Shown here: positions 1 through 64,000 of the stretch, in pieces
Numbering within the stretch: position 1 is the stretch's first letter
How the letters are laid out: each line of letters opens with the position of its first letter
From: Promethearchaeota archaeon
Lineage (GTDB): Archaea > Asgardarchaeota > Lokiarchaeia > Sigyniarchaeales > SOKP01
Direction: 5' to 3'
Length of the DNA stretch: 64,000 nt
NCBI GenBank assembly: GCA_016839765.1
Contig: JAEOTP010000016.1
Span: 134,785 to 198,784 of the forward strand
Notes under the pieces: generated by a model
The model's input: the letters and a program-made list of their open reading frames with translations, nothing else
Told to the model about the DNA's origin: nothing
Database searches by the model: none
Position numbers and translations under genes: made by a program

Positions 1-2
1 TG

Positions 3-899
3 TGGTATTCAACTGATCAAATCTTAACATTCTGGATAATAAAGATAGTCTGCCCATTAGTTTTTAGTATATCTTGGTTATTTATTTTAATATTATTTGC
101 TAATCGTCTAGCAAATACCATGGATTCATTTGATGAAGTAATTGGTGTTGTGCCGTCAAGATTAAAGTTCTTTTATGGTATTAATGCAGTTTATATTCTT
201 TTTATATTTGTATTTCCAGTAATAACTCCTATTATTTCAGTTTTAAGTTTTGCTTCTTTTGCATGGCGTTTAACTACATTTAGAAAGGAAAATTGGGAGG
301 ATGATACAAAAGTTTCTTTTTTAACAAAGTTTACAATGGGGTTTTTTGCTTTAATTCCAATTTTTTGTACAATAAGTATTATACATAAATATTTAGATTT
401 ACCAATATTTTTATGGAATGAAATTTGGGTGCCTATTCTTCCTTATCTTTTTGACATTTCATATTCTCTATTCACAGCATTAGCCATTGGATCTTTAATT
501 ATTTTATTTTCAAATTCAGGAATAAGTGAATACGAACAGATCTTTGTTGATACTACTAAACAAAAGAAATATTGGAATGTCAGAATTTTAGAAGCATTTC
601 TATTTGCATTTTTCTTATTTTTAGATTTATATGATTACGAAGTCATTGAGTTTTTTTACATTGCTGGATTTGTTATAATAATATTTATATCTATTGTAAA
701 TTTTATTAGAGGAAAATCTAAATATAAAGGATTCAAGAGCCATTTATTTGGATACTTAATAGCAGCAGTTTTTATTGGATCAAATGTAGTATTTACCTCT
801 GATTCTGTGCTCTCTTTTAATTTAAGAATTTATAGTTTGTTAATTTCGGCAATCTTGTATATTGTTGTGCTAATTTATACTTTTTATCAAGTTGAGTAA
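3..899 (+). CDS. Multi-pass membrane protein, 5' end truncated by the window edge
   Basis: The frame is open from position 3 (WYSTDQILTFWII...) into the 120..899 ORF; many hydrophobic segments; no recognisable motif. Confidence 0.75.
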   Translation, partial: WYSTDQILTFWIIKIVCPLVFSISWLFILILFANRLANTMDSFDEVIGVVPSRLKFFYGINAVYILFIFVFPVITPIISVLSFASFAWRLTTFRKENWEDDTKVSFLTKFTMGFFALIPIFCTISIIHKYLDLPIFLWNEIWVPILPYLFDISYSLFTALAIGSLIILFSNSGISEYEQIFVDTTKQKKYWNVRILEAFLFAFFLFLDLYDYEVIEFFYIAGFVIIIFISIVNFIRGKSKYKGFKSHLFGYLIAAVFIGSNVVFTSDSVLSFNLRIYSLLISAILYIVVLIYTFYQVE

Positions 900-1190
900 T
901 TATAAAAAAGTAATTTATAGCGTTTCATATTCTATTTTCTTTTTACTTTAGAAAGGAAATAGTTATAGTAGTTTAAATTGAAAACAATGTGTGTTATATC
1001 TCTTCAGATTCTAAGTTGAATATTTTTTATATTAAAGAGAATAATAGGAAATATAACCTAGTAAAATAGTACAGAGTTATAAACTGATACTTTCTGTTTT
1101 TTTAAATTTCTACTCAATTAGAATATAAACTATTAAAAACCAGTATTTTATTTATAATTTTAAGCTATAATTTATTTAATAAAATAATTA

Positions 1191-3332
1191 GTGTGTGAGA
1201 GAATGAAAAAATTAAATGGAAAAACCTTAATGGTTATTACATTGTTCTTCGCATCACTATTTGCAACACCTGCTATGGTGGTTGGATCAACTCACGATGA
1301 TGGCTTCAAGCTTGATCAATTTGGAGATGGAACCGATATAATTGGTGGCTTTCAACAAGGTTTTGGATCATTATTTGGGGGTTTAGGTTACGGGGGTCAT
1401 TTAATAGGAAGAGTATTTGAAATCCTTTTTTTTGAAGGAATTAAAAACTTTAGTAAATCACAGATGTTACCAGGAGTCTATGTATTAAATGCTACTCTTG
1501 AAGATGCCCTTAAGAGTGAATCTAAAACTTTTTCTAACAAAGAAGAATATTATTTACTTCCTTTAGAATATGCTTTACCTTATAATACATTTTTTGCAGA
1601 TGAGGGATATGCATATTGCGAAGTCGTGAAGGATGGAACCTATGATTTTAATTTAAAGGCTGGAGCAGCAGTAACTTTAGTTATCTGGGATAACGATGGT
1701 TCTTTTATTGAGGCAGTTACGAAATTAATTAGATTTTTCCAACGAATAATGCCCGTTTTAGAAGGCAAAGAAATTCCAACGCTACGAGAGTTAGAAGATT
1801 TAATAGAGGAGGGGATTTCATTAATTACATGGTTTTTAATCCATATCAATGATATTTTTACGGGAGATGAATTAATCATGCTTAATCCTATTAGTTGGCA
1901 AGAATTAGCAATAACTCCTCAACCAACTTTCAGTATAACCAAACGGTGGATGGTTTCTGGAGACGATGGTATTCTCGGTAGTGGGGATGATAAAGAATTA
2001 AATGAAGCTAACTTCCCAGGAGTGGCAAATCTAATATTAGCAGACTGGTCAGATAGGGCTAATAATTCGAATGATTATTCAATGCAATGGACGTTTTCAA
2101 GCGAATCTATAAATCCTGCAAATGAGACTAGGTGGACGACATTTACCTTTGATCTAATCCAATTATGGGTTAAAAATTTTCATATAGAAATCAATGTTGG
2201 TGCTCTTCTTGAGGGATTTGCTGGCATGGGAGGTACAGGAATTGGGGCCCCTATCAATGTTGCAGATGTGTTTGGTGGTTGCAACATTGAGTTCTTCTTA
2301 TTTACGCACCATTTAGCTGGAGCATTCTTATATAATGACACAATTGTTCCTGATGGGGTCATCACTGCAGAATATGCGAGATTAAATAATACTAATACTG
2401 CTGATGGTAGACCTATTGATGTGCCTTACAGTTCAGAATTAACACATCGTATAGTATTAAACTCAGTTACAGATTTTGAATTTATTGATCCTTACGTTGA
2501 CAATGGGGAAATTAAATGGGGATTAAATCTTTGGGATGCACTTATTACTCCTGTTCCTCTTGGGGTTGAATTGGATACCTATCTAAATCAACCTCAGGAA
2601 CATTTAGATTATATATATTTCGGTTTTACGTTTGATCCTAATCCAAAATCTACAGTTACTGCCAGAGATGGTACTCAAGTTAATGTTTTGTATGGTGCGG
2701 TTAAATTGGATCAGTTTTTTGCTCCTTGGAACGATAATGTAAATCCTATTGCTATTAATAACATTGATAAGTTAGATTTATCGATCATTTATGTTTCTAC
2801 TGTTTTACACTTCCAATTAAATGTCGAAACTTATGGAGAGGATCCTGAGAAACCTGAGTTTAGATTAGACCCCGATGATGATTATATAGAAACAGAAGAT
2901 AAGCTCATGATTGGAGATTATCTTGATGGTAAAGTGGGACAACAATTAGAGTTCGTAGATATTGCTGGACCTTATTATGAAGTTGGCAATGATACAGCGA
3001 GAAATCAATATGATGCAAGCACTGCTATTATTCCGGTTGCATTATGGTATCATGAAATGGAAAGACACGACACATTCGAAGATCCATCTGGAGAAATGTA
3101 TACAACCTTTGCTACTGATATTTCAATTAATGTAACTTTCAATGTTTTGGTATATGCTGTTTGTTATCCTAAGTTTAATGATGGTAGTGGTGTATGGCAT
3201 GATCCTACTTTCAGTATATATATGATTTTTGAAGCTAAAGGATTCTGGGCAATAATACTTTTAGTTGCAGGTGTTGGTTTAGTTGGTGTAGCAACAATTT
3301 TAATCAAAAGGCGAAAAGACGCCCGATTTTAA
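1191..3332 (+). CDS. Large secreted, C-terminally membrane-anchored cell-surface protein (likely start ATG 1203)
   Basis: Signal-like N-terminus (MKKLNGKTLMVITLFFASLFA), acidic body with many N-x-S/T sequons, C-terminal TM helix plus basic tail (FWAIILLVAGVGLVGVATILIKRRK). Confidence 0.8.
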   Translation: MCERMKKLNGKTLMVITLFFASLFATPAMVVGSTHDDGFKLDQFGDGTDIIGGFQQGFGSLFGGLGYGGHLIGRVFEILFFEGIKNFSKSQMLPGVYVLNATLEDALKSESKTFSNKEEYYLLPLEYALPYNTFFADEGYAYCEVVKDGTYDFNLKAGAAVTLVIWDNDGSFIEAVTKLIRFFQRIMPVLEGKEIPTLRELEDLIEEGISLITWFLIHINDIFTGDELIMLNPISWQELAITPQPTFSITKRWMVSGDDGILGSGDDKELNEANFPGVANLILADWSDRANNSNDYSMQWTFSSESINPANETRWTTFTFDLIQLWVKNFHIEINVGALLEGFAGMGGTGIGAPINVADVFGGCNIEFFLFTHHLAGAFLYNDTIVPDGVITAEYARLNNTNTADGRPIDVPYSSELTHRIVLNSVTDFEFIDPYVDNGEIKWGLNLWDALITPVPLGVELDTYLNQPQEHLDYIYFGFTFDPNPKSTVTARDGTQVNVLYGAVKLDQFFAPWNDNVNPIAINNIDKLDLSIIYVSTVLHFQLNVETYGEDPEKPEFRLDPDDDYIETEDKLMIGDYLDGKVGQQLEFVDIAGPYYEVGNDTARNQYDASTAIIPVALWYHEMERHDTFEDPSGEMYTTFATDISINVTFNVLVYAVCYPKFNDGSGVWHDPTFSIYMIFEAKGFWAIILLVAGVGLVGVATILIKRRKDARF

Positions 3333-3347
3333 ATCTAAATTTAATCT

Positions 3348-3367
3348 ATTTTTTTTATTTTTTTTTT
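3348..3367 (+). terminator. Archaeal oligo-T terminator
   Basis: Long T tracts just after the stop at 3332. Confidence 0.5.
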
Positions 3368-3554
3368 AATTTTACTATTTTTTAGATTTTCCTTAATTGA
3401 ATAGTGAATATGACTAATTCAAAATTATAATCTTTATAAATATGATCTGTATAGAATCCAAATAGTTACAATTATGATTGATTCAAATGGAAAGAATACC
3501 GAAAGTAATAATAGTATGTTACATTAAAATAATCACATTTTTAATAATAAATAA

Positions 3555-5396
3555 GTGCAGAAAATGCCAGTAAAAAAAGAAGATAAGTATCAAATAAACG
3601 AGAATAAACGATGGTTTCAAAAATGGTGGCCCGAAGGTGTTCCCAAAAATGTTGTTTTCGAAGAAAAAACTCTAAGTGATTTTTTAGATGAACAAGTTAA
3701 AAAATATGCTGATAACAACTTTATTTGGTTTTTAGAGACATGGGTGACTTATAAGGAATTTCATGATTATGTAGAGAGATTTGCTACAGCTTTACATAAT
3801 CTAGGAGTAAAAAAGGGGGATGTCGTTGCATTACTTATGGGAAATTGTATTCAATATTTAGTTGGATACTTTGCAACTGTTAGATTAGGAGCGATTGCTA
3901 CAGGTATTAATCCAACTTATAAACCATTAGAGATTCTCCATCAATTGAAATTAACTAAAGCTAGAGTATTAATTACATATGATGCTTCCTTTGATGAGAA
4001 GAGTAAATCTCGTATTAAGAAGAATTTGCCATATATAGGAGACATAATAGAAAAATCAAATCTAGAGATTTTCATTTATACAAACCTCGCAGATTTAGCT
4101 CATGGTTTAGGCTTTAAACGTACATTAGGTAAAATGTTAGGTATGATCCCTAAAGGAAAAGTGAACATCCCTGGTGCTCATAATTTTATGGATTTGCTAA
4201 ATACAGAACCAGGCGCACCAAAAGTAGATATCGATGTTAAAACAACTCCAGCAACCTATATAATGACAGGAGGAACTACAGGATTACCCAAAGCAGCAGT
4301 GTTAACTCATTTTAATTGTGTTTCAAATGCAAAACAATGTATGTATTGGTTAGGTGGTGAAAAGCCTGGTATTGGAAATATGGGAGTTCTTCCATTTTTC
4401 CATAGTTTTGGACACACAGTTGTTATGAATACTACTATTGCGTTTGGAGGTTGGATAATGCTATTTCCTACACCACCCCCAACTGAAGAATTATTAGAAC
4501 ATATCGAAGAGCTCCCTGCCCCAGAAGGTTTAGTATATGCTGGAGCAGAGATATTATTTAAACGGATTGCTGATTTTCCTCATTTAGAAAAGTTTCCCCG
4601 TCTTATGGGAAAGTTAAAGTTAAGCGTATCGGGTGCAGGTCCTTTACATGCTCCTGTGAGGGATGCTTTTGAGAAAAGTACAGGCGGTAGGATTGTCGAA
4701 GGATATGGACTTTCAGAGGCAAGTCCAGTAGTGAGTGCGGGAAATTTATTTGGTGAAAGCCCAATTGGTACAATTGGTATGCCATTTCCAGGTACAGAAT
4801 GGGGTATCTGGCCATCAGAAGATTTTAATGCAGGTCCTATTTGTTTAGGTAATCCAGATAATAGTAATTTTGGAGAAGACCATACTGGAGAAATTTGTTG
4901 TCATGGCCCTCAAGTAATGTTCGAATATCTAAACCAACCAGAAGAAACTGCTGAAACTATTAAAGATTATAATGGAAAATTGTGGCTACTAACCGGTGAT
5001 ATTGGTTTTATGAATGAGGACGGAACCATTGAAATCCGGGATCGAAAAAAACAACTAATTAAAGTTGCGGGACATTCTGTATTTCCAAAAGAAGTTGAGT
5101 CAATGTTAATGAAGAATGAAGCTGTATCTGAAGCAGCTGTTGCAGGATTACCAGACCCAGCTGGAAAGGTTGGAGAGATAACTAAAGCATGGGTAGAACT
5201 TCGACCTGAATATGTAGGGAAAATAAGTGAGGATGAATTAAAGGAATGGGCTAAGGAAAACATTACCCACTGGAAAGCTCCAGCAATTATTGAATTCATA
5301 AATGAGGTTCCAAAAAGTGTCCTTGGAAAAGTTCAGCGTAGAATATTACAAATAAACGATCCAATTTATAAGGAAAAATATGGAGAAGCTGAATAA
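3555..5396 (+). CDS. Long-chain fatty acid--CoA ligase (AMP-binding/ANL family)
   Basis: MTGGTTGLPK, EGYGLSEAS, TGDIG, DRKKQLIK and PKSVLGKV motifs. Confidence 0.93.
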   Translation: MQKMPVKKEDKYQINENKRWFQKWWPEGVPKNVVFEEKTLSDFLDEQVKKYADNNFIWFLETWVTYKEFHDYVERFATALHNLGVKKGDVVALLMGNCIQYLVGYFATVRLGAIATGINPTYKPLEILHQLKLTKARVLITYDASFDEKSKSRIKKNLPYIGDIIEKSNLEIFIYTNLADLAHGLGFKRTLGKMLGMIPKGKVNIPGAHNFMDLLNTEPGAPKVDIDVKTTPATYIMTGGTTGLPKAAVLTHFNCVSNAKQCMYWLGGEKPGIGNMGVLPFFHSFGHTVVMNTTIAFGGWIMLFPTPPPTEELLEHIEELPAPEGLVYAGAEILFKRIADFPHLEKFPRLMGKLKLSVSGAGPLHAPVRDAFEKSTGGRIVEGYGLSEASPVVSAGNLFGESPIGTIGMPFPGTEWGIWPSEDFNAGPICLGNPDNSNFGEDHTGEICCHGPQVMFEYLNQPEETAETIKDYNGKLWLLTGDIGFMNEDGTIEIRDRKKQLIKVAGHSVFPKEVESMLMKNEAVSEAAVAGLPDPAGKVGEITKAWVELRPEYVGKISEDELKEWAKENITHWKAPAIIEFINEVPKSVLGKVQRRILQINDPIYKEKYGEAE

Positions 5397-5457
5397 ATTA
5401 TCCTATTTAAATTTTTTTCATTTTTAATTACTTTTTAATAGAATCGAATACTAAATA

Positions 5458-5472
5458 TTATGTCCGACATAA
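5458..5472. promoter_or_regulatory. Perfect palindrome TTATGTC-C-GACATAA, candidate operator
   Basis: 7-bp arms with a 1-nt spacer, about 160 bp upstream of a wHTH gene. Confidence 0.45.
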
Positions 5473-5632
5473 ACCCAAATGATAATAGATTCGTTAAATA
5501 AATTAAAAGTTCTAGTATATTAGAAAGTCAATTATTAAAAGTTTCCATTTTTATTAATAATCTAACAAAAAATTCTTTAAAAGCCATAAAATAGGAGGAT
5601 CTCATAAAATTACTGAACTAAACATATTTGTT

Positions 5633-6475
5633 TTGGATAAATTAATTCGAGAATTTGCTCCCGAGCTTTCTGATATTTACAATATTAGAGAGGATGAATC
5701 TGAAGAACAACAAGTAAAAACTGGACGCCTTCATGAAAATCGCATTTTAGGAATAATGCTAAAATTTTATGTTGATGGTAAGAGAAAGGTTACAACTCGA
5801 GATGTGGAATTAGAGTATAAAAAGTATTTTAAGGAGATCGCAAGATCTACTATTTCAACTTATTTAAATATGCTAAAAAAAGAATCTACTTTATTCAAAG
5901 AAAGGGATGGGAGATTAGTTTACTATATCTTTTATGAGGATCCTCCAACTAATATCAATCCGTTTTGGTTTACTAGAATTTTTTGCGTTGATCCTGTTTA
6001 TTTTTTCAGAGCTATTTATTTTTCAAGTATTTATTCAATAGCTGAAAAAATAGTACAAGAATATGTTATTAATGGAAATTACAAAGAGGTATTATGTAAT
6101 TTCAAATTTTTAATTGGCTTGACAGTTTTATATACTCTTAGAAATAAGGTAAACAAATGTGTATTATGCCAATTCGGTAAATATGAAAAGTATGATAATC
6201 TTAAAGAAACATTAGGGATGGCCATAAAAGCGAAAACGGATGTATTACCTGATGAATTATTAGAATTTTTGAAGGATAAATATTCAGAAATACCTTTTTT
6301 CGGTGGGATTAATTTTAGCACTGATCAGCAAGAGGTTAATATGATTAAACAGCTTTTAGAGTTTGCAAATAGATATAAGAAAGATATAGAATTTCAACTT
6401 ATGGTATTAAATAGAAGAATCGAAACGAAAGCTATTGAAAAAACCCCAATTGAGTCTAGTGAATTGGATTCGTAA
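5633..6475 (+). CDS. Winged helix-turn-helix DNA-binding protein with unknown C-terminal domain
   Basis: IARSTISTYLNMLKKE...KERDGRLVYY helix-plus-wing pattern; CVLC later in the protein; TTG start. Confidence 0.7.
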   Translation: MDKLIREFAPELSDIYNIREDESEEQQVKTGRLHENRILGIMLKFYVDGKRKVTTRDVELEYKKYFKEIARSTISTYLNMLKKESTLFKERDGRLVYYIFYEDPPTNINPFWFTRIFCVDPVYFFRAIYFSSIYSIAEKIVQEYVINGNYKEVLCNFKFLIGLTVLYTLRNKVNKCVLCQFGKYEKYDNLKETLGMAIKAKTDVLPDELLEFLKDKYSEIPFFGGINFSTDQQEVNMIKQLLEFANRYKKDIEFQLMVLNRRIETKAIEKTPIESSELDS

Positions 6476-6521
6476 GAGGAAAAAGCAATTTTACTAATAA
6501 TTTTATTATAAAAAAGGAATC

Positions 6522-7049
6522 CTAAAAATTAGAATTATTTATCATTAATCTTGTTAATGCCTCAAAAGTTTCCTCAACATTCTCTCCAGTCTTACTTGAG
6601 CATTCAATAAATCCATCGGTACCCCTTGATTGAGCAATTTTAATTCCTTCTTTGGGAGTTATCTCACGATTGGAAGCAAGATCAGCTTTACCACCAACAA
6701 CGATAATGGGAAATTCATCTTCTACTTTAATTTCTTTTCGTATAACAGTTAACCAATCATCGATGTGAGCAATAGATGCGTAATTTGTAATATCATACAT
6801 GAATAAGCCACCTTTCGCTCCTCTTACATAAGTAGGAAGTAAAAATCTAAATCGTTCTTCTCCACCAAAATCCCAGATTTGTAATTTTACCTTTTTACTT
6901 TCGACTTCTAAGCTTTTAACTTCAAAATCAACTCCAATTGTCATTTTAGAGTCAGATACGAATAGATTAGTTAAAAATCTCTGAGTTAAAGTGGTTTTCC
7001 CACATCCTGCATCTCCAAAAATAACGATCTTAAAGGTGGCGTCATACAT
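6522..7049 (-). CDS. Rab/Ras-like small GTPase with variant G3/G4 motifs
   Basis: GDAGCGKTT, TIGVDF, WDFGGEERF, GGKAD, CSSK. Confidence 0.93.
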   Translation of the reverse strand: MYDATFKIVIFGDAGCGKTTLTQRFLTNLFVSDSKMTIGVDFEVKSLEVESKKVKLQIWDFGGEERFRFLLPTYVRGAKGGLFMYDITNYASIAHIDDWLTVIRKEIKVEDEFPIIVVGGKADLASNREITPKEGIKIAQSRGTDGFIECSSKTGENVEETFEALTRLMINNSNF

Positions 7050-7312
7050 TTTACTATTCTACCTTTATGCATTCCTGTAATGGATTTTTTTAGTTTTCTT
7101 GTCTAAAGTGTATTTTTAGTTCGTATTATTATTAATTTGATTTCTATAATAAATGATCTTCTTCATATATATAAATCTTCAAATGATACATTAGAAAAAT
7201 ATCTTATACTCTTAAAAATTTATTAAAAGTTCCTATTAAAAAAATTATCGAATTTGGAAGAGTCGACAAAATTATAACTTTATATTTTTTATTTATTTCA
7301 TATCATTAATTT

Positions 7313-8635
7313 TTGAATCTGAGAATCATGCAGAAGCAAATAGAATGGTCAAAATACTTTAATTTTGATCAAGAAAAAAAAATAAAATTATTGAAAAGTG
7401 TGGGAGCAAAAAAGATTTATGCCATGGCTTTAATGCCGATTAGAGGTCCACATGGTTTCAGGAAATTAGACTATGAATTTGCTGAGAAGAAATTAGAAGT
7501 AAATGAGATAATGAACAGATTAGAAGATTATCTTTTTAATGTATTTGGTTTAGTAATAAAAGATACAGATGGAGCATGTGTATGGGATACAGAGGTAGGG
7601 TGGAATCCTACAAATCGTGATATTTTAGGAGAATTTTGTGATGCTGGCAAAGAACGAAATATCCAAATAATGGTTGCTTTTACTAGTATGAATGATGCTT
7701 ATCAAGGTTCTTTACACCCTGAAAGAGTAAGCATCCACGGAAGAAATGGTGAAAAATTGGGTAAAAAATACAAAAAAGGAGATATTTCAACTCATAACGC
7801 TTATGAAATGAGAGTCGACTTACCTGAGGGTATAGCATTTGAGGATTACCAGAAGAAAATCCCTTTTTTGACTAGTGAAATCGATCTAAAAATAGGAAAA
7901 TCTAGAGATTCAAGGGGATCTGGATATATTCCAACAGAAAGTTTTATGTGCCCTAATAGCAATCATATTGATTATTTAATAGGATTAACTCGAGAAGTAG
8001 TTAAAAATTATCCTATTAAAGCTTTTACAGCAGACTATATAAGATATGACGGCCATTTCACTGATTTATGTGCATGTTCTCGATGTGTGACTAAATTTAA
8101 AGAAAACTATGGCCATAAATCCAAACTATTGAAAGGAAAAGAATGGTATGAGTTTAAAACAGATACGATAGCAAGTTATGCCCAAAAATTACAAAAAACC
8201 GTAAAAAATATTGATAATACCTGCCTTACGGGTTGGTATAGTCAAGTGGGACCTAAAAATTTAGTAACAATTAAAAGACATGGACAAGACTGGAGCAAAC
8301 TTTCTTCAATTTTGGATATCTCAATTCCTATGGAATACCCTTATTTAGGGGGTACTAGAGATGACGGATTTTTTTGGGGAAAAGTTGGAGATTTCTTCTT
8401 TTGGTATTTTCTTAGAAATATGAAAAAAAGAGCACATGAATATAAAGGTCCTGTTTTAGCAGTTACAAATTCAGTTGAATGTAGTGTGAAGGAAATGCTA
8501 AAACAGATGAGAAGTTTTGATTTTGGCTTAGGTATCGCATTATTTAAATATTTTGGAACGACAGAGGATCAGTGGAGAGCCTTAAAGGAATATGCAGAAA
8601 ATGAAATTGGTTTAGAAAATTTAATTTTTAGTTAA
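7313..8635 (+). CDS. Glycoside-hydrolase-like TIM-barrel protein (GHL10/DUF187-like)
   Basis: FMCPNS...ADYIRYDG...CACSRC...F and GQDW...PMEY patterns typical of GHL families. Confidence 0.55.
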   Translation: MNLRIMQKQIEWSKYFNFDQEKKIKLLKSVGAKKIYAMALMPIRGPHGFRKLDYEFAEKKLEVNEIMNRLEDYLFNVFGLVIKDTDGACVWDTEVGWNPTNRDILGEFCDAGKERNIQIMVAFTSMNDAYQGSLHPERVSIHGRNGEKLGKKYKKGDISTHNAYEMRVDLPEGIAFEDYQKKIPFLTSEIDLKIGKSRDSRGSGYIPTESFMCPNSNHIDYLIGLTREVVKNYPIKAFTADYIRYDGHFTDLCACSRCVTKFKENYGHKSKLLKGKEWYEFKTDTIASYAQKLQKTVKNIDNTCLTGWYSQVGPKNLVTIKRHGQDWSKLSSILDISIPMEYPYLGGTRDDGFFWGKVGDFFFWYFLRNMKKRAHEYKGPVLAVTNSVECSVKEMLKQMRSFDFGLGIALFKYFGTTEDQWRALKEYAENEIGLENLIFS

Positions 8636-9207
8636 TTGATATTTCTTATCTCTTTAAATCGAAAACAATTTATGATATGATCATTAACTAAACCAACAGC
8701 TTGCATGAATGCATAAACTATCGTTGAACCTACGAACTTAAAACCTCGTTTTTTTAAAGCTTTACTTATTTTTTCAGAAAGTGTTGTATGTGAAGGTAGT
8801 TCATCTAACGATTTCCATGCATTATGAATAGTCTTTTGATTAACAAAGTTCCATATATATTTATCAAAAGATCCAAATTCTTTCTGAATTTTGATAAAAC
8901 TTTTAGCATTCGTAATTATTGATTGAATTTTTAAGCGATTTCTTATAATTCCTTTATTCTGAAGAAGTTTTTCTATTTTTTCTTCATCATACAATAAAAT
9001 TTTGTTATAATCAAAATTATCAAATGCTTTTCTGAAATTTTCTCGTTTTTGGAGTATGGTGTTCCAACTTAAACCAGCTTGCATACCTTCTAATATTAAA
9101 AACTCAAAGAGCATTTGATCATTATGCTCAGGAGATCCCCATTCTTTATCATGATATTGTTTCATTAAGGCATTTGAATTAGCCCATTCACATCTTTTCA
9201 TCATCAT
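8632..9207 (-). CDS. tag: DNA-3-methyladenine glycosylase I
   Basis: RCEWA...YHDKEWG, LEGMQAGLSW, IIRNRLKI, GFKFVG, GLVNDH...C. Confidence 0.96.
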   Translation of the reverse strand: MMMKRCEWANSNALMKQYHDKEWGSPEHNDQMLFEFLILEGMQAGLSWNTILQKRENFRKAFDNFDYNKILLYDEEKIEKLLQNKGIIRNRLKIQSIITNAKSFIKIQKEFGSFDKYIWNFVNQKTIHNAWKSLDELPSHTTLSEKISKALKKRGFKFVGSTIVYAFMQAVGLVNDHIINCFRFKEIRNIN

Positions 9208-9305
9208 AAATACTAGATTCTTATATTATTTGAACTTATTACCAAATCATTATTATTTTATTTTCTTATAAATTAATAAATTATAATTTTTAGGATGTCT
9301 CAAAA

Positions 9306-9665
9306 ATGGAAAAATTAGCAATTAAAAAGGCTATTCTAGATTATTATCATGAAGGGCATGCAAAAAGCGATCCAGAACTGTATAAAGAAATTCTACATGA
9401 TGAGTGGAAATTTTTTCTATTTCATGAGGATGGAAGGCTAAGAATTGTAGATAAACATGAATATATCTCGTGGTATAATCCTGATGAAGTTGATGAGAGA
9501 TTAACTTGGAAAACGCAATTTCATTACATTGACGTTACAGAAAATATTGGAGCTGTAAAGCTCAGAATTGAATGCGAGGAAGTGGGCTACATTGACTACT
9601 TTAATCTTATGAAAATTAATGGAAAATGGTGGATCGTCCATAAAATCTCCCACAAAATTAAATAA
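9306..9665 (+). CDS. NTF2-like (lumazine-binding-type) protein
   Basis: IKKAILDYYHEG...YIDYFNLMKINGKWWIVHK signature. Confidence 0.8.
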   Translation: MEKLAIKKAILDYYHEGHAKSDPELYKEILHDEWKFFLFHEDGRLRIVDKHEYISWYNPDEVDERLTWKTQFHYIDVTENIGAVKLRIECEEVGYIDYFNLMKINGKWWIVHKISHKIK

Positions 9666-9798
9666 GAGTCAAATTCTTTACTAAGTAATCTAAGCAGCTA
9701 TTATCAATTTATATATGTTAATTATATTAATCTATTTATTAAAATAATTTTTAATTTAGTAGATTAAAAATATAAAGTATCTTTTTTTATAGATAGAT

Positions 9799-10287
9799 AT
9801 GAATTATTGTCCTTATTGTGGTAGTAATGTAGAATCTTCTTGGAAAGTCTGTGCAAATTGCGGGCATAAAATAGTTGATGAAGAAATTTCTACCATAACC
9901 CAAAAAGAACCAGAAATACAAACTGAAAAAGTTGAGGTTGAAATTCCTAAATCAGATAAAGTTTATCACAGACCGCAAGCGTATCAAACCTCTCCAACAA
10001 GAGCAAATGGAATCACTGCTTTAGTAGTTGGAATTATTGGTTTTAGTTGGTCCTTCTCTCTTATAATACTTAGAATTCTTAATTTATATTCAGCGTCTGG
10101 TTTTATGGTTGGAAATCTATTCACTGTTATGTTGGGTATCATAGCTATTATTTTTGGAATTGTTGGAATTAGTAAAGATGATTCAAAAGGAATGGGAGTT
10201 GCTGGTTTGATATTAGGAATTGCTAATATAATATGCTTAATAATTCGGTTTGTTATATTTTTCATTCCCTGGCCTTCTTACCCGTAG
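9799..10287 (+). CDS. Zinc-ribbon + DUF4190-like membrane protein, paralog 1
   Basis: CPYCG...CANCG N-terminus; three TM helices; GMGVAGLILG motif. Confidence 0.85.
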   Translation: MNYCPYCGSNVESSWKVCANCGHKIVDEEISTITQKEPEIQTEKVEVEIPKSDKVYHRPQAYQTSPTRANGITALVVGIIGFSWSFSLIILRILNLYSASGFMVGNLFTVMLGIIAIIFGIVGISKDDSKGMGVAGLILGIANIICLIIRFVIFFIPWPSYP

Positions 10288-10448
10288 ATATAAATACAGA
10301 ACTACATTGAATACATTTATAGCAAAATGATTGGTTTCTCAATCCGTTTCTTATTTTAAAGTTAAAAAGATTTTATTATAACCACTTACAAAGAAATGTT
10401 TCTAATTACTAAAAAAGAAATATATATTTTGTTTTTCTAGAGATAAAT

Positions 10449-10925
10449 ATGAATTATTGTCCTAATTGTGGTAGTAATGTAGAATCTTCTTGGAAAGTTT
10501 GTGCAAACTGTGGTCATAGATTAGTAGATGAAGAAACTTCTGTAAAAACTCAGGAAGAACCAGAAAGCCAAGCTAAAAAAGTTGAAGTTGTAACACCCAA
10601 ACCCTCCTATGTTTATGTCAAACCACAAAGAAAATATGGAATCACTGCTTTAATACTCGGAATAATTGGTTTTAGCTTGTCGTTTTTGATTATGGCACTC
10701 AGGACTATTGGTTTTAGTGCACTAGATTACATTAGCATCTTAATAGCTGGCAATGCGATTAGTCTTATATTGAGTATTTTAGCTGTTATTTTTGGAATTC
10801 TTGGGATTGCTAAAGACGATTCAAGAGGAATGGGGATTGCTGGTTTGATTTTAGGAGTTCTTAATATTATGGGAGTTTTCGTCAGGTTTGGTGTATTTAT
10901 GGGAGAAATTAGCCCATATTACTAA
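10449..10925 (+). CDS. Zinc-ribbon + DUF4190-like membrane protein, paralog 2 (tandem duplicate)
   Basis: First ~85 nt nearly identical to paralog 1; same architecture. Confidence 0.85.
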   Translation: MNYCPNCGSNVESSWKVCANCGHRLVDEETSVKTQEEPESQAKKVEVVTPKPSYVYVKPQRKYGITALILGIIGFSLSFLIMALRTIGFSALDYISILIAGNAISLILSILAVIFGILGIAKDDSRGMGIAGLILGVLNIMGVFVRFGVFMGEISPYY

Positions 10926-11013
10926 TAATACTGAATGCTTTTCAAGTAAGACAACAGTTCTCTCAATCCATATCATACTTTAAATGTTTTTCTCTATATT
11001 ACCGTTAACAACA

Positions 11014-11109
11014 TTAGTATATTACTGAAACTGTTACAGTTGTATTATATGCAAGTATTTTATCTGAAGTATCTCCTAACTCTTTAATCATAATACCTTT
11101 AGCAATTAA
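11014..11109 (-). pseudogene. Relic 3' fragment of a duplicated Lin0512-family gene
   Basis: Translates to LIAKGIMIKELGDTSDKILAYNTTVTVSVIY*, versus LIAKGILIEALGDSSDKILICNAAVTVSIDTY* in the adjacent intact gene; no ATG/GTG/TTG lies between the upstream in-frame TGA and the start of the homologous stretch. Confidence 0.85.
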
Positions 11110-11185
11110 ATGGATTGGAAATGAATTAGTTGCTAACTCAATTCATTTTTTATTTTAAAAGCTCTTTATTATATATTCAGCAACA

Positions 11186-11566
11186 TTAATAAGTATCAAT
11201 TGAGACAGTAACAGCAGCATTACATATTAAAATCTTATCAGAACTGTCTCCTAGAGCTTCAATCAATATTCCTTTAGCTATTAACCCTCCATTTACAACC
11301 TCAATAGAACTTTGTCCAAATGGAACTGCTTTAAGCACTGTATCTTCATCAATGCTCTCAGGGTAGGGAGTCCCAATTTTAACATGAACTTTCATTCCTA
11401 AAAGCTCTTTTGGCGTTCTTAAACCACAAATTTCTATTAATCCTGTAAGGCAATTATTAGAGATTGCATTTTTAACTGCTTTAATTGCTGCATTAGTACA
11501 ATTATCATTATGCCCATGCTGGTCTGCTCCCATGGCGAGCTGTACAATAAATCTTTTTTCATTCAT
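11186..11566 (-). CDS. Lin0512-family protein
   Basis: RFIVQLAMGADQHG, AAIKAVKNAI, AVPFG, GGL, NAAVTV motifs. Confidence 0.85.
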   Translation of the reverse strand: MNEKRFIVQLAMGADQHGHNDNCTNAAIKAVKNAISNNCLTGLIEICGLRTPKELLGMKVHVKIGTPYPESIDEDTVLKAVPFGQSSIEVVNGGLIAKGILIEALGDSSDKILICNAAVTVSIDTY

Positions 11567-11691
11567 AGTTTATCAAATTGTAGATTTTATACTTATATTT
11601 GTATTATCTAAAACTTTTATTTATTGGTTTTTACTTATTATTAAGGATTAAGTTAGAATTTAAGAATGAAAACAATTGAGATTGATTTTGA

Positions 11692-12807
11692 ATGAATAAT
11701 AATGTAGAAAAAACTTATGAGATCGATGAAAATATTTACCAACGTTTTGAAGCTAAATATCATATGATCTATCGGCGCACCTGGGATAAAAATTTGCTAA
11801 CATATGGTAAAATGTTCGAAGAAAACATAGAAAATCATATTAATTCGAAAAAAGAGGGTTATAGTCGGATTGATTTTGCTTTAGTCGCTGCAGGATGGAC
11901 AGTTTACGAACAATTTCCATTTGCTTTTGCTTGGGAAAGGAAAGCTGATTATGACATAGGGTATGGTATAAATTGGATGAAATCGAAATATAAAATTGAA
12001 GATCGTAAAATATTTTCTCAATCAATAAAAAAAGCAGCTAAATTTTATGGAGCTTCTTTAGTTGGGGTTGCAAACGTCAATGAAAATTGGGTTTACAAAT
12101 CGGGTTTTGTACGGCCCAATCTAACTAGTGAAGCAGAATCAAAAAAAGATGTCAGAGAAGGTCTCAATTCAGGATCTATATTAGAAACACCTATAAATCT
12201 ACCAGGAGGTATAGATAAAGTTGTTGTCATTGCTATTGAAATGGATCAAAATGCTATTTCCAGCGCTCCTGCTCAACCTGCTGCCGCTGCTGCTGCCGTG
12301 GCGTATTCAAAAATGGCATTTGTGATCTCCTGTTTAGGAGAATTTATAAGAAACTTAGGTTATCGAGCTATTCAATGTGGGAATGATACAGCTATTAGTA
12401 TACCCTTAGCAATCGATGCTGGACTTGGGGCTCTTGGAAGAAATGGATTGCTTATAACTCCAGAGTATGGACCTAGAGTAAGAATTTGTAAGGTTTTTAC
12501 TGATTTACCACTAGTTTCTGATAAACCAAATTTTAAGTTTATTCAAAATGTAAAAAAAAAGTGTAAGAATTGTTATAAATGTGCTGAAGCTTGTGAAACA
12601 AATGCTATAAGTAGGGAAAGAGAACCTAATTTTATACCGACTTCAATCTCTAATAATCCAGGCGTTAAGAAGTACTATGTGGATGTAGAAAAGTGTTTTG
12701 AGTTCTGGATAGAAAACTCAAGTGACTGTGGCAACTGCATCGCAGTTTGTCCTTATTCTAAAATTAAAAATTACTTGACGGCTCCGGAATTTTGGGATTC
12801 CAAATAA
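11692..12807 (+). CDS. Reductive dehalogenase (RdhA/QueG superfamily) cobalamin, 2x[4Fe-4S] protein
   Basis: KKAAKFYGASLVGVA, FIRNLGYRA, IPLAIDAGLGALGRNGLLITPEYGPRVR, CKNCYKCAEAC and CGNCIAVCPYS. Confidence 0.88.
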   Translation: MNNNVEKTYEIDENIYQRFEAKYHMIYRRTWDKNLLTYGKMFEENIENHINSKKEGYSRIDFALVAAGWTVYEQFPFAFAWERKADYDIGYGINWMKSKYKIEDRKIFSQSIKKAAKFYGASLVGVANVNENWVYKSGFVRPNLTSEAESKKDVREGLNSGSILETPINLPGGIDKVVVIAIEMDQNAISSAPAQPAAAAAAVAYSKMAFVISCLGEFIRNLGYRAIQCGNDTAISIPLAIDAGLGALGRNGLLITPEYGPRVRICKVFTDLPLVSDKPNFKFIQNVKKKCKNCYKCAEACETNAISREREPNFIPTSISNNPGVKKYYVDVEKCFEFWIENSSDCGNCIAVCPYSKIKNYLTAPEFWDSK

Positions 12808-12944
12808 GTTAAAATTTAAATTAGATTCCAAAAATTAGAACCCACAAATTGATGACATAAATTTTATGAGTTATTTTAAATATATTTATCAAAACAGATA
12901 AAATTTGTAACCAATTAATTAATGAAAATCATACAGTTCTGAAA

Positions 12945-14660
12945 ATGAAAATTTTCGATAAAACAGCAGTAGCTCAGTTTTTAGATGAATACATTCCGCA
13001 ACTTAAAGTCCAGGATATTGAAGTGCTAATCGAGATACCCCCCACAGAAATTGATTATACATATGCATTTCCATGTTTTAGTCTAGCTAAGGTTGAGAAA
13101 AAATCACCAAAAGTTATAGCAAAGGAACTAAAAAAACAAATCAAATTACCTGATTTCTTGGAAGATATTGAAGCAAATGGACCATATTTAAATATTAAAG
13201 TAAAATCACAGTATATTCTAAAGGAAATTTTTGAATTAAACGAAGATTATGGCAGATTAAGGTTAAAATTAGGGATTGCAGATGAAAAAAAGAAAAGAGT
13301 TGTAATTGAGTATCCTTCTCCTAATACAAACAAACCTTTACATTTTGGACACGTCAGAAATATGCTATTAGGTAAATCTCTCTCAAATTTACTAGAATAC
13401 AAGGGACATACTATATTTCAGGTTAATTTATATAATAATCGTGGAATACATATTTGCAAAAGCATGCTAGCTTATAAAAAATGGGGTAATAACAAAAAAC
13501 CAGATAAGAAAAGCGATCATTTTGTTGGAGATTACTACGTAAAGTATGGTGAAAAGTTAAAGCAAGATAAGGAATTAGAAAAAGAAGCTTATGAACTATT
13601 AAGATTGTGGGAAGCAGGTGATAAAGCAACAGTAGCTTTATGGAATAAAATGAATAAATGGGCAATAGATGGTTTCAATAAAACTTATGATAAATTAGGA
13701 ATTTCATTTGAAAAGGAATATTTTGAGTCAGATCTGTATTTAAAAGGTAAGGAGATAATTTTTGACGCCTTAAACAAGGGAACATTCGAAAAAGTTGAAA
13801 ATGGAGCTATAATCGCAAGATTAAAAGAAAAATATAACCTTGAAGATAAAATTTTAGTAAGAAGTGATGGAACTTCAATTTATATAACTCAAGATATTTA
13901 TTTAGCTTATAGGAAGAAAGCAGATTTTAATTATGATAAATCAATATATGTCGTTGGAGATGAACAAATTCAACATTTTAAATGGTTGTTTGCCATTTTG
14001 GATATGTTAGGGTTTAAGGAGGATAATTATCATTTGTCTTATGGAATGATAAGTTTACCAAGCGGTAAAATGAAGAGCAGAGAAGGCACAATTGTTGATG
14101 CAGACGATATCATTGAAGAAGTAGAGAACCTAGCTTTTCAAGAAGTGGAAAATAGGTATCCAAACATTCCTAGTGCTGAAAAGAAAAAGAGATCTGAAAT
14201 TATTGGCCAAGCAGCTCTGAAGTTTTACATTTTAAAATATAATCCCATTAAGGGTTTTGTATTTAATCCTAAGGAAAGTATTTCGTTTGAGGGTGAAACA
14301 GGGCCATACATTCAATATTGCTATGCGAGAATAGCTTCCATTATCAAAAAATCGGAACTTGAAGTAAGCACCAACTTAAACTGGGATTTACTAAGGCATG
14401 AAAAGGAGAAATTTTTAATAAAGCAATTAGTATATTTTCCTGAAACTATTGATTTATCAGAAAAAACATATAATATTCATTTAATTGCTCAATATCTATT
14501 GACTTTATGTCAATTGTTTAATTCATTTTATTCTTCATGTCAAGTAATTTCTGAAGAAAAAGAGCTGGAACGCGCAAGATTGTTATTAATTAAATGTGTA
14601 CAAATAGTTATTAAAATTGGATTGAATATGTTAGGGATTGAAACTTTAGAACAAATGTAA
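12945..14660 (+). CDS. argS: Arginine--tRNA ligase
   Basis: SPNTNKPLHFGH (HIGH), KMKSREG (KMSK), GETGPYIQYCYAR. Confidence 0.97.
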   Translation: MKIFDKTAVAQFLDEYIPQLKVQDIEVLIEIPPTEIDYTYAFPCFSLAKVEKKSPKVIAKELKKQIKLPDFLEDIEANGPYLNIKVKSQYILKEIFELNEDYGRLRLKLGIADEKKKRVVIEYPSPNTNKPLHFGHVRNMLLGKSLSNLLEYKGHTIFQVNLYNNRGIHICKSMLAYKKWGNNKKPDKKSDHFVGDYYVKYGEKLKQDKELEKEAYELLRLWEAGDKATVALWNKMNKWAIDGFNKTYDKLGISFEKEYFESDLYLKGKEIIFDALNKGTFEKVENGAIIARLKEKYNLEDKILVRSDGTSIYITQDIYLAYRKKADFNYDKSIYVVGDEQIQHFKWLFAILDMLGFKEDNYHLSYGMISLPSGKMKSREGTIVDADDIIEEVENLAFQEVENRYPNIPSAEKKKRSEIIGQAALKFYILKYNPIKGFVFNPKESISFEGETGPYIQYCYARIASIIKKSELEVSTNLNWDLLRHEKEKFLIKQLVYFPETIDLSEKTYNIHLIAQYLLTLCQLFNSFYSSCQVISEEKELERARLLLIKCVQIVIKIGLNMLGIETLEQM

Positions 14661-14667
14661 TTTTAAC

Positions 14668-15600
14668 TTGAAAACTAAGGGTTATTCAATGAAATTTTAT
14701 GATTTTGGAGAAGTAATTGATTCTAAAAGTAAATTTGTACTATTTGGAGTACCATGGGATTATTTAACTTCAATAAAAGCGCCTAATTCAGCAATAGCTC
14801 CTCAAAAAATACGTGAAGTAACCAAAGATTTAGCCTTGACTACTGAAATGGGTATAGAAATACCCAATTTAGAAGTGGTAGATTTAGGAGATGTTCAGAT
14901 AGAAGCCTTAGAAGTAGATAAAAATCTTAAAGAAATTAAGAATTTTATTTACCACATTTATAATCAGAAGAGGGATGTTATTCCAATAATGATTGGTGGG
15001 GATCATTTCTGTTCCTTTCCCGTTATACAAACCGTTGGAGATTTATTCGCAGATAAAGATCAATTTGGTATTTTGATATTTGATGCTCATCTTGATCTTT
15101 ATGAGGAATGGGATAAGGGAATATATTCACATGCTACTATCTCTCATCGAGTCTTTGATTTAGATTATGTAAATAATAATAATATTTTAATTGTAGGTAC
15201 AAGAGATATTGATATCCCAGAATTAAAGATTGCTAAGGAAGAAAAAATTGAACATCTGGATGCATATCAACTTCAAGACTATGGATTAAATAGATACATA
15301 CAAGAAATTATTAATTTTTTTACGAACTCAAAAATAAAATTTTTATATGTCTCAATTGACATTGATGTTTTAGAACCCTCGATAGCTCCTGGAACCGGAT
15401 TTGCAATTCCAGGTGGTTTATCTTATCGAGAATTATGGACAATTTTAAGACAAGTAGCTAATGAACTTAAAATAGTTGGATTTGATTTAGTTGAAGTTGC
15501 ACCAAATTTAGATCTTTCAAACAACTTGACTAGTAATTTAGCTGCTAAATTAATTATAGAGTTCATTTCTTTTATCTCAAATAATTTATATTTTAAGTAA
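14668..15600 (+). CDS. speB: Agmatinase (ureohydrolase family; likely start ATG 14689)
   Basis: GGDH, DAHLD, SHAT, SIDID, PGTG, DLVEVAP. Confidence 0.9.
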   Translation: MKTKGYSMKFYDFGEVIDSKSKFVLFGVPWDYLTSIKAPNSAIAPQKIREVTKDLALTTEMGIEIPNLEVVDLGDVQIEALEVDKNLKEIKNFIYHIYNQKRDVIPIMIGGDHFCSFPVIQTVGDLFADKDQFGILIFDAHLDLYEEWDKGIYSHATISHRVFDLDYVNNNNILIVGTRDIDIPELKIAKEEKIEHLDAYQLQDYGLNRYIQEIINFFTNSKIKFLYVSIDIDVLEPSIAPGTGFAIPGGLSYRELWTILRQVANELKIVGFDLVEVAPNLDLSNNLTSNLAAKLIIEFISFISNNLYFK

Positions 15601-15601
15601 A

Positions 15602-16558
15602 ATGCCAGTTGAAGATTTTAAAGAGAAATTGAAGAAAGTAAATCAATTTAAAATAGATAAAAGTGATAATCTTGTTGAATTAATAAAAGCATTAGCGGAC
15701 ACAGGATTTAATGCTAAGAGATTAGCTAAAGCTTGTGAAATTTATAAAGAAATGGTTGAAGATAAAGATTGTACTAAGTTTTTTGGATTAGCTGGAGCCT
15801 TAATACCAGCTGGTATGCAGGGAGTAATCTATGATTTTATAAAGCATGATTTTATTGATATTTTAGTTACTACTGGTGCCAGTTTAACTCATGATCTCGC
15901 AGAAACACTCGGATTCCACCATTTACAAGGTGAGTTTAAGATCCATGAATTAAATGATACTAACCTTCATGAAAATCAGTTAAACCGTATTTATGATGTT
16001 TTTTTACCTAATGAGGTATATGAAGGCATAGAAGATTTTGTTTCTGATTTAGTCATACCTGATAATAATATACCGGTTAGCTCTTTTCTAAAAACTCTAG
16101 GAGAACAATTACCAGATAACAAAAACTCAATATTAAAAATATGTGCAGAAAAGGAGATTCCGATATTTTGTCCAGCATTCACAGATTCGGGTTTAGCATT
16201 GCAATTAGGATTCCATCATCGAGATTTAAACTTAAACCATTTTAAAGATATGTTAAAAATGGTTGATTTAGCCTGGGATGCTAAAAATGCGGGCGTATGT
16301 ATCGTGGGGGGAGGCGTTCCAAAGAATTTTATTTTTCAATCGCTTCAATTTTGTCCCACTTCAGCGATTTATGCAATACAGATTACAATGGATCGTCCAG
16401 AACCAGGAGGTTTAAGCGGAGCAACATTAGAAGAAGCAATTTCATGGGGGAAGGTTAATGAGAAAGCTAAATATTCTACAGTAATTTCTGATGCAACGAT
16501 AGCTTTACCAATAATATTATTATATTTAAAAAAATCAAGAAAGCCAAAACAACCTTAA
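15602..16558 (+). CDS. dys: Deoxyhypusine synthase
   Basis: VTTGA, NRIYD, CPAFTDS, GGGVPKN, GGLSGATLEEAISWGK (active-site Lys); starts 1 nt after the speB stop. Confidence 0.95.
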   Translation: MPVEDFKEKLKKVNQFKIDKSDNLVELIKALADTGFNAKRLAKACEIYKEMVEDKDCTKFFGLAGALIPAGMQGVIYDFIKHDFIDILVTTGASLTHDLAETLGFHHLQGEFKIHELNDTNLHENQLNRIYDVFLPNEVYEGIEDFVSDLVIPDNNIPVSSFLKTLGEQLPDNKNSILKICAEKEIPIFCPAFTDSGLALQLGFHHRDLNLNHFKDMLKMVDLAWDAKNAGVCIVGGGVPKNFIFQSLQFCPTSAIYAIQITMDRPEPGGLSGATLEEAISWGKVNEKAKYSTVISDATIALPIILLYLKKSRKPKQP

Positions 16559-16575
16559 ATGAAACCCTTAAAACT

Positions 16576-17040
16576 TTAATAAAATAGCCCTTTTAATTTT
16601 TGATCAACATTTTGTGTATCTGAACCAAAAATTTGATCAAGTATTTCCTTAAAATCTTTAAATTGAGAAACTTCGGACAAATTTTTCCTTTCATTTTTCT
16701 TTTTAAATTCACTCGCTACATTAGTCAATAATGGTTTGAGGATTTTCTGTATATATTTATCAATTTTCTTTTCTCCATCAAAAATAGCATAGGATACTAA
16801 GGGTTCAGGATTTACACTATCTTCTGCTGTAATTTCATCATTAATAAAAGCTATAACAAACTTTTTTCCTTCAAAATATTCAATAGTATTCTGTGTAAAA
16901 GCAGTATCTGCAAAATTTAAGAGAGCTGTTAATAAACCGCTTCTTAAGTCTGTGTCAATTTTTCCTAATGTTGTCTTATGATAACTTTTTTTAACTAAAG
17001 TAAAACCTCTGAATAATAAACCAGCTTCTCGGATAACCAT
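16576..17040 (-). CDS. Longin-like domain protein (Asgard type)
   Basis: N-terminal beta-hairpin followed by the DLRSGLLTALLNFA helix typical of longin folds. Confidence 0.6.
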   Translation of the reverse strand: MVIREAGLLFRGFTLVKKSYHKTTLGKIDTDLRSGLLTALLNFADTAFTQNTIEYFEGKKFVIAFINDEITAEDSVNPEPLVSYAIFDGEKKIDKYIQKILKPLLTNVASEFKKKNERKNLSEVSQFKDFKEILDQIFGSDTQNVDQKLKGLFY

Positions 17041-17207
17041 TTTTAAGAATTTGAATTAGTTTAGTTTAATGCTTAATATTTACTTCGATATATTTCATTT
17101 ATTTTAATTATACAAGTTTTTTATAATAAATGCTTTGAATATTTTACCATTTAATTGGAATTTAGTTTTTAATAAGAAATAATATTTATCGAATATTTCT
17201 TAGAGTT

Positions 17208-18392
17208 ATGATTACTAAGCAAAAAATCAAATCATGTGCTGAAAATATCACGAAAAGTGTTAACATTAAAAATGACGGTGAATTTGTAGTAATAAGGGGT
17301 GGATTTCACTGCTATGAGCTTTTGGAGGAAATTGCATTAAGTGTCCTTAGAAAAGGAGGAATTCCACATATTGTTTCCACAAGTGATTATTTTGAGGAAA
17401 ATATTTGGCAAGACGATAAAATAAAAGCGAAAACATTAGAAAAACCACCATTTCCTTATATTGAAATGATTAAAAATATAGATGCTTACATAGTCATTGA
17501 ATACCCTGAAGATCCGTCTATACGAAACGAAGCACCAGAAAATAAGCTTGGCGCATATCAAAAATCAGTAGCCCCATTAAGAGAAGTCTTATATGGATTC
17601 AAAGAGGAATATGCACCAGGTAAAAAGTGGTGTTATGCTGCTTGGCCTTCAAAAAAAGCAGCAGAATTTTATAATGTTGATTATGAAATATATGAAAAAT
17701 TCATTGTTGATGGTATGAGTATTCCATCAGAAGAATTAACTAAAATCACAACGAATCTGGGAAAGTTTTTTGTTGATGCTAAGAAAGTATATGTTAGTGA
17801 TGATTTCGGTACAGATTTTTGGGTTTCCATAGAAAATCGAGCAAGAATTCTTGATGACGGATTACTTTCTGACGAACAAATTGCCTTAGGAAACTTAGGA
17901 GGCAATTTACCTGCAGGTGAAGTATTTTTTCCTCCAAATGAAAAACAAGGAGAAGGAAAGATATTTTGTCCATTAACAAAAGAACGTTATACTCATAAAA
18001 TTTTGAAAAATATTGAGCTTAATTTTAAGAATGGTAAGCTGTTGATGAACAAAGTTACAGCTGATACAAATTTAGATATCTTAATCGATGCTTTTAAACA
18101 ACGTGAAAAGATAGATAAAGTGAATAAAGTTCCAGAAATTAGGACATATAATGTTGCAGAGTTAGGAATTGGATGTAATCCTGTAATTACTAAAGCTATC
18201 GGATATATTCTTACAGATGAGAAAATAAATGGAAGTGTTCACGTTGCTTTTGGATTTAATAAATCATTCGGAGGAACATCAGTCTCTCAAATGCATTGGG
18301 ATTTTGTTACAACCCCAAAGGCAAATATTACTATTGAATATTTGGATGGAACTAAAAAGCAAATAATGGAAAATGGTAGATTAGTGGAATAA
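17208..18392 (+). CDS. Aminopeptidase, M29 family
   Basis: NLPAGEVF, AELGIG, DEKINGSVHVAFG, MHWDF. Confidence 0.92.
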   Translation: MITKQKIKSCAENITKSVNIKNDGEFVVIRGGFHCYELLEEIALSVLRKGGIPHIVSTSDYFEENIWQDDKIKAKTLEKPPFPYIEMIKNIDAYIVIEYPEDPSIRNEAPENKLGAYQKSVAPLREVLYGFKEEYAPGKKWCYAAWPSKKAAEFYNVDYEIYEKFIVDGMSIPSEELTKITTNLGKFFVDAKKVYVSDDFGTDFWVSIENRARILDDGLLSDEQIALGNLGGNLPAGEVFFPPNEKQGEGKIFCPLTKERYTHKILKNIELNFKNGKLLMNKVTADTNLDILIDAFKQREKIDKVNKVPEIRTYNVAELGIGCNPVITKAIGYILTDEKINGSVHVAFGFNKSFGGTSVSQMHWDFVTTPKANITIEYLDGTKKQIMENGRLVE

Positions 18393-18414
18393 CAATTAAA
18401 AAGGAAATTTTACA

Positions 18415-18888
18415 TCAGGGAACTTCTTCTAAGAATTCTATAATTTTTTCTAAAACTAATTCTTTAAAATTAATTCTATCAGCATTAAAATTATATTTCT
18501 TGATAAATGTCTCTTCCTCTGTTGAAAATCCTATGTATACTAATCCAACAGGCTTATCTATGGTTCCTCCTGTCGGTCCAGCAATTCCAGTAATTCCTAT
18601 TCCAATATCAACATTAGAAAGAATTCTTACGTTATTAGCTAATTGCCTTGCCACGGTCTCAGAAACAGCACCAAATGCTTCTATACTTTTTGGATCTACA
18701 TTTAGTAACTCTATTTTTGATTTATTACTATAACAGACAATAGCTCTCTCAAAAACATTTGAAGCCCCAGAAATATTAGTAATCATATGTGAAATATACC
18801 CACCTGTACACGATTCTGCGATGGCTAATAAAAACTTCTTTCTCTTGAACTCCTTGATGATGTTTTCAATTCTTTTCAACATTTTCAT
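18415..18888 (-). CDS. pncC: NMN deamidase, CinA C-terminal/PncC family
   Basis: AESCTGG, GAVSE, TGIAGPTGG, KPVGLVYIG. Confidence 0.9.
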   Translation of the reverse strand: MKMLKRIENIIKEFKRKKFLLAIAESCTGGYISHMITNISGASNVFERAIVCYSNKSKIELLNVDPKSIEAFGAVSETVARQLANNVRILSNVDIGIGITGIAGPTGGTIDKPVGLVYIGFSTEEETFIKKYNFNADRINFKELVLEKIIEFLEEVP

Positions 18889-19072
18889 AATTATAAAGAA
18901 ATCTTTTTATCTTTAGTTTCTCTTTAATTTAATTTAATAAACTGTAAAGATTAAAAGAACTTATTATTATTATAAAATCAATATAAATATAATCATAAAT
19001 AATAATAATTAAGATTTTGAATAGTTAAATTTAAATTTAGTATAATACGCGGAAAAGCTAAGGAGTGATTAA

Positions 19073-19618
19073 ATGACCGGTAATAAAGAAAAGAAGGATT
19101 TTGTATTCAAAATTACTGTGATCGGCGATGGAGGTGTCGGTAAAACATCTTTAATTAAAAAATATACTCAAGGCTCATTTCAAAAACAATACATTAAAAC
19201 CCTTGGAGCTCAATTTTCAAAATATGATGAAAAAGTAGAAGGAAATATGGTAAAACTTTTCTTTTGGGATATAGCTGGCCAAGCAGAGTTCAGTTTTATG
19301 AGACCTACTTTTTATAAAGGAAGTAAAGCAGCTATTATTGTTTTTTCACATGCTCTTGGGGAAGAAAAGAGTTTTAGTAATATTACTGAATGGCATGAAG
19401 ATATTAAGAAATATTGTGGAAATATTCCTATAATTCTATTTGGTAATAAAATTGATTTAATTGATATAGAAAAATTAGATAACGGTAAAGCAGAAGAGAT
19501 TGTAGATCAACGAAAATTTTTAGGATATTATAAAACGAGTGCAAAGACGGGAACTGGAGTATACGAAGCATTTCAAGCAATAATACAAGAATTACATAAT
19601 AAATTTAAAGATCAATAG
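19073..19618 (+). CDS. Rab/Ras-like small GTPase
   Basis: GDGGVGKTS, WDIAGQ, NKID, TSAK; SD-like AGGAGTGA upstream. Confidence 0.95.
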   Translation: MTGNKEKKDFVFKITVIGDGGVGKTSLIKKYTQGSFQKQYIKTLGAQFSKYDEKVEGNMVKLFFWDIAGQAEFSFMRPTFYKGSKAAIIVFSHALGEEKSFSNITEWHEDIKKYCGNIPIILFGNKIDLIDIEKLDNGKAEEIVDQRKFLGYYKTSAKTGTGVYEAFQAIIQELHNKFKDQ

Positions 19619-19649
19619 GTATTTTCACCTTAAATCCCAATGATTACTT

Positions 19650-19943
19650 ATGTTAGAAGAATTCCGAGAGGGTTATCCAAAAATTTTGTTTTTTTCATCA
19701 GCACACTGTGCACCTTGCAAACCAATAGAAGAAATTTTAAAAAGGATTAATATTTCTATGTTTGGAAAGAAATTATTTATTGAAAAAATTGATGTGGAAA
19801 AAAATTATAAATTAACCAGCAGTTATAAAATTACTTCACTACCTACAATCATTGTAGCAGACAGACGACTTACAGTAAATATACAAGAGGAAGATATAAT
19901 TGATGCAATTTTGTATGGATTTATTTCGTCAGTAAAAATATAA
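19650..19943 (+). CDS. Thioredoxin-family protein
   Basis: CAPC redox motif and SLPT cis-Pro loop. Confidence 0.88.
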   Translation: MLEEFREGYPKILFFSSAHCAPCKPIEEILKRINISMFGKKLFIEKIDVEKNYKLTSSYKITSLPTIIVADRRLTVNIQEEDIIDAILYGFISSVKI

Positions 19944-20003
19944 AATTTAATAAAAAGTAAATTAAAATTTAAATATAATAAAAATAAAGTAGGATAGATT
20001 GAT

Positions 20004-20483
20004 ATGGATCGCCAATTACTCTCAAAAATTTTAACCCAAATGAAGGATCATTTGAAAGAAGGAAAAGAAATTGGTGATATGAAAGTTGGAGCTTTACTTG
20101 CTCTAGGTCATCAATTGGAAGCTATCTTTTATTATTTAGGCCATGAACTAGGGACTATTTTAAAAATCAAACAAGGTCAAGATGCTTCGAAAATCCCTAT
20201 TCTTTTAAAAGAGATTATATCAGAATATAATATAGGGAAAGTAGAAATTTCTGAAAGTTCTGATGAAATAGTACAGTTGAAATTAAAAAACCATTCATCT
20301 ATTAAAGATTTAATTGGAAAGGGTATTAAAACAGAGGGAAGTTTTTGCTCCTTTGAAGCAGGGTTATTAGCAGGTATAGTAGAAAAAATGAGTAATATTC
20401 ATTGTTTTGCCCAAGAAATAAATTGTTGCTTACAAACTGGTAAAGATTACTGTGAATTCATGATAGTTTTCCAAAAGGATTAA
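20004..20483 (+). CDS. V4R (Bet3/TRAPP-fold-related) domain protein
   Basis: YYLGHELG, FCSFEAGLLAGI, EINCCLQTGKDYCEF. Confidence 0.85.
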   Translation: MDRQLLSKILTQMKDHLKEGKEIGDMKVGALLALGHQLEAIFYYLGHELGTILKIKQGQDASKIPILLKEIISEYNIGKVEISESSDEIVQLKLKNHSSIKDLIGKGIKTEGSFCSFEAGLLAGIVEKMSNIHCFAQEINCCLQTGKDYCEFMIVFQKD

Positions 20484-20581
20484 ATATGAATTTTCTATAT
20501 TAATTCTTTTATTTAGATTAAAGCTTTGAGGGTATTTTTAGTTAAATTTAACAATTTTAAAAAAATAATAAGATAAAGAGT

Positions 20582-21253
20582 TTATATAAAAGTTATATCT
20601 TGATAATCTGTATCAGTCAATTCTTTTTTAGCTACCCCTAAATCCCGAACTTGTTGATTTAGTTTCATAACAGCATCTCTAACAATCTCCTTCTTTTTTG
20701 CACCAGTACAAACAATTCTACCCGTAGAAAAAATCAAAAATACCGTTTTAGGTTCTTGCATACGATAAATTAGACCAGGAAAAACTTCTGGTTCATACAT
20801 AGCATATTCCATAACGATAGCAGCCATGTTTAAATCTATATTTGTATGTAAGTCACCACTTGCTACAATATTTTGAATTGTTATTTCTGGGTTTGCCACT
20901 TTAATTCCTGCTTTTCTTATATTTTTAACTACTTTATCTACCACGCGTTCTGCTTCTGATGCTCTACGTAATCCGGTTACCACCATTTTCCCAGTTGAAA
21001 ATATTAAAATTGTCGCTCGAGGTTTTTCTATTCTCATCACTAATCCAGGAAATCGCTCAGGATTGTATTCAACTTCGGCATGTTTCCGTGCAATTTGATT
21101 AAGGTCTATTTTTTCTGTAATTTCTACAACAACAGTAGCTACAACATTTTCAATTTTGTAGTCTAAATCGCTCTCATAATCAAATTCTTCTTCTTCCTCC
21201 GCCTTATCCTCTTCTTCCTCCTCTTCCTCAAAATCGTTTTCTTCTTCTGACAT
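20582..21253 (-). CDS. tbp: TATA-box-binding protein
   Basis: Two TBP repeats (YNPERFPGL / YEPEVFPGL; LIFSTGK / LIFSTGR); acidic N-terminal extension. Confidence 0.98.
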   Translation of the reverse strand: MSEEENDFEEEEEEEDKAEEEEEFDYESDLDYKIENVVATVVVEITEKIDLNQIARKHAEVEYNPERFPGLVMRIEKPRATILIFSTGKMVVTGLRRASEAERVVDKVVKNIRKAGIKVANPEITIQNIVASGDLHTNIDLNMAAIVMEYAMYEPEVFPGLIYRMQEPKTVFLIFSTGRIVCTGAKKKEIVRDAVMKLNQQVRDLGVAKKELTDTDYQDITFI

Positions 21254-21447
21254 TATTCATCATAAAGTTAAATCTGATTGAAATAAAATGAAAAAATTAA
21301 ATTAGGTAAAAATGGTATTTTTTTTTATATTTTTATTTAAATAAATTATCATTTATAAAGGCATTTATAAATAACTATTTATACAAAATTATTTTACGAA
21401 ATTCAGTATGAAGATTTAAAAATAATTTAAAAACATGTTATGAGATA

Positions 21448-21978
21448 TTATATATTTAGATTTTTATCTAATATCTTCTTTGTGATTCTTATAAACGCTT
21501 GTTCTACATTTGAACCCGTTTTAGCAGAGGTAGATATAAATTCCATGTTATACTTTTTAGCAAAATCAATTCCTTCTTTATCTTGAACTTTAATTTTATC
21601 ATTTAAATCATTTTTATTTCCTATTAAAACCAAAGGCTCATTTCCTCTGGCTTGTTTAAAATCTTGGATCCAATCATCAAGTTTGTCTAAAGTTTTTTTC
21701 TTTGTACAATCATAGACTAACATACCAGCATTTGCACCCTCCAAATAGAGCTTTCTAAGAGATTTAAACGATTCTTGTCCTCCTAAATCCCAAATTTGAG
21801 CGGATACTTCCCCATATTCTTTAATATTCATCTCTTTTTTTAATAAATTTACTCCCAAAGTGCTTTTATAATTTTCTCTAAATTTATCTTCTATAAATCT
21901 ATACACCAAAGAAGTTTTTCCAACATTTGCTTCACCAAGCAAAACGATTTTAATGATATAGTGACCATTTGAATCCAA
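21448..21978 (-). CDS. Rab/Ras-like small GTPase
   Basis: GEANVGKTS, WDLGGQ, NKND, TSAK; TTG start with AAGGAGGT SD. Confidence 0.95.
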   Translation of the reverse strand: MDSNGHYIIKIVLLGEANVGKTSLVYRFIEDKFRENYKSTLGVNLLKKEMNIKEYGEVSAQIWDLGGQESFKSLRKLYLEGANAGMLVYDCTKKKTLDKLDDWIQDFKQARGNEPLVLIGNKNDLNDKIKVQDKEGIDFAKKYNMEFISTSAKTGSNVEQAFIRITKKILDKNLNI

Positions 21979-22150
21979 TTCTGATTAACCTCCTTAAATT
22001 CATTTAATTATAACTCTCTATTATTTTTATAAAAATCATTAACTTACAATATTTCTTGATATTTTCATAATAAAATTTATCCTTATTAATAATTTTCTTC
22101 TTGGCTTCAATAAAATAAATCCAAGAAAACTTTAACCTGAAAAAAGCTGA

Positions 22151-22504
22151 TTAAAATAAGAGATTTTTTGTATCTACTTTATTATAGATTGCGGTAATAG
22201 AATTAATATACTCCTCATAAAGATTTTTTATCATCTGAAAACTTTTAGCTTTATTATAAGCAAAAAGAAATAATTGATTCAAACTATAATTATGATTGGA
22301 TTGATAAATATCTTTGGTTAAACCAAATAAAGCACTATTTTGATCAATAAAATTACATAAAATATATCTGTTCTCAGTTGTTAAGTTTAGTTCATTTAAA
22401 AGGCCATACATTTTTAAAACTAATGGTCCTTGAAATTTAATTCTCGTGGTTTTAAGTAATTGAAAAAGTTCAAAAAATTTGTTTCTCTTCAATACCGACG
22501 ACAT
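22151..22504 (-). CDS. Hypothetical protein
   Basis: 117-aa ORF filling the gap on the locally coding strand; no motif. Confidence 0.6.
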   Translation of the reverse strand: MSSVLKRNKFFELFQLLKTTRIKFQGPLVLKMYGLLNELNLTTENRYILCNFIDQNSALFGLTKDIYQSNHNYSLNQLFLFAYNKAKSFQMIKNLYEEYINSITAIYNKVDTKNLLF

Positions 22505-22545
22505 AAATAATTAGTTAGAATTATAATATATTTTCCACAGTAATA

Positions 22546-22562
22546 TCTACGTAATACGTAGA
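22546..22562. promoter_or_regulatory. Perfect palindrome TCTACGTA-A-TACGTAGA, candidate operator
   Basis: 8-bp arms with a 1-nt spacer, about 42 bp upstream of the 22504 start. Confidence 0.55.
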
Positions 22563-22644
22563 AAGTAATTCATTATTTTGGGTATGTGAAAATTAAAATT
22601 ACTAAAATAGTATTATTCAAATTTTCAGGAAATTGAAAAGGCAT

Positions 22645-22917
22645 TTAAAAGGCATAGTCAAAACCTTTAAATTTATTTTTGGGTTGGCTAAACTCATACT
22701 CAACTTTTTCTACATCTGCATATTTTGGGCCCTTCTTTGAGAACTCTAACAATTCATACAATTTATCCTGAGGGCCTTCTGCTTCTATATAAACAGTTCC
22801 ATCAGGCATATTTTTAACAAAACCAGTTAGTCCTAATTTTCTCGCAAATTTTCGTGTAGTATAGCGAAAAAAAACTCCTTGTACTAACCCGTATACTTTT
22901 ATAGTAAGATTTTTCAT
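22645..22917 (-). CDS. acyP: Acylphosphatase
   Basis: GLVQGVFFR, GFVKNMPDGTV. Confidence 0.95.
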   Translation of the reverse strand: MKNLTIKVYGLVQGVFFRYTTRKFARKLGLTGFVKNMPDGTVYIEAEGPQDKLYELLEFSKKGPKYADVEKVEYEFSQPKNKFKGFDYAF

Positions 22918-22939
22918 AAAAAATAAGCTTCAAGAATAT

Positions 22940-24073
22940 TTATTTTTTAACCAGATTTTTCATTACTTGAATATTTTCATCTAAATCTTGCCTTGTAATG
23001 TTTGGATGAATATCTAAAGCAAAAATTTCCCTAGTCACCTTCTCTACATTCGGTAAAGAAATTTTGTTATAATCAATCTCCTTTCCGTAAAATGGACAAG
23101 ACCAAGGACATCCTTTTGGATAAGCTATTTTTTTTCGAAAGAGCTTAGTCTTGTACAATGGTTTAGGATATAGAACTTTGCTCTTAGGAAATTGTTCAAT
23201 AAATTGTGATTTATTTAAACCCATAATTTCAGGGTCAATTCGCCCTATCCAATAATTGAAGGCAGGTTCACAATATTCAGGTATATAAGGAGGAATAATT
23301 CCATTGATTTCACTGACAGCATCAGATAGATATTGCGCATTTTTATTTCTTACTTCAATAAATTTATCAATTCTTTTTAGCTGCACTTTCCCAATTGCAC
23401 CTTGGATTTCAGTCATTCTATAATTATAACCCAACCGATTGTATACATACCATGAGGGTTCTCCATGGTGTCGTAATAATCGACACTGTTCGGCTAATTC
23501 ATCATCATTAGTAGTAATCATCCCTCCTTCTCCAGTCGTTATATTTTTAGATGGATAAAAACTAAAGCATCCAATATCCCCTAATGAACCAACCTTTTTA
23601 CCTCTAAATTTTGAACCAATTGATTGGCAAGCATCTTCAATAATGTATAAATTATAATCATTGGCTAGATCTTTTAATTCACTCATATCAGCTACCATTC
23701 CAGCAAGATGAACAGGTATTAAGGCTTTTGTTTTATCAGAAATTTTTTGTTTAACTGATTTAGGATCTAAAGTGTAAGTCTTATTATCTATATCTGCAAA
23801 AACTGGTATAGCATTATTATGTAAGATTGAGCTAGCGGTTGCTATAAAGGTAAATGGAGGAACTATTACTTCATCCCCAGGTCCAATATTTAGAGCAGCT
23901 ATAGCAATATGTAAGGCTGCTGTACCAGTATTAATTCCAATAGCATGTTTAACACCTATATATTTAGCATAATCTTTTTCAAAGGATTTTACAGCTTCAC
24001 CATGAAGTAAGGTCAACATTTGGGATTCCATTACTTTAATTACTGCTTTTTGTTCTTCCTCTGCTAAGTTCAT
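22940..24073 (-). CDS. DegT/DnrJ/EryC1/StrS PLP-dependent sugar aminotransferase
   Basis: GTAALH, IEDACQS, FSFYPSKNITTGEGG, GYNYRM. Confidence 0.95.
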   Translation of the reverse strand: MNLAEEEQKAVIKVMESQMLTLLHGEAVKSFEKDYAKYIGVKHAIGINTGTAALHIAIAALNIGPGDEVIVPPFTFIATASSILHNNAIPVFADIDNKTYTLDPKSVKQKISDKTKALIPVHLAGMVADMSELKDLANDYNLYIIEDACQSIGSKFRGKKVGSLGDIGCFSFYPSKNITTGEGGMITTNDDELAEQCRLLRHHGEPSWYVYNRLGYNYRMTEIQGAIGKVQLKRIDKFIEVRNKNAQYLSDAVSEINGIIPPYIPEYCEPAFNYWIGRIDPEIMGLNKSQFIEQFPKSKVLYPKPLYKTKLFRKKIAYPKGCPWSCPFYGKEIDYNKISLPNVEKVTREIFALDIHPNITRQDLDENIQVMKNLVKK

Positions 24074-24175
24074 AATTTCATCAAATTTGATCTGAATTAA
24101 ATTTTCTAATTTTAATAAAAAAAATTGTAGCCCTCTTAAGAATCTGATTATTTAAGAAAAGGAGATTTGAAATAT

Positions 24176-24814
24176 TTAGAAAATTAAATAATATGTATCA
24201 TTTATAGTATTATAACCAATGATTTCATTCTTAACTAAAGTTTCGATAACACTAGTTAACCATCTTTTACTAGTTTTTATTGATTTTTTAAGCTCTTGAA
24301 AACTTAACTCGTCATTAATAGCTAATAAAAATTGAATCTTGCTTTTTACTTTTAGATGATTAGAGGTTGCTATTTTTTCAAACTTTTTTTGTAAATCATA
24401 CTCTTTTGTTTTTAAATTCGCAACTTCATTACTTAATTTTCCTATAACCTCATCTCTGGTCCTAAAAACATTTAATACTTTTTCTAAAAACATCCGCTCT
24501 ATATGTTCTTTTAATTCTTCCTCACTTAATTCAAATTCTAAGGTTTTTTTAAAATCATCCAAAATGCCAATATAATCTTGGCTTTCATCGTATTTGTCTA
24601 AGACTAATACGAATATTATATCTTTTTCTTCATTATAATAAGAAATAGAATTCCAATTTTTTTCTTCAATTGTTATATGAGATTCTACGAAGTTGTGGGA
24701 AATTTGAATCTGTTGTACAATATTATCTGGGATATCTACATCATCAGGGTATTTCATATAAATAACTCCTCCAGTAATTTCATCCCATTTAATCAAACAA
24801 ATACCTAAAGGAAT
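24176..24814 (-). CDS. uDENN/longin-like + coiled-coil + winged-helix protein (start probably ATT 24814, alternatively TTG 24796)
   Basis: (I)PLGICLIKWDEITGGVIYMKYP N-terminus; heptad-rich middle; C-terminal wHTH-like LSFQELKKSIKTSKRWLTSVIETLVKNEIIGY; GGTGAGG SD at 24819-24825. Confidence 0.65.
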   Translation of the reverse strand: MPLGICLIKWDEITGGVIYMKYPDDVDIPDNIVQQIQISHNFVESHITIEEKNWNSISYYNEEKDIIFVLVLDKYDESQDYIGILDDFKKTLEFELSEEELKEHIERMFLEKVLNVFRTRDEVIGKLSNEVANLKTKEYDLQKKFEKIATSNHLKVKSKIQFLLAINDELSFQELKKSIKTSKRWLTSVIETLVKNEIIGYNTINDTYYLIF

Positions 24815-25017
24815 AGAACCTCACCAAATAAAACCTAATTCCTACTTTTAAATTATAAAAGTTTTTATTAATAAATTTAATTTGAAAATACTAATTTTTC
24901 AGTATGCATAACAATGAATATATCTTAGAAGTATGCTAAATTTGTGTGAGTGACAAGTATTAAATTGACTTAAAAAATAAATAATACAAAAATTATTCTA
25001 TAAATAGTGAATCTGAC

Positions 25018-25293
25018 ATGGCTGTTTTTTATGTTTATATATTAGAAACAATTTCTAAAAATAATAGGAAAAGATTTTATACGGGCTACACCAATAACTT
25101 AGAAAGAAGACTTAAAGAACATAAGAAAGGAACTGGCGCTAAATTTTGTCGGGGAAAAAAAGTAATTAGCCTTAAATATGTTGAATCATTCACAGAAAGA
25201 AGAAATGCTATGAGAAGGGAATTAGAAATTAAATCTCTTCCGAGAAGAGAAAAAATTGAACTTATAAAAAACTTTTATCAAATTGAAAGTTGA
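25018..25293 (+). CDS. Small GIY-YIG nuclease (UPF0213/YhbQ-like)
   Basis: FYVYIL...FYTGYTNNLERRLKEH..G.GAKF...AMRRELEIK. Confidence 0.92.
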   Translation: MAVFYVYILETISKNNRKRFYTGYTNNLERRLKEHKKGTGAKFCRGKKVISLKYVESFTERRNAMRRELEIKSLPRREKIELIKNFYQIES

Positions 25294-26087
25294 TTAAGAA
25301 TAATTTTTTACTAATATTAGTAGGTTTACCTTCATCTGGTAAAACCACAATTGCTAAAATTTTAAAAAATTTAATTAAAAAAAAATATAAAAATTTTCAG
25401 GTAAAAATTGTGGATCCAGATAATATAAGGAATTCTATTTCTCCAAACAAATTTAACCACCAAAAAGAACAATTGGTTAGAGAAAAAAGCTTAAATGACA
25501 TCAGAACTGGATTAGTTCAAGGTTTTATAGTAATTAGCGATGATTTAAACTATTACACTAGTATGCGTCATGACTTAAAGCAAATTGCTGAAGAAAAGAA
25601 TTTAAAGTATTTTATTATACATATTGCTACACCTCTACAAATATGTATTGAATGGAATAAAGAGAGAGGTGAACCTATTCCACAAGAAGTGATTTATAAA
25701 ATTAATGAAAAGTTTGATTCGTTCAATAATTATAATTGGGATAATCCCATTCAGACAATTGATCCTTCCAAGTTTGATGATTTAGAAGATACTATAGGTA
25801 AAGTAATAAACGTTATTGAAAGGAATTTGAGAATAATCCCCCTAGATTCGTATCACAGGAGAGAAAAAACAGATAAAGAGCAATACCATGAAATATTAGA
25901 TAGAATTACGAGAAATGTTATAAGAAACATCATTAAAAATGATAATTACCATCCTTTTATAAAAAAAATTTCGAATATGCGAAAAGAATTTATCAAAAAA
26001 AATCTAAAGAAAGTAATGACAGAAACCCAGATCTCAGAAAATTTCCTAAAATTCATAAAAAGATATTTAAATACTGAATTTTCTTAA
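25290..26087 (+). CDS. pstK: L-seryl-tRNA(Sec) kinase (PSTK/KTI12 family)
   Basis: GLPSSGKT, D.IR, DDLNYYTSMRHDL, N.ERGEPIP.EVI, Y.WD.P match archaeal PSTK; 4-nt overlap (TTGA) with the upstream gene. Confidence 0.85.
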   Translation: MIKNNFLLILVGLPSSGKTTIAKILKNLIKKKYKNFQVKIVDPDNIRNSISPNKFNHQKEQLVREKSLNDIRTGLVQGFIVISDDLNYYTSMRHDLKQIAEEKNLKYFIIHIATPLQICIEWNKERGEPIPQEVIYKINEKFDSFNNYNWDNPIQTIDPSKFDDLEDTIGKVINVIERNLRIIPLDSYHRREKTDKEQYHEILDRITRNVIRNIIKNDNYHPFIKKISNMRKEFIKKNLKKVMTETQISENFLKFIKRYLNTEFS

Positions 26088-26179
26088 TTTCTTTGTAATA
26101 TAACAATTATAAATAATAAAGATAAAGAAAATAAATTTTCATTTCTTATATAAATATAAAAAAGTTTTAAGTTTTTAAA

Positions 26180-28459
26180 ATGTCGACAAACAAAACCGAA
26201 ATAAAAGAAGCTAAATTAAGAATTGAAGAATTAGATAAAAGTAGAAGTGGTCGTTCATTATGTTATATAGATCAAAATATTCTTGAACAATTAGGTTTAA
26301 CCACTGGGAATATAATTGAAATAAGAGGGAAGAAAAAAACCACAGGAATAGTTGTATCCAGCATCAATGATAAAGGAAAGGGAATAATAAGATTAGATGG
26401 GCTCCAGAGATTAAATGCTGGAGCAACCATTGGTGAATATGTTACCATTAGGTTAGCACGAGTATTTCCTGCTCGGGAAATTGTTTTAACTCCTACAAAA
26501 GAAAATATTGACCTTAAAAGACAAGCTGATGCTATTAAAGCAAAATTGATTGATAAACCGGTAGTTATTGGTGATATCGTTGATGTTTTGGGAGCTGTAT
26601 ATCAAAAAAGTGATCCAGGCAATCCTATGAATGAGATTATGAGTATGTTCATGAAAAGTCAGAAAAAAAGACCAACGTTGGGAATATTAAGATTAATTGT
26701 TGAAAACACGGCCCCATCTGATAAAATAGTGAAAATAACCCGTGATACGTTAATTAAAGTTAATAAAAGAGTTGCTGTTCTAAATGTTTCGGGTGGAGTA
26801 GTTACTTATGATGATGTTGGAGGATTAATAGATGAAATTCAACGAATAAGGGAAATGGTCGAATTGCCTTTAAAACATCCTGAATTATTTCATAGGTTAA
26901 ATATAGATCCTCCTAAAGGAGTCCTATTTTATGGACCTTCTGGTACTGGTAAGACTTTAATGGCTAAAGCTGTTTCTCAAGAATCAAATGCGCATTTTAT
27001 CACAATAAATGGTCCTGAAATAATGAGTAAGTTTTATGGAGCAAGTGAAGGACGACTTCGAGAAATATTTCGAGACGCAGAAGAAAATGCTCCTTCCATA
27101 ATCTTTATAGACGAAATTGATTCTATTGCTCCAAAAAGAGTAGAAACTTCTGGAGAGGTTGAAAGAAGAGTTGTTTCCCAACTACTTTCCTTGTTGGATG
27201 GTCTCAGAGGAAGAGGGAAAATTATTTGTATAGGTGCCACAAATCGAATAAATGCAATTGATGAAGCTTTAAGACGACCAGGACGGTTTGATCGAGAAAT
27301 TGAGTTTGGTGTTCCAAATATGAAAGGCCGTAAAGAAATCTTTCAAATTCATACGAGAGGGATGCCAATTGAAGATGATGTTGATTTAAATGATTATGCT
27401 GATATTACTTATGGTTTTGTAGGCGCAGATATTATGGCAGTATGTCGAGAAGCTGCAATGTTTGCCTTAAGAAAAATTTTACCACAAATAAATTTGGACG
27501 AGCCTATACCAAGCAGAATTATACAAGAGTTGAAAATAAATAATGAAGATTTTATGCAAGCAATAAATATGATTGAACCTTCTGCTATGAGAGAAGTAAT
27601 GGTTGAAATTCCAAATGTAAATTGGGATGATGTTGGTGGATTAGATGGTGTAAAACAAGAGTTAAAAGAGGCTGTTGAATGGCCATTAAAATACCCTAAG
27701 CTATTCGAAAGAGCAGGAATTCGCCCATTAAATGGTATCCTTATATTTGGACCACCGGGATGTGGCAAAACACTCCTAGCAAAAGCAATAGCAACTGAAA
27801 GTAGATCGAATTTCATATCTATTAAAGGACCTGAAATTTTCTCAAAATGGGTTGGAGAAAGTGAAAAAACTGTTAGAGAGATATTTCGAAAAGCTCGTCA
27901 ATCAGCACCATCAATTATTTATTTCGATGAAATAGATGCTGTATCTTCCGGTAGGGGAGAATATGCGGGTACTCAAGTATACGCATCAATTGTTAATCAA
28001 ATTCTAGTTGAAATGGATGGAATTGAGAACCGTCAAGGAATTGTAACAATTGCTAGTACAAACCGTCCAGATATTGTTGATCCTGCATTTTTAAGACCTG
28101 GAAGATTTGATAGATTAATTTACGTAGAAGCTCCAGATTTTGAGTCTAGGATAAAGATTTTAGAAGTACATAGCAAAAATATGCCATTAGCAGAAGATAT
28201 ATCTTTAAAGCATATTGCTCAAATCACGGAAGGTTATAGTGGTGCAGATTTAGAAAATGTATGCCGTGAGGCGGGAATGCAGGCTATTAGAGAAAAGATG
28301 GAAGATATTGATACAATAGAAAATAAGCACTTTGAATTCGCTTTAAATAAAATCAAGTCCACCTTGCCTGGTGAAATCATACAGCGTTATGAATCTATGG
28401 CAAAGGAAATTACAGAATCCCGTAATATAAAAGAATCACAGGCAGATTTCTATAAGTAA
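26180..28459 (+). CDS. cdc48: CDC48/VCP-family AAA+ ATPase
   Basis: N domain; two AAA modules ([12 protein letters not shown]; [12 protein letters not shown]); RPGRFDR twice; C-terminal FYK (HbYX). Confidence 0.97.
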
Positions 28460-28585
28460 TTTTTTAGTTGCAATTTATCCCCTTTTAACTTTTTTTAATC
28501 ATTAATTTTTGAAGTTTTAAAATTTAAAAAGTATATATACTGCCGTGAGAAATATTTAAATTAAATTTTAAAAATAGAGATAAAA

Positions 28586-29788
28586 ATGAATGAGATACAA
28601 ATAAATTGGAACGGGCATGTAAAAAAATATCAAGCAGCAATGGAAGAGCTTAATTTAGATTTCTGTTTTCTTACTCGAGTTAAATCAATAACTTATCTTG
28701 CTGGATGTTTTGTTCCTTGGAAAAGTTTTATTTTCCTCCCAAAAGAAGGAATGGGGGAACCAGAATTACTTACTGTACTCTTAGACGTGGAAAGAATAAG
28801 GGCAGAGAGTCATTTAAAAAATATTAGCGGGTGGGGTCCTATGAAAGGGTTTTATTGGGAGAAAAAAATTCAATCCGCTGCAAAAAAAGCTGGAGTTTAT
28901 AAAGCTAAGGAAAATCCTCCAAAAATCGGTGTTGAGTTAGGGGTGGATATTTGCGTCACAGGACAAATGTTATCTTATACAGAAGCAGAACTATTAAAAA
29001 AAATGTTTCCAGGATGTAAATTAATAGATTTTAATGATAAGACAGAGAGAATTCAATTTATCAAAGAGCCTGAAGAAATAGAAATGCTTCGAAAAGCAAG
29101 CGAAATAACAGATATTGGACAGGTAGCTGTTAAGGAAGCTTTACAAGATAGAGCTCAAGGGAAGAAATTTACTGAGAATGAAATTGCGGGAATAGGTACT
29201 TTAGCTATGAGAAAAGCAGGGAGTAATTATGAATGGACTTTTACGGGAAATGAGGAGATTGGTTCAGGTTATCGAGCAAGCTGGACTTTTAATGGGTGTA
29301 CACCTGCTACCAACAAGATTGTAGAAGAAGGTGAATCTCTGCTTGTTGATCTCCACAGTGAGTATGGTTGTTATCTTGGCGATTTGAGTCATAATTATGT
29401 TCTTGGAAACTGTCCACCAGAGTTAAAGAAATTCAATGATGTCTACGAGCAATTATGCTATACTTTAATTGATAATATGTATGTGGGTAACACTTTTGAC
29501 AATTGCTACCAAGAAGTTCGAAAAGTGGCTGATAAAGAAGGATATGGAAATGATTTATTTTTTGGACTAGGTCACGGAATAGGGTGTATAGGTAATGAAT
29601 CATGGCCAGTTATAGTCCCTGGTAAAGAATGGGGCCCTTTAATATTTGAAGAAAATATGGTAGAAATTGCTGCTGTAGTATTTAATCACCCTGGTCTAGG
29701 GGGATTGCGTTTAGAATCTCCAACATTAGTAACCAAAAAAGGAGCTGAGATACTTCCTAAAACTCCATTTGAAGTAGATTATGTTTAA
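28586..29788 (+). CDS. M24 family (Xaa-Pro peptidase/creatinase-fold) protein
   Basis: IKEPEEIEMLRKA, VDL...GDL, GHGIG, GLRLE. Confidence 0.85.
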   Translation: MNEIQINWNGHVKKYQAAMEELNLDFCFLTRVKSITYLAGCFVPWKSFIFLPKEGMGEPELLTVLLDVERIRAESHLKNISGWGPMKGFYWEKKIQSAAKKAGVYKAKENPPKIGVELGVDICVTGQMLSYTEAELLKKMFPGCKLIDFNDKTERIQFIKEPEEIEMLRKASEITDIGQVAVKEALQDRAQGKKFTENEIAGIGTLAMRKAGSNYEWTFTGNEEIGSGYRASWTFNGCTPATNKIVEEGESLLVDLHSEYGCYLGDLSHNYVLGNCPPELKKFNDVYEQLCYTLIDNMYVGNTFDNCYQEVRKVADKEGYGNDLFFGLGHGIGCIGNESWPVIVPGKEWGPLIFEENMVEIAAVVFNHPGLGGLRLESPTLVTKKGAEILPKTPFEVDYV

Positions 29789-29799
29789 TTCTTTTTTTA

Positions 29800-30945
29800 T
29801 TATTTAACAAACTTTTCTATCCTATCCATTGCATTTTCTAATTTACTCATCTCTGTCGCGTATGAGATTCTTATTCTGTCATTTGAAAAAGAACCAAATG
29901 TATCTCCAGGAACTATTGCTACACCTTGCTGTTGCATAATCTTTCTAGAGAATTCTGACCCGTTTACGTCGAAATTTTTAACTGAGGGCATAATATAGAA
30001 AGCACCCTTTGGTCTAACTACCTCAAATCCCAGTTCCTTTAATCTATTATATACAAATAATCGCCTTTCATCAAAACTCTTGAGTATATCATTAAAAAAG
30101 CTAAGATCCATTTTCAATGCTTCAATAAATCCATATTGTGCTGGATGATTAGTCCCTGCTACGGTGTATTGATGAAATTTCTCAATTAAATCAATAATTT
30201 CTTTTTTTGCAACAACATAGCCGAGTCGAAAACCCGTGGCTGAGAATAATTTTGACATGGCATTAGTGGTAATAGTTCTTTCAAAAAGTCCATCCAAGGA
30301 TGCAGGGCTAATATGTTTATATCCATCATAAATATAATTCTCGTAAACCTCATCAGTGATGAGATATAAATCATTATTATTTACTATCTCAACAATTTGA
30401 TTTAATTCTTCGGGAGATAACGCATATCCAGTAGGATTATTGGGAGAATTAATTAAAATTGCTTTAGTTTTTGGAGTGATTGATGATATTATTTTTTCAA
30501 TATTGGGACTAAAATCATTATTTCTTTCGATTTCTATTACTTTAACGCTAAAGAAAACTCCTAAATAGAAATAAGAGATAAAATTTGGTGATGATAATAT
30601 TAGCTCATCTCCAGGATTAAAAATTGAGGAAAAGGCAAGGGTAAGAGCTTGTGAACCGCCATTAGTAACCATAATATTTTCCTTCCAATTACAATTAATA
30701 TTGTTTACCCTTCCCATTTTATTCTCAATTAATTGCAATAGTTCAGGAACGCCCCTTGTTGGAGCATAATAGGTAATTTTATTTTTTAATGCTTCTATGT
30801 TTCCGTGAATTGCAGGATCAGGAGTCTTAAAATCTGGTTGACCTATCCCTAAACTTATTACATCCGATCTTCCTGCGGCAAGATCAAATAATTCTCGAAT
30901 CTTTGATTTTGGTGCTTTAGCAACATTACGGGATAATTCTTTCAT
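29800..30945 (-). CDS. Class I/II PLP aminotransferase (aspartate aminotransferase-like)
   Basis: SLGIGQPDF, NSPNNPTG, TDEVY, SKLFSATGFRLGY, RISYA. Confidence 0.95.
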   Translation of the reverse strand: MKELSRNVAKAPKSKIRELFDLAAGRSDVISLGIGQPDFKTPDPAIHGNIEALKNKITYYAPTRGVPELLQLIENKMGRVNNINCNWKENIMVTNGGSQALTLAFSSIFNPGDELILSSPNFISYFYLGVFFSVKVIEIERNNDFSPNIEKIISSITPKTKAILINSPNNPTGYALSPEELNQIVEIVNNNDLYLITDEVYENYIYDGYKHISPASLDGLFERTITTNAMSKLFSATGFRLGYVVAKKEIIDLIEKFHQYTVAGTNHPAQYGFIEALKMDLSFFNDILKSFDERRLFVYNRLKELGFEVVRPKGAFYIMPSVKNFDVNGSEFSRKIMQQQGVAIVPGDTFGSFSNDRIRISYATEMSKLENAMDRIEKFVK

Positions 30946-31033
30946 AATTTACTAACTATTCAGTTCTATTTAAAACATTTGATTTTTAAGCCTCCAAAAA
31001 ATACGAGAGAAAAATTAGAGTATAAACAAGGTA

Positions 31034-31582
31034 TTAAATTTTTTCTCCATAATTTCTTAAAATTTGAAATACTAAATTTTTGAATGCTTTTTCTACATTA
31101 TCCCCAAATTTCGCACTCGTTTCAATAAAATCACTTGCTTGTATTTTTTCAGCTAACTCCTTCCCCTTTTCTTCAGGAACAGTTCTGCGATCACTTAAAT
31201 CAATTTTATTACCTATTAGTATATATGCACCTTCCCTTTTTACATATTTTTTAAAATCTTTAAGCCATTTTGATTCTATGTTCTCAAATGTTTGAAAGCG
31301 TGTAACATCATAGACAACCAATGCTCCAACACACCCTTGAAAATACATAGAACGAATAACATTATATTTTTCTTGACCCGCAAGATCCCACATGATTAAT
31401 CTTACTTGAGCATTGACTTCCTCTAAATTTACATCTTTACGGACAATATTTGCACCTAAGGTTGGTTTATAATCTTCTTGAAAGGCTCCTTCAACGAATT
31501 GGTTTATTAAAGACGTTTTGCCTACTGCGGCGTCTCCTAATATTGTAATTTTAAAGACAAATTCTCGTTCTTCAGCGGTCAT
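31034..31582 (-). CDS. Rab/Ras-like small GTPase
   Basis: GDAAVGKTS, WDLAGQEKY, NKID, ETSAK. Confidence 0.95.
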   Translation of the reverse strand: MTAEEREFVFKITILGDAAVGKTSLINQFVEGAFQEDYKPTLGANIVRKDVNLEEVNAQVRLIMWDLAGQEKYNVIRSMYFQGCVGALVVYDVTRFQTFENIESKWLKDFKKYVKREGAYILIGNKIDLSDRRTVPEEKGKELAEKIQASDFIETSAKFGDNVEKAFKNLVFQILRNYGEKI

Positions 31583-31670
31583 CTCTTCTATAACAATCCT
31601 TATAATTACTAATAGGTGATTCTAATATTGGATAATTAAATATGTAACAATATTTTGATTTTTGATCTAT

Positions 31671-32282
31671 TTAATTATTTTCCTTTTTTGTTTTAAATCT
31701 TTTTTTTATTTTCAACTTTAGAACAAATGAATTGTGATGAGGATCATTTATATTCTCTTTTTCTCCAAAAAAAAATATGTGATGATTTGATGGTAATGCT
31801 TTTTCAAGTGAATGAACAAGAAATCCCCTGAATAAATCACATGACACTCCGATTTCAGAACAAAAAATACATTTATTCACTTTAATAACTATTAATTCAT
31901 CAGATTTTTCTATAATTTCTACATTCCAATCTGTTTGAATAAACTCATTGATTTCTCTTATAATATCCTCGAAATTTTTTCCATAAGGAAACAAATAAAA
32001 AGAGAATTTACGTCCAATTTCATACAGCAACTTTGACGAATCATATAATAAACAATTCTGAGCTGCAATTATTTTTTTAAAATAAAAAAAATCTATCGTT
32101 CCATCTGGATCTACTTCTCGAATATCTTTTAATTCCAATAATTCTGCTTCTCTTAAAATGGATTTCATCCCATCATAATCAAGATTATCAAGATAGGATT
32201 GTAAAAGAGCCGTAACTACTCTATTTCTAACTGTACCTCTATAATCTCCTATTATTGTGGAATTATTTGGCATATATCTCAT
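31671..32282 (-). CDS. V4R-domain protein
   Basis: LLYEIGRKF, KCIFCS...SCDLFRGFL pattern. Confidence 0.75.
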   Translation of the reverse strand: MRYMPNNSTIIGDYRGTVRNRVVTALLQSYLDNLDYDGMKSILREAELLELKDIREVDPDGTIDFFYFKKIIAAQNCLLYDSSKLLYEIGRKFSFYLFPYGKNFEDIIREINEFIQTDWNVEIIEKSDELIVIKVNKCIFCSEIGVSCDLFRGFLVHSLEKALPSNHHIFFFGEKENINDPHHNSFVLKLKIKKRFKTKKENN

Positions 32283-32604
32283 TGAAATGCATAATTTCTG
32301 TGAGTCTTTTGGTAATCATCTGATTACTTCTCTAACTCATGATTCAATTTTCTTATTCCTAATTCAATCGTGCTTATAAATTTAGAAAATTCAAAACATT
32401 TAAGCTTTTTTTTTGTGAAAATCCAAACGAAATTCATTATTAAAAAGTATTACTTTTAATGTACCTTTAATTTTAAAAAGCTAATACTAATAAAGTAATA
32501 AAAGAATTAATACAGATTTTAAATATAACGCAATATTGTTCAAAAAAAATATGAATTGAGAAACCTGTTTTTATATTTAAAAAGCATTCAAGAATTTTCC
32601 AAAT

Positions 32605-33072
32605 TTAATCAATTATTGGGATAAGGGATGACCAGAGATATATGAAGTACCTTATTAGCACTAATATAAAGCTAGCAATTCCAAAAATCAAACCAGTAAT
32701 CGCCATTCCTTTTGAATCGTCTTTAACAATTCCAATAATTCCAAAAATAACAGCTATAATACCTGATAGAATGACTACTACATTAAAAGGTATTATAATA
32801 TTAGAATAACCAAATGATCTGAGTATCATAATCAAAAACGATAAGCTAATTCCCATAATTCCAAATGATAAGGCAAGGATTCCATTGGTTTTTTGTGGTT
32901 TAAAATAACCAGGGGATGGCTTAGGTTTTACAGGTTCAACTGTTTTAACTAGAATCTCTGGTTCTTTCTGATATATAGTTGAAATTTGCTCACGTGATAG
33001 TATATGGCCACAATTTGCACAAACTTTCCAACCAGGCTCTACTGGGTTTCCACAATTTGGACAATAATTCAT
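32605..33072 (-). CDS. Zinc-ribbon + DUF4190-like membrane protein, paralog 3
   Basis: MNYCPNCG...WKVCANCGH and KDDSKGMA.. as in the 9799 and 10449 genes; start placed at the ATG matching the paralogs. Confidence 0.85.
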   Translation of the reverse strand: MNYCPNCGNPVEPGWKVCANCGHILSREQISTIYQKEPEILVKTVEPVKPKPSPGYFKPQKTNGILALSFGIMGISLSFLIMILRSFGYSNIIIPFNVVVILSGIIAVIFGIIGIVKDDSKGMAITGLIFGIASFILVLIRYFIYLWSSLIPIID

Positions 33073-33207
33073 ACCTAATATTAACAAAAGTGTATATTTA
33101 TTTCTTTTCTTCCAATGGTAAATGTTTCATTAAAAGCGGATAAAGTTGGAATACAGCTAAACAAAATTAACAAAAAACGAATAATAAAATATATTTATAA
33201 AAATGGT

Positions 33208-34917
33208 TTATTCCTTTACCGTCTCTAAAAGTTCCTCAATTTCAGACTGAATTTCGTCTGGTTTCTTCGCTTCTTCTCCTTGAATGGCTAAGGCGCGCTC
33301 TAAGCGCTCCCTATGAAGTGTATTCATGGCGCAGAATGGAACCTCTAAGACTTTTGATGAGTCCTCTGGATCAATCACGCCGTAATGGACAAGACAGCGG
33401 CAAACTCTATCTAAGTCAAAATTGTAAGAATCTTGAAAATGCATCGAGCTAATTAAAAGATTTTTCTCGTGAAAGAATTTCCCAGCAGATTGAAGATTGG
33501 GAAAAGCAATCAGGCGAGAGAATGCTATTAGCGTTTTACTTGTTAACAATTTCGTAGGATTACGTACGTATCTCATAGCCCCGGCAAAATAGTAAGCTTT
33601 CATCATCTGACGATATCCTAAGCTCGTTATATCATCGACAAACTTTCCTATCGTACTTGCGATACTCCCAAACTCCTCTAAATTGATACCCTTGAGGAGT
33701 CCAGTAGGTTTAGGAACTTCTTGTTTCTGGGCCATATCATATACTTTATTTGACCACCGGATGAGCCCTTCCGCGTCAAAGTAGTTTTCAATTGGTTCCC
33801 ACTCATCCTTGGCATTGATAACGCAAATTGTCGCAAATCCGCAATCTGAGTGGCTGGTTGGGCTCCACTCAGGCACATCGTCGAACCATGCTAATAATCG
33901 TGTCATTTTAGCGGTGGTTGCTAACGGATAGAATTTGGTAATTGCATTATTTGTGTGTTTATTTATTGCTATTTTCAAATCTGAGGTTGTATATCGTATA
34001 TCCATCAACTCTTCAAAGCTTATGCGACCACATAGAGATACAGGTTGATAAATAATTCCAGAAATAACATCATTATTGTCTTTAGCATAGTCCATAATCT
34101 TTCCAACTTCTTGATCATTTACTCCTTTAGCTATTACTGGGACTAACATTACACCATAAAATCCTATTTTTCTGGCATTCTCAATCACTCTTTGTTTTAA
34201 AGGCCAAAGATTTACGCCTCTTATCTTTTTCCATACTTCAGGGTTATCAGTTGCATCGAATTGCAAATATATAGCATCCATTCCAGCATCTTTGCATTGT
34301 TTCATAAATTCAATTGACTTGGCAAATCTAACTCCATTGGTGGTAACCATAACTTCAATAAAGCCTAATTCTTTACCTTTTCGAATGATCTCAGGGAGAT
34401 CATCTCTAATTGTAGGTTCTCCACCAGAAATTTGTAATAAAACGGCTGCTGTGGGTTTCATTGATCTAAAATGCTCCATGATCTGGACAATTTGATCATA
34501 CGTTGGTTGGACAACGTATCCCTTTGCACTAGCATTAGCAAAACAAATCGGGCACGCTAGATTACACCTATTAGTGATATCAATTAAACAAATATTAGGG
34601 GCGCTTTTATGGTTTTCACAAATTCCACAATCATAAGGGCAACCTTCATTACATTCCTTTATTCCCGAAGAGACATACTCAGGTTTTGTAGTATGATCTA
34701 CTGTAGAACCAATCTCATCCGTAAATGTTTGCTGCCATTTATATTCTTCTGGATCTATACTAAGTTTATCTTTAAAATCTCCGTGTTCTTCACAATTTTT
34801 CCTCATCATTACCCAATTTGTATTATCATCGACGTAGATTTCGGCTGCTATTGGCTGTAAGCATTCTGGACATATACTTGTTGTGCGTCTTATAATTTCT
34901 TCAGTCATAAGTATCAT
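33208..34917 (-). CDS. tes: Tetraether lipid synthase (GDGT macrocyclase, MJ0619/Tes radical SAM family)
   Basis: SICPEC...KNCEEHG, GCPYDCGICENH, TNRCNLACPICFANA, HSDCG, MHFQD.YNFDLDRV.RC..HY, VPFCAMN. Confidence 0.88.
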   Translation of the reverse strand: MILMTEEIIRRTTSICPECLQPIAAEIYVDDNTNWVMMRKNCEEHGDFKDKLSIDPEEYKWQQTFTDEIGSTVDHTTKPEYVSSGIKECNEGCPYDCGICENHKSAPNICLIDITNRCNLACPICFANASAKGYVVQPTYDQIVQIMEHFRSMKPTAAVLLQISGGEPTIRDDLPEIIRKGKELGFIEVMVTTNGVRFAKSIEFMKQCKDAGMDAIYLQFDATDNPEVWKKIRGVNLWPLKQRVIENARKIGFYGVMLVPVIAKGVNDQEVGKIMDYAKDNNDVISGIIYQPVSLCGRISFEELMDIRYTTSDLKIAINKHTNNAITKFYPLATTAKMTRLLAWFDDVPEWSPTSHSDCGFATICVINAKDEWEPIENYFDAEGLIRWSNKVYDMAQKQEVPKPTGLLKGINLEEFGSIASTIGKFVDDITSLGYRQMMKAYYFAGAMRYVRNPTKLLTSKTLIAFSRLIAFPNLQSAGKFFHEKNLLISSMHFQDSYNFDLDRVCRCLVHYGVIDPEDSSKVLEVPFCAMNTLHRERLERALAIQGEEAKKPDEIQSEIEELLETVKE

Positions 34918-35073
34918 TTTTTATTTTTTTTTTTAATAAAAACATTATTTAATTAAAAGGTTAGTTAACTTTTCTATAAAAATTTTTTATATAAAATAAT
35001 ACTTGGATTAGTATTATTATTTTCTTTTATGTTTTTTAATAAGAAATATCAAAAATCATGATTATCAGGTGAA

Positions 35074-35102
35074 TTTTATCATGATTATTAATCATGATAA
35101 AA
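35074..35102. promoter_or_regulatory. Perfect 29-bp palindrome TTTTATCATGATTA-T-TAATCATGATAAAA, with a third ATCATGAT at 35055
   Basis: 14-bp perfect arms, about 160 bp upstream of tes. Confidence 0.6.
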
Positions 35103-35246
35103 AAAATAGAAAAAATAGAAACCTAAACTTTCTCTTTTTTACTTTTTAGCATAACAAATTATTTGTTAAAGGCTCAATATTAATAATTTTTTGCATTAGG
35201 TACAAAATTAAATAAAAAAGTTTTATTTCTTGATTTTTTAAGGGGA

Positions 35247-35399
35247 GACTCCTGCCACCAAGACCTAATAATAAGGTCAGAAACAAAATAGGGGGAGGAG
35301 GGCGAAATCAGAGTGTGTTTTTACACACTACCAAAAGACAAAAATCCAGGGTAGTGACAGGAGTCATGTTATTAAATCTTTATTTCTCTCCCTATTTTG
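35247..35399. ncRNA. Putative structured non-coding RNA / cis-regulatory element
   Basis: GC-rich island with five complementary segment pairs (see findings); strand uncertain. Confidence 0.5.
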
Positions 35400-35639
35400 A
35401 TTTTAATTTTATTAATAATACTTTTTAAATTTTTATCTTATAATGGAAATAAATAATGATTCAAAATGGAAATTAAAAATCTTTATTATGAAATAAATAG
35501 ATTTGGAGATATTTAAAATAATTGTCGAATTTTGAAAATTTTTATTGACAGAATAGTGAAAATTTGCTGGTATTAATTTATGAAAATACTTAAGTCTTAG
35601 TAAACTAATAAAATGATTTAATATTTTAAAGATATAACT

Positions 35640-36017
35640 ATGAGAGAAACTGTAGGACAAGAAGAGCCGCCATTAAAATATGATGTATTTACAATAATAT
35701 TCTTTGCGATTGGCTTTATAGCTTCATGGTTTAATATGATATTAATTTTAGAAGCACCCAGATATATTGAGGTTATAGCATATTTATCAATAATTTTTAC
35801 TACAATTATTCCAGGTGTTATTATTGCTTTAAAAAAGAGATATTGGGGTTATGGTTATTTATTTGGGTTTTCTGTTGCGGGGATCCCTTTTATGATTATA
35901 ATTGACTTGTTCATTGGGGGTTATACATGTATTACTACTTTATTTATCTTTATAATATTATGGTTAATATTTTGGAAAACATGGCGTTCTCTTAGCTCTA
36001 TAAAGGTGGATGCGTAA
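35640..36017 (+). CDS. Small four-TM membrane protein
   Basis: Four hydrophobic segments; WGYGYLFG. Confidence 0.75.
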   Translation: MRETVGQEEPPLKYDVFTIIFFAIGFIASWFNMILILEAPRYIEVIAYLSIIFTTIIPGVIIALKKRYWGYGYLFGFSVAGIPFMIIIDLFIGGYTCITTLFIFIILWLIFWKTWRSLSSIKVDA

Positions 36018-36069
36018 ATAGAAGATAAAATTTTTGACTTTTATATTTAAAAAAATAGTAAAAGAAACA

Positions 36070-36555
36070 TTATTTAGAATGTAAGGGAATATCTTCTATA
36101 GTAATATTGTTGACTCTTTTTATCGATAAAAACTTTTCTTTTATCAATTCTGTATTTAAATGACTGGATTCAAGAGTGTCTCCAATTAGATATGTTTCAT
36201 AAAAGCATTTTTCTAATTCATAACAAATACCAGTTGTGTGTAGTATATCTTTACTTAAATTTAGTTCACTTAGTACTTCTGAAATACCTTTAACAATTTC
36301 TGGTGAAAATTCTTCTAATTTTATTAGAATTTTCTTAATTAGTTTAGTATTTGTAGGAAAACAACTTACTTTTATAACATCTTCTCGGGATATAAAAATT
36401 AATAGATAATAAGGCGAATCAATAATTTCTTCTTTTACTTCGTCAGGAAAAATAGTAAATTTCAAATCTTCTTTTGTTATAATTAGACCCAAGGAGATTT
36501 TGTTTTTTTCTTTTCTCTCAGTGTTTTTTGTAACCATATCCATCAAAAAATCCAA
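36070..36555 (-). CDS. Hypothetical protein (possible C-terminal ACT-like fold)
   Basis: ILHTTGICYELEKCFYETY; alternating alpha/beta pattern. Confidence 0.65.
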   Translation of the reverse strand: MDFLMDMVTKNTERKEKNKISLGLIITKEDLKFTIFPDEVKEEIIDSPYYLLIFISREDVIKVSCFPTNTKLIKKILIKLEEFSPEIVKGISEVLSELNLSKDILHTTGICYELEKCFYETYLIGDTLESSHLNTELIKEKFLSIKRVNNITIEDIPLHSK

Positions 36556-36787
36556 AGTAATTAAAAATATATGTCTATTAATAAAATTTGTTTGTTTTTA
36601 ATATTTATTTTTTTTTAATTTAATCTATACAATTTAAAATTCGTAATTTGGTATGTAATTAAAAAGACATTGAGTAAAGATAAAAAGTTATAATCTGGAT
36701 ATTACAAAGATAACATACATATTTTAAAAAACAATTTAAAGTTTGTTAATTAGGTGATTTTGATTATTATAGAGAAAATTTTGAATT

Positions 36788-37282
36788 ATGTCTTATAAAT
36801 TTAATGATATTGACCAAAATATGGAATTTGGCTTTGATGTTAAAAGGATCAGCCGAAATGAGTGCTATTTTCATGCAATATATTTTTTAGATAATTTAAC
36901 AGGTTCTCTCCTGGTTAGTAAAAAATATTCTGAATATTTAAATTCTCCTTCAAATGGAGATTTGATCAGTGGGTTTTTAACTGCTCTAAATTTATTTATA
37001 AAAGAAATAAAGCCTGGTGATACGGATGAAGAGATTCAGGAAATCAATTTTAAAGAAACACGAATTTTATATGAAAGAAGAGGAAGACTTACTGTAATTG
37101 CGATAACTAAAAAATCAACTATTCAATTTGAAAGACATATCTTAAATCTAATTGTAGATGATTTTTATAATCGGTTTGGAAGATCAATAAATCATTTTAA
37201 TGGTCTTATTGAACCTACAATTTTAGATTATAAAAAGAAGTTAAAGGTGCTTGGTTTATATAATTCTGATTTTGAAAAATAA
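36788..37282 (+). CDS. Longin-like domain protein
   Basis: IYFLDNLTGSLLVSKKY...DLISGFLTALNLFIKEI...EEIQEINF...RILYE pattern. Confidence 0.7.
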   Translation: MSYKFNDIDQNMEFGFDVKRISRNECYFHAIYFLDNLTGSLLVSKKYSEYLNSPSNGDLISGFLTALNLFIKEIKPGDTDEEIQEINFKETRILYERRGRLTVIAITKKSTIQFERHILNLIVDDFYNRFGRSINHFNGLIEPTILDYKKKLKVLGLYNSDFEK

Positions 37283-37306
37283 AGCTTTTAGAAATTATTT
37301 AGAAGG

Positions 37307-38464
37307 TTATTCTTCTTTCTTTTTCTCCTCGATTTTTTTGATTTCCCCTTCGATCTTTTCACTTATTCCCTTTATATCAGGCTTAATTTCCATTCGCTTT
37401 AAATCTTCTTCTCGTTGTTTGTCTCTTCTAAAAGCTTTTTCACTAATTATCTTTTCAATTGCTTCTCCTGCTTTTTCTAAATCTGGCTTTAATTCCAATC
37501 TTTTCATATCTTCCTCACGTTGTTTATCAATTCTAAAAGCTTTCTCACTTATCGTTTTTTCAATGGCTTGACCAACTTTTTCCAAATCTGGTTTAATTTT
37601 TTTACGTTCTTCTGCCGCCTCACGTTGCTTTTCTAATCTAAATGCTTTTTCACTCACTGATTGGCTTATTACCTCACTTGCTTTTTCTACATCTGGTTTC
37701 AATTCCATTCTTTTTTGATCTATCTCTCTTTGTTTATCTATTCTAAATGCTTTTTCTGCTACGGTTTTACTTATTGCCTCTCCTGTTTTTCTAAAGTCTG
37801 GTTTCAGTTCCAATCTTTTCATATCTTCCTCACGTTGTTTATCAATTCTAAAAGCTTTCTCACTTATCGTTTTTTCGATGGCTTGTCCAGCTTTCTCTAG
37901 ATCAGGTTTTATTTTAAATCGTTGGGAGTCGCTTTCCTTCTTTTTCTCAATTAAAAAAGCTTTTTCATCGATGGATTTACTAATTGCTTCGCTTGTTTTT
38001 TCTAAATCTGGTTTAATCTTAAGCCTTTGAGCATCACTTTCTCTCTTTTTTTCTATCATGAATACTTTTTGGTCAACAGATTTACTTATAACCTCTCCAG
38101 TACCTTTTATATCCGGTTTTAGTTCTATTCTTTGTAAATCTTCTTCACGCTGCTTCTCTCGTAAAAACGCTTTTTCACCAATTGTTTTTTCAATAGCACT
38201 TCCTTTTTGTTCTATATCAGGTTTTATTTTCATTCTTTCTAGATCTTTTTCTCGTTGTTTCTCTCGCAGGAAGCTTTTTTCTGAAATCAAATTGGAAATT
38301 AGATCTTTGCTTTCTTCAAATGCCTTTTTTCTTTGTTCTTCAGTTAGTTTAAGATATTGTTCTCTTTCTTCTTTTTCTTTTTTATAAAGTTCATTAACAA
38401 TTTTTTTTTGTTTTTCAATTTCTTCTGGAGTTAAATGATTTTCATTTTCTTCCAATTTCCTCAC
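37307..38464 (-). CDS. Highly charged protein made of 35-aa tandem repeats
   Basis: Eight full exact-length 35-aa units plus partial units at both ends; consensus KPDLEKaGeAIeKtIsEKAFridKQREeDxkRxei. Confidence 0.85.
   Translation of the reverse strand: MRKLEENENHLTPEEIEKQKKIVNELYKKEKEEREQYLKLTEEQRKKAFEESKDLISNLISEKSFLREKQREKDLERMKIKPDIEQKGSAIEKTIGEKAFLREKQREEDLQRIELKPDIKGTGEVISKSVDQKVFMIEKKRESDAQRLKIKPDLEKTSEAISKSIDEKAFLIEKKKESDSQRFKIKPDLEKAGQAIEKTISEKAFRIDKQREEDMKRLELKPDFRKTGEAISKTVAEKAFRIDKQREIDQKRMELKPDVEKASEVISQSVSEKAFRLEKQREAAEERKKIKPDLEKVGQAIEKTISEKAFRIDKQREEDMKRLELKPDLEKAGEAIEKIISEKAFRRDKQREEDLKRMEIKPDIKGISEKIEGEIKKIEEKKKEE
37385..38224 (-). repeat. 105-bp tandem coding repeat (8 full units)
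   Basis: Repeated units visible in the DNA; a ~70-nt identical stretch recurs at 37501 and 37816 (315 bp = 3 units apart). Confidence 0.9.
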
Positions 38465-38623
38465 TTCAAAAAAAATAAAATACGTGTTGTTAAATATAAT
38501 ATCAAAATTTGTATTTATTAATTTACTTATCCAAGAATTAATAGTTTTGAATTTAAAGTAAGAAAATCAATTATTATATGGTAAAGGTTTACAAACTCTG
38601 AAGATTTTATAATTGTTATATTT

Positions 38624-39370
38624 CTATTTTATTGGTATAGGTTCAAATGACTCTTCAGAAACCGAATCCATCAAACTAATCATGGTAAGCTTCATCGTGA
38701 GCATTTCCATAACTTCTGTTAATAATTTTTGATAATAGTTTGATGTTCTATCAACATTATATTTAGAAATAATTTCGTCATATTTTCTTTTCAGCAATAA
38801 TTTTAAATTTTCTTGGAAATCTAAATCCAGTTTTTGTGTTTTTAACCAATTATCAATCTGATCTTTAATTTGAATTCCTAATTCATCATCTTTGACATAT
38901 CTAATTTCTACTTCTTCGATATATTGTAGATTATCAAGATATTCCTGATCTTGATACATTGGCTTTAAAAGAAGACCTAAATTGATTATTAGTGGTTGAA
39001 TTTGCAATTTATCTAAAGAATCAGATAAAAGTTTTAAAATTTGCCGTTTTTGGGTTAATTTTGCATAATTTATATAATCTTGAATGAAGTTTAATAGTGC
39101 ATTTTTTATTAATAATTCTTGAAAATCGTTTATTGATTCGATTTCTAAGTCAAGAGTTTTTTCAATACAATTATATACAGCATTCATAAATGGTTTTATG
39201 TTCTTAAACATGGAAAAATAGTAAATAAATTGAACAACTTTCCCTAAAATCTCTTCTTTTATGTTATCTGATTCAAAAGAAGAGTCAACTTTCTGTTTAA
39301 GATTAAAAGAATTATCAGAAATTGATAAGAAGATCTTTATATCTGAATATTTAGATTCAAATACCATCAA
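38624..39370 (-). CDS. Hypothetical alpha-helical protein
   Basis: 248-aa ORF, no recognisable motif. Confidence 0.7.
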   Translation of the reverse strand: MMVFESKYSDIKIFLSISDNSFNLKQKVDSSFESDNIKEEILGKVVQFIYYFSMFKNIKPFMNAVYNCIEKTLDLEIESINDFQELLIKNALLNFIQDYINYAKLTQKRQILKLLSDSLDKLQIQPLIINLGLLLKPMYQDQEYLDNLQYIEEVEIRYVKDDELGIQIKDQIDNWLKTQKLDLDFQENLKLLLKRKYDEIISKYNVDRTSNYYQKLLTEVMEMLTMKLTMISLMDSVSEESFEPIPIK

Positions 39371-39492
39371 TGATCTTATTCAACCATACTATTAAAAAAT
39401 TTATTTTAATTGATGAGAAAAACAAGAATAAAGGTAAAAATATTAGAGTCGTTGATGTTTCTTGAATAAATTTAATGAATTTTAAAACTTGA

Positions 39493-40821
39493 TCATAAAG
39501 GAATCAAGGCGGTACTACCCGCTTTTTGAGCTTCATCAATAAGAGACATAAGTTCTTCAGTTGAAATCGGGACTAAGTCAAATACTGTCATACCTGCTAA
39601 TTTAAGTTCTGCTTTAACAGTTTCTGCTAGATTATTACAATCCCCTGAATAGAATACTTTCCTTTTACCAAACGCCTCTCTTAATTTATCGCCAACTTCA
39701 TCAATCGCACAATATCCTGCCACAAGACCTTTGATATATCCTTCAGCTTTTAATTTGTCCACAAGATTCTCGTCAAGTCCTTTACCCATTATTATGAACC
39801 AACCTCCTTTGAATTTTTCTGAATGATCATAAGCAAATGTTTGTAAAGCAGCGAGCGGATTGTTCTGACAACCTTCTATGCATAAAAGATTTTTTCCTTT
39901 GACGATCTTAACATTATCAGGAAACTCTTGCAATAAATCCCATTCATATTTCTCTTTATAATCGTCTAAATCTTTTCCAATTACCTCAATATTGCTTAAG
40001 TCTCCCTCACCTAATCCTCGCTCGTAAGCTATTTTTAGATGAGGAACTTCATTGAGAGTTAAACCAAAAATTCTTGCGCCTACAACATCAACGGATAATG
40101 TATCTCTCCCCGCGATCAAGATCTTAAACGGAATCACTAATTTATCCTCCCATGCTGTAGGTGGGTAATGTCCGTGAATAGTTCCTTCGGTTCCATCTAT
40201 AAGAGTAAAATCAGGTTTAATTAACTCATATACATCTACTAACTTCGAATGCAAATTATAATTATGATCTTTACCTCGGTCTGCATGCTGGGGAAATCCC
40301 CATTGATTCTTTATCCCCAGTGTAACTCTAGCTTGGCAATGCATTTTTAATTTTGGTAAATTTATATAAGTTAAAGAATCTCTGTTCTTCATTATCTTGA
40401 CAACTGTAGCAGGCAATCTAAAGGTATTCAAGTTATAGCCTGTACAATCATTTTCCGCTGGAGGTTTTCCTTTAAACTTAAAAGTATTTGTTACTTCCTC
40501 ATCTAAATATATTATATCTGCACCTGAGTCTTCGCAAACTTTCTTATAACCATTAATTGCAAAAACAACCCGGGTCATATTTGCCTGAGTTGAATTTTCC
40601 ATGACGTAAATCTTTACATCTTTTTCTTTAAGATATTGTATAACTGCTTCAAGTACTTCTGGAGATGTATATGAATGTTTTTTAAAATCAAGACCGTTAA
40701 CTTTTATGTAGACCTCTTTTGAGCTTTTTATTATAGGACCAGTTAGCTCAATTTTATCTAGAATTTTATTAATCGCAGATTTAATTCCTTGATTTGTATC
40801 TTCAATAAATACTTCTGTCAT
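39493..40821 (-). CDS. DUF362-domain (Fe-S-associated) protein
   Basis: INLPKLKMH, TLGIKNQWG, PDFTLIDG, D...VD, CIEGC, GDC. Confidence 0.85.
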   Translation of the reverse strand: MTEVFIEDTNQGIKSAINKILDKIELTGPIIKSSKEVYIKVNGLDFKKHSYTSPEVLEAVIQYLKEKDVKIYVMENSTQANMTRVVFAINGYKKVCEDSGADIIYLDEEVTNTFKFKGKPPAENDCTGYNLNTFRLPATVVKIMKNRDSLTYINLPKLKMHCQARVTLGIKNQWGFPQHADRGKDHNYNLHSKLVDVYELIKPDFTLIDGTEGTIHGHYPPTAWEDKLVIPFKILIAGRDTLSVDVVGARIFGLTLNEVPHLKIAYERGLGEGDLSNIEVIGKDLDDYKEKYEWDLLQEFPDNVKIVKGKNLLCIEGCQNNPLAALQTFAYDHSEKFKGGWFIIMGKGLDENLVDKLKAEGYIKGLVAGYCAIDEVGDKLREAFGKRKVFYSGDCNNLAETVKAELKLAGMTVFDLVPISTEELMSLIDEAQKAGSTALIPL

Positions 40822-40885
40822 AATTTTTAATAATAGTATCTTAAAGATAATAGTTTATAATAATTTCTAAGATTAAATTACATAT

Positions 40886-40951
40886 ATGTGACCAAAATGA
40901 TCACATTTAAATTGGATAATTTACTTTATTATATGATCAAATTGGTCATAT
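40886..40951. promoter_or_regulatory. Two imperfect palindromic operators, TGAYCA-N3-TGRTCA
   Basis: ATGTGACCAAAATGATCACAT (40886-40906) and ATATGATCAAATTGGTCATAT (40931-40951), between divergent DUF362 and PadR genes. Confidence 0.7.
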
Positions 40952-40985
40952 GATCAAAATAAAATAACATAAAATAGGGGATCTT

Positions 40986-41735
40986 TTGTTTAGAAGATTT
41001 GAAGATATAAATAATTTTCAGCCGAAGAGAAATGCAGGACCACCACTTTACCAAGGAAATCCAGGCCCAAATGAAACTCCACCCCCACATGAACCCCGGT
41101 CACCTTTTGGACCACCACCATTTTTTGGATCTCCACCTCATTTCAAACCCCCATTCCCTATGACCCTTGAAGGTTTTAAGGAAATGAAATATATAATGAT
41201 ATTGATGATACTTTCTGATAATCCAGAAGGTATTACTGGATATCAACTTCAAGAGCGGTTTAACATGCCAAGAGGAAATTTATTACGAACATTGGATGAT
41301 TTAGTTGAGTTGGAATACGTTAAAACTTCTGAGTCGGTGATTAAAGGTAGAGCTCAAAAGTTTTTCATTATTACAGAAGAAGGGAAGACATATCTAGATG
41401 ATTTAAAAAAAAAATGGATTGAAAGAGTCTCACAAATGCCAGAATTTGCTACACCAGTTATGCAAGGAAACTTTTTTATTAAAAAAGGGTTAGAAATGAT
41501 CCTATCACATCAATTAGATCTTCTGGAAACAAAAGAAGATGGATTAGAACTCTTTCGAGGATTGAGATCCAAACTAAATATGTTCATAGCTAAAATGACC
41601 GAGATATTAAAATACTTAAAAATCACTAAATCTGAATTAGATTCAATAATACAAAAAATCGAAGAAAAGGATGCTCTAGATATTGAAGAAATTAAAGAGA
41701 TGATTAAAGAATTCAAAAAGAAATTAGGGGAATAA
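40986..41735 (+). CDS. PadR-family transcriptional regulator with Pro-rich N-terminus
   Basis: ITGYQL...GNLLRTLDDLVELEYV...GRAQKFFIITEEGK. Confidence 0.85.
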   Translation: MFRRFEDINNFQPKRNAGPPLYQGNPGPNETPPPHEPRSPFGPPPFFGSPPHFKPPFPMTLEGFKEMKYIMILMILSDNPEGITGYQLQERFNMPRGNLLRTLDDLVELEYVKTSESVIKGRAQKFFIITEEGKTYLDDLKKKWIERVSQMPEFATPVMQGNFFIKKGLEMILSHQLDLLETKEDGLELFRGLRSKLNMFIAKMTEILKYLKITKSELDSIIQKIEEKDALDIEEIKEMIKEFKKKLGE

Positions 41736-41824
41736 AGAATTTATTTCAAAAAGTTAAATCAAGTCTGATATCAGATTTGAGACTATTGATAATGAAATAA
41801 TAATTTAACTAAAAAAATGGTATC

Positions 41825-42877
41825 ATGTCGGAAATAGTTATTAAACTTGAAAATTTGACAAAAAGATTCGGGAATTTTACGGCTGTAGATAATATTGATC
41901 TTGAGGTATGCCGAGGAGAAACAATTGGGCTAGTTGGTCCAAATGGAGCTGGAAAAACAACAACAATTAAAATGATTGCTAAAATCTTAAGACCAAATTC
42001 GGGAAGAATCTTAATTAGAACAAATCACAGTGAATTACTAGACTTACAGAACGTATCAAGTACAATTAGTCAAATGGGATTTTTAATAGATATCCCTAAT
42101 TTCTACAATATGACTGCTTTTCAATTACTCAAATATTTTGCTAAAATTCAAAAATATCCAAAAGATCAAACTGAAGCGAGAATTAACGAGCTTTTAATAC
42201 GTTTTAAACTTACTGAATGGAAACATGAAAAAGTCAAAAATTTTTCTAAAGGTATGACCCAGAAGCTAGGAATTATTCAGGCCATTATCCATGATCCTGA
42301 TATAATAATCCTAGATGAACCTCAAACTGGGTTAGATCCATTAGCGCGAATCGAAATCCGGAAATACATCCGAGATCTTCAATCGCAAGGAAAAACCATA
42401 TTCGTAGCGTCTCACATGTTATATGAGATTTCTGAAGTATGTGACAAAATTGCATTAATCAATTATGGAAAAATTATTGGATTTGATACAGTAGAAAATT
42501 TAGCAAAAAGCTTAAAAATTAATGTTTTAAACTGTATATTACTTAAACCTCTTAATACCAGTGATATAGATTCATTACTAAATCGTTTATCCAAAACACT
42601 TAGTCCTTATTTAGACCAGAACTTAGAAACTAGGATATCAAAAATTCCAGTAAGATATAAACCAGAAAAGCAAGAATTGAAATTTTATTTTGATGGTAAA
42701 AGTGAATCAAGAGGAGAAATACTCAAAATTTTAATTAAGGATTTCGAATCAGATTTTACTGTAATAGCATTTACTCAGCCGAAAACATCGCAACTGGAAA
42801 TGGTTTATTCACAAATGGTAAAAAATAATGAGCCAGAAGGTAAAAGAAAACTAAATGGGGATGTATTCAAAAATTGA
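41825..42877 (+). CDS. ABC-2 exporter ATP-binding protein
   Basis: GPNGAGKTT, FSKGM, LDEP, SH. Confidence 0.95.
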   Translation: MSEIVIKLENLTKRFGNFTAVDNIDLEVCRGETIGLVGPNGAGKTTTIKMIAKILRPNSGRILIRTNHSELLDLQNVSSTISQMGFLIDIPNFYNMTAFQLLKYFAKIQKYPKDQTEARINELLIRFKLTEWKHEKVKNFSKGMTQKLGIIQAIIHDPDIIILDEPQTGLDPLARIEIRKYIRDLQSQGKTIFVASHMLYEISEVCDKIALINYGKIIGFDTVENLAKSLKINVLNCILLKPLNTSDIDSLLNRLSKTLSPYLDQNLETRISKIPVRYKPEKQELKFYFDGKSESRGEILKILIKDFESDFTVIAFTQPKTSQLEMVYSQMVKNNEPEGKRKLNGDVFKN

Positions 42878-43719
42878 GAAATAATAATGAATATGGTATC
42901 GGATTAAAACCTATATTTGATACTGTAATATTTGAAATAAAAAAACAACGAAAGAAATTTTACTTCTTTTTAGGGGTTGCAATCTTGATCGTATTTTTGG
43001 TGGGTTATCTACTACAGCTATTTCCCGGTTATCTTCTACCGGATACACAAGCAGGTTATTTTAGCGGTGGTTTAACGTTCATTGAATTTCTAACTTTATT
43101 CTCAGCGTGTTTATTTTTCTCAGGGATTATTTGCTCTGAATTTGATAAAAAAACGGGGTTTATTGTCTTTCCAAAAATAAACAAATACAAATTGATACTA
43201 GGGAAATATCTTGGAAATTTAATTCTCGTTGTTTTTATTATGGCGATTTACTACTTTCTATTAGGGCTTCTAGGGTTTTTCTACTATGGTGGACCAATTA
43301 ACATTAGAATTTTTTATTCATTTGGTTTTGCAGTGCTATATGTGATTGCCTTAAGTAGTTTTGTCACACTATTTAGCTCATTTATGAAAAGTGTAAACGT
43401 AACAATTATTAGTACTTTATTAATTCTTCTTATCGGATTTACCATCGCGGATCAAATTGTTACCTTAATTTTTGCTGATAGTTTTGAACCTTTATACTCT
43501 ATAGTGTATTTAGGTGGCCTTATAACTTCGGTGCTCCAAAATCCATTTCCAGATCCTAGATATGCTGAAGTTACAATGGGTCCTCCTGGTATGGGTGGCG
43601 GTTTTACATTTGGCCAGTGGATAACGCCTAGTATTGAAATGGGGATTATTTTGCTTTTAGTATATATTGTCGTCTTTTTTGTATTAGCAGCAGTTCTATT
43701 CAAACGGAGGCAATTATAG
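42874..43719 (+). CDS. ABC-2 permease
   Basis: Six TM segments; ICSEFDKKT...LILGKYL; overlaps the ATPase stop. Confidence 0.88.
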   Translation: MRNNNEYGIGLKPIFDTVIFEIKKQRKKFYFFLGVAILIVFLVGYLLQLFPGYLLPDTQAGYFSGGLTFIEFLTLFSACLFFSGIICSEFDKKTGFIVFPKINKYKLILGKYLGNLILVVFIMAIYYFLLGLLGFFYYGGPINIRIFYSFGFAVLYVIALSSFVTLFSSFMKSVNVTIISTLLILLIGFTIADQIVTLIFADSFEPLYSIVYLGGLITSVLQNPFPDPRYAEVTMGPPGMGGGFTFGQWITPSIEMGIILLLVYIVVFFVLAAVLFKRRQL

Positions 43720-43733
43720 AGGAGGAGATTATA

Positions 43734-44702
43734 ATGTTAGAAAATAGAAAAAATTGGAAAAATATACTGATAACTTTATTGTTATTGTCATTATTAGGAA
43801 TTTCTTTCTTAAATGTAATGTCATTAGGGTTAGCACAGAGTAATAATTATGATTTAAAGTTAACGAAAGGAACTACTATTTTTTCAGTCGAAACTTATGA
43901 TGAAGATGCTTGGTTTAACACTGTTAGTAATTCTCTAAATCCTAGTCATTGGTTTGGTGGAGATGCAAATATTACTGGTGCCCAGAGTAAGATTACTATA
44001 AAAGGATGGTCTTATACAGAGTGGGGCACATTTAACGTTATATCTTCTATAGTTTTACCACAGGAACAACTACTGATCTTATATGCTCTCGCTGATTATG
44101 GATACAATAATACTGAGATAAATGAATATTATCCGAATACTTATTGGTTATGGAATAGTTTACAAGCAATATGGCCATTTACCAGCAATAATTTTGATGA
44201 AAAGCCAAATACTACAGAACAAAATATAATTTTAAAAGATCCCGAAGATTACAGGAAAATCTTAGATGATTATAACAAATTAGTAGCTCAGATTAAAAAT
44301 GATTCAGCAGTACCACTACCTATTAAAAATCAAATTTCTAATATAACAGCAGATGATTTATTATGGAAGTTGGCGCTTAATACTTTTGCTGCAGCTGAGC
44401 CTGTTGGAAATTATCTGTTAACAGTCACTGATGCGCTTGAAACTGAAAATATTACTGCTAGTAGTTGTAGCCTGATATTCAACCGGACTGGTTTAAATAA
44501 TTATACTGTTGAATTTGCGTATGGGGATCGCGGAACGCTTACTAGTGTAATAGTTAAAGATCAAATAGATAATACAATATATTACATAACAAGCATAAAT
44601 TCAGAATGGATATTCTATATGATATTAGCTATTGCTGTGGCTGCGAGCATTGGAATAATCGTAGTTTTAACTCTAAGAAGCAGGAAAATAAAGAGAGCAT
44701 AA
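43734..44702 (+). CDS. Secreted protein with C-terminal membrane anchor
   Basis: Signal-like N-terminus, multiple N-x-S/T, C-terminal TM plus RSRKIKRA; GGAGGAG SD. Confidence 0.8.
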   Translation: MLENRKNWKNILITLLLLSLLGISFLNVMSLGLAQSNNYDLKLTKGTTIFSVETYDEDAWFNTVSNSLNPSHWFGGDANITGAQSKITIKGWSYTEWGTFNVISSIVLPQEQLLILYALADYGYNNTEINEYYPNTYWLWNSLQAIWPFTSNNFDEKPNTTEQNIILKDPEDYRKILDDYNKLVAQIKNDSAVPLPIKNQISNITADDLLWKLALNTFAAAEPVGNYLLTVTDALETENITASSCSLIFNRTGLNNYTVEFAYGDRGTLTSVIVKDQIDNTIYYITSINSEWIFYMILAIAVAASIGIIVVLTLRSRKIKRA

Positions 44703-44782
44703 TTAAATCAAATTTTTTTTAATATTTTTATTTTATAATGAAAACATTATTTTTTTAATTAATATTTAACAAGAATAAGAAA

Positions 44783-46108
44783 ATGACTGAAAGTATAATA
44801 GAAGTAAGGAATTTAACAAAAATTTACGAGGATGGTAAAGTTTTAGCTGTTGACAACATTAGCTTTGATATAAAAAAAGGAGAAATCTTTGCTATGCTAG
44901 GTCCAAATGGAGCAGGAAAAACGACTACCATTAATATGCTTGCCACATTATTAGATCTTACGGAAGGTCAAGCACTTGTAAATAGTTATGATGTGGAGAA
45001 GCATCCAGATAAGGTTAGAAAGAGTATAGGTATTGTTTTCCAAGAACCTTCCCTGGATATTGATATGAAAGGATGGGAAAATTTGGAACTGCATGCCATC
45101 TTATACGGGATGTCGAAAAAGGATAGGCACCCTAAGATAAAAGAAGTCTTAAAACTTGTGGATCTTGAAGATAGAGCAGACACTTATGTGAAAAATTATT
45201 CCGGCGGGATGAAAAGAAGGTTAGAAATAGCTCGTGGATTAATTCATGAACCCAAAGTTTTATTTTTAGATGAACCTACTTTGGGATTAGATCCACAGAC
45301 AAGGAGAAAAATTTGGGATAAGATAAAAGAATTAAATCAAATTTCAGAAATAACAATCTTAATTACTACTCATTATATGGATGAAGCTGATGAGCTTGCT
45401 GATAGAATCTGTATAATGGATCATGGTAAAATTATTGCCTTAGACACATCCGAAAATCTTAAAAAACAATTATCTGGAGATGTTATAGACATACAATTTG
45501 AAAAAATTGAAGATAGGGTTAAATTACCCCAGATTATAACTCAAATAAGAGAAATCCCTGGAATAAAAAATATTTCATTTGGAGATGCTAAGGGACAACA
45601 AGATGAAATACCAATGAATTTAAATCTCCCTGCGAATATGCCTAATATTGATCCAGCAATAATACAAGCAAGAATGCGTGAAATAATGTCAAATCCTAAA
45701 AAGATGCTGGAGGCTTGGAACCGTTTTCCAATGGCAACCCAGATGTTCCTAAACGCTCCTTTAGAAGCAAAAAAGAGAATTGCGAATATGTTTGATGATG
45801 AACTTTTAGAAGAAGTACCAGACAACATAAAACAAGAGATTATAAAAATAAAAAAGGGTGAATATGAGGAGGAGGAACAGGATTTTGAACCGAAATTATC
45901 AATCTCTTGTGAAAGTGGAGGAAAGCAACTTCCTTTAATTGTACAAAGCATAAATGATAATAATTTAAAGATAAAAACCGTAAATATGCATGAACCTACC
46001 TTAGAAGATGTATTTTTACATTATGTTGGAAGCGCAATACGAGAAGAGTCTTCAAATAATACAAAAAATATTAAAAAATTTATTCAAATGAGGCAATTAA
46101 GGAAGTGA
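44783..46108 (+). CDS. DrrA-like ABC ATPase with a ~100-aa insertion
   Basis: GPNGAGKTT, YSGGMKRR, LDEPT, TTHYMDEA, C-terminal PTLEDVFL. Confidence 0.95.
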   Translation: MTESIIEVRNLTKIYEDGKVLAVDNISFDIKKGEIFAMLGPNGAGKTTTINMLATLLDLTEGQALVNSYDVEKHPDKVRKSIGIVFQEPSLDIDMKGWENLELHAILYGMSKKDRHPKIKEVLKLVDLEDRADTYVKNYSGGMKRRLEIARGLIHEPKVLFLDEPTLGLDPQTRRKIWDKIKELNQISEITILITTHYMDEADELADRICIMDHGKIIALDTSENLKKQLSGDVIDIQFEKIEDRVKLPQIITQIREIPGIKNISFGDAKGQQDEIPMNLNLPANMPNIDPAIIQARMREIMSNPKKMLEAWNRFPMATQMFLNAPLEAKKRIANMFDDELLEEVPDNIKQEIIKIKKGEYEEEEQDFEPKLSISCESGGKQLPLIVQSINDNNLKIKTVNMHEPTLEDVFLHYVGSAIREESSNNTKNIKKFIQMRQLRK

Positions 46109-46902
46109 TACATATGTCTGATTTAAGCATATTAGAATCAAGGATGAATTATGGTGCAGTATGGATATTAGCAAAAAGAGAGTTAATGAGTTTTTGGAGA
46201 AGTAAATCGAGAATAATATCATCATTGGTACAAAGTTTACTATTCTTGTTCGTATTTGGTGCAGGAATTACAGGATCTGTAACTATTGATGGAGTGATAA
46301 TTGATCCTAGAGCATTCGCAGGTTCAGGTGTCGCTGCAATAGTTATATTATTTACTGGGATATTCGGTGGTATGTCAGTTTTTCGGGATAAGATGTTTGG
46401 TTTCATGAAAGAATTATTAGTGGCACCAGTTAGTCGTAAAACACTTATGTTCGGAAGAACTTTGGGCATAGCTTTACAAACTCTAATGCAAGTAGCAATC
46501 GTGATTGGTTTAGGAATAGCAATTGGATATTTTGGGTATGATCTTAGTTTAATTTGGCGTTTTATGTTGATTTTACCTATAGCATTATTAGCAAGTATTG
46601 GGATTGTTGGGCTAGGATTAATTATAAGTTCCCGACTAAGAGACATGCAATCATTTGGGTTAATCCAAACCTTTATAGTCATGCCAATGTTTTGGTTGTC
46701 AGGCGCTTTAATTCCATTTCCACCAGAGTTTCAGATTGTAACGATGCTAAACCCATTTTCTTATAGTGTGGACTTATTTAGATTTGTTTTACTTGGTGTA
46801 TCCGTCTTTGAAATTTGGCTTGATATTATTGTTGTAGTTGGTTTTAGCACAATTCTGATATTGATCGGCGCCCGTTCATTCAATAAAATGGAAGTAAGTT
46901 AA
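46105..46902 (+). CDS. DrrB-like ABC-2 permease
   Basis: RDKMFGFMKELLVAPVSR, PMFWLSG, NPFSYSVD. Confidence 0.92.
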   Translation: MIHMSDLSILESRMNYGAVWILAKRELMSFWRSKSRIISSLVQSLLFLFVFGAGITGSVTIDGVIIDPRAFAGSGVAAIVILFTGIFGGMSVFRDKMFGFMKELLVAPVSRKTLMFGRTLGIALQTLMQVAIVIGLGIAIGYFGYDLSLIWRFMLILPIALLASIGIVGLGLIISSRLRDMQSFGLIQTFIVMPMFWLSGALIPFPPEFQIVTMLNPFSYSVDLFRFVLLGVSVFEIWLDIIVVVGFSTILILIGARSFNKMEVS

Positions 46903-47007
46903 TTTTTTTTTCTAATACTTTTTATTTTTAATATATAAACTTAAGGGGCAAGTTTTTTTTATATTTTTAATATCTTAAAATAAGGTTAACAAATTGTATA
47001 GAATACT

Positions 47008-47772
47008 ATGCCATTCTTTAATTATAATAACAAAAAAATCTTTTATCAAATAAAAAAAAAGGATAGTCAAAATGCTTTACTGTTTATTCATGGTTCTGGT
47101 AGCACATCAAATATATGGAAAAACCAATTTAATTTAGAAATACATTATGATATATTAGCTATTGACTTGCCTTCTCATAATAATTCTGATGTATTTTCTA
47201 GGCTTTCTCTCGATTTATATATAGATGTTCTTAAAGAATTCATCCAATCGATTAAATACGAGAACTTGATTTTATGTGGACATTCATTAGGTGGTGCAAT
47301 AACCCAAGCATATTACTTTAAACATCCAAATAAAGTTAAAGCGTTAATACTTTTTGGAACTGGTGGAAAATTACGAGTAAGCCAATTAATATTAGATTCG
47401 CTTAAAAATAATTATGATGAATATTTGAATTCATTGATTTTAAAGGCTTTTTATAAAAACACTCCAAAGAAAATCATTAAAAATTATAAAAAAGAAACTT
47501 CTAAAATAGGTTCGGAGATAACTTATCAAGATTTTAAAATTTGTGATAATTTTGATACTTTAGATAAGACAAGTACTATTAGCATCCCTTGTTTAATATT
47601 ATGTGGTGATTCGGATTATTTGACTCCTGTAAAATACTCACAATTTTTTCATGAGAAAATAAAAAAATCTAAGTTAGTTATAATTAAAAAAGCAGGTCAC
47701 ATGATTATGCTTGAACAACCAGAGATAGTTAATCAAGCAATTAAAGTTTTTTTAGATTTTGAATTAAACTGA
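47008..47772 (+). CDS. Alpha/beta hydrolase
   Basis: FIHG, GHSLGG, D.LTP, AGH. Confidence 0.92.
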   Translation: MPFFNYNNKKIFYQIKKKDSQNALLFIHGSGSTSNIWKNQFNLEIHYDILAIDLPSHNNSDVFSRLSLDLYIDVLKEFIQSIKYENLILCGHSLGGAITQAYYFKHPNKVKALILFGTGGKLRVSQLILDSLKNNYDEYLNSLILKAFYKNTPKKIIKNYKKETSKIGSEITYQDFKICDNFDTLDKTSTISIPCLILCGDSDYLTPVKYSQFFHEKIKKSKLVIIKKAGHMIMLEQPEIVNQAIKVFLDFELN

Positions 47773-47781
47773 ATTTATGTT

Positions 47782-48573
47782 ATGCCAAGAAAATATACTT
47801 ATGGTCCATATCCATCTAGAAGATTAGGATTATCCCTAGGAGTAGATATTTTACCTAAACAAAAATTATGTACATTTAATTGCGTATATTGTGAGATTGG
47901 GCCAACAATAAGGTTAGTATCACCAGAATACAGAATCAGCTTACCTCCTTCTTCTGAATTTAGAAAAGAATTGATAGATATATTAAAATATTTTCCCCAT
48001 TTAGATTCTATTACTTTTGGATATAATGGAGAACCTACGTTAAATGAAAATCTATTAGATTTTTATGCCATCACTACTGATGTCAGAGAAACGATGAGGT
48101 GGACGGGTGAGAAGCCAAAAATAACGATCTTTACAAATTCTAGTACTATATATTCTCAAGAGATACGAAATAAATTAATGAAATTTGATGTAGTAGTAGC
48201 AAAATTAGATGCTGCCTTAAGCTCAGACTTTCAAAGAACAAATCACCCTCATAATGAGATACTGGATATCGACGTGATAATAGATTCACTTGTAAAATTA
48301 AAGAATATTATGAAAGAAAATAAATTAGCTATTCAAGTTTTGATTTATAATTCTTATAGAAAAGATTTCATATCAAATAACAATGAAAGGAATATAGAAA
48401 AGCTAGCTTTAGCTATAAAAAAGATAAATCCCGATATTGTACAGATATATTCTATAGCTAGAATTCCAGCACAGTATTTTGTTTATTCTATTGATGATAA
48501 TAGAAAAAAGGAGATTGTTAAATGTTTTAAAGAAATCATAAATAACGATCAAATAAAAATAGAATATTATTAA
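47782..48573 (+). CDS. Radical SAM protein of unknown function
   Basis: GPYPSRRLGLSLGVD, CTFNCVYC, GEPTL. Confidence 0.9.
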   Translation: MPRKYTYGPYPSRRLGLSLGVDILPKQKLCTFNCVYCEIGPTIRLVSPEYRISLPPSSEFRKELIDILKYFPHLDSITFGYNGEPTLNENLLDFYAITTDVRETMRWTGEKPKITIFTNSSTIYSQEIRNKLMKFDVVVAKLDAALSSDFQRTNHPHNEILDIDVIIDSLVKLKNIMKENKLAIQVLIYNSYRKDFISNNNERNIEKLALAIKKINPDIVQIYSIARIPAQYFVYSIDDNRKKEIVKCFKEIINNDQIKIEYY

Positions 48574-48606
48574 ATTAAGTAATATATTATATTTTGTTAC
48601 CTCATT

Positions 48607-49620
48607 TTGGTGATTAAAGTGGAGAAATATATCGTAGGAGTCGATATTGGAGGTACGTGGATTAGAGCAGCTATTTCTTCAATGGATTTAAGAGAAGAAA
48701 ATATTAAAATAAAAACTACAAGAACTCTAAAGGAACATGAATATTCAATTAGTAATTCAGTTATCCTCTTGATTTCGGAGCTATTAGCGGAATATGATAT
48801 AAGCAATGAAGAAGTAATTGGAATTGGCCTTGCCTCAGCAGGACCTGTAGATATGGAAAAGGGGGAGGTCTTTAATAATGCTAATTTAGGATTTAGAGTT
48901 ATTCCCTTAGTTGAACCACTCCAAGATCGATTTCCTGAAATTCCAATTTATTTAATTAATGACGGCATTGCTTCAGTTCTAGGAATTCATTACTTTGAAG
49001 CCGAAGAGTACGAAAAAGATAATTTAGTATATATTACAATGTCTACAGGATTTGGTGGCGGGGTAATTTGTAATGGTCATTTATTACTGGGTAAAGAAGG
49101 TAATGCTGCCGAAATAGGGCACGCGATTGTGGAGCCACATAGCGACCATCAATGCAATTGTGGTGCTTATGGATGTTGGGAGGTATTTAGCTCGGGCACA
49201 GGTATAAAAAATAGAGCTTTGGAAGCATTAGAAACTAGTACTCTGAATTCGAAAATATTAATGTTTATGGTTGATAATGACCCTTCTCGAATTACAGCTA
49301 AAGAAATTTTCCAAGCTGCCAAGGGAGCAGATAAATTTTCTAAAAGTATTATTGAAATGAGTTTATATTATAATAAAATTGGAGTGGGGTTAGTTAATAA
49401 CTTTTATGATTGTAGGTCAATTTATTTTGGGGGAGCCTTAATGAAGGATCACGGCTTGATTATACCTTCTCTTGTCGAGCAATTTGAAAAAGATCCGTTA
49501 CAGTTTACCGTAAATCACCCACCTAATATTAAAGTTACTCGGTATCTAGATGATATTGGCGTAAGAGGTGCGTTGGTCTTAGTCAAGTACAAATTAGAAG
49601 GAAATCCAGTTATTGAGTAG
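48607..49620 (+). CDS. ROK-family sugar kinase (glucokinase-like)
   Basis: GVDIGGT, LIND, STGFGGG, EIGH, CNCGAYGCWE. Confidence 0.93.
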   Translation: MVIKVEKYIVGVDIGGTWIRAAISSMDLREENIKIKTTRTLKEHEYSISNSVILLISELLAEYDISNEEVIGIGLASAGPVDMEKGEVFNNANLGFRVIPLVEPLQDRFPEIPIYLINDGIASVLGIHYFEAEEYEKDNLVYITMSTGFGGGVICNGHLLLGKEGNAAEIGHAIVEPHSDHQCNCGAYGCWEVFSSGTGIKNRALEALETSTLNSKILMFMVDNDPSRITAKEIFQAAKGADKFSKSIIEMSLYYNKIGVGLVNNFYDCRSIYFGGALMKDHGLIIPSLVEQFEKDPLQFTVNHPPNIKVTRYLDDIGVRGALVLVKYKLEGNPVIE

Positions 49621-49640
49621 AGATATAAAATTTAAAAAAA

Positions 49641-51080
49641 ATGGAAAATTATAATCTGATTTTCACGTTTAGTGGTATTCGAGGGATTGCTAAAAAAGAT
49701 TTCAATTTTAATATCGTAAAAAAACTAGGAATAGCATTTGGTTTATATCTAGAAGCAAAAGATAAAAGATTAATAATAGGTAGAGATACTCGGCCAAGTG
49801 GAGAAAATATCGAGAAAGGAGTTATCGAGGGATTGGTTTCAGTTGGATATGATATTATTAGAGTAGGTATCTGTCCTTCCCCGGTAATTATTCATGCTAA
49901 AAATAAATTAAACATTCCAGCGGGAATAATCATTACTGGATCTCATAATCCTCAAGAATGGAATGGTTTAAAATTACTTTCAGATACAACTTTTTTAGGG
50001 AATATAGAACTGGAAGAAATTCATCAAATTATAAATAAAATAAATTTAGAAAATTATATATCTAAAGCAGATGATCCTTCAGAGAAAATCACCAATATAG
50101 ACCCAATTCCCCAATACATCAAGCAATTATATAATAACATTGATTGCGAGAATATTAGAAATCAAAATAAGTTAAGAGTAGTAATCGATACAGGCGCGGG
50201 TGCGGGTAAGTATGTTACTCCCCTAATCCTTAAAGGTCTAGGTTGTAAAGTGAAAGTAATCAATAATGATTTGCTTATTAATGAAGTATTCCCCAGAGAG
50301 ATTGAACCAATTGCAAAAAATTTAAGAGATTTAATAATGGAAGTTTGGCAAGGAAAATATGATGTCGGGTTTGCTCATGACTCAGATGCTGATAGACTTG
50401 CTTTAATTGGAGAAAATGGGATTTGTTATCCTGAGGATGTAGGATTAGCACTTATTACAGATTATTATTTAAAAAATTTCAATCCTGATTATGGAGAGAT
50501 AATATTTATAACTAATTTAGCTTCTTCTTTAATGTTTGAAGTTCTAGCAGAAAGGTATAACGCTAAAGTAATAAGAACACCAATAGGAGAAAAGTTCTTA
50601 GCCGAAAAGATAGAAAACTTGAGAAATAAATATGAAAAAACTTCTAAAAACTGCTTGATTTTAGGCGGTGAAGGATCATGTGGAGGTGTAATGCTCCCTC
50701 ATTTTAATAATACAAGAGATGGAATATTTGCTGCAGCTAAAATTATTGAAATATTAGTTCATACCGGAGAAAAAATTTCTAGCTTAATAGCCCAACTTCC
50801 AAAGTATTTCTCTCATAGAGCGGTAATTGGGGTTAAAAATAGGAATATATCTGTGATTATCGATTATGTGAGAAAGGAATTGATAGATGAAGGTGAAAAC
50901 GTTATGCAAATTAATAATGACTTGAGATTTGGTCAAGATAAGGATTGGTTTGTATTAATTCATCCATCCAATACCGAACCTATAATTAGAGTTATAAGTG
51001 AAGCAAAAACAGATTCTATGGCCAGAATTAATTGTGAAGTCACAGCAGAATTAGTTAAATTAGTTTTATTACAATTATAA
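49641..51080 (+). CDS. Phosphohexomutase (PGM/PMM/GlmM family)
   Basis: SGIRG, GRDTR, TGSHNP, DSDADR, GEGS, RDG, SNTEP. Confidence 0.93.
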   Translation: MENYNLIFTFSGIRGIAKKDFNFNIVKKLGIAFGLYLEAKDKRLIIGRDTRPSGENIEKGVIEGLVSVGYDIIRVGICPSPVIIHAKNKLNIPAGIIITGSHNPQEWNGLKLLSDTTFLGNIELEEIHQIINKINLENYISKADDPSEKITNIDPIPQYIKQLYNNIDCENIRNQNKLRVVIDTGAGAGKYVTPLILKGLGCKVKVINNDLLINEVFPREIEPIAKNLRDLIMEVWQGKYDVGFAHDSDADRLALIGENGICYPEDVGLALITDYYLKNFNPDYGEIIFITNLASSLMFEVLAERYNAKVIRTPIGEKFLAEKIENLRNKYEKTSKNCLILGGEGSCGGVMLPHFNNTRDGIFAAAKIIEILVHTGEKISSLIAQLPKYFSHRAVIGVKNRNISVIIDYVRKELIDEGENVMQINNDLRFGQDKDWFVLIHPSNTEPIIRVISEAKTDSMARINCEVTAELVKLVLLQL

Positions 51081-51167
51081 TAGATTTTACCATTCTAAAT
51101 TCGACGAGATCTAGGCTTTTCCCATCTTTTTCCCATTATTCTTTTACACTAGCATTTAGAATCTAAT

Positions 51168-53015
51168 TTACCTATTTAATTCTTTTAAAATTATTTCGGC
51201 TAACTTTTTTCCTATAATAGGCGATAATTCTTCAAATTTAGCAGTTTTAATATTATTCACGCTTCCAAAGTGTTTTAGTAGCTTATTTCTAGTTGCAGGT
51301 CCCACACCTTTAATATCATCTAGTATTGAACCTGTTATTCTCTTTTCTCTTTGTTTTTTATGTAATCTTACAGCAAAACGATGGGCTTCATCTCTAATTT
51401 GTTGAAATAATTTTAAAATTAGAGAATTATTTGGGAGTACTATTGGATGTTTTTTGTTGGGAATATAGATTTCTTCGAGTTTTTTTGCTAAACCAATAAT
51501 GGGTATTCCCTCAAGTCCTAAACTTTTTAATACAGACACACCAGCATTTAGTTGACCTTTTCCACCGTCTACTAGGATAAGATCTGGTAATTCAAGATTT
51601 TTTTGTAAGAGCATATTATATCTTCTTCTAATAACTTCCTTCATCATTGCAACGTCATCAGGAGTTTTTTTGCTCTTAATCTTATAATGACGATAAAATT
51701 TTTTATATGATTTTCCATCTAAAAAATAAACCATTGAACCAGTTGCGTCACTCCCCTCAATATTTGAAATGTCAAAGCCTTCGATGATTTTTGGTGGTTT
51801 AGTTAAATTTAATAAAGATTTTACTTCATCCAGAATCGTTTTAATTAAATCTTCTTCTTTATTTTTAATTGTTTCCATTTGTATCTCTTGTTCAACAATT
51901 ACTTTAGCGTTTTTTTTAACAATTCTAATTAAACCACATTCTTTTTCAAAAGGGGTTCTAATTTGAATGTTTTTTTTGAAATCCCTTAATACTGCTAAAA
52001 ACACGTCAATATTTTTATATCTTTCAGGAATCACTATCGTCTCTGGTAAATTTTGTTTCATGTCTTGATAAAATTGCTCCATTATTAAAGGAAATATATC
52101 TTCTTTTTCAAATATCTTTTCTTTAAGATTAAAACTAAATGAACTTTTATTCACAATTTTGCCATCACGAATATAGATAATAACCATGGCAAAATAATTA
52201 TGATTTTCATCGTTATAATACCCAATTAAGTCTTTATTATCCTGCGTATTTAATAAAACACTTTGATCAGTTGTAGAGCTATTTATTGCCTGTAATTTAT
52301 CTCTCCAGAAGGCAGCGATTTCAAAATTTAATTCTTCCGAAGCTTTGTTCATTTCCTTTTCAATCTTATTTTTAAGCTCAGTGTTTTCTCCTTTAAGAAA
52401 AAGTTCAATATTTTTTATTTTTTCTAGATATAATTCTTTATCGATAGCTCCAATACAAGGACCCGGGCATAATTTCAATTGATAATATAAACATGGGCTT
52501 ACCCTTTTTCTTACTTTCTTTTTACAGGAACAATACGGAAAAATTTTTCTTAAATCTCTTAATATCCGAGTTATTTCTTTTTTATCTGTGTAAGGGCCTA
52601 AAAATAAGTTATTTCCCGAATATTTTTCAGGGCCTCTTATAATTCTTATTCTCGGAAATTCTTCCGAATAAAAAATCGCAACCCAGGGGTAAGATTTAGA
52701 ATCTCGCATAATAACATTATATCTGGGTTGATGCTTTTTAATCTGAATATTTTCAAGAATATATGCCTCTTTCTCATTTTCAGTAACTATGTATTCAATA
52801 GATTTAATTTTTTGAACTAAATCTTTAATTTTTTCTTCATAATAAGGGTCGTTGAAGGTTGATTTTGAAAAATATTGATTAACCCTTTTTCGAATATTAG
52901 AAGCTTTTCCTATATAAATTATAGAATTATTCTTATCAGTAAAAAAATATATCCCAGGTTCATTAGGTAAGCTTTTTCTTTGGAGATCTAAATCCTTCAT
53001 GAAATAATTATACAA
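51168..53015 (-). CDS. uvrC: Excinuclease ABC subunit C
   Basis: PGIY...IYIGKA GIY-YIG domain, UVR motif, GFDISN, DGGKGQ, RDEAHRFA, C-terminal HhH. Confidence 0.97.
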   Translation of the reverse strand: MYNYFMKDLDLQRKSLPNEPGIYFFTDKNNSIIYIGKASNIRKRVNQYFSKSTFNDPYYEEKIKDLVQKIKSIEYIVTENEKEAYILENIQIKKHQPRYNVIMRDSKSYPWVAIFYSEEFPRIRIIRGPEKYSGNNLFLGPYTDKKEITRILRDLRKIFPYCSCKKKVRKRVSPCLYYQLKLCPGPCIGAIDKELYLEKIKNIELFLKGENTELKNKIEKEMNKASEELNFEIAAFWRDKLQAINSSTTDQSVLLNTQDNKDLIGYYNDENHNYFAMVIIYIRDGKIVNKSSFSFNLKEKIFEKEDIFPLIMEQFYQDMKQNLPETIVIPERYKNIDVFLAVLRDFKKNIQIRTPFEKECGLIRIVKKNAKVIVEQEIQMETIKNKEEDLIKTILDEVKSLLNLTKPPKIIEGFDISNIEGSDATGSMVYFLDGKSYKKFYRHYKIKSKKTPDDVAMMKEVIRRRYNMLLQKNLELPDLILVDGGKGQLNAGVSVLKSLGLEGIPIIGLAKKLEEIYIPNKKHPIVLPNNSLILKLFQQIRDEAHRFAVRLHKKQREKRITGSILDDIKGVGPATRNKLLKHFGSVNNIKTAKFEELSPIIGKKLAEIILKELNR

Positions 53016-53192
53016 ATTTAATTCAATAATGTACTTCTGTATAGATATTCTATTATACTAAAAAATTTCTATATCAATATAAATATTGATGGAGACTAAA
53101 TGTTATTTACTATTATTAATTATAGACAGTTATTAAGATAATGAAATAAAAATTAGAATTTCTTCGGTAATAGAAGGTATATTTATTAGTTT

Positions 53193-53384
53193 TTGGGAAA
53201 AATGACAACAATTAGAATCTGCCCAAAATGTAAAAAACCGGGACTTAAAAATGCTACTAATGTTTCTGGTTGGCTTGCACCAGACATGTATGAATGTACC
53301 AAATGTGATTATATTGGATACTTATATTTAGAAGTGGATTCTGAGGATCTAAAATCACAAAGCGATAATGAAATTGAATTGTGA
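53193..53384 (+). CDS. Small zinc-finger protein
   Basis: CPKC...SGWLAP..YECTKCDYIG. Confidence 0.8.
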   Translation: MGKMTTIRICPKCKKPGLKNATNVSGWLAPDMYECTKCDYIGYLYLEVDSEDLKSQSDNEIEL

Positions 53385-53420
53385 TTTTATAAAGCTATAT
53401 TTTTATAAAATTGTTTTTTT

Positions 53421-54395
53421 ATGTTAATTGAAAACCCAAGGTGTTATGATTTGGAACAATTATTGAAAGATGCTAAAAAAATAAAATCTTTAGAGATTCA
53501 AGGAGCAACAAATGTTGCTGTAAATGCTATTAATTTCTTACATGATTATGCTCATAGAACTGGTAAAAATTTAAGCATAGATAATTTGATTAACAAGCTT
53601 TATGAAGCTAGAGAGATTCTATTTCAAACCAGGGCAACCGAACCAGCGATGAGAAATGGACTAAATTATATAATGAATAAATTAGAAAAAGAACGGAAAT
53701 CACTATCTATGAATAAATTATTAGAAATAATATCGAACTGTAAAAATGAATATAAAAAAATGCTTGAAAATTCAAAAAGAAAAATCGCAGAAATAGGAGC
53801 AAGAAGATTTCCAGAAGTAGAAACTGATGAAGATTTTGTTGTAATGACTCACTGTCATTCCTCCATAGTAAATGCTATTTTCCTTGAAGCTAAAAAGCAG
53901 AATAAAACTAATTTCAAAGTAGTTGCTACTGAAACTCAACCTCGATTGCAAGGGAGGAAGACTGTGAATAATTTAATTAATGCTGGAATCGAAGTTATTC
54001 ATGTAGTTGATAGTGCTATGAGATGGGTAGTCCATAATTTGGATGTAGATTTAATCATTATAGGAGCAGACTCTATTACGTCTGAAGGAACTATAATAAA
54101 TAAAATAGGTTCAAGACTATTAGCTTTGGTAGCACATGAGGAGCATGTACCTTTTTATGTAGCCACACCTTTATTGAAATACAATCCCCAAACATCATTT
54201 GGATTATTAGAAAAAATAGAAATGAGAGACCCTAAAGAAGTATGGGACGATGCTCCGGATAATTTAAGAATTTTAAATCCTGCTTTTGAGACAGTAAGTA
54301 GAAGATATATAGATGGACTTATAAGTGAAGCAGGAATTTTCGCCCCAAGTCATATTCATAATCATTTTACGAAATTATATCCCGATTTAATTTAA
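53421..54395 (+). CDS. Ribose-1,5-bisphosphate isomerase (eIF2B-like family)
   Basis: IQGA, RATEPAMRN, THCHS (catalytic Cys), GADS (catalytic Asp), NKIGS, NPAFE; adjacent to RuBisCO. Confidence 0.88.
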   Translation: MLIENPRCYDLEQLLKDAKKIKSLEIQGATNVAVNAINFLHDYAHRTGKNLSIDNLINKLYEAREILFQTRATEPAMRNGLNYIMNKLEKERKSLSMNKLLEIISNCKNEYKKMLENSKRKIAEIGARRFPEVETDEDFVVMTHCHSSIVNAIFLEAKKQNKTNFKVVATETQPRLQGRKTVNNLINAGIEVIHVVDSAMRWVVHNLDVDLIIIGADSITSEGTIINKIGSRLLALVAHEEHVPFYVATPLLKYNPQTSFGLLEKIEMRDPKEVWDDAPDNLRILNPAFETVSRRYIDGLISEAGIFAPSHIHNHFTKLYPDLI

Positions 54396-54396
54396 A

Positions 54397-55674
54397 TTAC
54401 ATTACCCATTTTTCAATAGCTTTTTTAAGTTCTATGTGTTTATTCGCAAATTCATTTAATCCTATTCCATCTAATGAGGCATCAACAGCTTGACGAATAG
54501 CTTTAGCTCCTGAAAATGTACCATTAGGATGACCATGGCACCCCCCACCAAATTGGAATACCATGTCTTTACCTAAAATTTCAATTAATTCGGGAACATG
54601 TAAAGGACTTAATCCTCCTGAAGCAACAGGTAGAGTAGGTTTAATATTCAGCCATTCTTGGTCCAATAGAGTTTTATTATTACCCAGAACCTTAGACTGT
54701 GTTATCACCTTATTCGTTTCAAGTACTTCTTGTTTATCACCTTCCATTTTTCCAATGATAGTCCCTGTATGTAATTGATCCATCCCAATTAACCTCATTA
54801 TCTTTGCTAATGCCAACATTGTGATTCCGTGTGTTTTATTGCGTGTGAATGCTGCGTGCATTGCTCGATGAGCATGGATAACAAGATCTATTTCTTCAAT
54901 ATAATCTCGAATTTCTTGTAATGCAGAAAATCCTACTGTAAAAACGTCAATCATAACATATTCACCCCCATTATTTTTTACAATAGCTGCTCTCTCTTTC
55001 ATGACACTTAATTTTGCTGTAATATTTGGCATATAAATTTTCTTATCTCCAGTCTCCTCTTCAGCCCTACCCTTAAGTTTTAGAGTTTCTTCGATTCTTT
55101 TATCAAACTTATTAAACGTCATATTTGTTAAATTTTCATCATCTTTTACTATATCTAAACCTCCTAACCAGGCTTCTTGGCAAACTTTTGCATGTTCTTT
55201 TTCATTTAATCCAACCTTTGGTTTAACTATAGTCCCTAATAATGGTCTTTTCTCGATATTTAGTAATTTTCTAATACCATTAATACCATATTTAGGACCC
55301 TTGTACTTATTTACAATATTTTTAGGAAAGGAAATATCTAGTAATCTTAAATTATTTAAAGTTTTCATACCAAAGATATTTCCAGCAATAGCACTCAAGA
55401 TTTGAGGTATATTATCTGCTTCAAAAAGATCCTCTATATATGCAATCTTTATAATTTGGTTATTATTATCAATGGAAAAAGTGGATGGCTTCAAACGATT
55501 GGCTATATCAGCAGACATCGTACTGATGTCAGTCCAAGTCCCAATAGAACTTTCTTTTGCAATTTCTTCACATGTTTTTTCTAGACTATTGCAATCTAAG
55601 GCCTTCTCAACAAAATACATTACTATAAGATCTTTATCAGTCGGTTTATAGTCCAAATTAACATATTCTATCAC
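54397..55674 (-). CDS. rbcL: Ribulose-1,5-bisphosphate carboxylase, form III
   Basis: ESSIGTW, GTIVKPK, KDDE, HAHRAMH, GKMEG, SGG, QFGGG; no small-subunit gene nearby. Confidence 0.95.
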   Translation of the reverse strand: MIEYVNLDYKPTDKDLIVMYFVEKALDCNSLEKTCEEIAKESSIGTWTDISTMSADIANRLKPSTFSIDNNNQIIKIAYIEDLFEADNIPQILSAIAGNIFGMKTLNNLRLLDISFPKNIVNKYKGPKYGINGIRKLLNIEKRPLLGTIVKPKVGLNEKEHAKVCQEAWLGGLDIVKDDENLTNMTFNKFDKRIEETLKLKGRAEEETGDKKIYMPNITAKLSVMKERAAIVKNNGGEYVMIDVFTVGFSALQEIRDYIEEIDLVIHAHRAMHAAFTRNKTHGITMLALAKIMRLIGMDQLHTGTIIGKMEGDKQEVLETNKVITQSKVLGNNKTLLDQEWLNIKPTLPVASGGLSPLHVPELIEILGKDMVFQFGGGCHGHPNGTFSGAKAIRQAVDASLDGIGLNEFANKHIELKKAIEKWVM

Positions 55675-55749
55675 AAAAAATCACTTCATTTTGTTTAAAT
55701 CGCGTTTATTATTAAAGTAATTATTTTTTAATAACGGGTCTATTTCCAT

Positions 55750-55929
55750 TTATAACCAGGTATATTCACTTTCATCAATTTTTTTTCGTAATTTTTTTTC
55801 ATCTTTTTTTAATTGACTTACTTTACTGTTTGTCGAATATGGTTTTATTTCTTCTTGGTGTGGTTTCCCTTCTTTATCATGTTTATGATCTTTAAGATGA
55901 TCTACTCTATGTTCGTATTTTTTACTCAT
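55750..55929 (-). CDS. Small charged hypothetical protein (start ATG 55929)
   Basis: AAGGAG SD precedes MSKKYEH; hydrophilic, His/Lys-rich. Confidence 0.55.
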   Translation of the reverse strand: MSKKYEHRVDHLKDHKHDKEGKPHQEEIKPYSTNSKVSQLKKDEKKLRKKIDESEYTWL

Positions 55930-56156
55930 ATTAATTACTCCTTTAAAATTAAGTAACATATTCATAACTCTTATAATTAGTTTTCGTAAATATTTTGACA
56001 ATTAAGCCGTTAGAATTACTCGGAAATTCTCTCAAATATCCGTGAAAGTAAAAAAGAATGAAACAAACAATTTTTTATAATTTTTTATGATGTCTTGTAA
56101 GATTATAGGGAAAAAATTTTAAACTTTCTTTAATTATTCTAAAGAGTGATTAAAAC

Positions 56157-56480
56157 ATGAGTAAAGCAGAAATTAAACACATTATCATAAATGTTAAAGA
56201 ATTAATTTTAGCTCCCAAGGTTGGTAAGGAACAAAATGCTGATGATTTATCAAGATTTCTTGTTGAACAATTACCTCAAATTGAGGTGGATCGTAACGGA
56301 GATCAACTTGAGATTACAATGCCAGAAAAGTTATCTAAAAAGGCTGTAAAATTAAGAATCAAGAAGTTTTTACACCAAAAAAATCTTTTTAATGAATTTC
56401 GACCTATTTTATATCGAACTCATGAACTTGAAGGTTATATGATTAAGAAGAGAAAAGTTTTAGAATTATCCTATTATTAA
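56157..56480 (+). CDS. rpl22e: Ribosomal protein eL22
   Basis: LSRFL.E...LSKKAVKLRIKKFLHQKNL...Y pattern parallels eukaryotic L22 (FEQFLQE...FSKRYLKYLTKKYLKKNNL). Confidence 0.78.
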   Translation: MSKAEIKHIIINVKELILAPKVGKEQNADDLSRFLVEQLPQIEVDRNGDQLEITMPEKLSKKAVKLRIKKFLHQKNLFNEFRPILYRTHELEGYMIKKRKVLELSYY

Positions 56481-56515
56481 TTCCTTTCTTTAAAAATAAT
56501 TATTCTATTTTAAAT

Positions 56516-57478
56516 GTGGATTTGAAACAAATAAAAATCAAGTCGATTAATGATTTAATGACTTGTATCAATTTAGCAAGTTCATTAGAATTAGCAGGAT
56601 GGCCAAAACCAGGCAATGTTCATAGAACAAGAGATTATGATAATTCTCGATATGAACACTTTTTATCTGGAATTGCTGCAATCCAACCTATTTTTAGAAG
56701 ATTCTGTGTTAGAGTTTTTAATAAAGTAAATGATGATAATCAAGATTATTCATTTGTGGAATTGGGGAAATTTTTTAAAAGAGCGGCTAACGCAATGATG
56801 AAGTGGCAATACGGAGGAAATGTACTACTAGGACATATTTTAATCTTAGCACCATTAAGTGTAGCAGCCTGTATTTGTATAAAAATAAAAAGGGTTACTC
56901 TAAAAGATTTTACAAAGATTTTAAAGAAAGTTGTAAGTGATTCCACTGTTCAAGATACAATCGATCTGTATAAAACCATAAAAATTTGTAATCCTGGTGG
57001 ATTAGGTAAAATTGAAAAATATGATCTTAATGATGATAACTCAATTAATGAACTAGAGCGAGATAAAGTAAATTTAAAAGAAATTTTTGAATTCTCTAAA
57101 AGTTATGATTTAATTAGTTTTGAATATGCAACTGGATTTGAAATAACTTTAAAAGAAGGATTAATCTATTTTTTTAAAACATTTAAAAAATATCAGGATA
57201 TAAATGTTGCTACTGTTAACACATTTCTAAAATTACTTAGTGAACATCCGGATACATTAATAGTTAGAAAGTCTGGAAAGGCTGCTGCTTTATTAGTATC
57301 TAAAAAAGCCTATAAAGCATTAGAAAAAGGAGGGGTGGCTACAAGGAAGGGACTAAAATTAGTTCTTAAACTTGACAAAAAACTTCAAAAAAAAGAAGGA
57401 AAGATGAATCCTGGAACAATAGCTGACCTAATTTCTGGTATAATATTCTGTAGTCTTATATTTGGTTTAAAATTTTAG
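56516..57478 (+). CDS. citG: Triphosphoribosyl-dephospho-CoA synthase family (CitG-like)
   Basis: PKPGNVHR, N..LG, DTLI.RK.G, NPGTIADL. Confidence 0.88.
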   Translation: MDLKQIKIKSINDLMTCINLASSLELAGWPKPGNVHRTRDYDNSRYEHFLSGIAAIQPIFRRFCVRVFNKVNDDNQDYSFVELGKFFKRAANAMMKWQYGGNVLLGHILILAPLSVAACICIKIKRVTLKDFTKILKKVVSDSTVQDTIDLYKTIKICNPGGLGKIEKYDLNDDNSINELERDKVNLKEIFEFSKSYDLISFEYATGFEITLKEGLIYFFKTFKKYQDINVATVNTFLKLLSEHPDTLIVRKSGKAAALLVSKKAYKALEKGGVATRKGLKLVLKLDKKLQKKEGKMNPGTIADLISGIIFCSLIFGLKF

Positions 57479-57541
57479 AAAAAAGAAAAACTTTTGATTG
57501 AAGAACAATTAATTAGAAGTGAATTAGTTGTTATATAATTA

Positions 57542-57913
57542 GTGCTTAAGGTAATTATTCAAATGGAATTTTGCGATGAATGCGGTGGTATGATGTTTCC
57601 CTCGTCCGATAACGGAAGAAAGGTGTTTAAATGCAAATGTGGTGCCATAAAACCATTCTCTGAGGAAAAATCTGAATTTTACAAATTTAAAACGAAAATT
57701 GAACAGCCTGTTCGAAGCGAAGTCACAAATTTAACAGAAGTAATGGATTGGAAAGATAAAAATTTAAAGAGCTCAATAAAAAATTTTAAATGCCCTCGTT
57801 GTGGTTATACAAAAGCACACTTAGAGACTAGACAAACAAGACGGGCAGATGAGGGTATGACGCATTTTATTACATGTCTTAAATGTGGAAAAATGAAAAA
57901 AATTGGTAGTTAA
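57542..57913 (+). CDS. tfs: Transcription factor S (TFS / RpoM-like; likely start ATG 57563)
   Basis: FCDECGGMM, CPRCG, QTRRADEG.T.F..CLKCG. Confidence 0.92.
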   Translation: MLKVIIQMEFCDECGGMMFPSSDNGRKVFKCKCGAIKPFSEEKSEFYKFKTKIEQPVRSEVTNLTEVMDWKDKNLKSSIKNFKCPRCGYTKAHLETRQTRRADEGMTHFITCLKCGKMKKIGS

Positions 57914-57930
57914 TTAAAAAGAGCAAAACT

Positions 57931-58233
57931 CTAACCTATTAATTTTTCTAAAATATTTTTCTCATCTATTTTCTTATAATAACTAATTTGAATTAATTTA
58001 TTTCTACTCTTTAATCCAGAGATGAATTTGATTTGATTAAGGTTTATATCAAGTTTCTTTTTTAATAATTTTAATAATTCTTTATTAGCCTTGTTTAGAA
58101 GTGGTTTACTAGTTAATTTAATTAGAAAATAATCATAATTATTCTCTATTAGAATCTCTTGAGTTTTAGCATTAGGTTTAACTACTATTTTTAGATAAAA
58201 TATTGTATCCGATTTTTTTTCAATTAAGTTCAT
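57931..58233 (-). CDS. DUF167 / YggU-family protein
   Basis: VKPNAK, P...KANKELL, ISGLKSRNK. Confidence 0.88.
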   Translation of the reverse strand: MNLIEKKSDTIFYLKIVVKPNAKTQEILIENNYDYFLIKLTSKPLLNKANKELLKLLKKKLDINLNQIKFISGLKSRNKLIQISYYKKIDEKNILEKLIG

Positions 58234-58253
58234 ATTGGTAATTAATAGAAGAT

Positions 58254-59660
58254 TTAATCGAATTGAATATATTGATCTATATTATTCTTTAATCTATTAA
58301 ATGAAGATATGGATAATCGGATACCTCCAGCGAGTTTATGGCCCCCTCCATTTCCTCCTAACTCAGTCTTAATTTGTGTAATTACTTTATTTACTCCTAT
58401 TCCTCTGTTGATTTCAATAAATTTTCTTGAACATCTAATACTGAGTTTTATCATTTGAGTTTTTCTTTCCAAGCCTCCAAGAAATAACATTTTTTCGGGA
58501 TTAGTAAGTTCATTAACCATGCTAAAACTAGCTGTATCTGACCAATTACTTGGTTGTATAGTCCCATTACCCGCATCAATAAAAGTAGCTTTTTCAGTTT
58601 CGAATCGACTGAGCTCGGTATATACTTTTTTCAAATTTTTTGTTAAGTTATTGACATAATCAATATATATTGCTTTTGCATACCGTGTAATAGTTTTTTG
58701 TTGTATCATTGATACTGCAGCACTTATGTTTTTGAAAGATAAAATATTTAGTAATAATGCATGTTCAAACACAAATTTTAATAATCCCTCTTTTTGAGGT
58801 ATTAATGCATAATGACCTGTTTTTAAATTTGTATTCTTTTGGATTGCTTCAATTTCAGATTTTTCAAGTTCAGAGGTTTTTTTATTTGGATTTATTTGTA
58901 GTTGATTGAGAAATGATTTAATTTTTTCATCCCCCTCTCCACCCAACTGTTTAACAAAAGGTAAGATGCTGTACTTTAATCCATTTTTAATGGAATTATG
59001 CATCCCTCCAAATAGTATTAAGCCTTCTCTATCTTCTATTAGTTCCTCATCGATTAACTCTTGATACACCTCTTTATTAAAGGATTTTAATCGATCCATT
59101 GATCTTAAAGAGTCTCCTGCTATTCCAATTGCAGTTAACCATGCATGATTAATAATAGAGGGACTGATTTGTTTTGCAAACATATAAGCTAAGGTCGCCC
59201 CTGCAATATGATCGAGCCCATCAAATCCATAGACGGTTGGGTTTACAAAAAAGAGGTTTTCAGGAAAATCATTCAATCCAACATCATTTTCCACTTCATG
59301 ATGATCTAGAATGAAAAAATGTTCTTTTCTATTAGTTATTATAGGAATTAATTCTGTTAATGTAGAACCTATATCTGTAAAAATCAATGCTGTTTTTTCT
59401 GTTTGCCTTTTAGGTAAAATTCCGTTTAAGTAAGCCGCCCAAGAAACAGATCGATTATAGATAAAATAATCAAAATTTTTTTTTAAGTTATAGAGCAAGT
59501 TTTGGATGATTAGTAAACTACTTATTCCATCAGCATCATTATGAGATATAGCAATTATATTATTATAAACATTTTTTGAATTATCTACAAATACATCTAC
59601 TGCATTATCAAGAGCTTCTAAAAATTTTAATCGATCCGGTTTCTTTACCATATATATCAA
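58254..59660 (-). CDS. DHH-family phosphoesterase (RecJ/GAN-like)
   Basis: SHNDADG, TDIG, LDHH, GD, GGGHKLAGG. Confidence 0.9.
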   Translation of the reverse strand: MIYMVKKPDRLKFLEALDNAVDVFVDNSKNVYNNIIAISHNDADGISSLLIIQNLLYNLKKNFDYFIYNRSVSWAAYLNGILPKRQTEKTALIFTDIGSTLTELIPIITNRKEHFFILDHHEVENDVGLNDFPENLFFVNPTVYGFDGLDHIAGATLAYMFAKQISPSIINHAWLTAIGIAGDSLRSMDRLKSFNKEVYQELIDEELIEDREGLILFGGMHNSIKNGLKYSILPFVKQLGGEGDEKIKSFLNQLQINPNKKTSELEKSEIEAIQKNTNLKTGHYALIPQKEGLLKFVFEHALLLNILSFKNISAAVSMIQQKTITRYAKAIYIDYVNNLTKNLKKVYTELSRFETEKATFIDAGNGTIQPSNWSDTASFSMVNELTNPEKMLFLGGLERKTQMIKLSIRCSRKFIEINRGIGVNKVITQIKTELGGNGGGHKLAGGIRLSISSFNRLKNNIDQYIQFD

Positions 59661-59899
59661 ATTTTAATTGAAAATTAATTTAATTAACCAAAATTTAGCT
59701 CAACACTTTATTTGAAAATTGTTTGTTTAAAATCATTTAATAGATATTTATATTTTTCTCTAAAATAGATTTTAAATAAAATAAAAATAAATTCAAGAAA
59801 TATAAATATTCCTATAATATCAAACCATAAGAATAAATGAACTAAAATTTAAAAATCAAGGAAAAATTATTTAATTTTAATTAAGTTTTATATTAGATA

Positions 59900-61612
59900 A
59901 TGTGTAAAAATAAATACAAAATTTTTGCAATCCTATTAATTATCTTGAGTATTTGGAGTACTTCAATTCATCAAATAATTCCAAATTCTAAAATTAAGGA
60001 TCCTTATAACAATAATTTAGAATATAATCTACAAACTCAAGGATTTTCGGAGGATGATTATATTCCGATTATTGAAGATGAAAAACAAGCATTAGGTAAT
60101 ATAACCATAACCAGTTTTGATTTTGATGAAGTCGGATTTTTTAATTACTCTCAAAAATATCCTGATCTCGATGATGATTTCATCTCTGAAGCCTTAAATA
60201 TGACTTTTCTTGGAATTAATTTCACAGAAACTAAAAATGTTGCTCAAATTGATAATCTTGATGAAGAAATAATTGATTCAAGGAAAATAACCGTAGTTCT
60301 TAATGAATCTATTTTTGTTAAATATAATACTTCAGTTCCTAATTCAGAAGGTTATTTAATATATGGACCTCGGTTATATCCCTGTAAATTAAGCCAACTC
60401 CGAATTTTAAGTTATGGAACAGGTTATGTAAAGGAAGTTCCTGAAGCAAATTACAGCATTGATGGCTCAAACTTTTTAAAATTCATATTCGATGAAAATT
60501 TCAAAAAAACATCTCACAATTTTTCGATGTATCTTATATGGGAATATAATTTAACAATAAGAGAGTGGGTATTATTTCAACATCCAGACAAAATTTTAGT
60601 TTCACAAGAAGAACAAGTAGTAAATGCACTTTTTCATTATGGTTTCAGTGTTCAAGGTGCTAAATTTGCCACAAATTCTTTATCTTCAAAAGTTAATGCT
60701 GATAATCTTGATATTAATCTACAAGTAAATCCCCCTGATAAAGAATTGCTTGCTGATTATAGTTTAGAAATTAATAATGATACAATCGATGATTTCGTGA
60801 ATATCGATAACTCAATCAATATATCGACTACAGGAAATCAAGAATCTATAAATTTAAATTTTACAACCAGTTATACTGTTAAATTTGTAAACCCAGTTGG
60901 CAACACTTGGGCAATTGACCGTTTGATAGAAAGGAGAAATGTGAGAGAAAGAATTTATTTTCCTTCATTAATAGACGGACCAAAACATATCATCTTAAAA
61001 TATCTTATGATTTATGAAAAAACTATAATATTAGATCAAGTATTTACGAATTCTTCTTTATTTGAAAGACCTGTTTTATATTATGATCTAAATTTGACCC
61101 AAATAGAGGAGGCATTTAAACAAAGTTTAATATTTACTGAAAATGCTATAAAAAAGCAAGGGTTAAAATTAATTCTTCCATATCTTATCGTTGGAGAAGT
61201 TAATCCCGTAATGATTAAATATGATGCTAATAACGTTTTATTAATTAAAGTTACTGATAATATTAACATGCCTTTAGTAGGAGTAAATATCATATTATAT
61301 TATTATCAAAAACAATATGGTACATATATTTCTAACGATTTAATTCAGCCAATGGCACCCGTTTCTACAAATGAAAATGGGGAAGCTGTGATTAGAAATG
61401 TACCAAATGGCAATTATACTGTTATGATATATGAAGATGGAAGATTAATAAAAGAAAGTACTGTAAATACATATCAAAGATTTAATTATATTGTCTCAGA
61501 TGAACTCCATTTCCCTTTAGTAATTCTGATATTTGGGGTTATAAGTGGTGTATTTATATTATTAGGGGTTATTTTTTATATTCAATATAAAAACCGTCAA
61601 AATCTTACATGA
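59900..61612 (+). CDS. Secreted, C-terminally anchored surface protein with a carboxypeptidase-regulatory-like beta-sandwich
   Basis: Signal peptide, many sequons, PLVGVNI...TNENGEA.IRNVPNGNYTV, C-terminal TM. Confidence 0.8.
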   Translation: MCKNKYKIFAILLIILSIWSTSIHQIIPNSKIKDPYNNNLEYNLQTQGFSEDDYIPIIEDEKQALGNITITSFDFDEVGFFNYSQKYPDLDDDFISEALNMTFLGINFTETKNVAQIDNLDEEIIDSRKITVVLNESIFVKYNTSVPNSEGYLIYGPRLYPCKLSQLRILSYGTGYVKEVPEANYSIDGSNFLKFIFDENFKKTSHNFSMYLIWEYNLTIREWVLFQHPDKILVSQEEQVVNALFHYGFSVQGAKFATNSLSSKVNADNLDINLQVNPPDKELLADYSLEINNDTIDDFVNIDNSINISTTGNQESINLNFTTSYTVKFVNPVGNTWAIDRLIERRNVRERIYFPSLIDGPKHIILKYLMIYEKTIILDQVFTNSSLFERPVLYYDLNLTQIEEAFKQSLIFTENAIKKQGLKLILPYLIVGEVNPVMIKYDANNVLLIKVTDNINMPLVGVNIILYYYQKQYGTYISNDLIQPMAPVSTNENGEAVIRNVPNGNYTVMIYEDGRLIKESTVNTYQRFNYIVSDELHFPLVILIFGVISGVFILLGVIFYIQYKNRQNLT

Positions 61613-61938
61613 TTGTTATTTTTATTGACAATTTAGAGAATTTTATTGAATTTTTAAAAAAAAGAATAATGAATGAGATTTTCTACGAATTTAAAGAAAA
61701 TCCCAGTGAATCAGATTTAAACAGTGAAATCAAAATTGAGATTATACTTCATTTTTTAGCTAAAGTTGAGGGAAATTTAATATTATATGAAACTAAACAA
61801 TCAATCAATAAACCAAGTAATACTAATGTTGATAAAGAAGTAATAAATTCTTTAAATAATATTTTTACTCAAGTAGATCCTTCATTAGCACTTGTAAAAG
61901 GAAAGATAAGAGAGATTTTTTTATCCTATTCTACCTAA
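61609..61938 (+). CDS. Hypothetical protein
   Basis: ATGA overlap with the upstream gene indicates translational coupling. Confidence 0.7.
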   Translation: MIVIFIDNLENFIEFLKKRIMNEIFYEFKENPSESDLNSEIKIEIILHFLAKVEGNLILYETKQSINKPSNTNVDKEVINSLNNIFTQVDPSLALVKGKIREIFLSYST

Positions 61939-61947
61939 AAGAATTTT

Positions 61948-63501
61948 TTATTTAGAATTTATTAATTCTCCATATCCAATTAATCTATATCTTCTATTTA
62001 TAATTCTGGATATAGCAAATATAAATTCTTCAGGAATACAAATTGGAGGATTTAATTGTAAGATATAAGAATTTTTAAGAATCTTTGTGATAGTTCCAGC
62101 GGTTTTTTCTGTACCCACAACTAATAATAACTTTTCATTGTGTTTAAGCTCTGTAACTTTTATTTGCATTTCTGAACCAATAACTCTTTCAAGGAGGTGG
62201 ACTTTTAATTCAACTTCAGAAATAACCTCAGGTAAAGTATTTGGCTTTCCGACTAAATGGCCTATTAATGAATCTCCTTTAGTTAAAGTAGGGTCTAGCT
62301 TAGTTCTTAATCCTATTAATCCGCCTGGTTTAGCTTCATCTAAAAGGCTAGTACCTTGACTTATACTTACTACTTTTGACTTAATTGGTGTATAAGTGTT
62401 TTTTATTCTTATGCCTGGCTTGATTTCTATTTCTTCTCCTACATTTATTTTCCCTTTTAAAACTGACCCTCCAATTACACCGCCTTTTAATTTTTCAATA
62501 TCGGTTCCGGGTTTGTTAATATCAAAAGATCTAGCTATTAAAAATTGAAATTCTTCATCTTCATTTAATTTTGGAGAGGGTATAAGGACTTCAAAAGCCC
62601 TTACAACTAATTCGATATTAGTACCAAATACGGCTGAGATAGGTATTATGGGAGCATTTTCTGCAATTGTACCTTTAATAAATTTTTTTATTTGCTTATA
62701 ATTCTCAAAAGCTTGTTCTTTTGAAACTGCATCAATTTTATTTTGAATTATTATTATCTTTTTAATTCCTGCTATATTTAAAGCAGCAAGATGCTCTCGA
62801 GATTGGGGTTGAGGGCAAATCTCATCAGCTGCAATTAATAAACAAGCACCATTCATTAATGATGCTCCACTTAACATTGTAGCCATTAAAATTTCATGTC
62901 CTGGAGCATCTACAAAAGAGATATTTCTTCTAAACTCTATATTCCCTCCACATTTAGTACAACTCAACTTGGTTTGACCTTTTTTACGAGCTTTTTCTGC
63001 CATATAATAAGTTAGATACTCATCACATTCAGGACAATATAAAATTGTAGCATTCGAATAGCCTAATTTTATTGATATTCCCCTCTCCTGCTCCTCTGAG
63101 TGCCTATCAGTCCAATCTCCCGTAAAAGTTTTAACAAGGGTTGTTTTTCCGTGATCTACATGTCCTACTAACCCTATATTGCATTCTGATTGTTGTTTTA
63201 TCAGTTCCTTTAGATGAGATGCCTTTTCAGATGAAAATTTTTTTGAAGGTCTTTTTACCACCTTTTTAGGAGCTGTTTCTTTTGGAAGTTCAGATTTGTC
63301 TTTTTCTTTGGATTTTAATAATTCTTTTGCGTTGTTTATATATTTAATTGCTGTGGATTCTCCCACTCCTTTAATTTTGATACTGGTCAAATCTGTAGGT
63401 TTACTTGAAGCTAATTTTTCAATTGTGTCTATCCCCGCTGCTCTCATTTTTTCAGCGGTAGCTTTACCTATTCCAGAAATATCTTCTAAATCTTGCGTCA
63501 T
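61948..63501 (-). CDS. eif2g: Translation initiation factor 2 gamma subunit with N-terminal HhH domain
   Basis: GHVDHGKT, RGISIKLGY, DAPGH, QNKID, RSFDINKPG, LIGYG; N-terminal ISGIGKATAEK / KGVGESTA. Confidence 0.96.
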   Translation of the reverse strand: MTQDLEDISGIGKATAEKMRAAGIDTIEKLASSKPTDLTSIKIKGVGESTAIKYINNAKELLKSKEKDKSELPKETAPKKVVKRPSKKFSSEKASHLKELIKQQSECNIGLVGHVDHGKTTLVKTFTGDWTDRHSEEQERGISIKLGYSNATILYCPECDEYLTYYMAEKARKKGQTKLSCTKCGGNIEFRRNISFVDAPGHEILMATMLSGASLMNGACLLIAADEICPQPQSREHLAALNIAGIKKIIIIQNKIDAVSKEQAFENYKQIKKFIKGTIAENAPIIPISAVFGTNIELVVRAFEVLIPSPKLNEDEEFQFLIARSFDINKPGTDIEKLKGGVIGGSVLKGKINVGEEIEIKPGIRIKNTYTPIKSKVVSISQGTSLLDEAKPGGLIGLRTKLDPTLTKGDSLIGHLVGKPNTLPEVISEVELKVHLLERVIGSEMQIKVTELKHNEKLLLVVGTEKTAGTITKILKNSYILQLNPPICIPEEFIFAISRIINRRYRLIGYGELINSK

Positions 63502-63636
63502 ATCAAATTAAATATAAATTCTTCTGATTACTTTACCTTCAAGAATTATTCTAAATTCTCTAGGAAAATATAAGATGTATTTTATATTAAATTAATCGTC
63601 AAATATAAGATTTTTATATAAATTTAAATGGATATC

Positions 63637-63864
63637 CTATTTTTGCGTTTCAATAGTTTTAATGGCACCAGCTTTCTTTTCAAGCTCTTTATATGAAACT
63701 CTTAAAAGACTATCAACATAAAAAGTAGATAATTTACCACATGATTTATCGTTATGATAAATATATACTGGAGCAGGATATTGAGACGGATCTATATCTT
63801 CCTTCTCAATTTTAAATCTTATTTTTTCATTACAGTGGGGACAAAAATTAAATCGAAGTGGCAT
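63637..63864 (-). CDS. Small putative metal-binding protein
   Basis: CPHC...H...C...FYVDS.LRV. Confidence 0.65.
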   Translation of the reverse strand: MPLRFNFCPHCNEKIRFKIEKEDIDPSQYPAPVYIYHNDKSCGKLSTFYVDSLLRVSYKELEKKAGAIKTIETQK

Positions 63865-64000
63865 TGGGGAACTTGTACCTTTATGTTATATTAACCATAA
63901 TCTTATTTTTAATTAGTTATAATATCAGAAAATATATTATTTACTCTAAAAATAAATATAAATCGAATTACTTTTACTATTATTAGTTGAGATGAAGCAA

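What the first reader, a model, noticed from the sequence alone, without database searches (positions are those of the whole stretch)
35247..35399. Switch-like structured non-coding element upstream of the tetraether lipid synthase gene
Seen: a GC-rich island in a ~720-bp AT-rich intergenic region carries five stems. A: GACTCCTGCCAC (35247-58) / GTGACAGGAGTC (35354-65), fully paired with one G-U on the minus strand. B: CAAAATAGGGGGAG (35284-97) / CTCTCCCTATTTTG (35386-99). Hairpins: GACCT/AGGTC (35262-78) and AGTGTGT/ACACACT (35312-29). CACTACC/GGTAGTG (35326-56) overlaps and competes with both stem A and the AGTGTGT hairpin. A and B interleave (A-B-A'-B'), implying a pseudoknot or mutually exclusive folds. 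A 19-codon minus-strand mini-ORF (35367-35308, MTPVTTLDFCLLVVCKNTL) starts at the stem A arm. Inference: an undescribed riboswitch, thermosensor, attenuator or sRNA, possibly controlling diether-to-tetraether lipid conversion, about 330 nt upstream of tes on the same strand.
Basis: partly seen in the sequence, partly recalled or inferred. Interest (0 to 1): 0.8.

Follow-up and report, generated by a model that had tools for sequence, protein, structure and literature searches.

The report
Multi-copy small RNA of Lokiarchaeia
The folded stretch beside the lipid-synthase gene is most likely the gene for its own small RNA (about 120 nt), not a switch for that gene; it is found in almost every genome of two Asgard archaeal families, matches no catalogued RNA, and carries an invariant U-rich box resembling the site that Sm proteins bind in eukaryotic small nuclear RNAs.

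Summary
The stems are real (fold z = -5.1), but this is not a tes riboswitch. It is a stand-alone ~119-nt structured RNA gene on the minus strand (35365-35247). A covariance model finds it in 123 of 131 genomes of the host's Lokiarchaeia family (1-18 copies), and a diverged form in the sister family, including a genome matching Ca. Lokiarchaeum ossiferum. Downstream genes fall into 85 families and 61 of 175 are on the opposite strand; genes get inserted between it and tes. The closing helix and two hairpins covary. One unpaired 19-nt U-rich box is invariant in the host's family (68 of 70 hits found without it). Stem B is a genus-level pairing with an upstream leader; the competing stem and the mini-ORF are not conserved. 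A sequence complementary to the invariant box sits upstream of many copies, about 100-fold enriched. No Rfam match, no paper found. Best guess: a processed stable RNA whose U-rich box binds an Sm-like ring (about 40%; binding and transcription untested). This scan noted the family before on other genomes.

The parts
35247..35365 (-).
   Evidence: Fold z -5.1; covariance model family; ends inferred, not mapped
35352..35365 (-). P1 5' arm; preceded by A-U and starting with G in most homologs
   Evidence: all 10 counted pairs show changes on both sides
35247..35260 (-). P1 3' arm
   Evidence: 93% of cells paired
35331..35349 (-). Box 1: invariant unpaired U-rich 19-mer containing AUUUUUG (Sm-site-like); shared core with the sister family is two U tracts around GUC, then GG
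   Evidence: 68 of 70 exact among hits found without using it
35312..35329 (-). Hairpin P2 directly 3' of Box 1
   Evidence: 5 of 5 pairs with two-sided changes; also in the sister family; absent in minimal copies L119, L129, L068
35291..35311 (-). UGAUUU box and C-rich anti-Shine-Dalgarno-like tract; common but variable; a hairpin in the sister family; missing in the genome's own paralog
   Evidence: SD-type words enriched 10-20 nt before start codons in this genome
35279..35290 (-). Second U-rich single strand (inner arm of stem B)
35262..35278 (-). Hairpin P3 (5 bp, 7-nt loop)
   Evidence: covaries
35229..35246 (-). Pyrimidine-rich 3' trailer, possible terminator or processing region
   Evidence: N-C-C follows P1 in about three quarters of homologs; function inferred
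35386..35399 (-). Leader segment complementary to the second U-rich strand (outer arm of stem B); mostly limited to the host genus
   Evidence: 88% paired with one clear compensatory column in 32 genus-level sequences; 19 of 95 family-wide at p<=0.05
35426..35439 (-). Upstream segment complementary to Box 1 over 14 nt (with G-U), overlapping a TATA-like run at about 35422-35429
33208..34917 (-). Neighbour only: Tes-family radical SAM gene, one of two paralogs in the genome
35640..36017 (+). Neighbour only: divergent 125-aa membrane protein gene, the most constant neighbour at the home locus
   Evidence: 63 loci; no Pfam or NCBIfam hit

Best explanation
A stand-alone gene for a stable small structured RNA of two Lokiarchaeia families, not a cis-regulator of tes (about 0.85 for this part). 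Most likely mechanism (about 0.4): it is transcribed from its own promoter as a precursor whose leader pairs with the U-rich loops; trimming and formation of the end-closing helix P1 expose Box 1, which is bound by an Sm-like protein ring, giving an RNP that acts in trans as a scaffold or a sink for that ring, in many copies possibly aided by the C-rich tract pairing with ribosome-binding sites. SHOWN: structure, covariation, strand, invariance of Box 1, multi-copy dispersal with upstream DNA, independence from tes, upstream complement of Box 1. INFERRED: transcription, ends, processing, Sm binding, any target.
For: Covariation in both subfamilies: 137 two-sided cells vs 35 shuffled and 105 vs 37. 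G-U:A-C 112:40. 123 of 131 family genomes, 1-18 copies; sister family. Mixed downstream orientation and 85 families. Box 1 invariant while stems vary. Paralogs carry 90-200 bp of shared upstream DNA, with a BRE-TATA-like run about 150 nt before Box 1 in the G008 and G017 sets. Upstream complement of Box 1 in 47 of 176 copies vs 0.26% expected, 0 of 31 tRNA and 6 of 1828 ORF upstream regions; sense strand only. Four Sm-family genes in this genome. SmAPs bind U-rich single-stranded RNA (PMC3710371). A hairpin directly 3' of a U-tract is the snRNA arrangement (own knowledge).
Against: No expression data and no binding data. Box 1 matches the AU(4-6)G core but not the strict RAU(3-6)GR consensus; 11 of its 19 nt are U, so the likeness can arise by chance. 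Sm genes are in all Asgard genomes searched, also those without the RNA. Box 1 is longer and more invariant than an Sm ring needs, which may point to base pairing or another protein. The upstream complement is absent in the sister family and only 53% of its mismatches are wobble-type against 27-41% in controls. The C-rich tract is dispensable.
Confidence: 0.4

Rival explanations
1. Stand-alone RNA whose invariant Box 1 is a guide or decoy for something other than Sm: it base-pairs with one conserved RNA or DNA target, or binds a single specific protein (Y-RNA-like or 6S-like behaviour).
For: Near-total invariance of 15-19 unpaired nt; closed ends with large pyrimidine-rich loops; a copy on a 225-kb viral contig (L177).
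Against: No complement in this genome within 3 mismatches outside the two RNA genes; no pairing to 16S or 23S rRNA above shuffled controls; no TROVE/Ro60 gene in a 96% complete genome; Box 1 complements are not enriched before ORFs.
Confidence: 0.3
2. A mobile or recombination module: Box 1 is a DNA (or ssDNA) site for a recombinase or regulator, the upstream complements are further copies of that site, and the stems fold in single-stranded DNA.
For: Extra copies are 200-300 bp modules at unrelated sites, some in tandem, one pair flanking a passenger gene (L391); chimeric or partial copies break at Box 1 (L395, L313, L320).
Against: One copy stays at a syntenic home locus across each family, more conserved than its flanks. 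No target-site duplications or terminal inverted repeats seen in the flank alignments. Tyrosine integrase genes are not near the copies. No transposase or RT among recurrent neighbours.
Confidence: 0.12
3. Cis-acting riboswitch, thermosensor or attenuator controlling the tes-like gene.
For: tes-like gene is first downstream and co-oriented at 52 loci; alternative fold with leader; stem B has one compensatory column in the genus.
Against: Inserted genes in both orientations; 61 of 175 convergent neighbours, 85 families; different locus in the sister family; competing stem in 6% of homologs; ORF not conserved; distances to co-oriented genes range from about 20 to 1600 nt.
Confidence: 0.05
4. RsaE/RoxS-like translational repressor: the C-rich tract pairs with Shine-Dalgarno sites, the U-rich box is secondary.
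For: CCUCC-type tract in most host-family copies and many sister-family copies; the genome uses SD sequences.
Against: The tract is lost or changed in many copies, including the genome's own paralog (L031) and minimal copies; it is partly paired in the sister family.
Confidence: 0.13

Closest known systems
Sm-class small nuclear RNAs (U1, U2, U4, U5; U7 with its AUUUGUC-type site, from memory) and SmY RNAs
   Same: Small, multi-copy, dispersed genes; an unpaired AU-tract-G site followed by a hairpin; host has several Sm paralogs.
   Different: Ends are closed by a helix; strict RAU(3-6)GR not met; no sequence or Rfam similarity; archaeal host with no spliceosome; binding untested.
Y RNAs, stem-bulge RNAs, vault RNAs
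   Same: About 100-130 nt, 5'-3' closing stem, large pyrimidine-rich loops, U-rich trailer, multi-copy.
   Different: No TROVE protein found; the bulge in P1 is not conserved; no tRNA-like domain; no Rfam hit.
RsaE/RoxS and Hfq-dependent bacterial sRNAs
   Same: Own gene, C-rich anti-SD-like tract, U-rich stretch for an Sm-fold protein.
   Different: The U-rich site is internal and invariant, the C-rich tract is optional; closed ends.
5S rRNA
   Same: About 119 nt, closed by a terminal helix, multi-copy and dispersed.
   Different: Different fold; canonical 5S genes exist separately in G044 and G055.
Riboswitches and thermosensors
   Same: Upstream of a co-oriented metabolic gene at the home locus; alternative pairing with a leader.
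   Different: No consistent regulated gene, orientation or distance.

Membership tests
Riboswitch / cis-regulator of tes | Consistently upstream of, and co-oriented with, functionally related genes | tested here: not met
Riboswitch / cis-regulator of tes | Conserved competing stem (expression platform) | tested here: not met
   7-bp stem in 16 of 277; stem B genus-limited
Riboswitch / cis-regulator of tes | Ligand- or temperature-dependent switching | not testable with these tools
   needs probing
Leader-peptide attenuator | Conserved short ORF | tested here: not met
Any Rfam 15 family | Covariance-model match | tested here: not met
Sm-class snRNA-like RNP | Conserved unpaired AU(4-6)G core with a 3' hairpin | tested here: met
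Sm-class snRNA-like RNP | Strict RAU(3-6)GR consensus | tested here: not met
   G is followed by U
Sm-class snRNA-like RNP | Sm proteins encoded; co-occurrence with the RNA | tested here: inconclusive
   present here but in nearly all Asgard genomes searched
Sm-class snRNA-like RNP | Physical binding of an Sm ring | not testable with these tools
   needs pull-down or gel shift
Y RNA / vault RNA | TROVE (Ro60/TEP1) partner in the genome | tested here: not met
   (genome 96% complete)
5S rRNA | RF00001 match and fold | tested here: not met
rRNA-guiding RNA (C/D, H/ACA, U3-like) | Complementarity to rRNA | tested here: not met
   at shuffle level
MITE / non-autonomous IS | Terminal inverted repeats, target-site duplication, unstable position | tested here: not met
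   fixed home locus; none seen in flank alignments (by eye)
Stand-alone structured ncRNA gene | Covarying structure, strand signal, conservation above flanks | tested here: met
Stand-alone structured ncRNA gene | Transcript observed | tested here: inconclusive
   no RNA holder listed

The most novel reading that the evidence does not exclude
Lokiarchaeia have an snRNA-like particle: a dedicated multi-copy small RNA with an internal Sm site that is loaded with a (possibly heteromeric) Sm ring, its loading gated by a leader that masks the site until processing. It would be an archaeal small RNA built around an Sm site, and testable in cultured Asgard strains.
Probability: 0.25. Interest if true: 0.92.

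Novelty: new variant of a known kind. Interest (0 to 1): 0.7.

Why it matters
Non-coding RNAs of Asgard archaea are almost undescribed, and the natural RNA partners of archaeal Sm proteins are an open question (PMC3710371; PMC9887622 calls SmAPs poorly characterized). A near-universal RNA of two Lokiarchaeia families with one invariant U-rich box, present in a genome matching a cultured strain, gives a concrete candidate to test with existing RNA-seq and simple binding assays. It is not shown to be ancestral to eukaryotic snRNAs: it was not found in other Asgard classes searched.

Tried and rejected
Rfam at E<=10 and on six homolog loci: chance hits only. Expression: no RNA holder listed; the one run laid covered the start of tes, not the element; this is no evidence either way. 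Sigma-70 and intrinsic terminator scans are not informative for archaea. I first read the upstream AAGAUAAAAAUUUA run as the general promoter; it is rare before ORFs and tRNAs, so that reading was dropped, though it may still overlap a TATA box. Distant homologs: three models and two patterns over 150-300 Asgard genomes gave only control-level hits, mostly inside ORFs, outside the two families; the G194 hit lies antisense in an ORF. NCBI labels such as Hermod-, Hod-, Thor-, Odinarchaeota on pattern hits are not trusted: one such contig has the same length and element position as a contig of a same-genus genome (L103 vs L047). Bulge-helix-bulge, HDV-like ribozyme, T-arm and IS200/IS605 right-end readings were considered by eye and did not fit across homologs. 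Literature searches found no description; the library is incomplete. Viral hits were chance except L177.

Full report
Observation. The island has 33-42% GC against 10-21% around it. The unit closed by stem A, read on the minus strand (35240-35368), folds at -40.8 kcal/mol, z -5.1. Rfam has no match. The neighbour is a full-length homolog of the solved tetraether synthase 7TOL but scores below the NCBIfam Tes cut-off, while a paralog elsewhere passes it; calling it tes is reasonable but not certain.

Family. BLAST found the element in 35 of 36 same-genus genomes, mostly in several copies. An exact 19-nt pattern returned over 100 loci, nearly all Promethearchaeota. A covariance model from 84 sequences hits 123 of 131 genomes of the host family, with 1-18 copies. 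This genome has a second copy on contig C25. A diverged form occurs in most genomes of the sister family. One of them, G055, is a closed 6.0-Mb genome with three 16S and three 23S genes, two in operons, as described for Ca. Lokiarchaeum ossiferum (PMC9834061); G044 (closed, 4.4 Mb) is probably MK-D1, from memory of its size. Searches with three models and two patterns found nothing above control level in the other Asgard genomes searched. One 225-kb viral contig carries a copy.

Structure. P1 (ends), P2 and P3 covary: 19 of 20 pairs have two-sided changes, 137 cells against 35 in shuffles, and slid registers fall to about 40% paired; the sister family gives 105 against 37. These counts are on related sequences and are not probabilities. 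G-U outnumbers A-C 112 to 40, which fixes the minus strand. Between the helices lie unpaired pyrimidine-rich strands. Box 1 (35349-35331) is invariant in the host family: among hits found with a query lacking it, 68 of 70 were exact. The sister family keeps the core of two U tracts around GUC followed by GG, with the tract lengths shifted by one, and a UGAUUU box after P2. Minimal copies keep only P1 and Box 1, so Box 1 in a closed loop is the essential part.

The 7-bp competing stem forms in 16 of 277 homologs. The ORF has no start in 36 of 129 and uses all frames. Stem B is real within the genus (88% paired, one compensatory column) but is significant in only 19 of 95 family members. Its outer arm lies upstream of P1, so it is a leader-to-loop pairing; with the leader attached the predicted fold gives up P1 for B. 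A second upstream element was found: a 13-14 nt complement of Box 1 (35426-35439), present in strict form in 47 of 176 copies against 0.26% expected, and almost absent before tRNAs and ORFs, on the sense strand only. In one paralog group it starts about 43 nt before Box 1, too close to be the TATA box of the P1-closed RNA; in two others a separate BRE-TATA-like run lies about 35 nt further upstream. That favours RNA pairing in a precursor, but its mismatches are only moderately biased to wobble, it is absent in the sister family, and a DNA-site reading remains open.

Not a tes regulator. Of 197 loci, the next gene is co-oriented in 114 and convergent in 61, and belongs to 85 families; tes-like is first in 52. 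The home copy stays beside the divergent 125-aa gene while other genes are inserted between it and tes. The sister family keeps its home copy between pfk and a convergent THUMP gene. Extra copies are modules of 200-300 bp that include upstream DNA, sometimes in tandem, so they arose by DNA duplication rather than retroposition; integrases are not nearby.

Mechanism. Shown: a conserved, stranded, closed-end structure presenting one invariant U-rich strand, independent of its neighbours. Inferred: own promoter, leader-masked precursor, trimming to P1, and a protein ligand for Box 1. The best candidate ligand is an Sm-like ring: the genome has four Sm-family genes, archaeal Sm rings bind U-rich single strands (PMC3710371), and a U-tract followed by a hairpin is the snRNA layout (own knowledge). 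Against this, the strict consensus is not met, Sm genes do not track the RNA, and nothing was measured. I give 0.85 to a stand-alone RNA gene and 0.4 to the Sm-bound mechanism. A guide role found no target: no complement in the genome, none in rRNA above shuffles; no Ro60; 5S rRNA is separate. Expression could not be assessed.

Novelty. No Rfam family and no paper found in nine searches of an incomplete library. Earlier notes of this scan describe what appears to be the same family on other genomes; they are unchecked AI notes and not independent support. New here, as far as those notes show: the sister-family form in a cultured strain, the rejection of the tes link by context counts, and the upstream complement of Box 1. 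Verdict: real, undescribed, not a tes switch; interest 0.7.

Noticed in passing
window 35055-35102 and 35152-35168: Three ATCATGAT boxes in a long palindrome and a separate palindrome between the RNA and tes; the 8-mer is absent from 13 of 15 homologous loci checked, so it is not a conserved operator.
   Followed up: partly
L408:1623-3386 (G000:C64): Second Tes-family gene in this genome, above the NCBIfam Tes cut-off (472.5 bits), 42% identical to the window's gene.
   Followed up: partly
L031:2761-2881 (G000:C25): The genome's second copy of the RNA, lacking the C-rich tract, just upstream of a carbon-nitrogen hydrolase gene.
   Followed up: yes
L177:7-145: A copy of the RNA on a 225-kb viral contig with phage-like hypothetical genes; host not checked.
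   Followed up: partly
L391:2910-5339: Two direct 300-bp copies of the promoter-plus-RNA module flank a 403-aa gene whose N-terminus looks like an AlbA/Schlafen-type domain (by eye).
   Followed up: no
L395:2400-2520, L313, L320: Chimeric or partial copies that begin or end at Box 1, as expected of recombination or integration at the most conserved part.
   Followed up: partly
L056, L050, L105, L150, L146, L153: Some copies carry an extra inserted hairpin after P2 or inside the C-rich tract; in L056 a near-copy of the insert also lies in the leader.
   Followed up: no
L182-L185: Three short Sm paralogs (87-100 aa, keeping the Asn and Arg of the U-binding motifs by eye) plus a longer 139-aa one; only one lies beside rpl37e.
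   Followed up: partly
window 37307-38464: 385-aa ORF of charged tandem repeats of about 30 aa.
   Followed up: no
L103, L141 and other genome-contig hits: Several records labelled Odin-, Hermod-, Hod- or Thorarchaeota, or even bacteria, appear to be Lokiarchaeia contigs (mislabelled or misbinned).
   Followed up: partly

Follow-up and report, generated by a model that had tools for sequence, protein, structure and literature searches.

Among described systems, the closest in layout to the protein analyzed here are the actin-binding modules of nebulin. These Pro-initiated helical modules of 31-38 amino acids can bind one actin subunit each, and they share Asp3, Pro5, Lys11, Ser18, Asp19, an invariant Tyr22, Lys23, and Lys30, of which Tyr22 contacts actin Lys68 and Ser18 contacts actin Glu276 (bioRxiv 10.1101/2021.10.06.463400). 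In Asgard archaea, profilins and gelsolins make up most of the known actin regulators (PMC13716822), and the Lokiactin filament has a rise of 27.9 Å per subunit (PMC9834061). A repeat protein encoded in the DNA stretch under study (the window, 64,000 nucleotides of a Promethearchaeota archaeon contig) was likened to nebulin in a first-pass annotation. We find that this likeness holds for the layout, namely the 35-aa period, Pro at the helix start, the predicted absence of a self-contained fold, and a unit length that would suit the Lokiactin strand step, and that it fails at the level of sequence. The protein belongs to a real, undescribed, lineage-restricted family of helical repeats.

The respective open reading frame occupies positions 37307-38464 of the minus strand and is open for 385 codons from a GTG codon, the length originally annotated, but the probable product is three residues shorter. 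The GTG is invariant in all 24 family-level sequences examined, the codon nine nucleotides downstream alternates among ATG, TTG, and GTG, and the GTGA sequence is complementary to the 3' end of the genome's own 16S (on contig C56). Thus we place the translation start, with probability rather than certainty, at TTG 38455, and the upstream GTG probably belongs to the ribosome-binding site. The features of the gene are as follows.

37307..38455, minus strand: gene of the 35-aa repeat protein, under purifying selection (382 aa from the probable TTG start at 38455; 385 aa if GTG 38464 is used)
38461..38464, minus strand: conserved GTGA, probable Shine-Dalgarno site, 5 nt upstream of the start codon
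38330..38455, minus strand: N-terminal charged helical head of about 42 aa, a predicted helix (pLDDT 81-90)
38225..38329, minus strand: degenerate unit 0, lacking Pro, with the EK[AS]F core in register
37385..38224, minus strand: eight full units of 35 aa (105 bp); in the prediction, each forms one 31-residue helix and is interrupted for 4 residues at KPD
37307..37384, minus strand: C-terminal half unit (only the first helix half) and stop codon

The arrangement at window positions 38453-38464 (minus strand), with GTGA five bases ahead of an ATG/TTG/GTG start, can be mistaken for a GTG start in frame, and naive ORF callers overextend genes with such sites by three codons. The dN/dS values of 0.08-0.14 (codons 4-290, against six homologues) indicate that the repeat gene, present as a single copy in the source genome, is a genuine protein-coding gene under purifying selection and not a chance ORF. 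One RNA run gave two 150-nt contigs within the gene at a depth of 3-4, which could be DNA. The codon bias of the gene ranks at the 85th percentile relative to four reference genes, too weak a signal for use, and a promoter scan at the gene gave a signal at chance level.

The described array of eight 35-aa repeats without indels, followed by a 25-aa tail, was confirmed, with KPD at residues 81, 116, and onwards to 361 in eight spacings of exactly 35 and a tandem period of 105 bp (TRF score 428). The repeats are exact in length but not in sequence, with identities between units of 42-97% at the protein level and 49-91% at the DNA level; the unit quoted as typical corresponds to residues 186-220. 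The supposed 80-aa head consists of a head of ~45 aa and a ninth, Pro-less unit (residues 46-80) with its core in register, giving nine cores in the window protein. The N-terminal head is kept even in distant relatives with units of 37-41 aa, and its Arg45, together with Ile56, is invariant. Units 4 and 7 are 97% identical, equivalent to a 315-bp duplication. A three-unit super-repeat pattern is seen in the genus of the window gene only (57% identity at lag 3 versus 49%), where it reflects such 315-bp duplications, and we rejected a universal three-unit super-repeat across the family. The window protein lacks both Cys and a signal peptide, and its net charge is +0.8 per unit. Several homologues (L045, L046, L047, L085, P0002, P0003) carry at the C-terminus an extra short Trp-containing amphipathic helix (KWL..Q.KK), not present in the window protein, which might possibly serve as a membrane or partner anchor. 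In the C-termini of genus g28 (L048-L053, L076-L105), the terminal half unit reads roughly IV.KFE in the repeat register; this recalls the actin-binding helix of Lifeact, though the match is short and may be due to chance.

Of the 710 core spacings found across the family, 702 equal 35 aa; the other eight are 32 aa long, with residues lost at the helix end only. The strict length conservation noted for the window protein therefore extends to the family, but not to more distant relatives, which use 37-41 aa: the period is 37 aa in G042, and mixed 37-, 38-, and 41-aa units with an altered core occur in G039, G041, and P0039-P0045. In the relatives from family f4, all three of these lengths are found within one chain, and the later units lack the EKAF core. 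The survey of repeat number proposed in the first-pass annotation gave 3-13 cores (mostly 10-12) in complete genes of this one lokiarchaeal family, and a one-unit form (P0033) also exists. Copy number shifts through duplication of whole units or of three units; counts are unreliable in fragmented assemblies, where runs of N lie inside the repeat array (L049, L052, L055, L093, L104, L107). The most conserved unit positions are Arg/Lys26 (100%), Ile11 (99%), Lys18 (98%), and Phe20 (96%), followed by Ala19 (88%), Pro2 (85%), Glu27 (84%), and Glu17 (83%), and position 16 is rich in Gly, Ser, and Asp, which is compatible with a kink.

The distribution of the repeat gene is narrow. The unit profile detected it in 110 of 134 genomes of this lokiarchaeal family (one match being marginal) and in 1/14 and 2/4 genomes of other families of the order, while in other Asgard classes 2 of 239 genomes matched, at chance level only (E 0.01-0.04). 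Searched against 1.84 billion representative proteins, the same profile retrieved 37 proteins, none longer than 405 aa; the 17 that were read are members or fragments of the family. A first word-index search for relatives had returned one chimeric fragment only. One distant homologue, from a Lokiarchaeota archaeon, bears the annotation "hypothetical protein". In five database proteins (P0001, P0017, P0018, P0037, P0038), the family head is joined to unrelated tails; these look like chimeras of short assemblies and not true fusions, and P0001 sits on a 1.6-kb contig. No family that accounts for the repeat protein was found in Pfam, NCBIfam, or PHROGs, the latter two giving nothing near the cut-off, and literature searches yielded no description of it.

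The repeat gene was not found in the two sister genera g23 and g29, and we take its absence at this locus as real, because in seven g23/g29 genomes the flanking genes are immediate neighbors (as they are in G050). In contrast, six checked absences in genera that normally carry the gene are probably assembly gaps, since the orthologue of the neighboring gene is missing too. The gene was also not found in the complete genome G050, and none of three profiles detected it in G044 and G055, complete genomes of a single contig each (4.4 Mb and 6.0 Mb, respectively). All these genomes keep Lokiactin, and the repeat gene is thus an accessory one. No actin or actin-regulator gene is among the neighbors examined. 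The block around the repeat gene includes the following genes.

36070-36555: gene for a 161-aa protein, ACT-like by eye only, with no significant Pfam or NCBIfam match
36788-37282: gene for a 164-aa protein, longin-like by eye only, with no significant Pfam or NCBIfam match
38624-39370: gene for a 248-aa helical protein with no significant Pfam or NCBIfam match

The neighbor block at window positions 36070-39370 is conserved as far as G050 in another family, and the 248-aa gene is missing at this site in several genomes (L006, L007, L009, L016, L017). We rejected a functional link between the repeat gene and its neighbors, considering that the flanking genes adjoin without it in the seven g23/g29 genomes and in G050, and that the gene contexts of the relatives from families f2 and f4 are different.

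The sequence resemblance to nebulin was evaluated over 699 units. The proposed alignment by eye, in which SExxFR was matched to the SDxxYK motif, did not withstand this comparison: SDxxYK is found in exact form in none of the units and in relaxed form in 41, and at the SExxFR positions 15% of units carry Ser, 4% Tyr, and 27% the next K/R. The chosen register is nevertheless the best-scoring one, with a small residue at nebulin position 18 in 63%, an acidic residue at position 19 in 92%, and an aromatic residue (Phe) at position 22 in 99% of units, and with Pro matching Pro5, one residue off, in 85%. Matches at other nebulin positions are infrequent (K/R11 5%, K/R23 27%, K/R30 18%, D/E3 0%), and the best-register fit to the eight conserved positions equals that of column shuffles (p=0.29 loose, 0.9 strict). 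The resemblance is strongest in the window protein because, by chance, Ser and Arg occupy two variable positions in several of its units. The Pfam profile of nebulin (PF00880) was not among the matches of the window protein at E<=10 or among the 25 Pfam families listed for 24 homologues, and none of its 78 sub-threshold matches over 41 genomes fell in a repeat gene. On these grounds we rejected membership in the nebulin family.

Other database matches had different explanations. The top PDB sequence match was the designed protein dPPR10 (E 8.7e-8); this match vanished with the unit profile, and among shuffled controls 12 of 2000 perfectly periodic sequences, versus 0 of 2000 non-periodic ones, reached E 1e-7 or better, so the match is best explained by matched periodicity. 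A PPR identity was rejected, as PF01535 misses the repeat gene and no helical hairpin is predicted. Entericidin (PF08085), a family of small secreted lipoproteins with a lipobox Cys, scored above the cut-off with 29.5 bits summed over 12-residue stretches of the repeats, and we consider it a repeat-summed false positive in a protein with neither Cys nor signal peptide. The likeness to beta-thymosin proposed from KPD..EK was not borne out, with no match of the Thymosin and WH2 profiles in five genomes and an LKKT-like motif in 3 of 699 units.

The predicted structure of the repeats is extended. AlphaFold2 models of three units (100-row alignment, pTM 0.26) place helices at positions 4-34, 39-69, and 74-104, and the full-length model (24 rows) has a pTM of 0.20. 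In these models, each unit is one continuous helix by DSSP (positions 4-34) followed by a four-residue break, with about 90% helix content, no tertiary packing, and no inter-unit contacts. Covariation, at a low depth (Neff 287), is nearly all local (i+1 to i+4) or between the same position in consecutive units, with no hairpin ladder. On a straight helix Phe20 lies 180 degrees from Ile11, and the conserved residues form two opposite faces, Ile4/Ile11/Ile15/Lys18 and Glu17/Phe20/Lys24/Glu27. The unit is amphipathic only in its first half, where the hydrophobic moment is 0.53 (positions 4-15); in the second half it drops to 0.03. Positions 4, 8, 11, 15, and 22 form a stripe of hydrophobic or small residues. 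A hydrophobic stripe is present in the first half of the unit only, with charged or polar residues at positions 18, 25, 29, and 32 of the heptad core. Foldseek found no match in the PDB, the Atlas shape search returned generic long helices only (TM by query <=0.37), and ESM Atlas feature searches gave nothing usable.

The source genome has five actin-family genes, including Lokiactin (L031:1474-2619) and a close paralogue (L032:1480-2616, on G000:C64). Lokiactin has Met at the position of actin Lys68 and Asp at that of Glu276. The paralogue, which scores 434 bits versus 441 for Lokiactin with PF00022, keeps Lys at the actin-68 position. The family has a patchy distribution of paralogues with about 82% identity to Lokiactin (G024, G157-G159). 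Lokiactin is 95-99% identical among the tested genera of the family versus 84-92% (full-length matches) in the rest of the order. We observed no pattern of co-occurrence of the repeat gene with Lokiactin or the paralogue, and no change in Lokiactin with the presence or absence of the gene. The strand step of the Lokiactin filament amounts to 2 x 27.9 = 55.8 Å, and the span of one unit, calculated from 31 helical residues at 1.5 Å each and at most four extended ones, is 47-60 Å.

Because the units present two opposite conserved faces and nothing in the monomer buries them, we infer a repeating partner, which could be a foreign polymer or other copies of the same chain. The best explanation, which we hold tentatively, is a multivalent polymer side-binder, most likely of Lokiactin and convergent with nebulin; the near-uniform unit length, the unpacked predicted helices, the near-invariant residues on the two faces, and the presence of Lokiactin in the genome all point to it. 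A foreign polymer of any kind as the partner is a real but minority possibility. Lokiactin, favored because its strand step lies within the span of the unit, would be a guess that we regard as doubtful, and the still more specific model by analogy, in which each 35-aa helix would lie in the Lokiactin groove with one unit per subunit and Phe20 at the place of the nebulin Tyr22-Lys68 contact, is rather unlikely. Several observations count against a side-binder: (i) no sequence link to any actin-binding family was found; (ii) the repeat gene is missing in g23 and g29 (Lokiactin identity to the source genome 95-99%) and in G044, G050, and G055, all keeping Lokiactin; (iii) the mixed units of the f4 relatives fit a fixed polymer step poorly; (iv) the partner of nebulin Tyr22 is replaced by Met in Lokiactin; (v) the predicted helix lacks the long loop of nebulin and the examined neighbors lack an actin gene; and (vi), against actin as the partner, Lokiactin does not change with the presence of the repeat gene. 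Self-assembly, whereby copies would join in a staggered or antiparallel bundle or filament and the period and two faces would provide chain-to-chain register, is possible if doubtful. It would explain a period that is uniform within the lineage and drifts between lineages (35, 37, 37-41), as well as a Lokiactin that is indifferent to the repeat gene; moreover, 35 residues equal five heptads with a hydrophobic or small stripe, and two conserved faces suit higher-order bundles. However, the stripe stops at the first half of the unit, the heptad core is charged or polar beyond it, and no off-helix covariation points to inter-chain contacts at the available depth.

Tandem thymosin and WH2 proteins act as multivalent binders of a soluble partner. 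A comparable scaffold or sink for G-actin, a small GTPase, a longin-type protein, or nucleic acid, in which the linker only spaces the partners, would agree with a copy number free to vary from 3 to 13, with the one-unit form, and with the conserved Lys18, Lys24, Arg/Lys26, and Arg32 in a positively charged unit. It is unlikely, though, considering that independent sites would not require 99% length conservation, that the WH2, Thymosin, and PPR profiles all miss the gene and LKKT-like motifs are rare, and that the longin-like neighbor persists where the repeat gene is absent. Less probable again is a lipid binder built of Pro-punctuated amphipathic helices, as in apolipoproteins, or a hydrophilic stress-protection protein. 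The amphipathic first half of the unit, the Trp-containing terminal helix of some homologues, and the short amphipathic stretch marked by the Entericidin match fit this reading, but the second half has almost no hydrophobic moment, the invariant Phe20 is on the polar face, and the invariant Ile, Lys, and Phe are stricter than lipid binding usually needs. We place last, as very improbable, a true homologue of nebulin, nebulette, or LASP inherited from an Asgard-eukaryote ancestor. The shared modal length, the Pro ahead of the helix, and the small, acidic, and aromatic residues in the best register speak for it; against it, the positional fit is at chance and works only with one residue inserted in helix 1, there is no match for Asp3, Lys11, Lys23, and Lys30, the nebulin HMM is negative, the unit profile retrieved no protein longer than 405 aa, and no member of the family was found in other Asgard classes. 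In order of decreasing probability, the readings are thus polymer side-binder, self-assembly, scaffold, lipid or stress function, and nebulin homology.

Under the preferred reading of a polymer side-binder, the product would be an elongated cytoplasmic protein with many binding sites for a repeating protein surface, and it would have arisen within one lokiarchaeal order independently of nebulin. Each unit would probably dock in the groove of one polymer subunit, and 9-12 weak contacts would be summed along the polymer. The length covered would be about 50 nm for nine units and about 70 nm for thirteen. Since the span is short and the number of units (3-13) varies between close relatives, the filament ruler originally suggested is improbable. 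If the repeat protein binds actin, local stabilization is plausible, and the effect would be stiffening or stabilizing of a filament stretch of about 50 nm, more like LASP or nebulette than a ruler. Such a side-binder, if confirmed, would add a new layer of Asgard actin control, a class beyond profilins and gelsolins, and would represent convergence on the nebulin design. Since the family is restricted to a single lokiarchaeal order, with none found in other Asgard classes, it would have little bearing on the origin of eukaryotes. Even with a non-actin partner, this is a repeat family new to the searched databases and literature, and its members are small, predicted to be soluble, and available in natural length variants.

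The repeat protein can be compared with four known systems. Like PPR proteins (PF01535), it has a 35-aa period and a similar MK...KPD register at the end; unlike them, it has charged residues at the helix-B core positions. With beta-thymosin and WH2 proteins (PF01290, PF02205) it shares KPD followed by a short amphipathic helix in tandem copies, whereas its helix runs on to 31 residues and has no LKKT-type motif. It further resembles proteins of the apolipoprotein A-I/A-IV type and ER/K single alpha-helices, with no profile support, in having long helices with one Pro break per repeat and a second half of the unit rich in E/R/K; in contrast to apolipoproteins, the period is 35 instead of 11/22, half of the unit is amphipathic, and invariant residues occur on both faces. 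The differences from nebulin (PF00880; nebulin, nebulette, LASP, and N-RAP) include the lack of SDxxYK, Phe in place of the invariant Tyr, a Pro-to-aromatic distance of 18 versus 17, no equivalents of Asp3, Lys11, and Lys30, a unit predicted as one 31-residue helix versus two helices and a long loop, a three-unit pattern in a single genus versus 7-unit super-repeats, and 3-13 units with no LIM or SH3 domain and no profile match. Nonetheless, the repeat protein and nebulin have in common a modal unit of 35 aa (range 32-41 and 31-38, respectively), Pro at the helix start, a highly charged chain, extended and lacking a self-contained fold (as predicted for the repeat protein), a conserved aromatic residue with an acidic residue three positions before it, and length changes at the helix end or loop.
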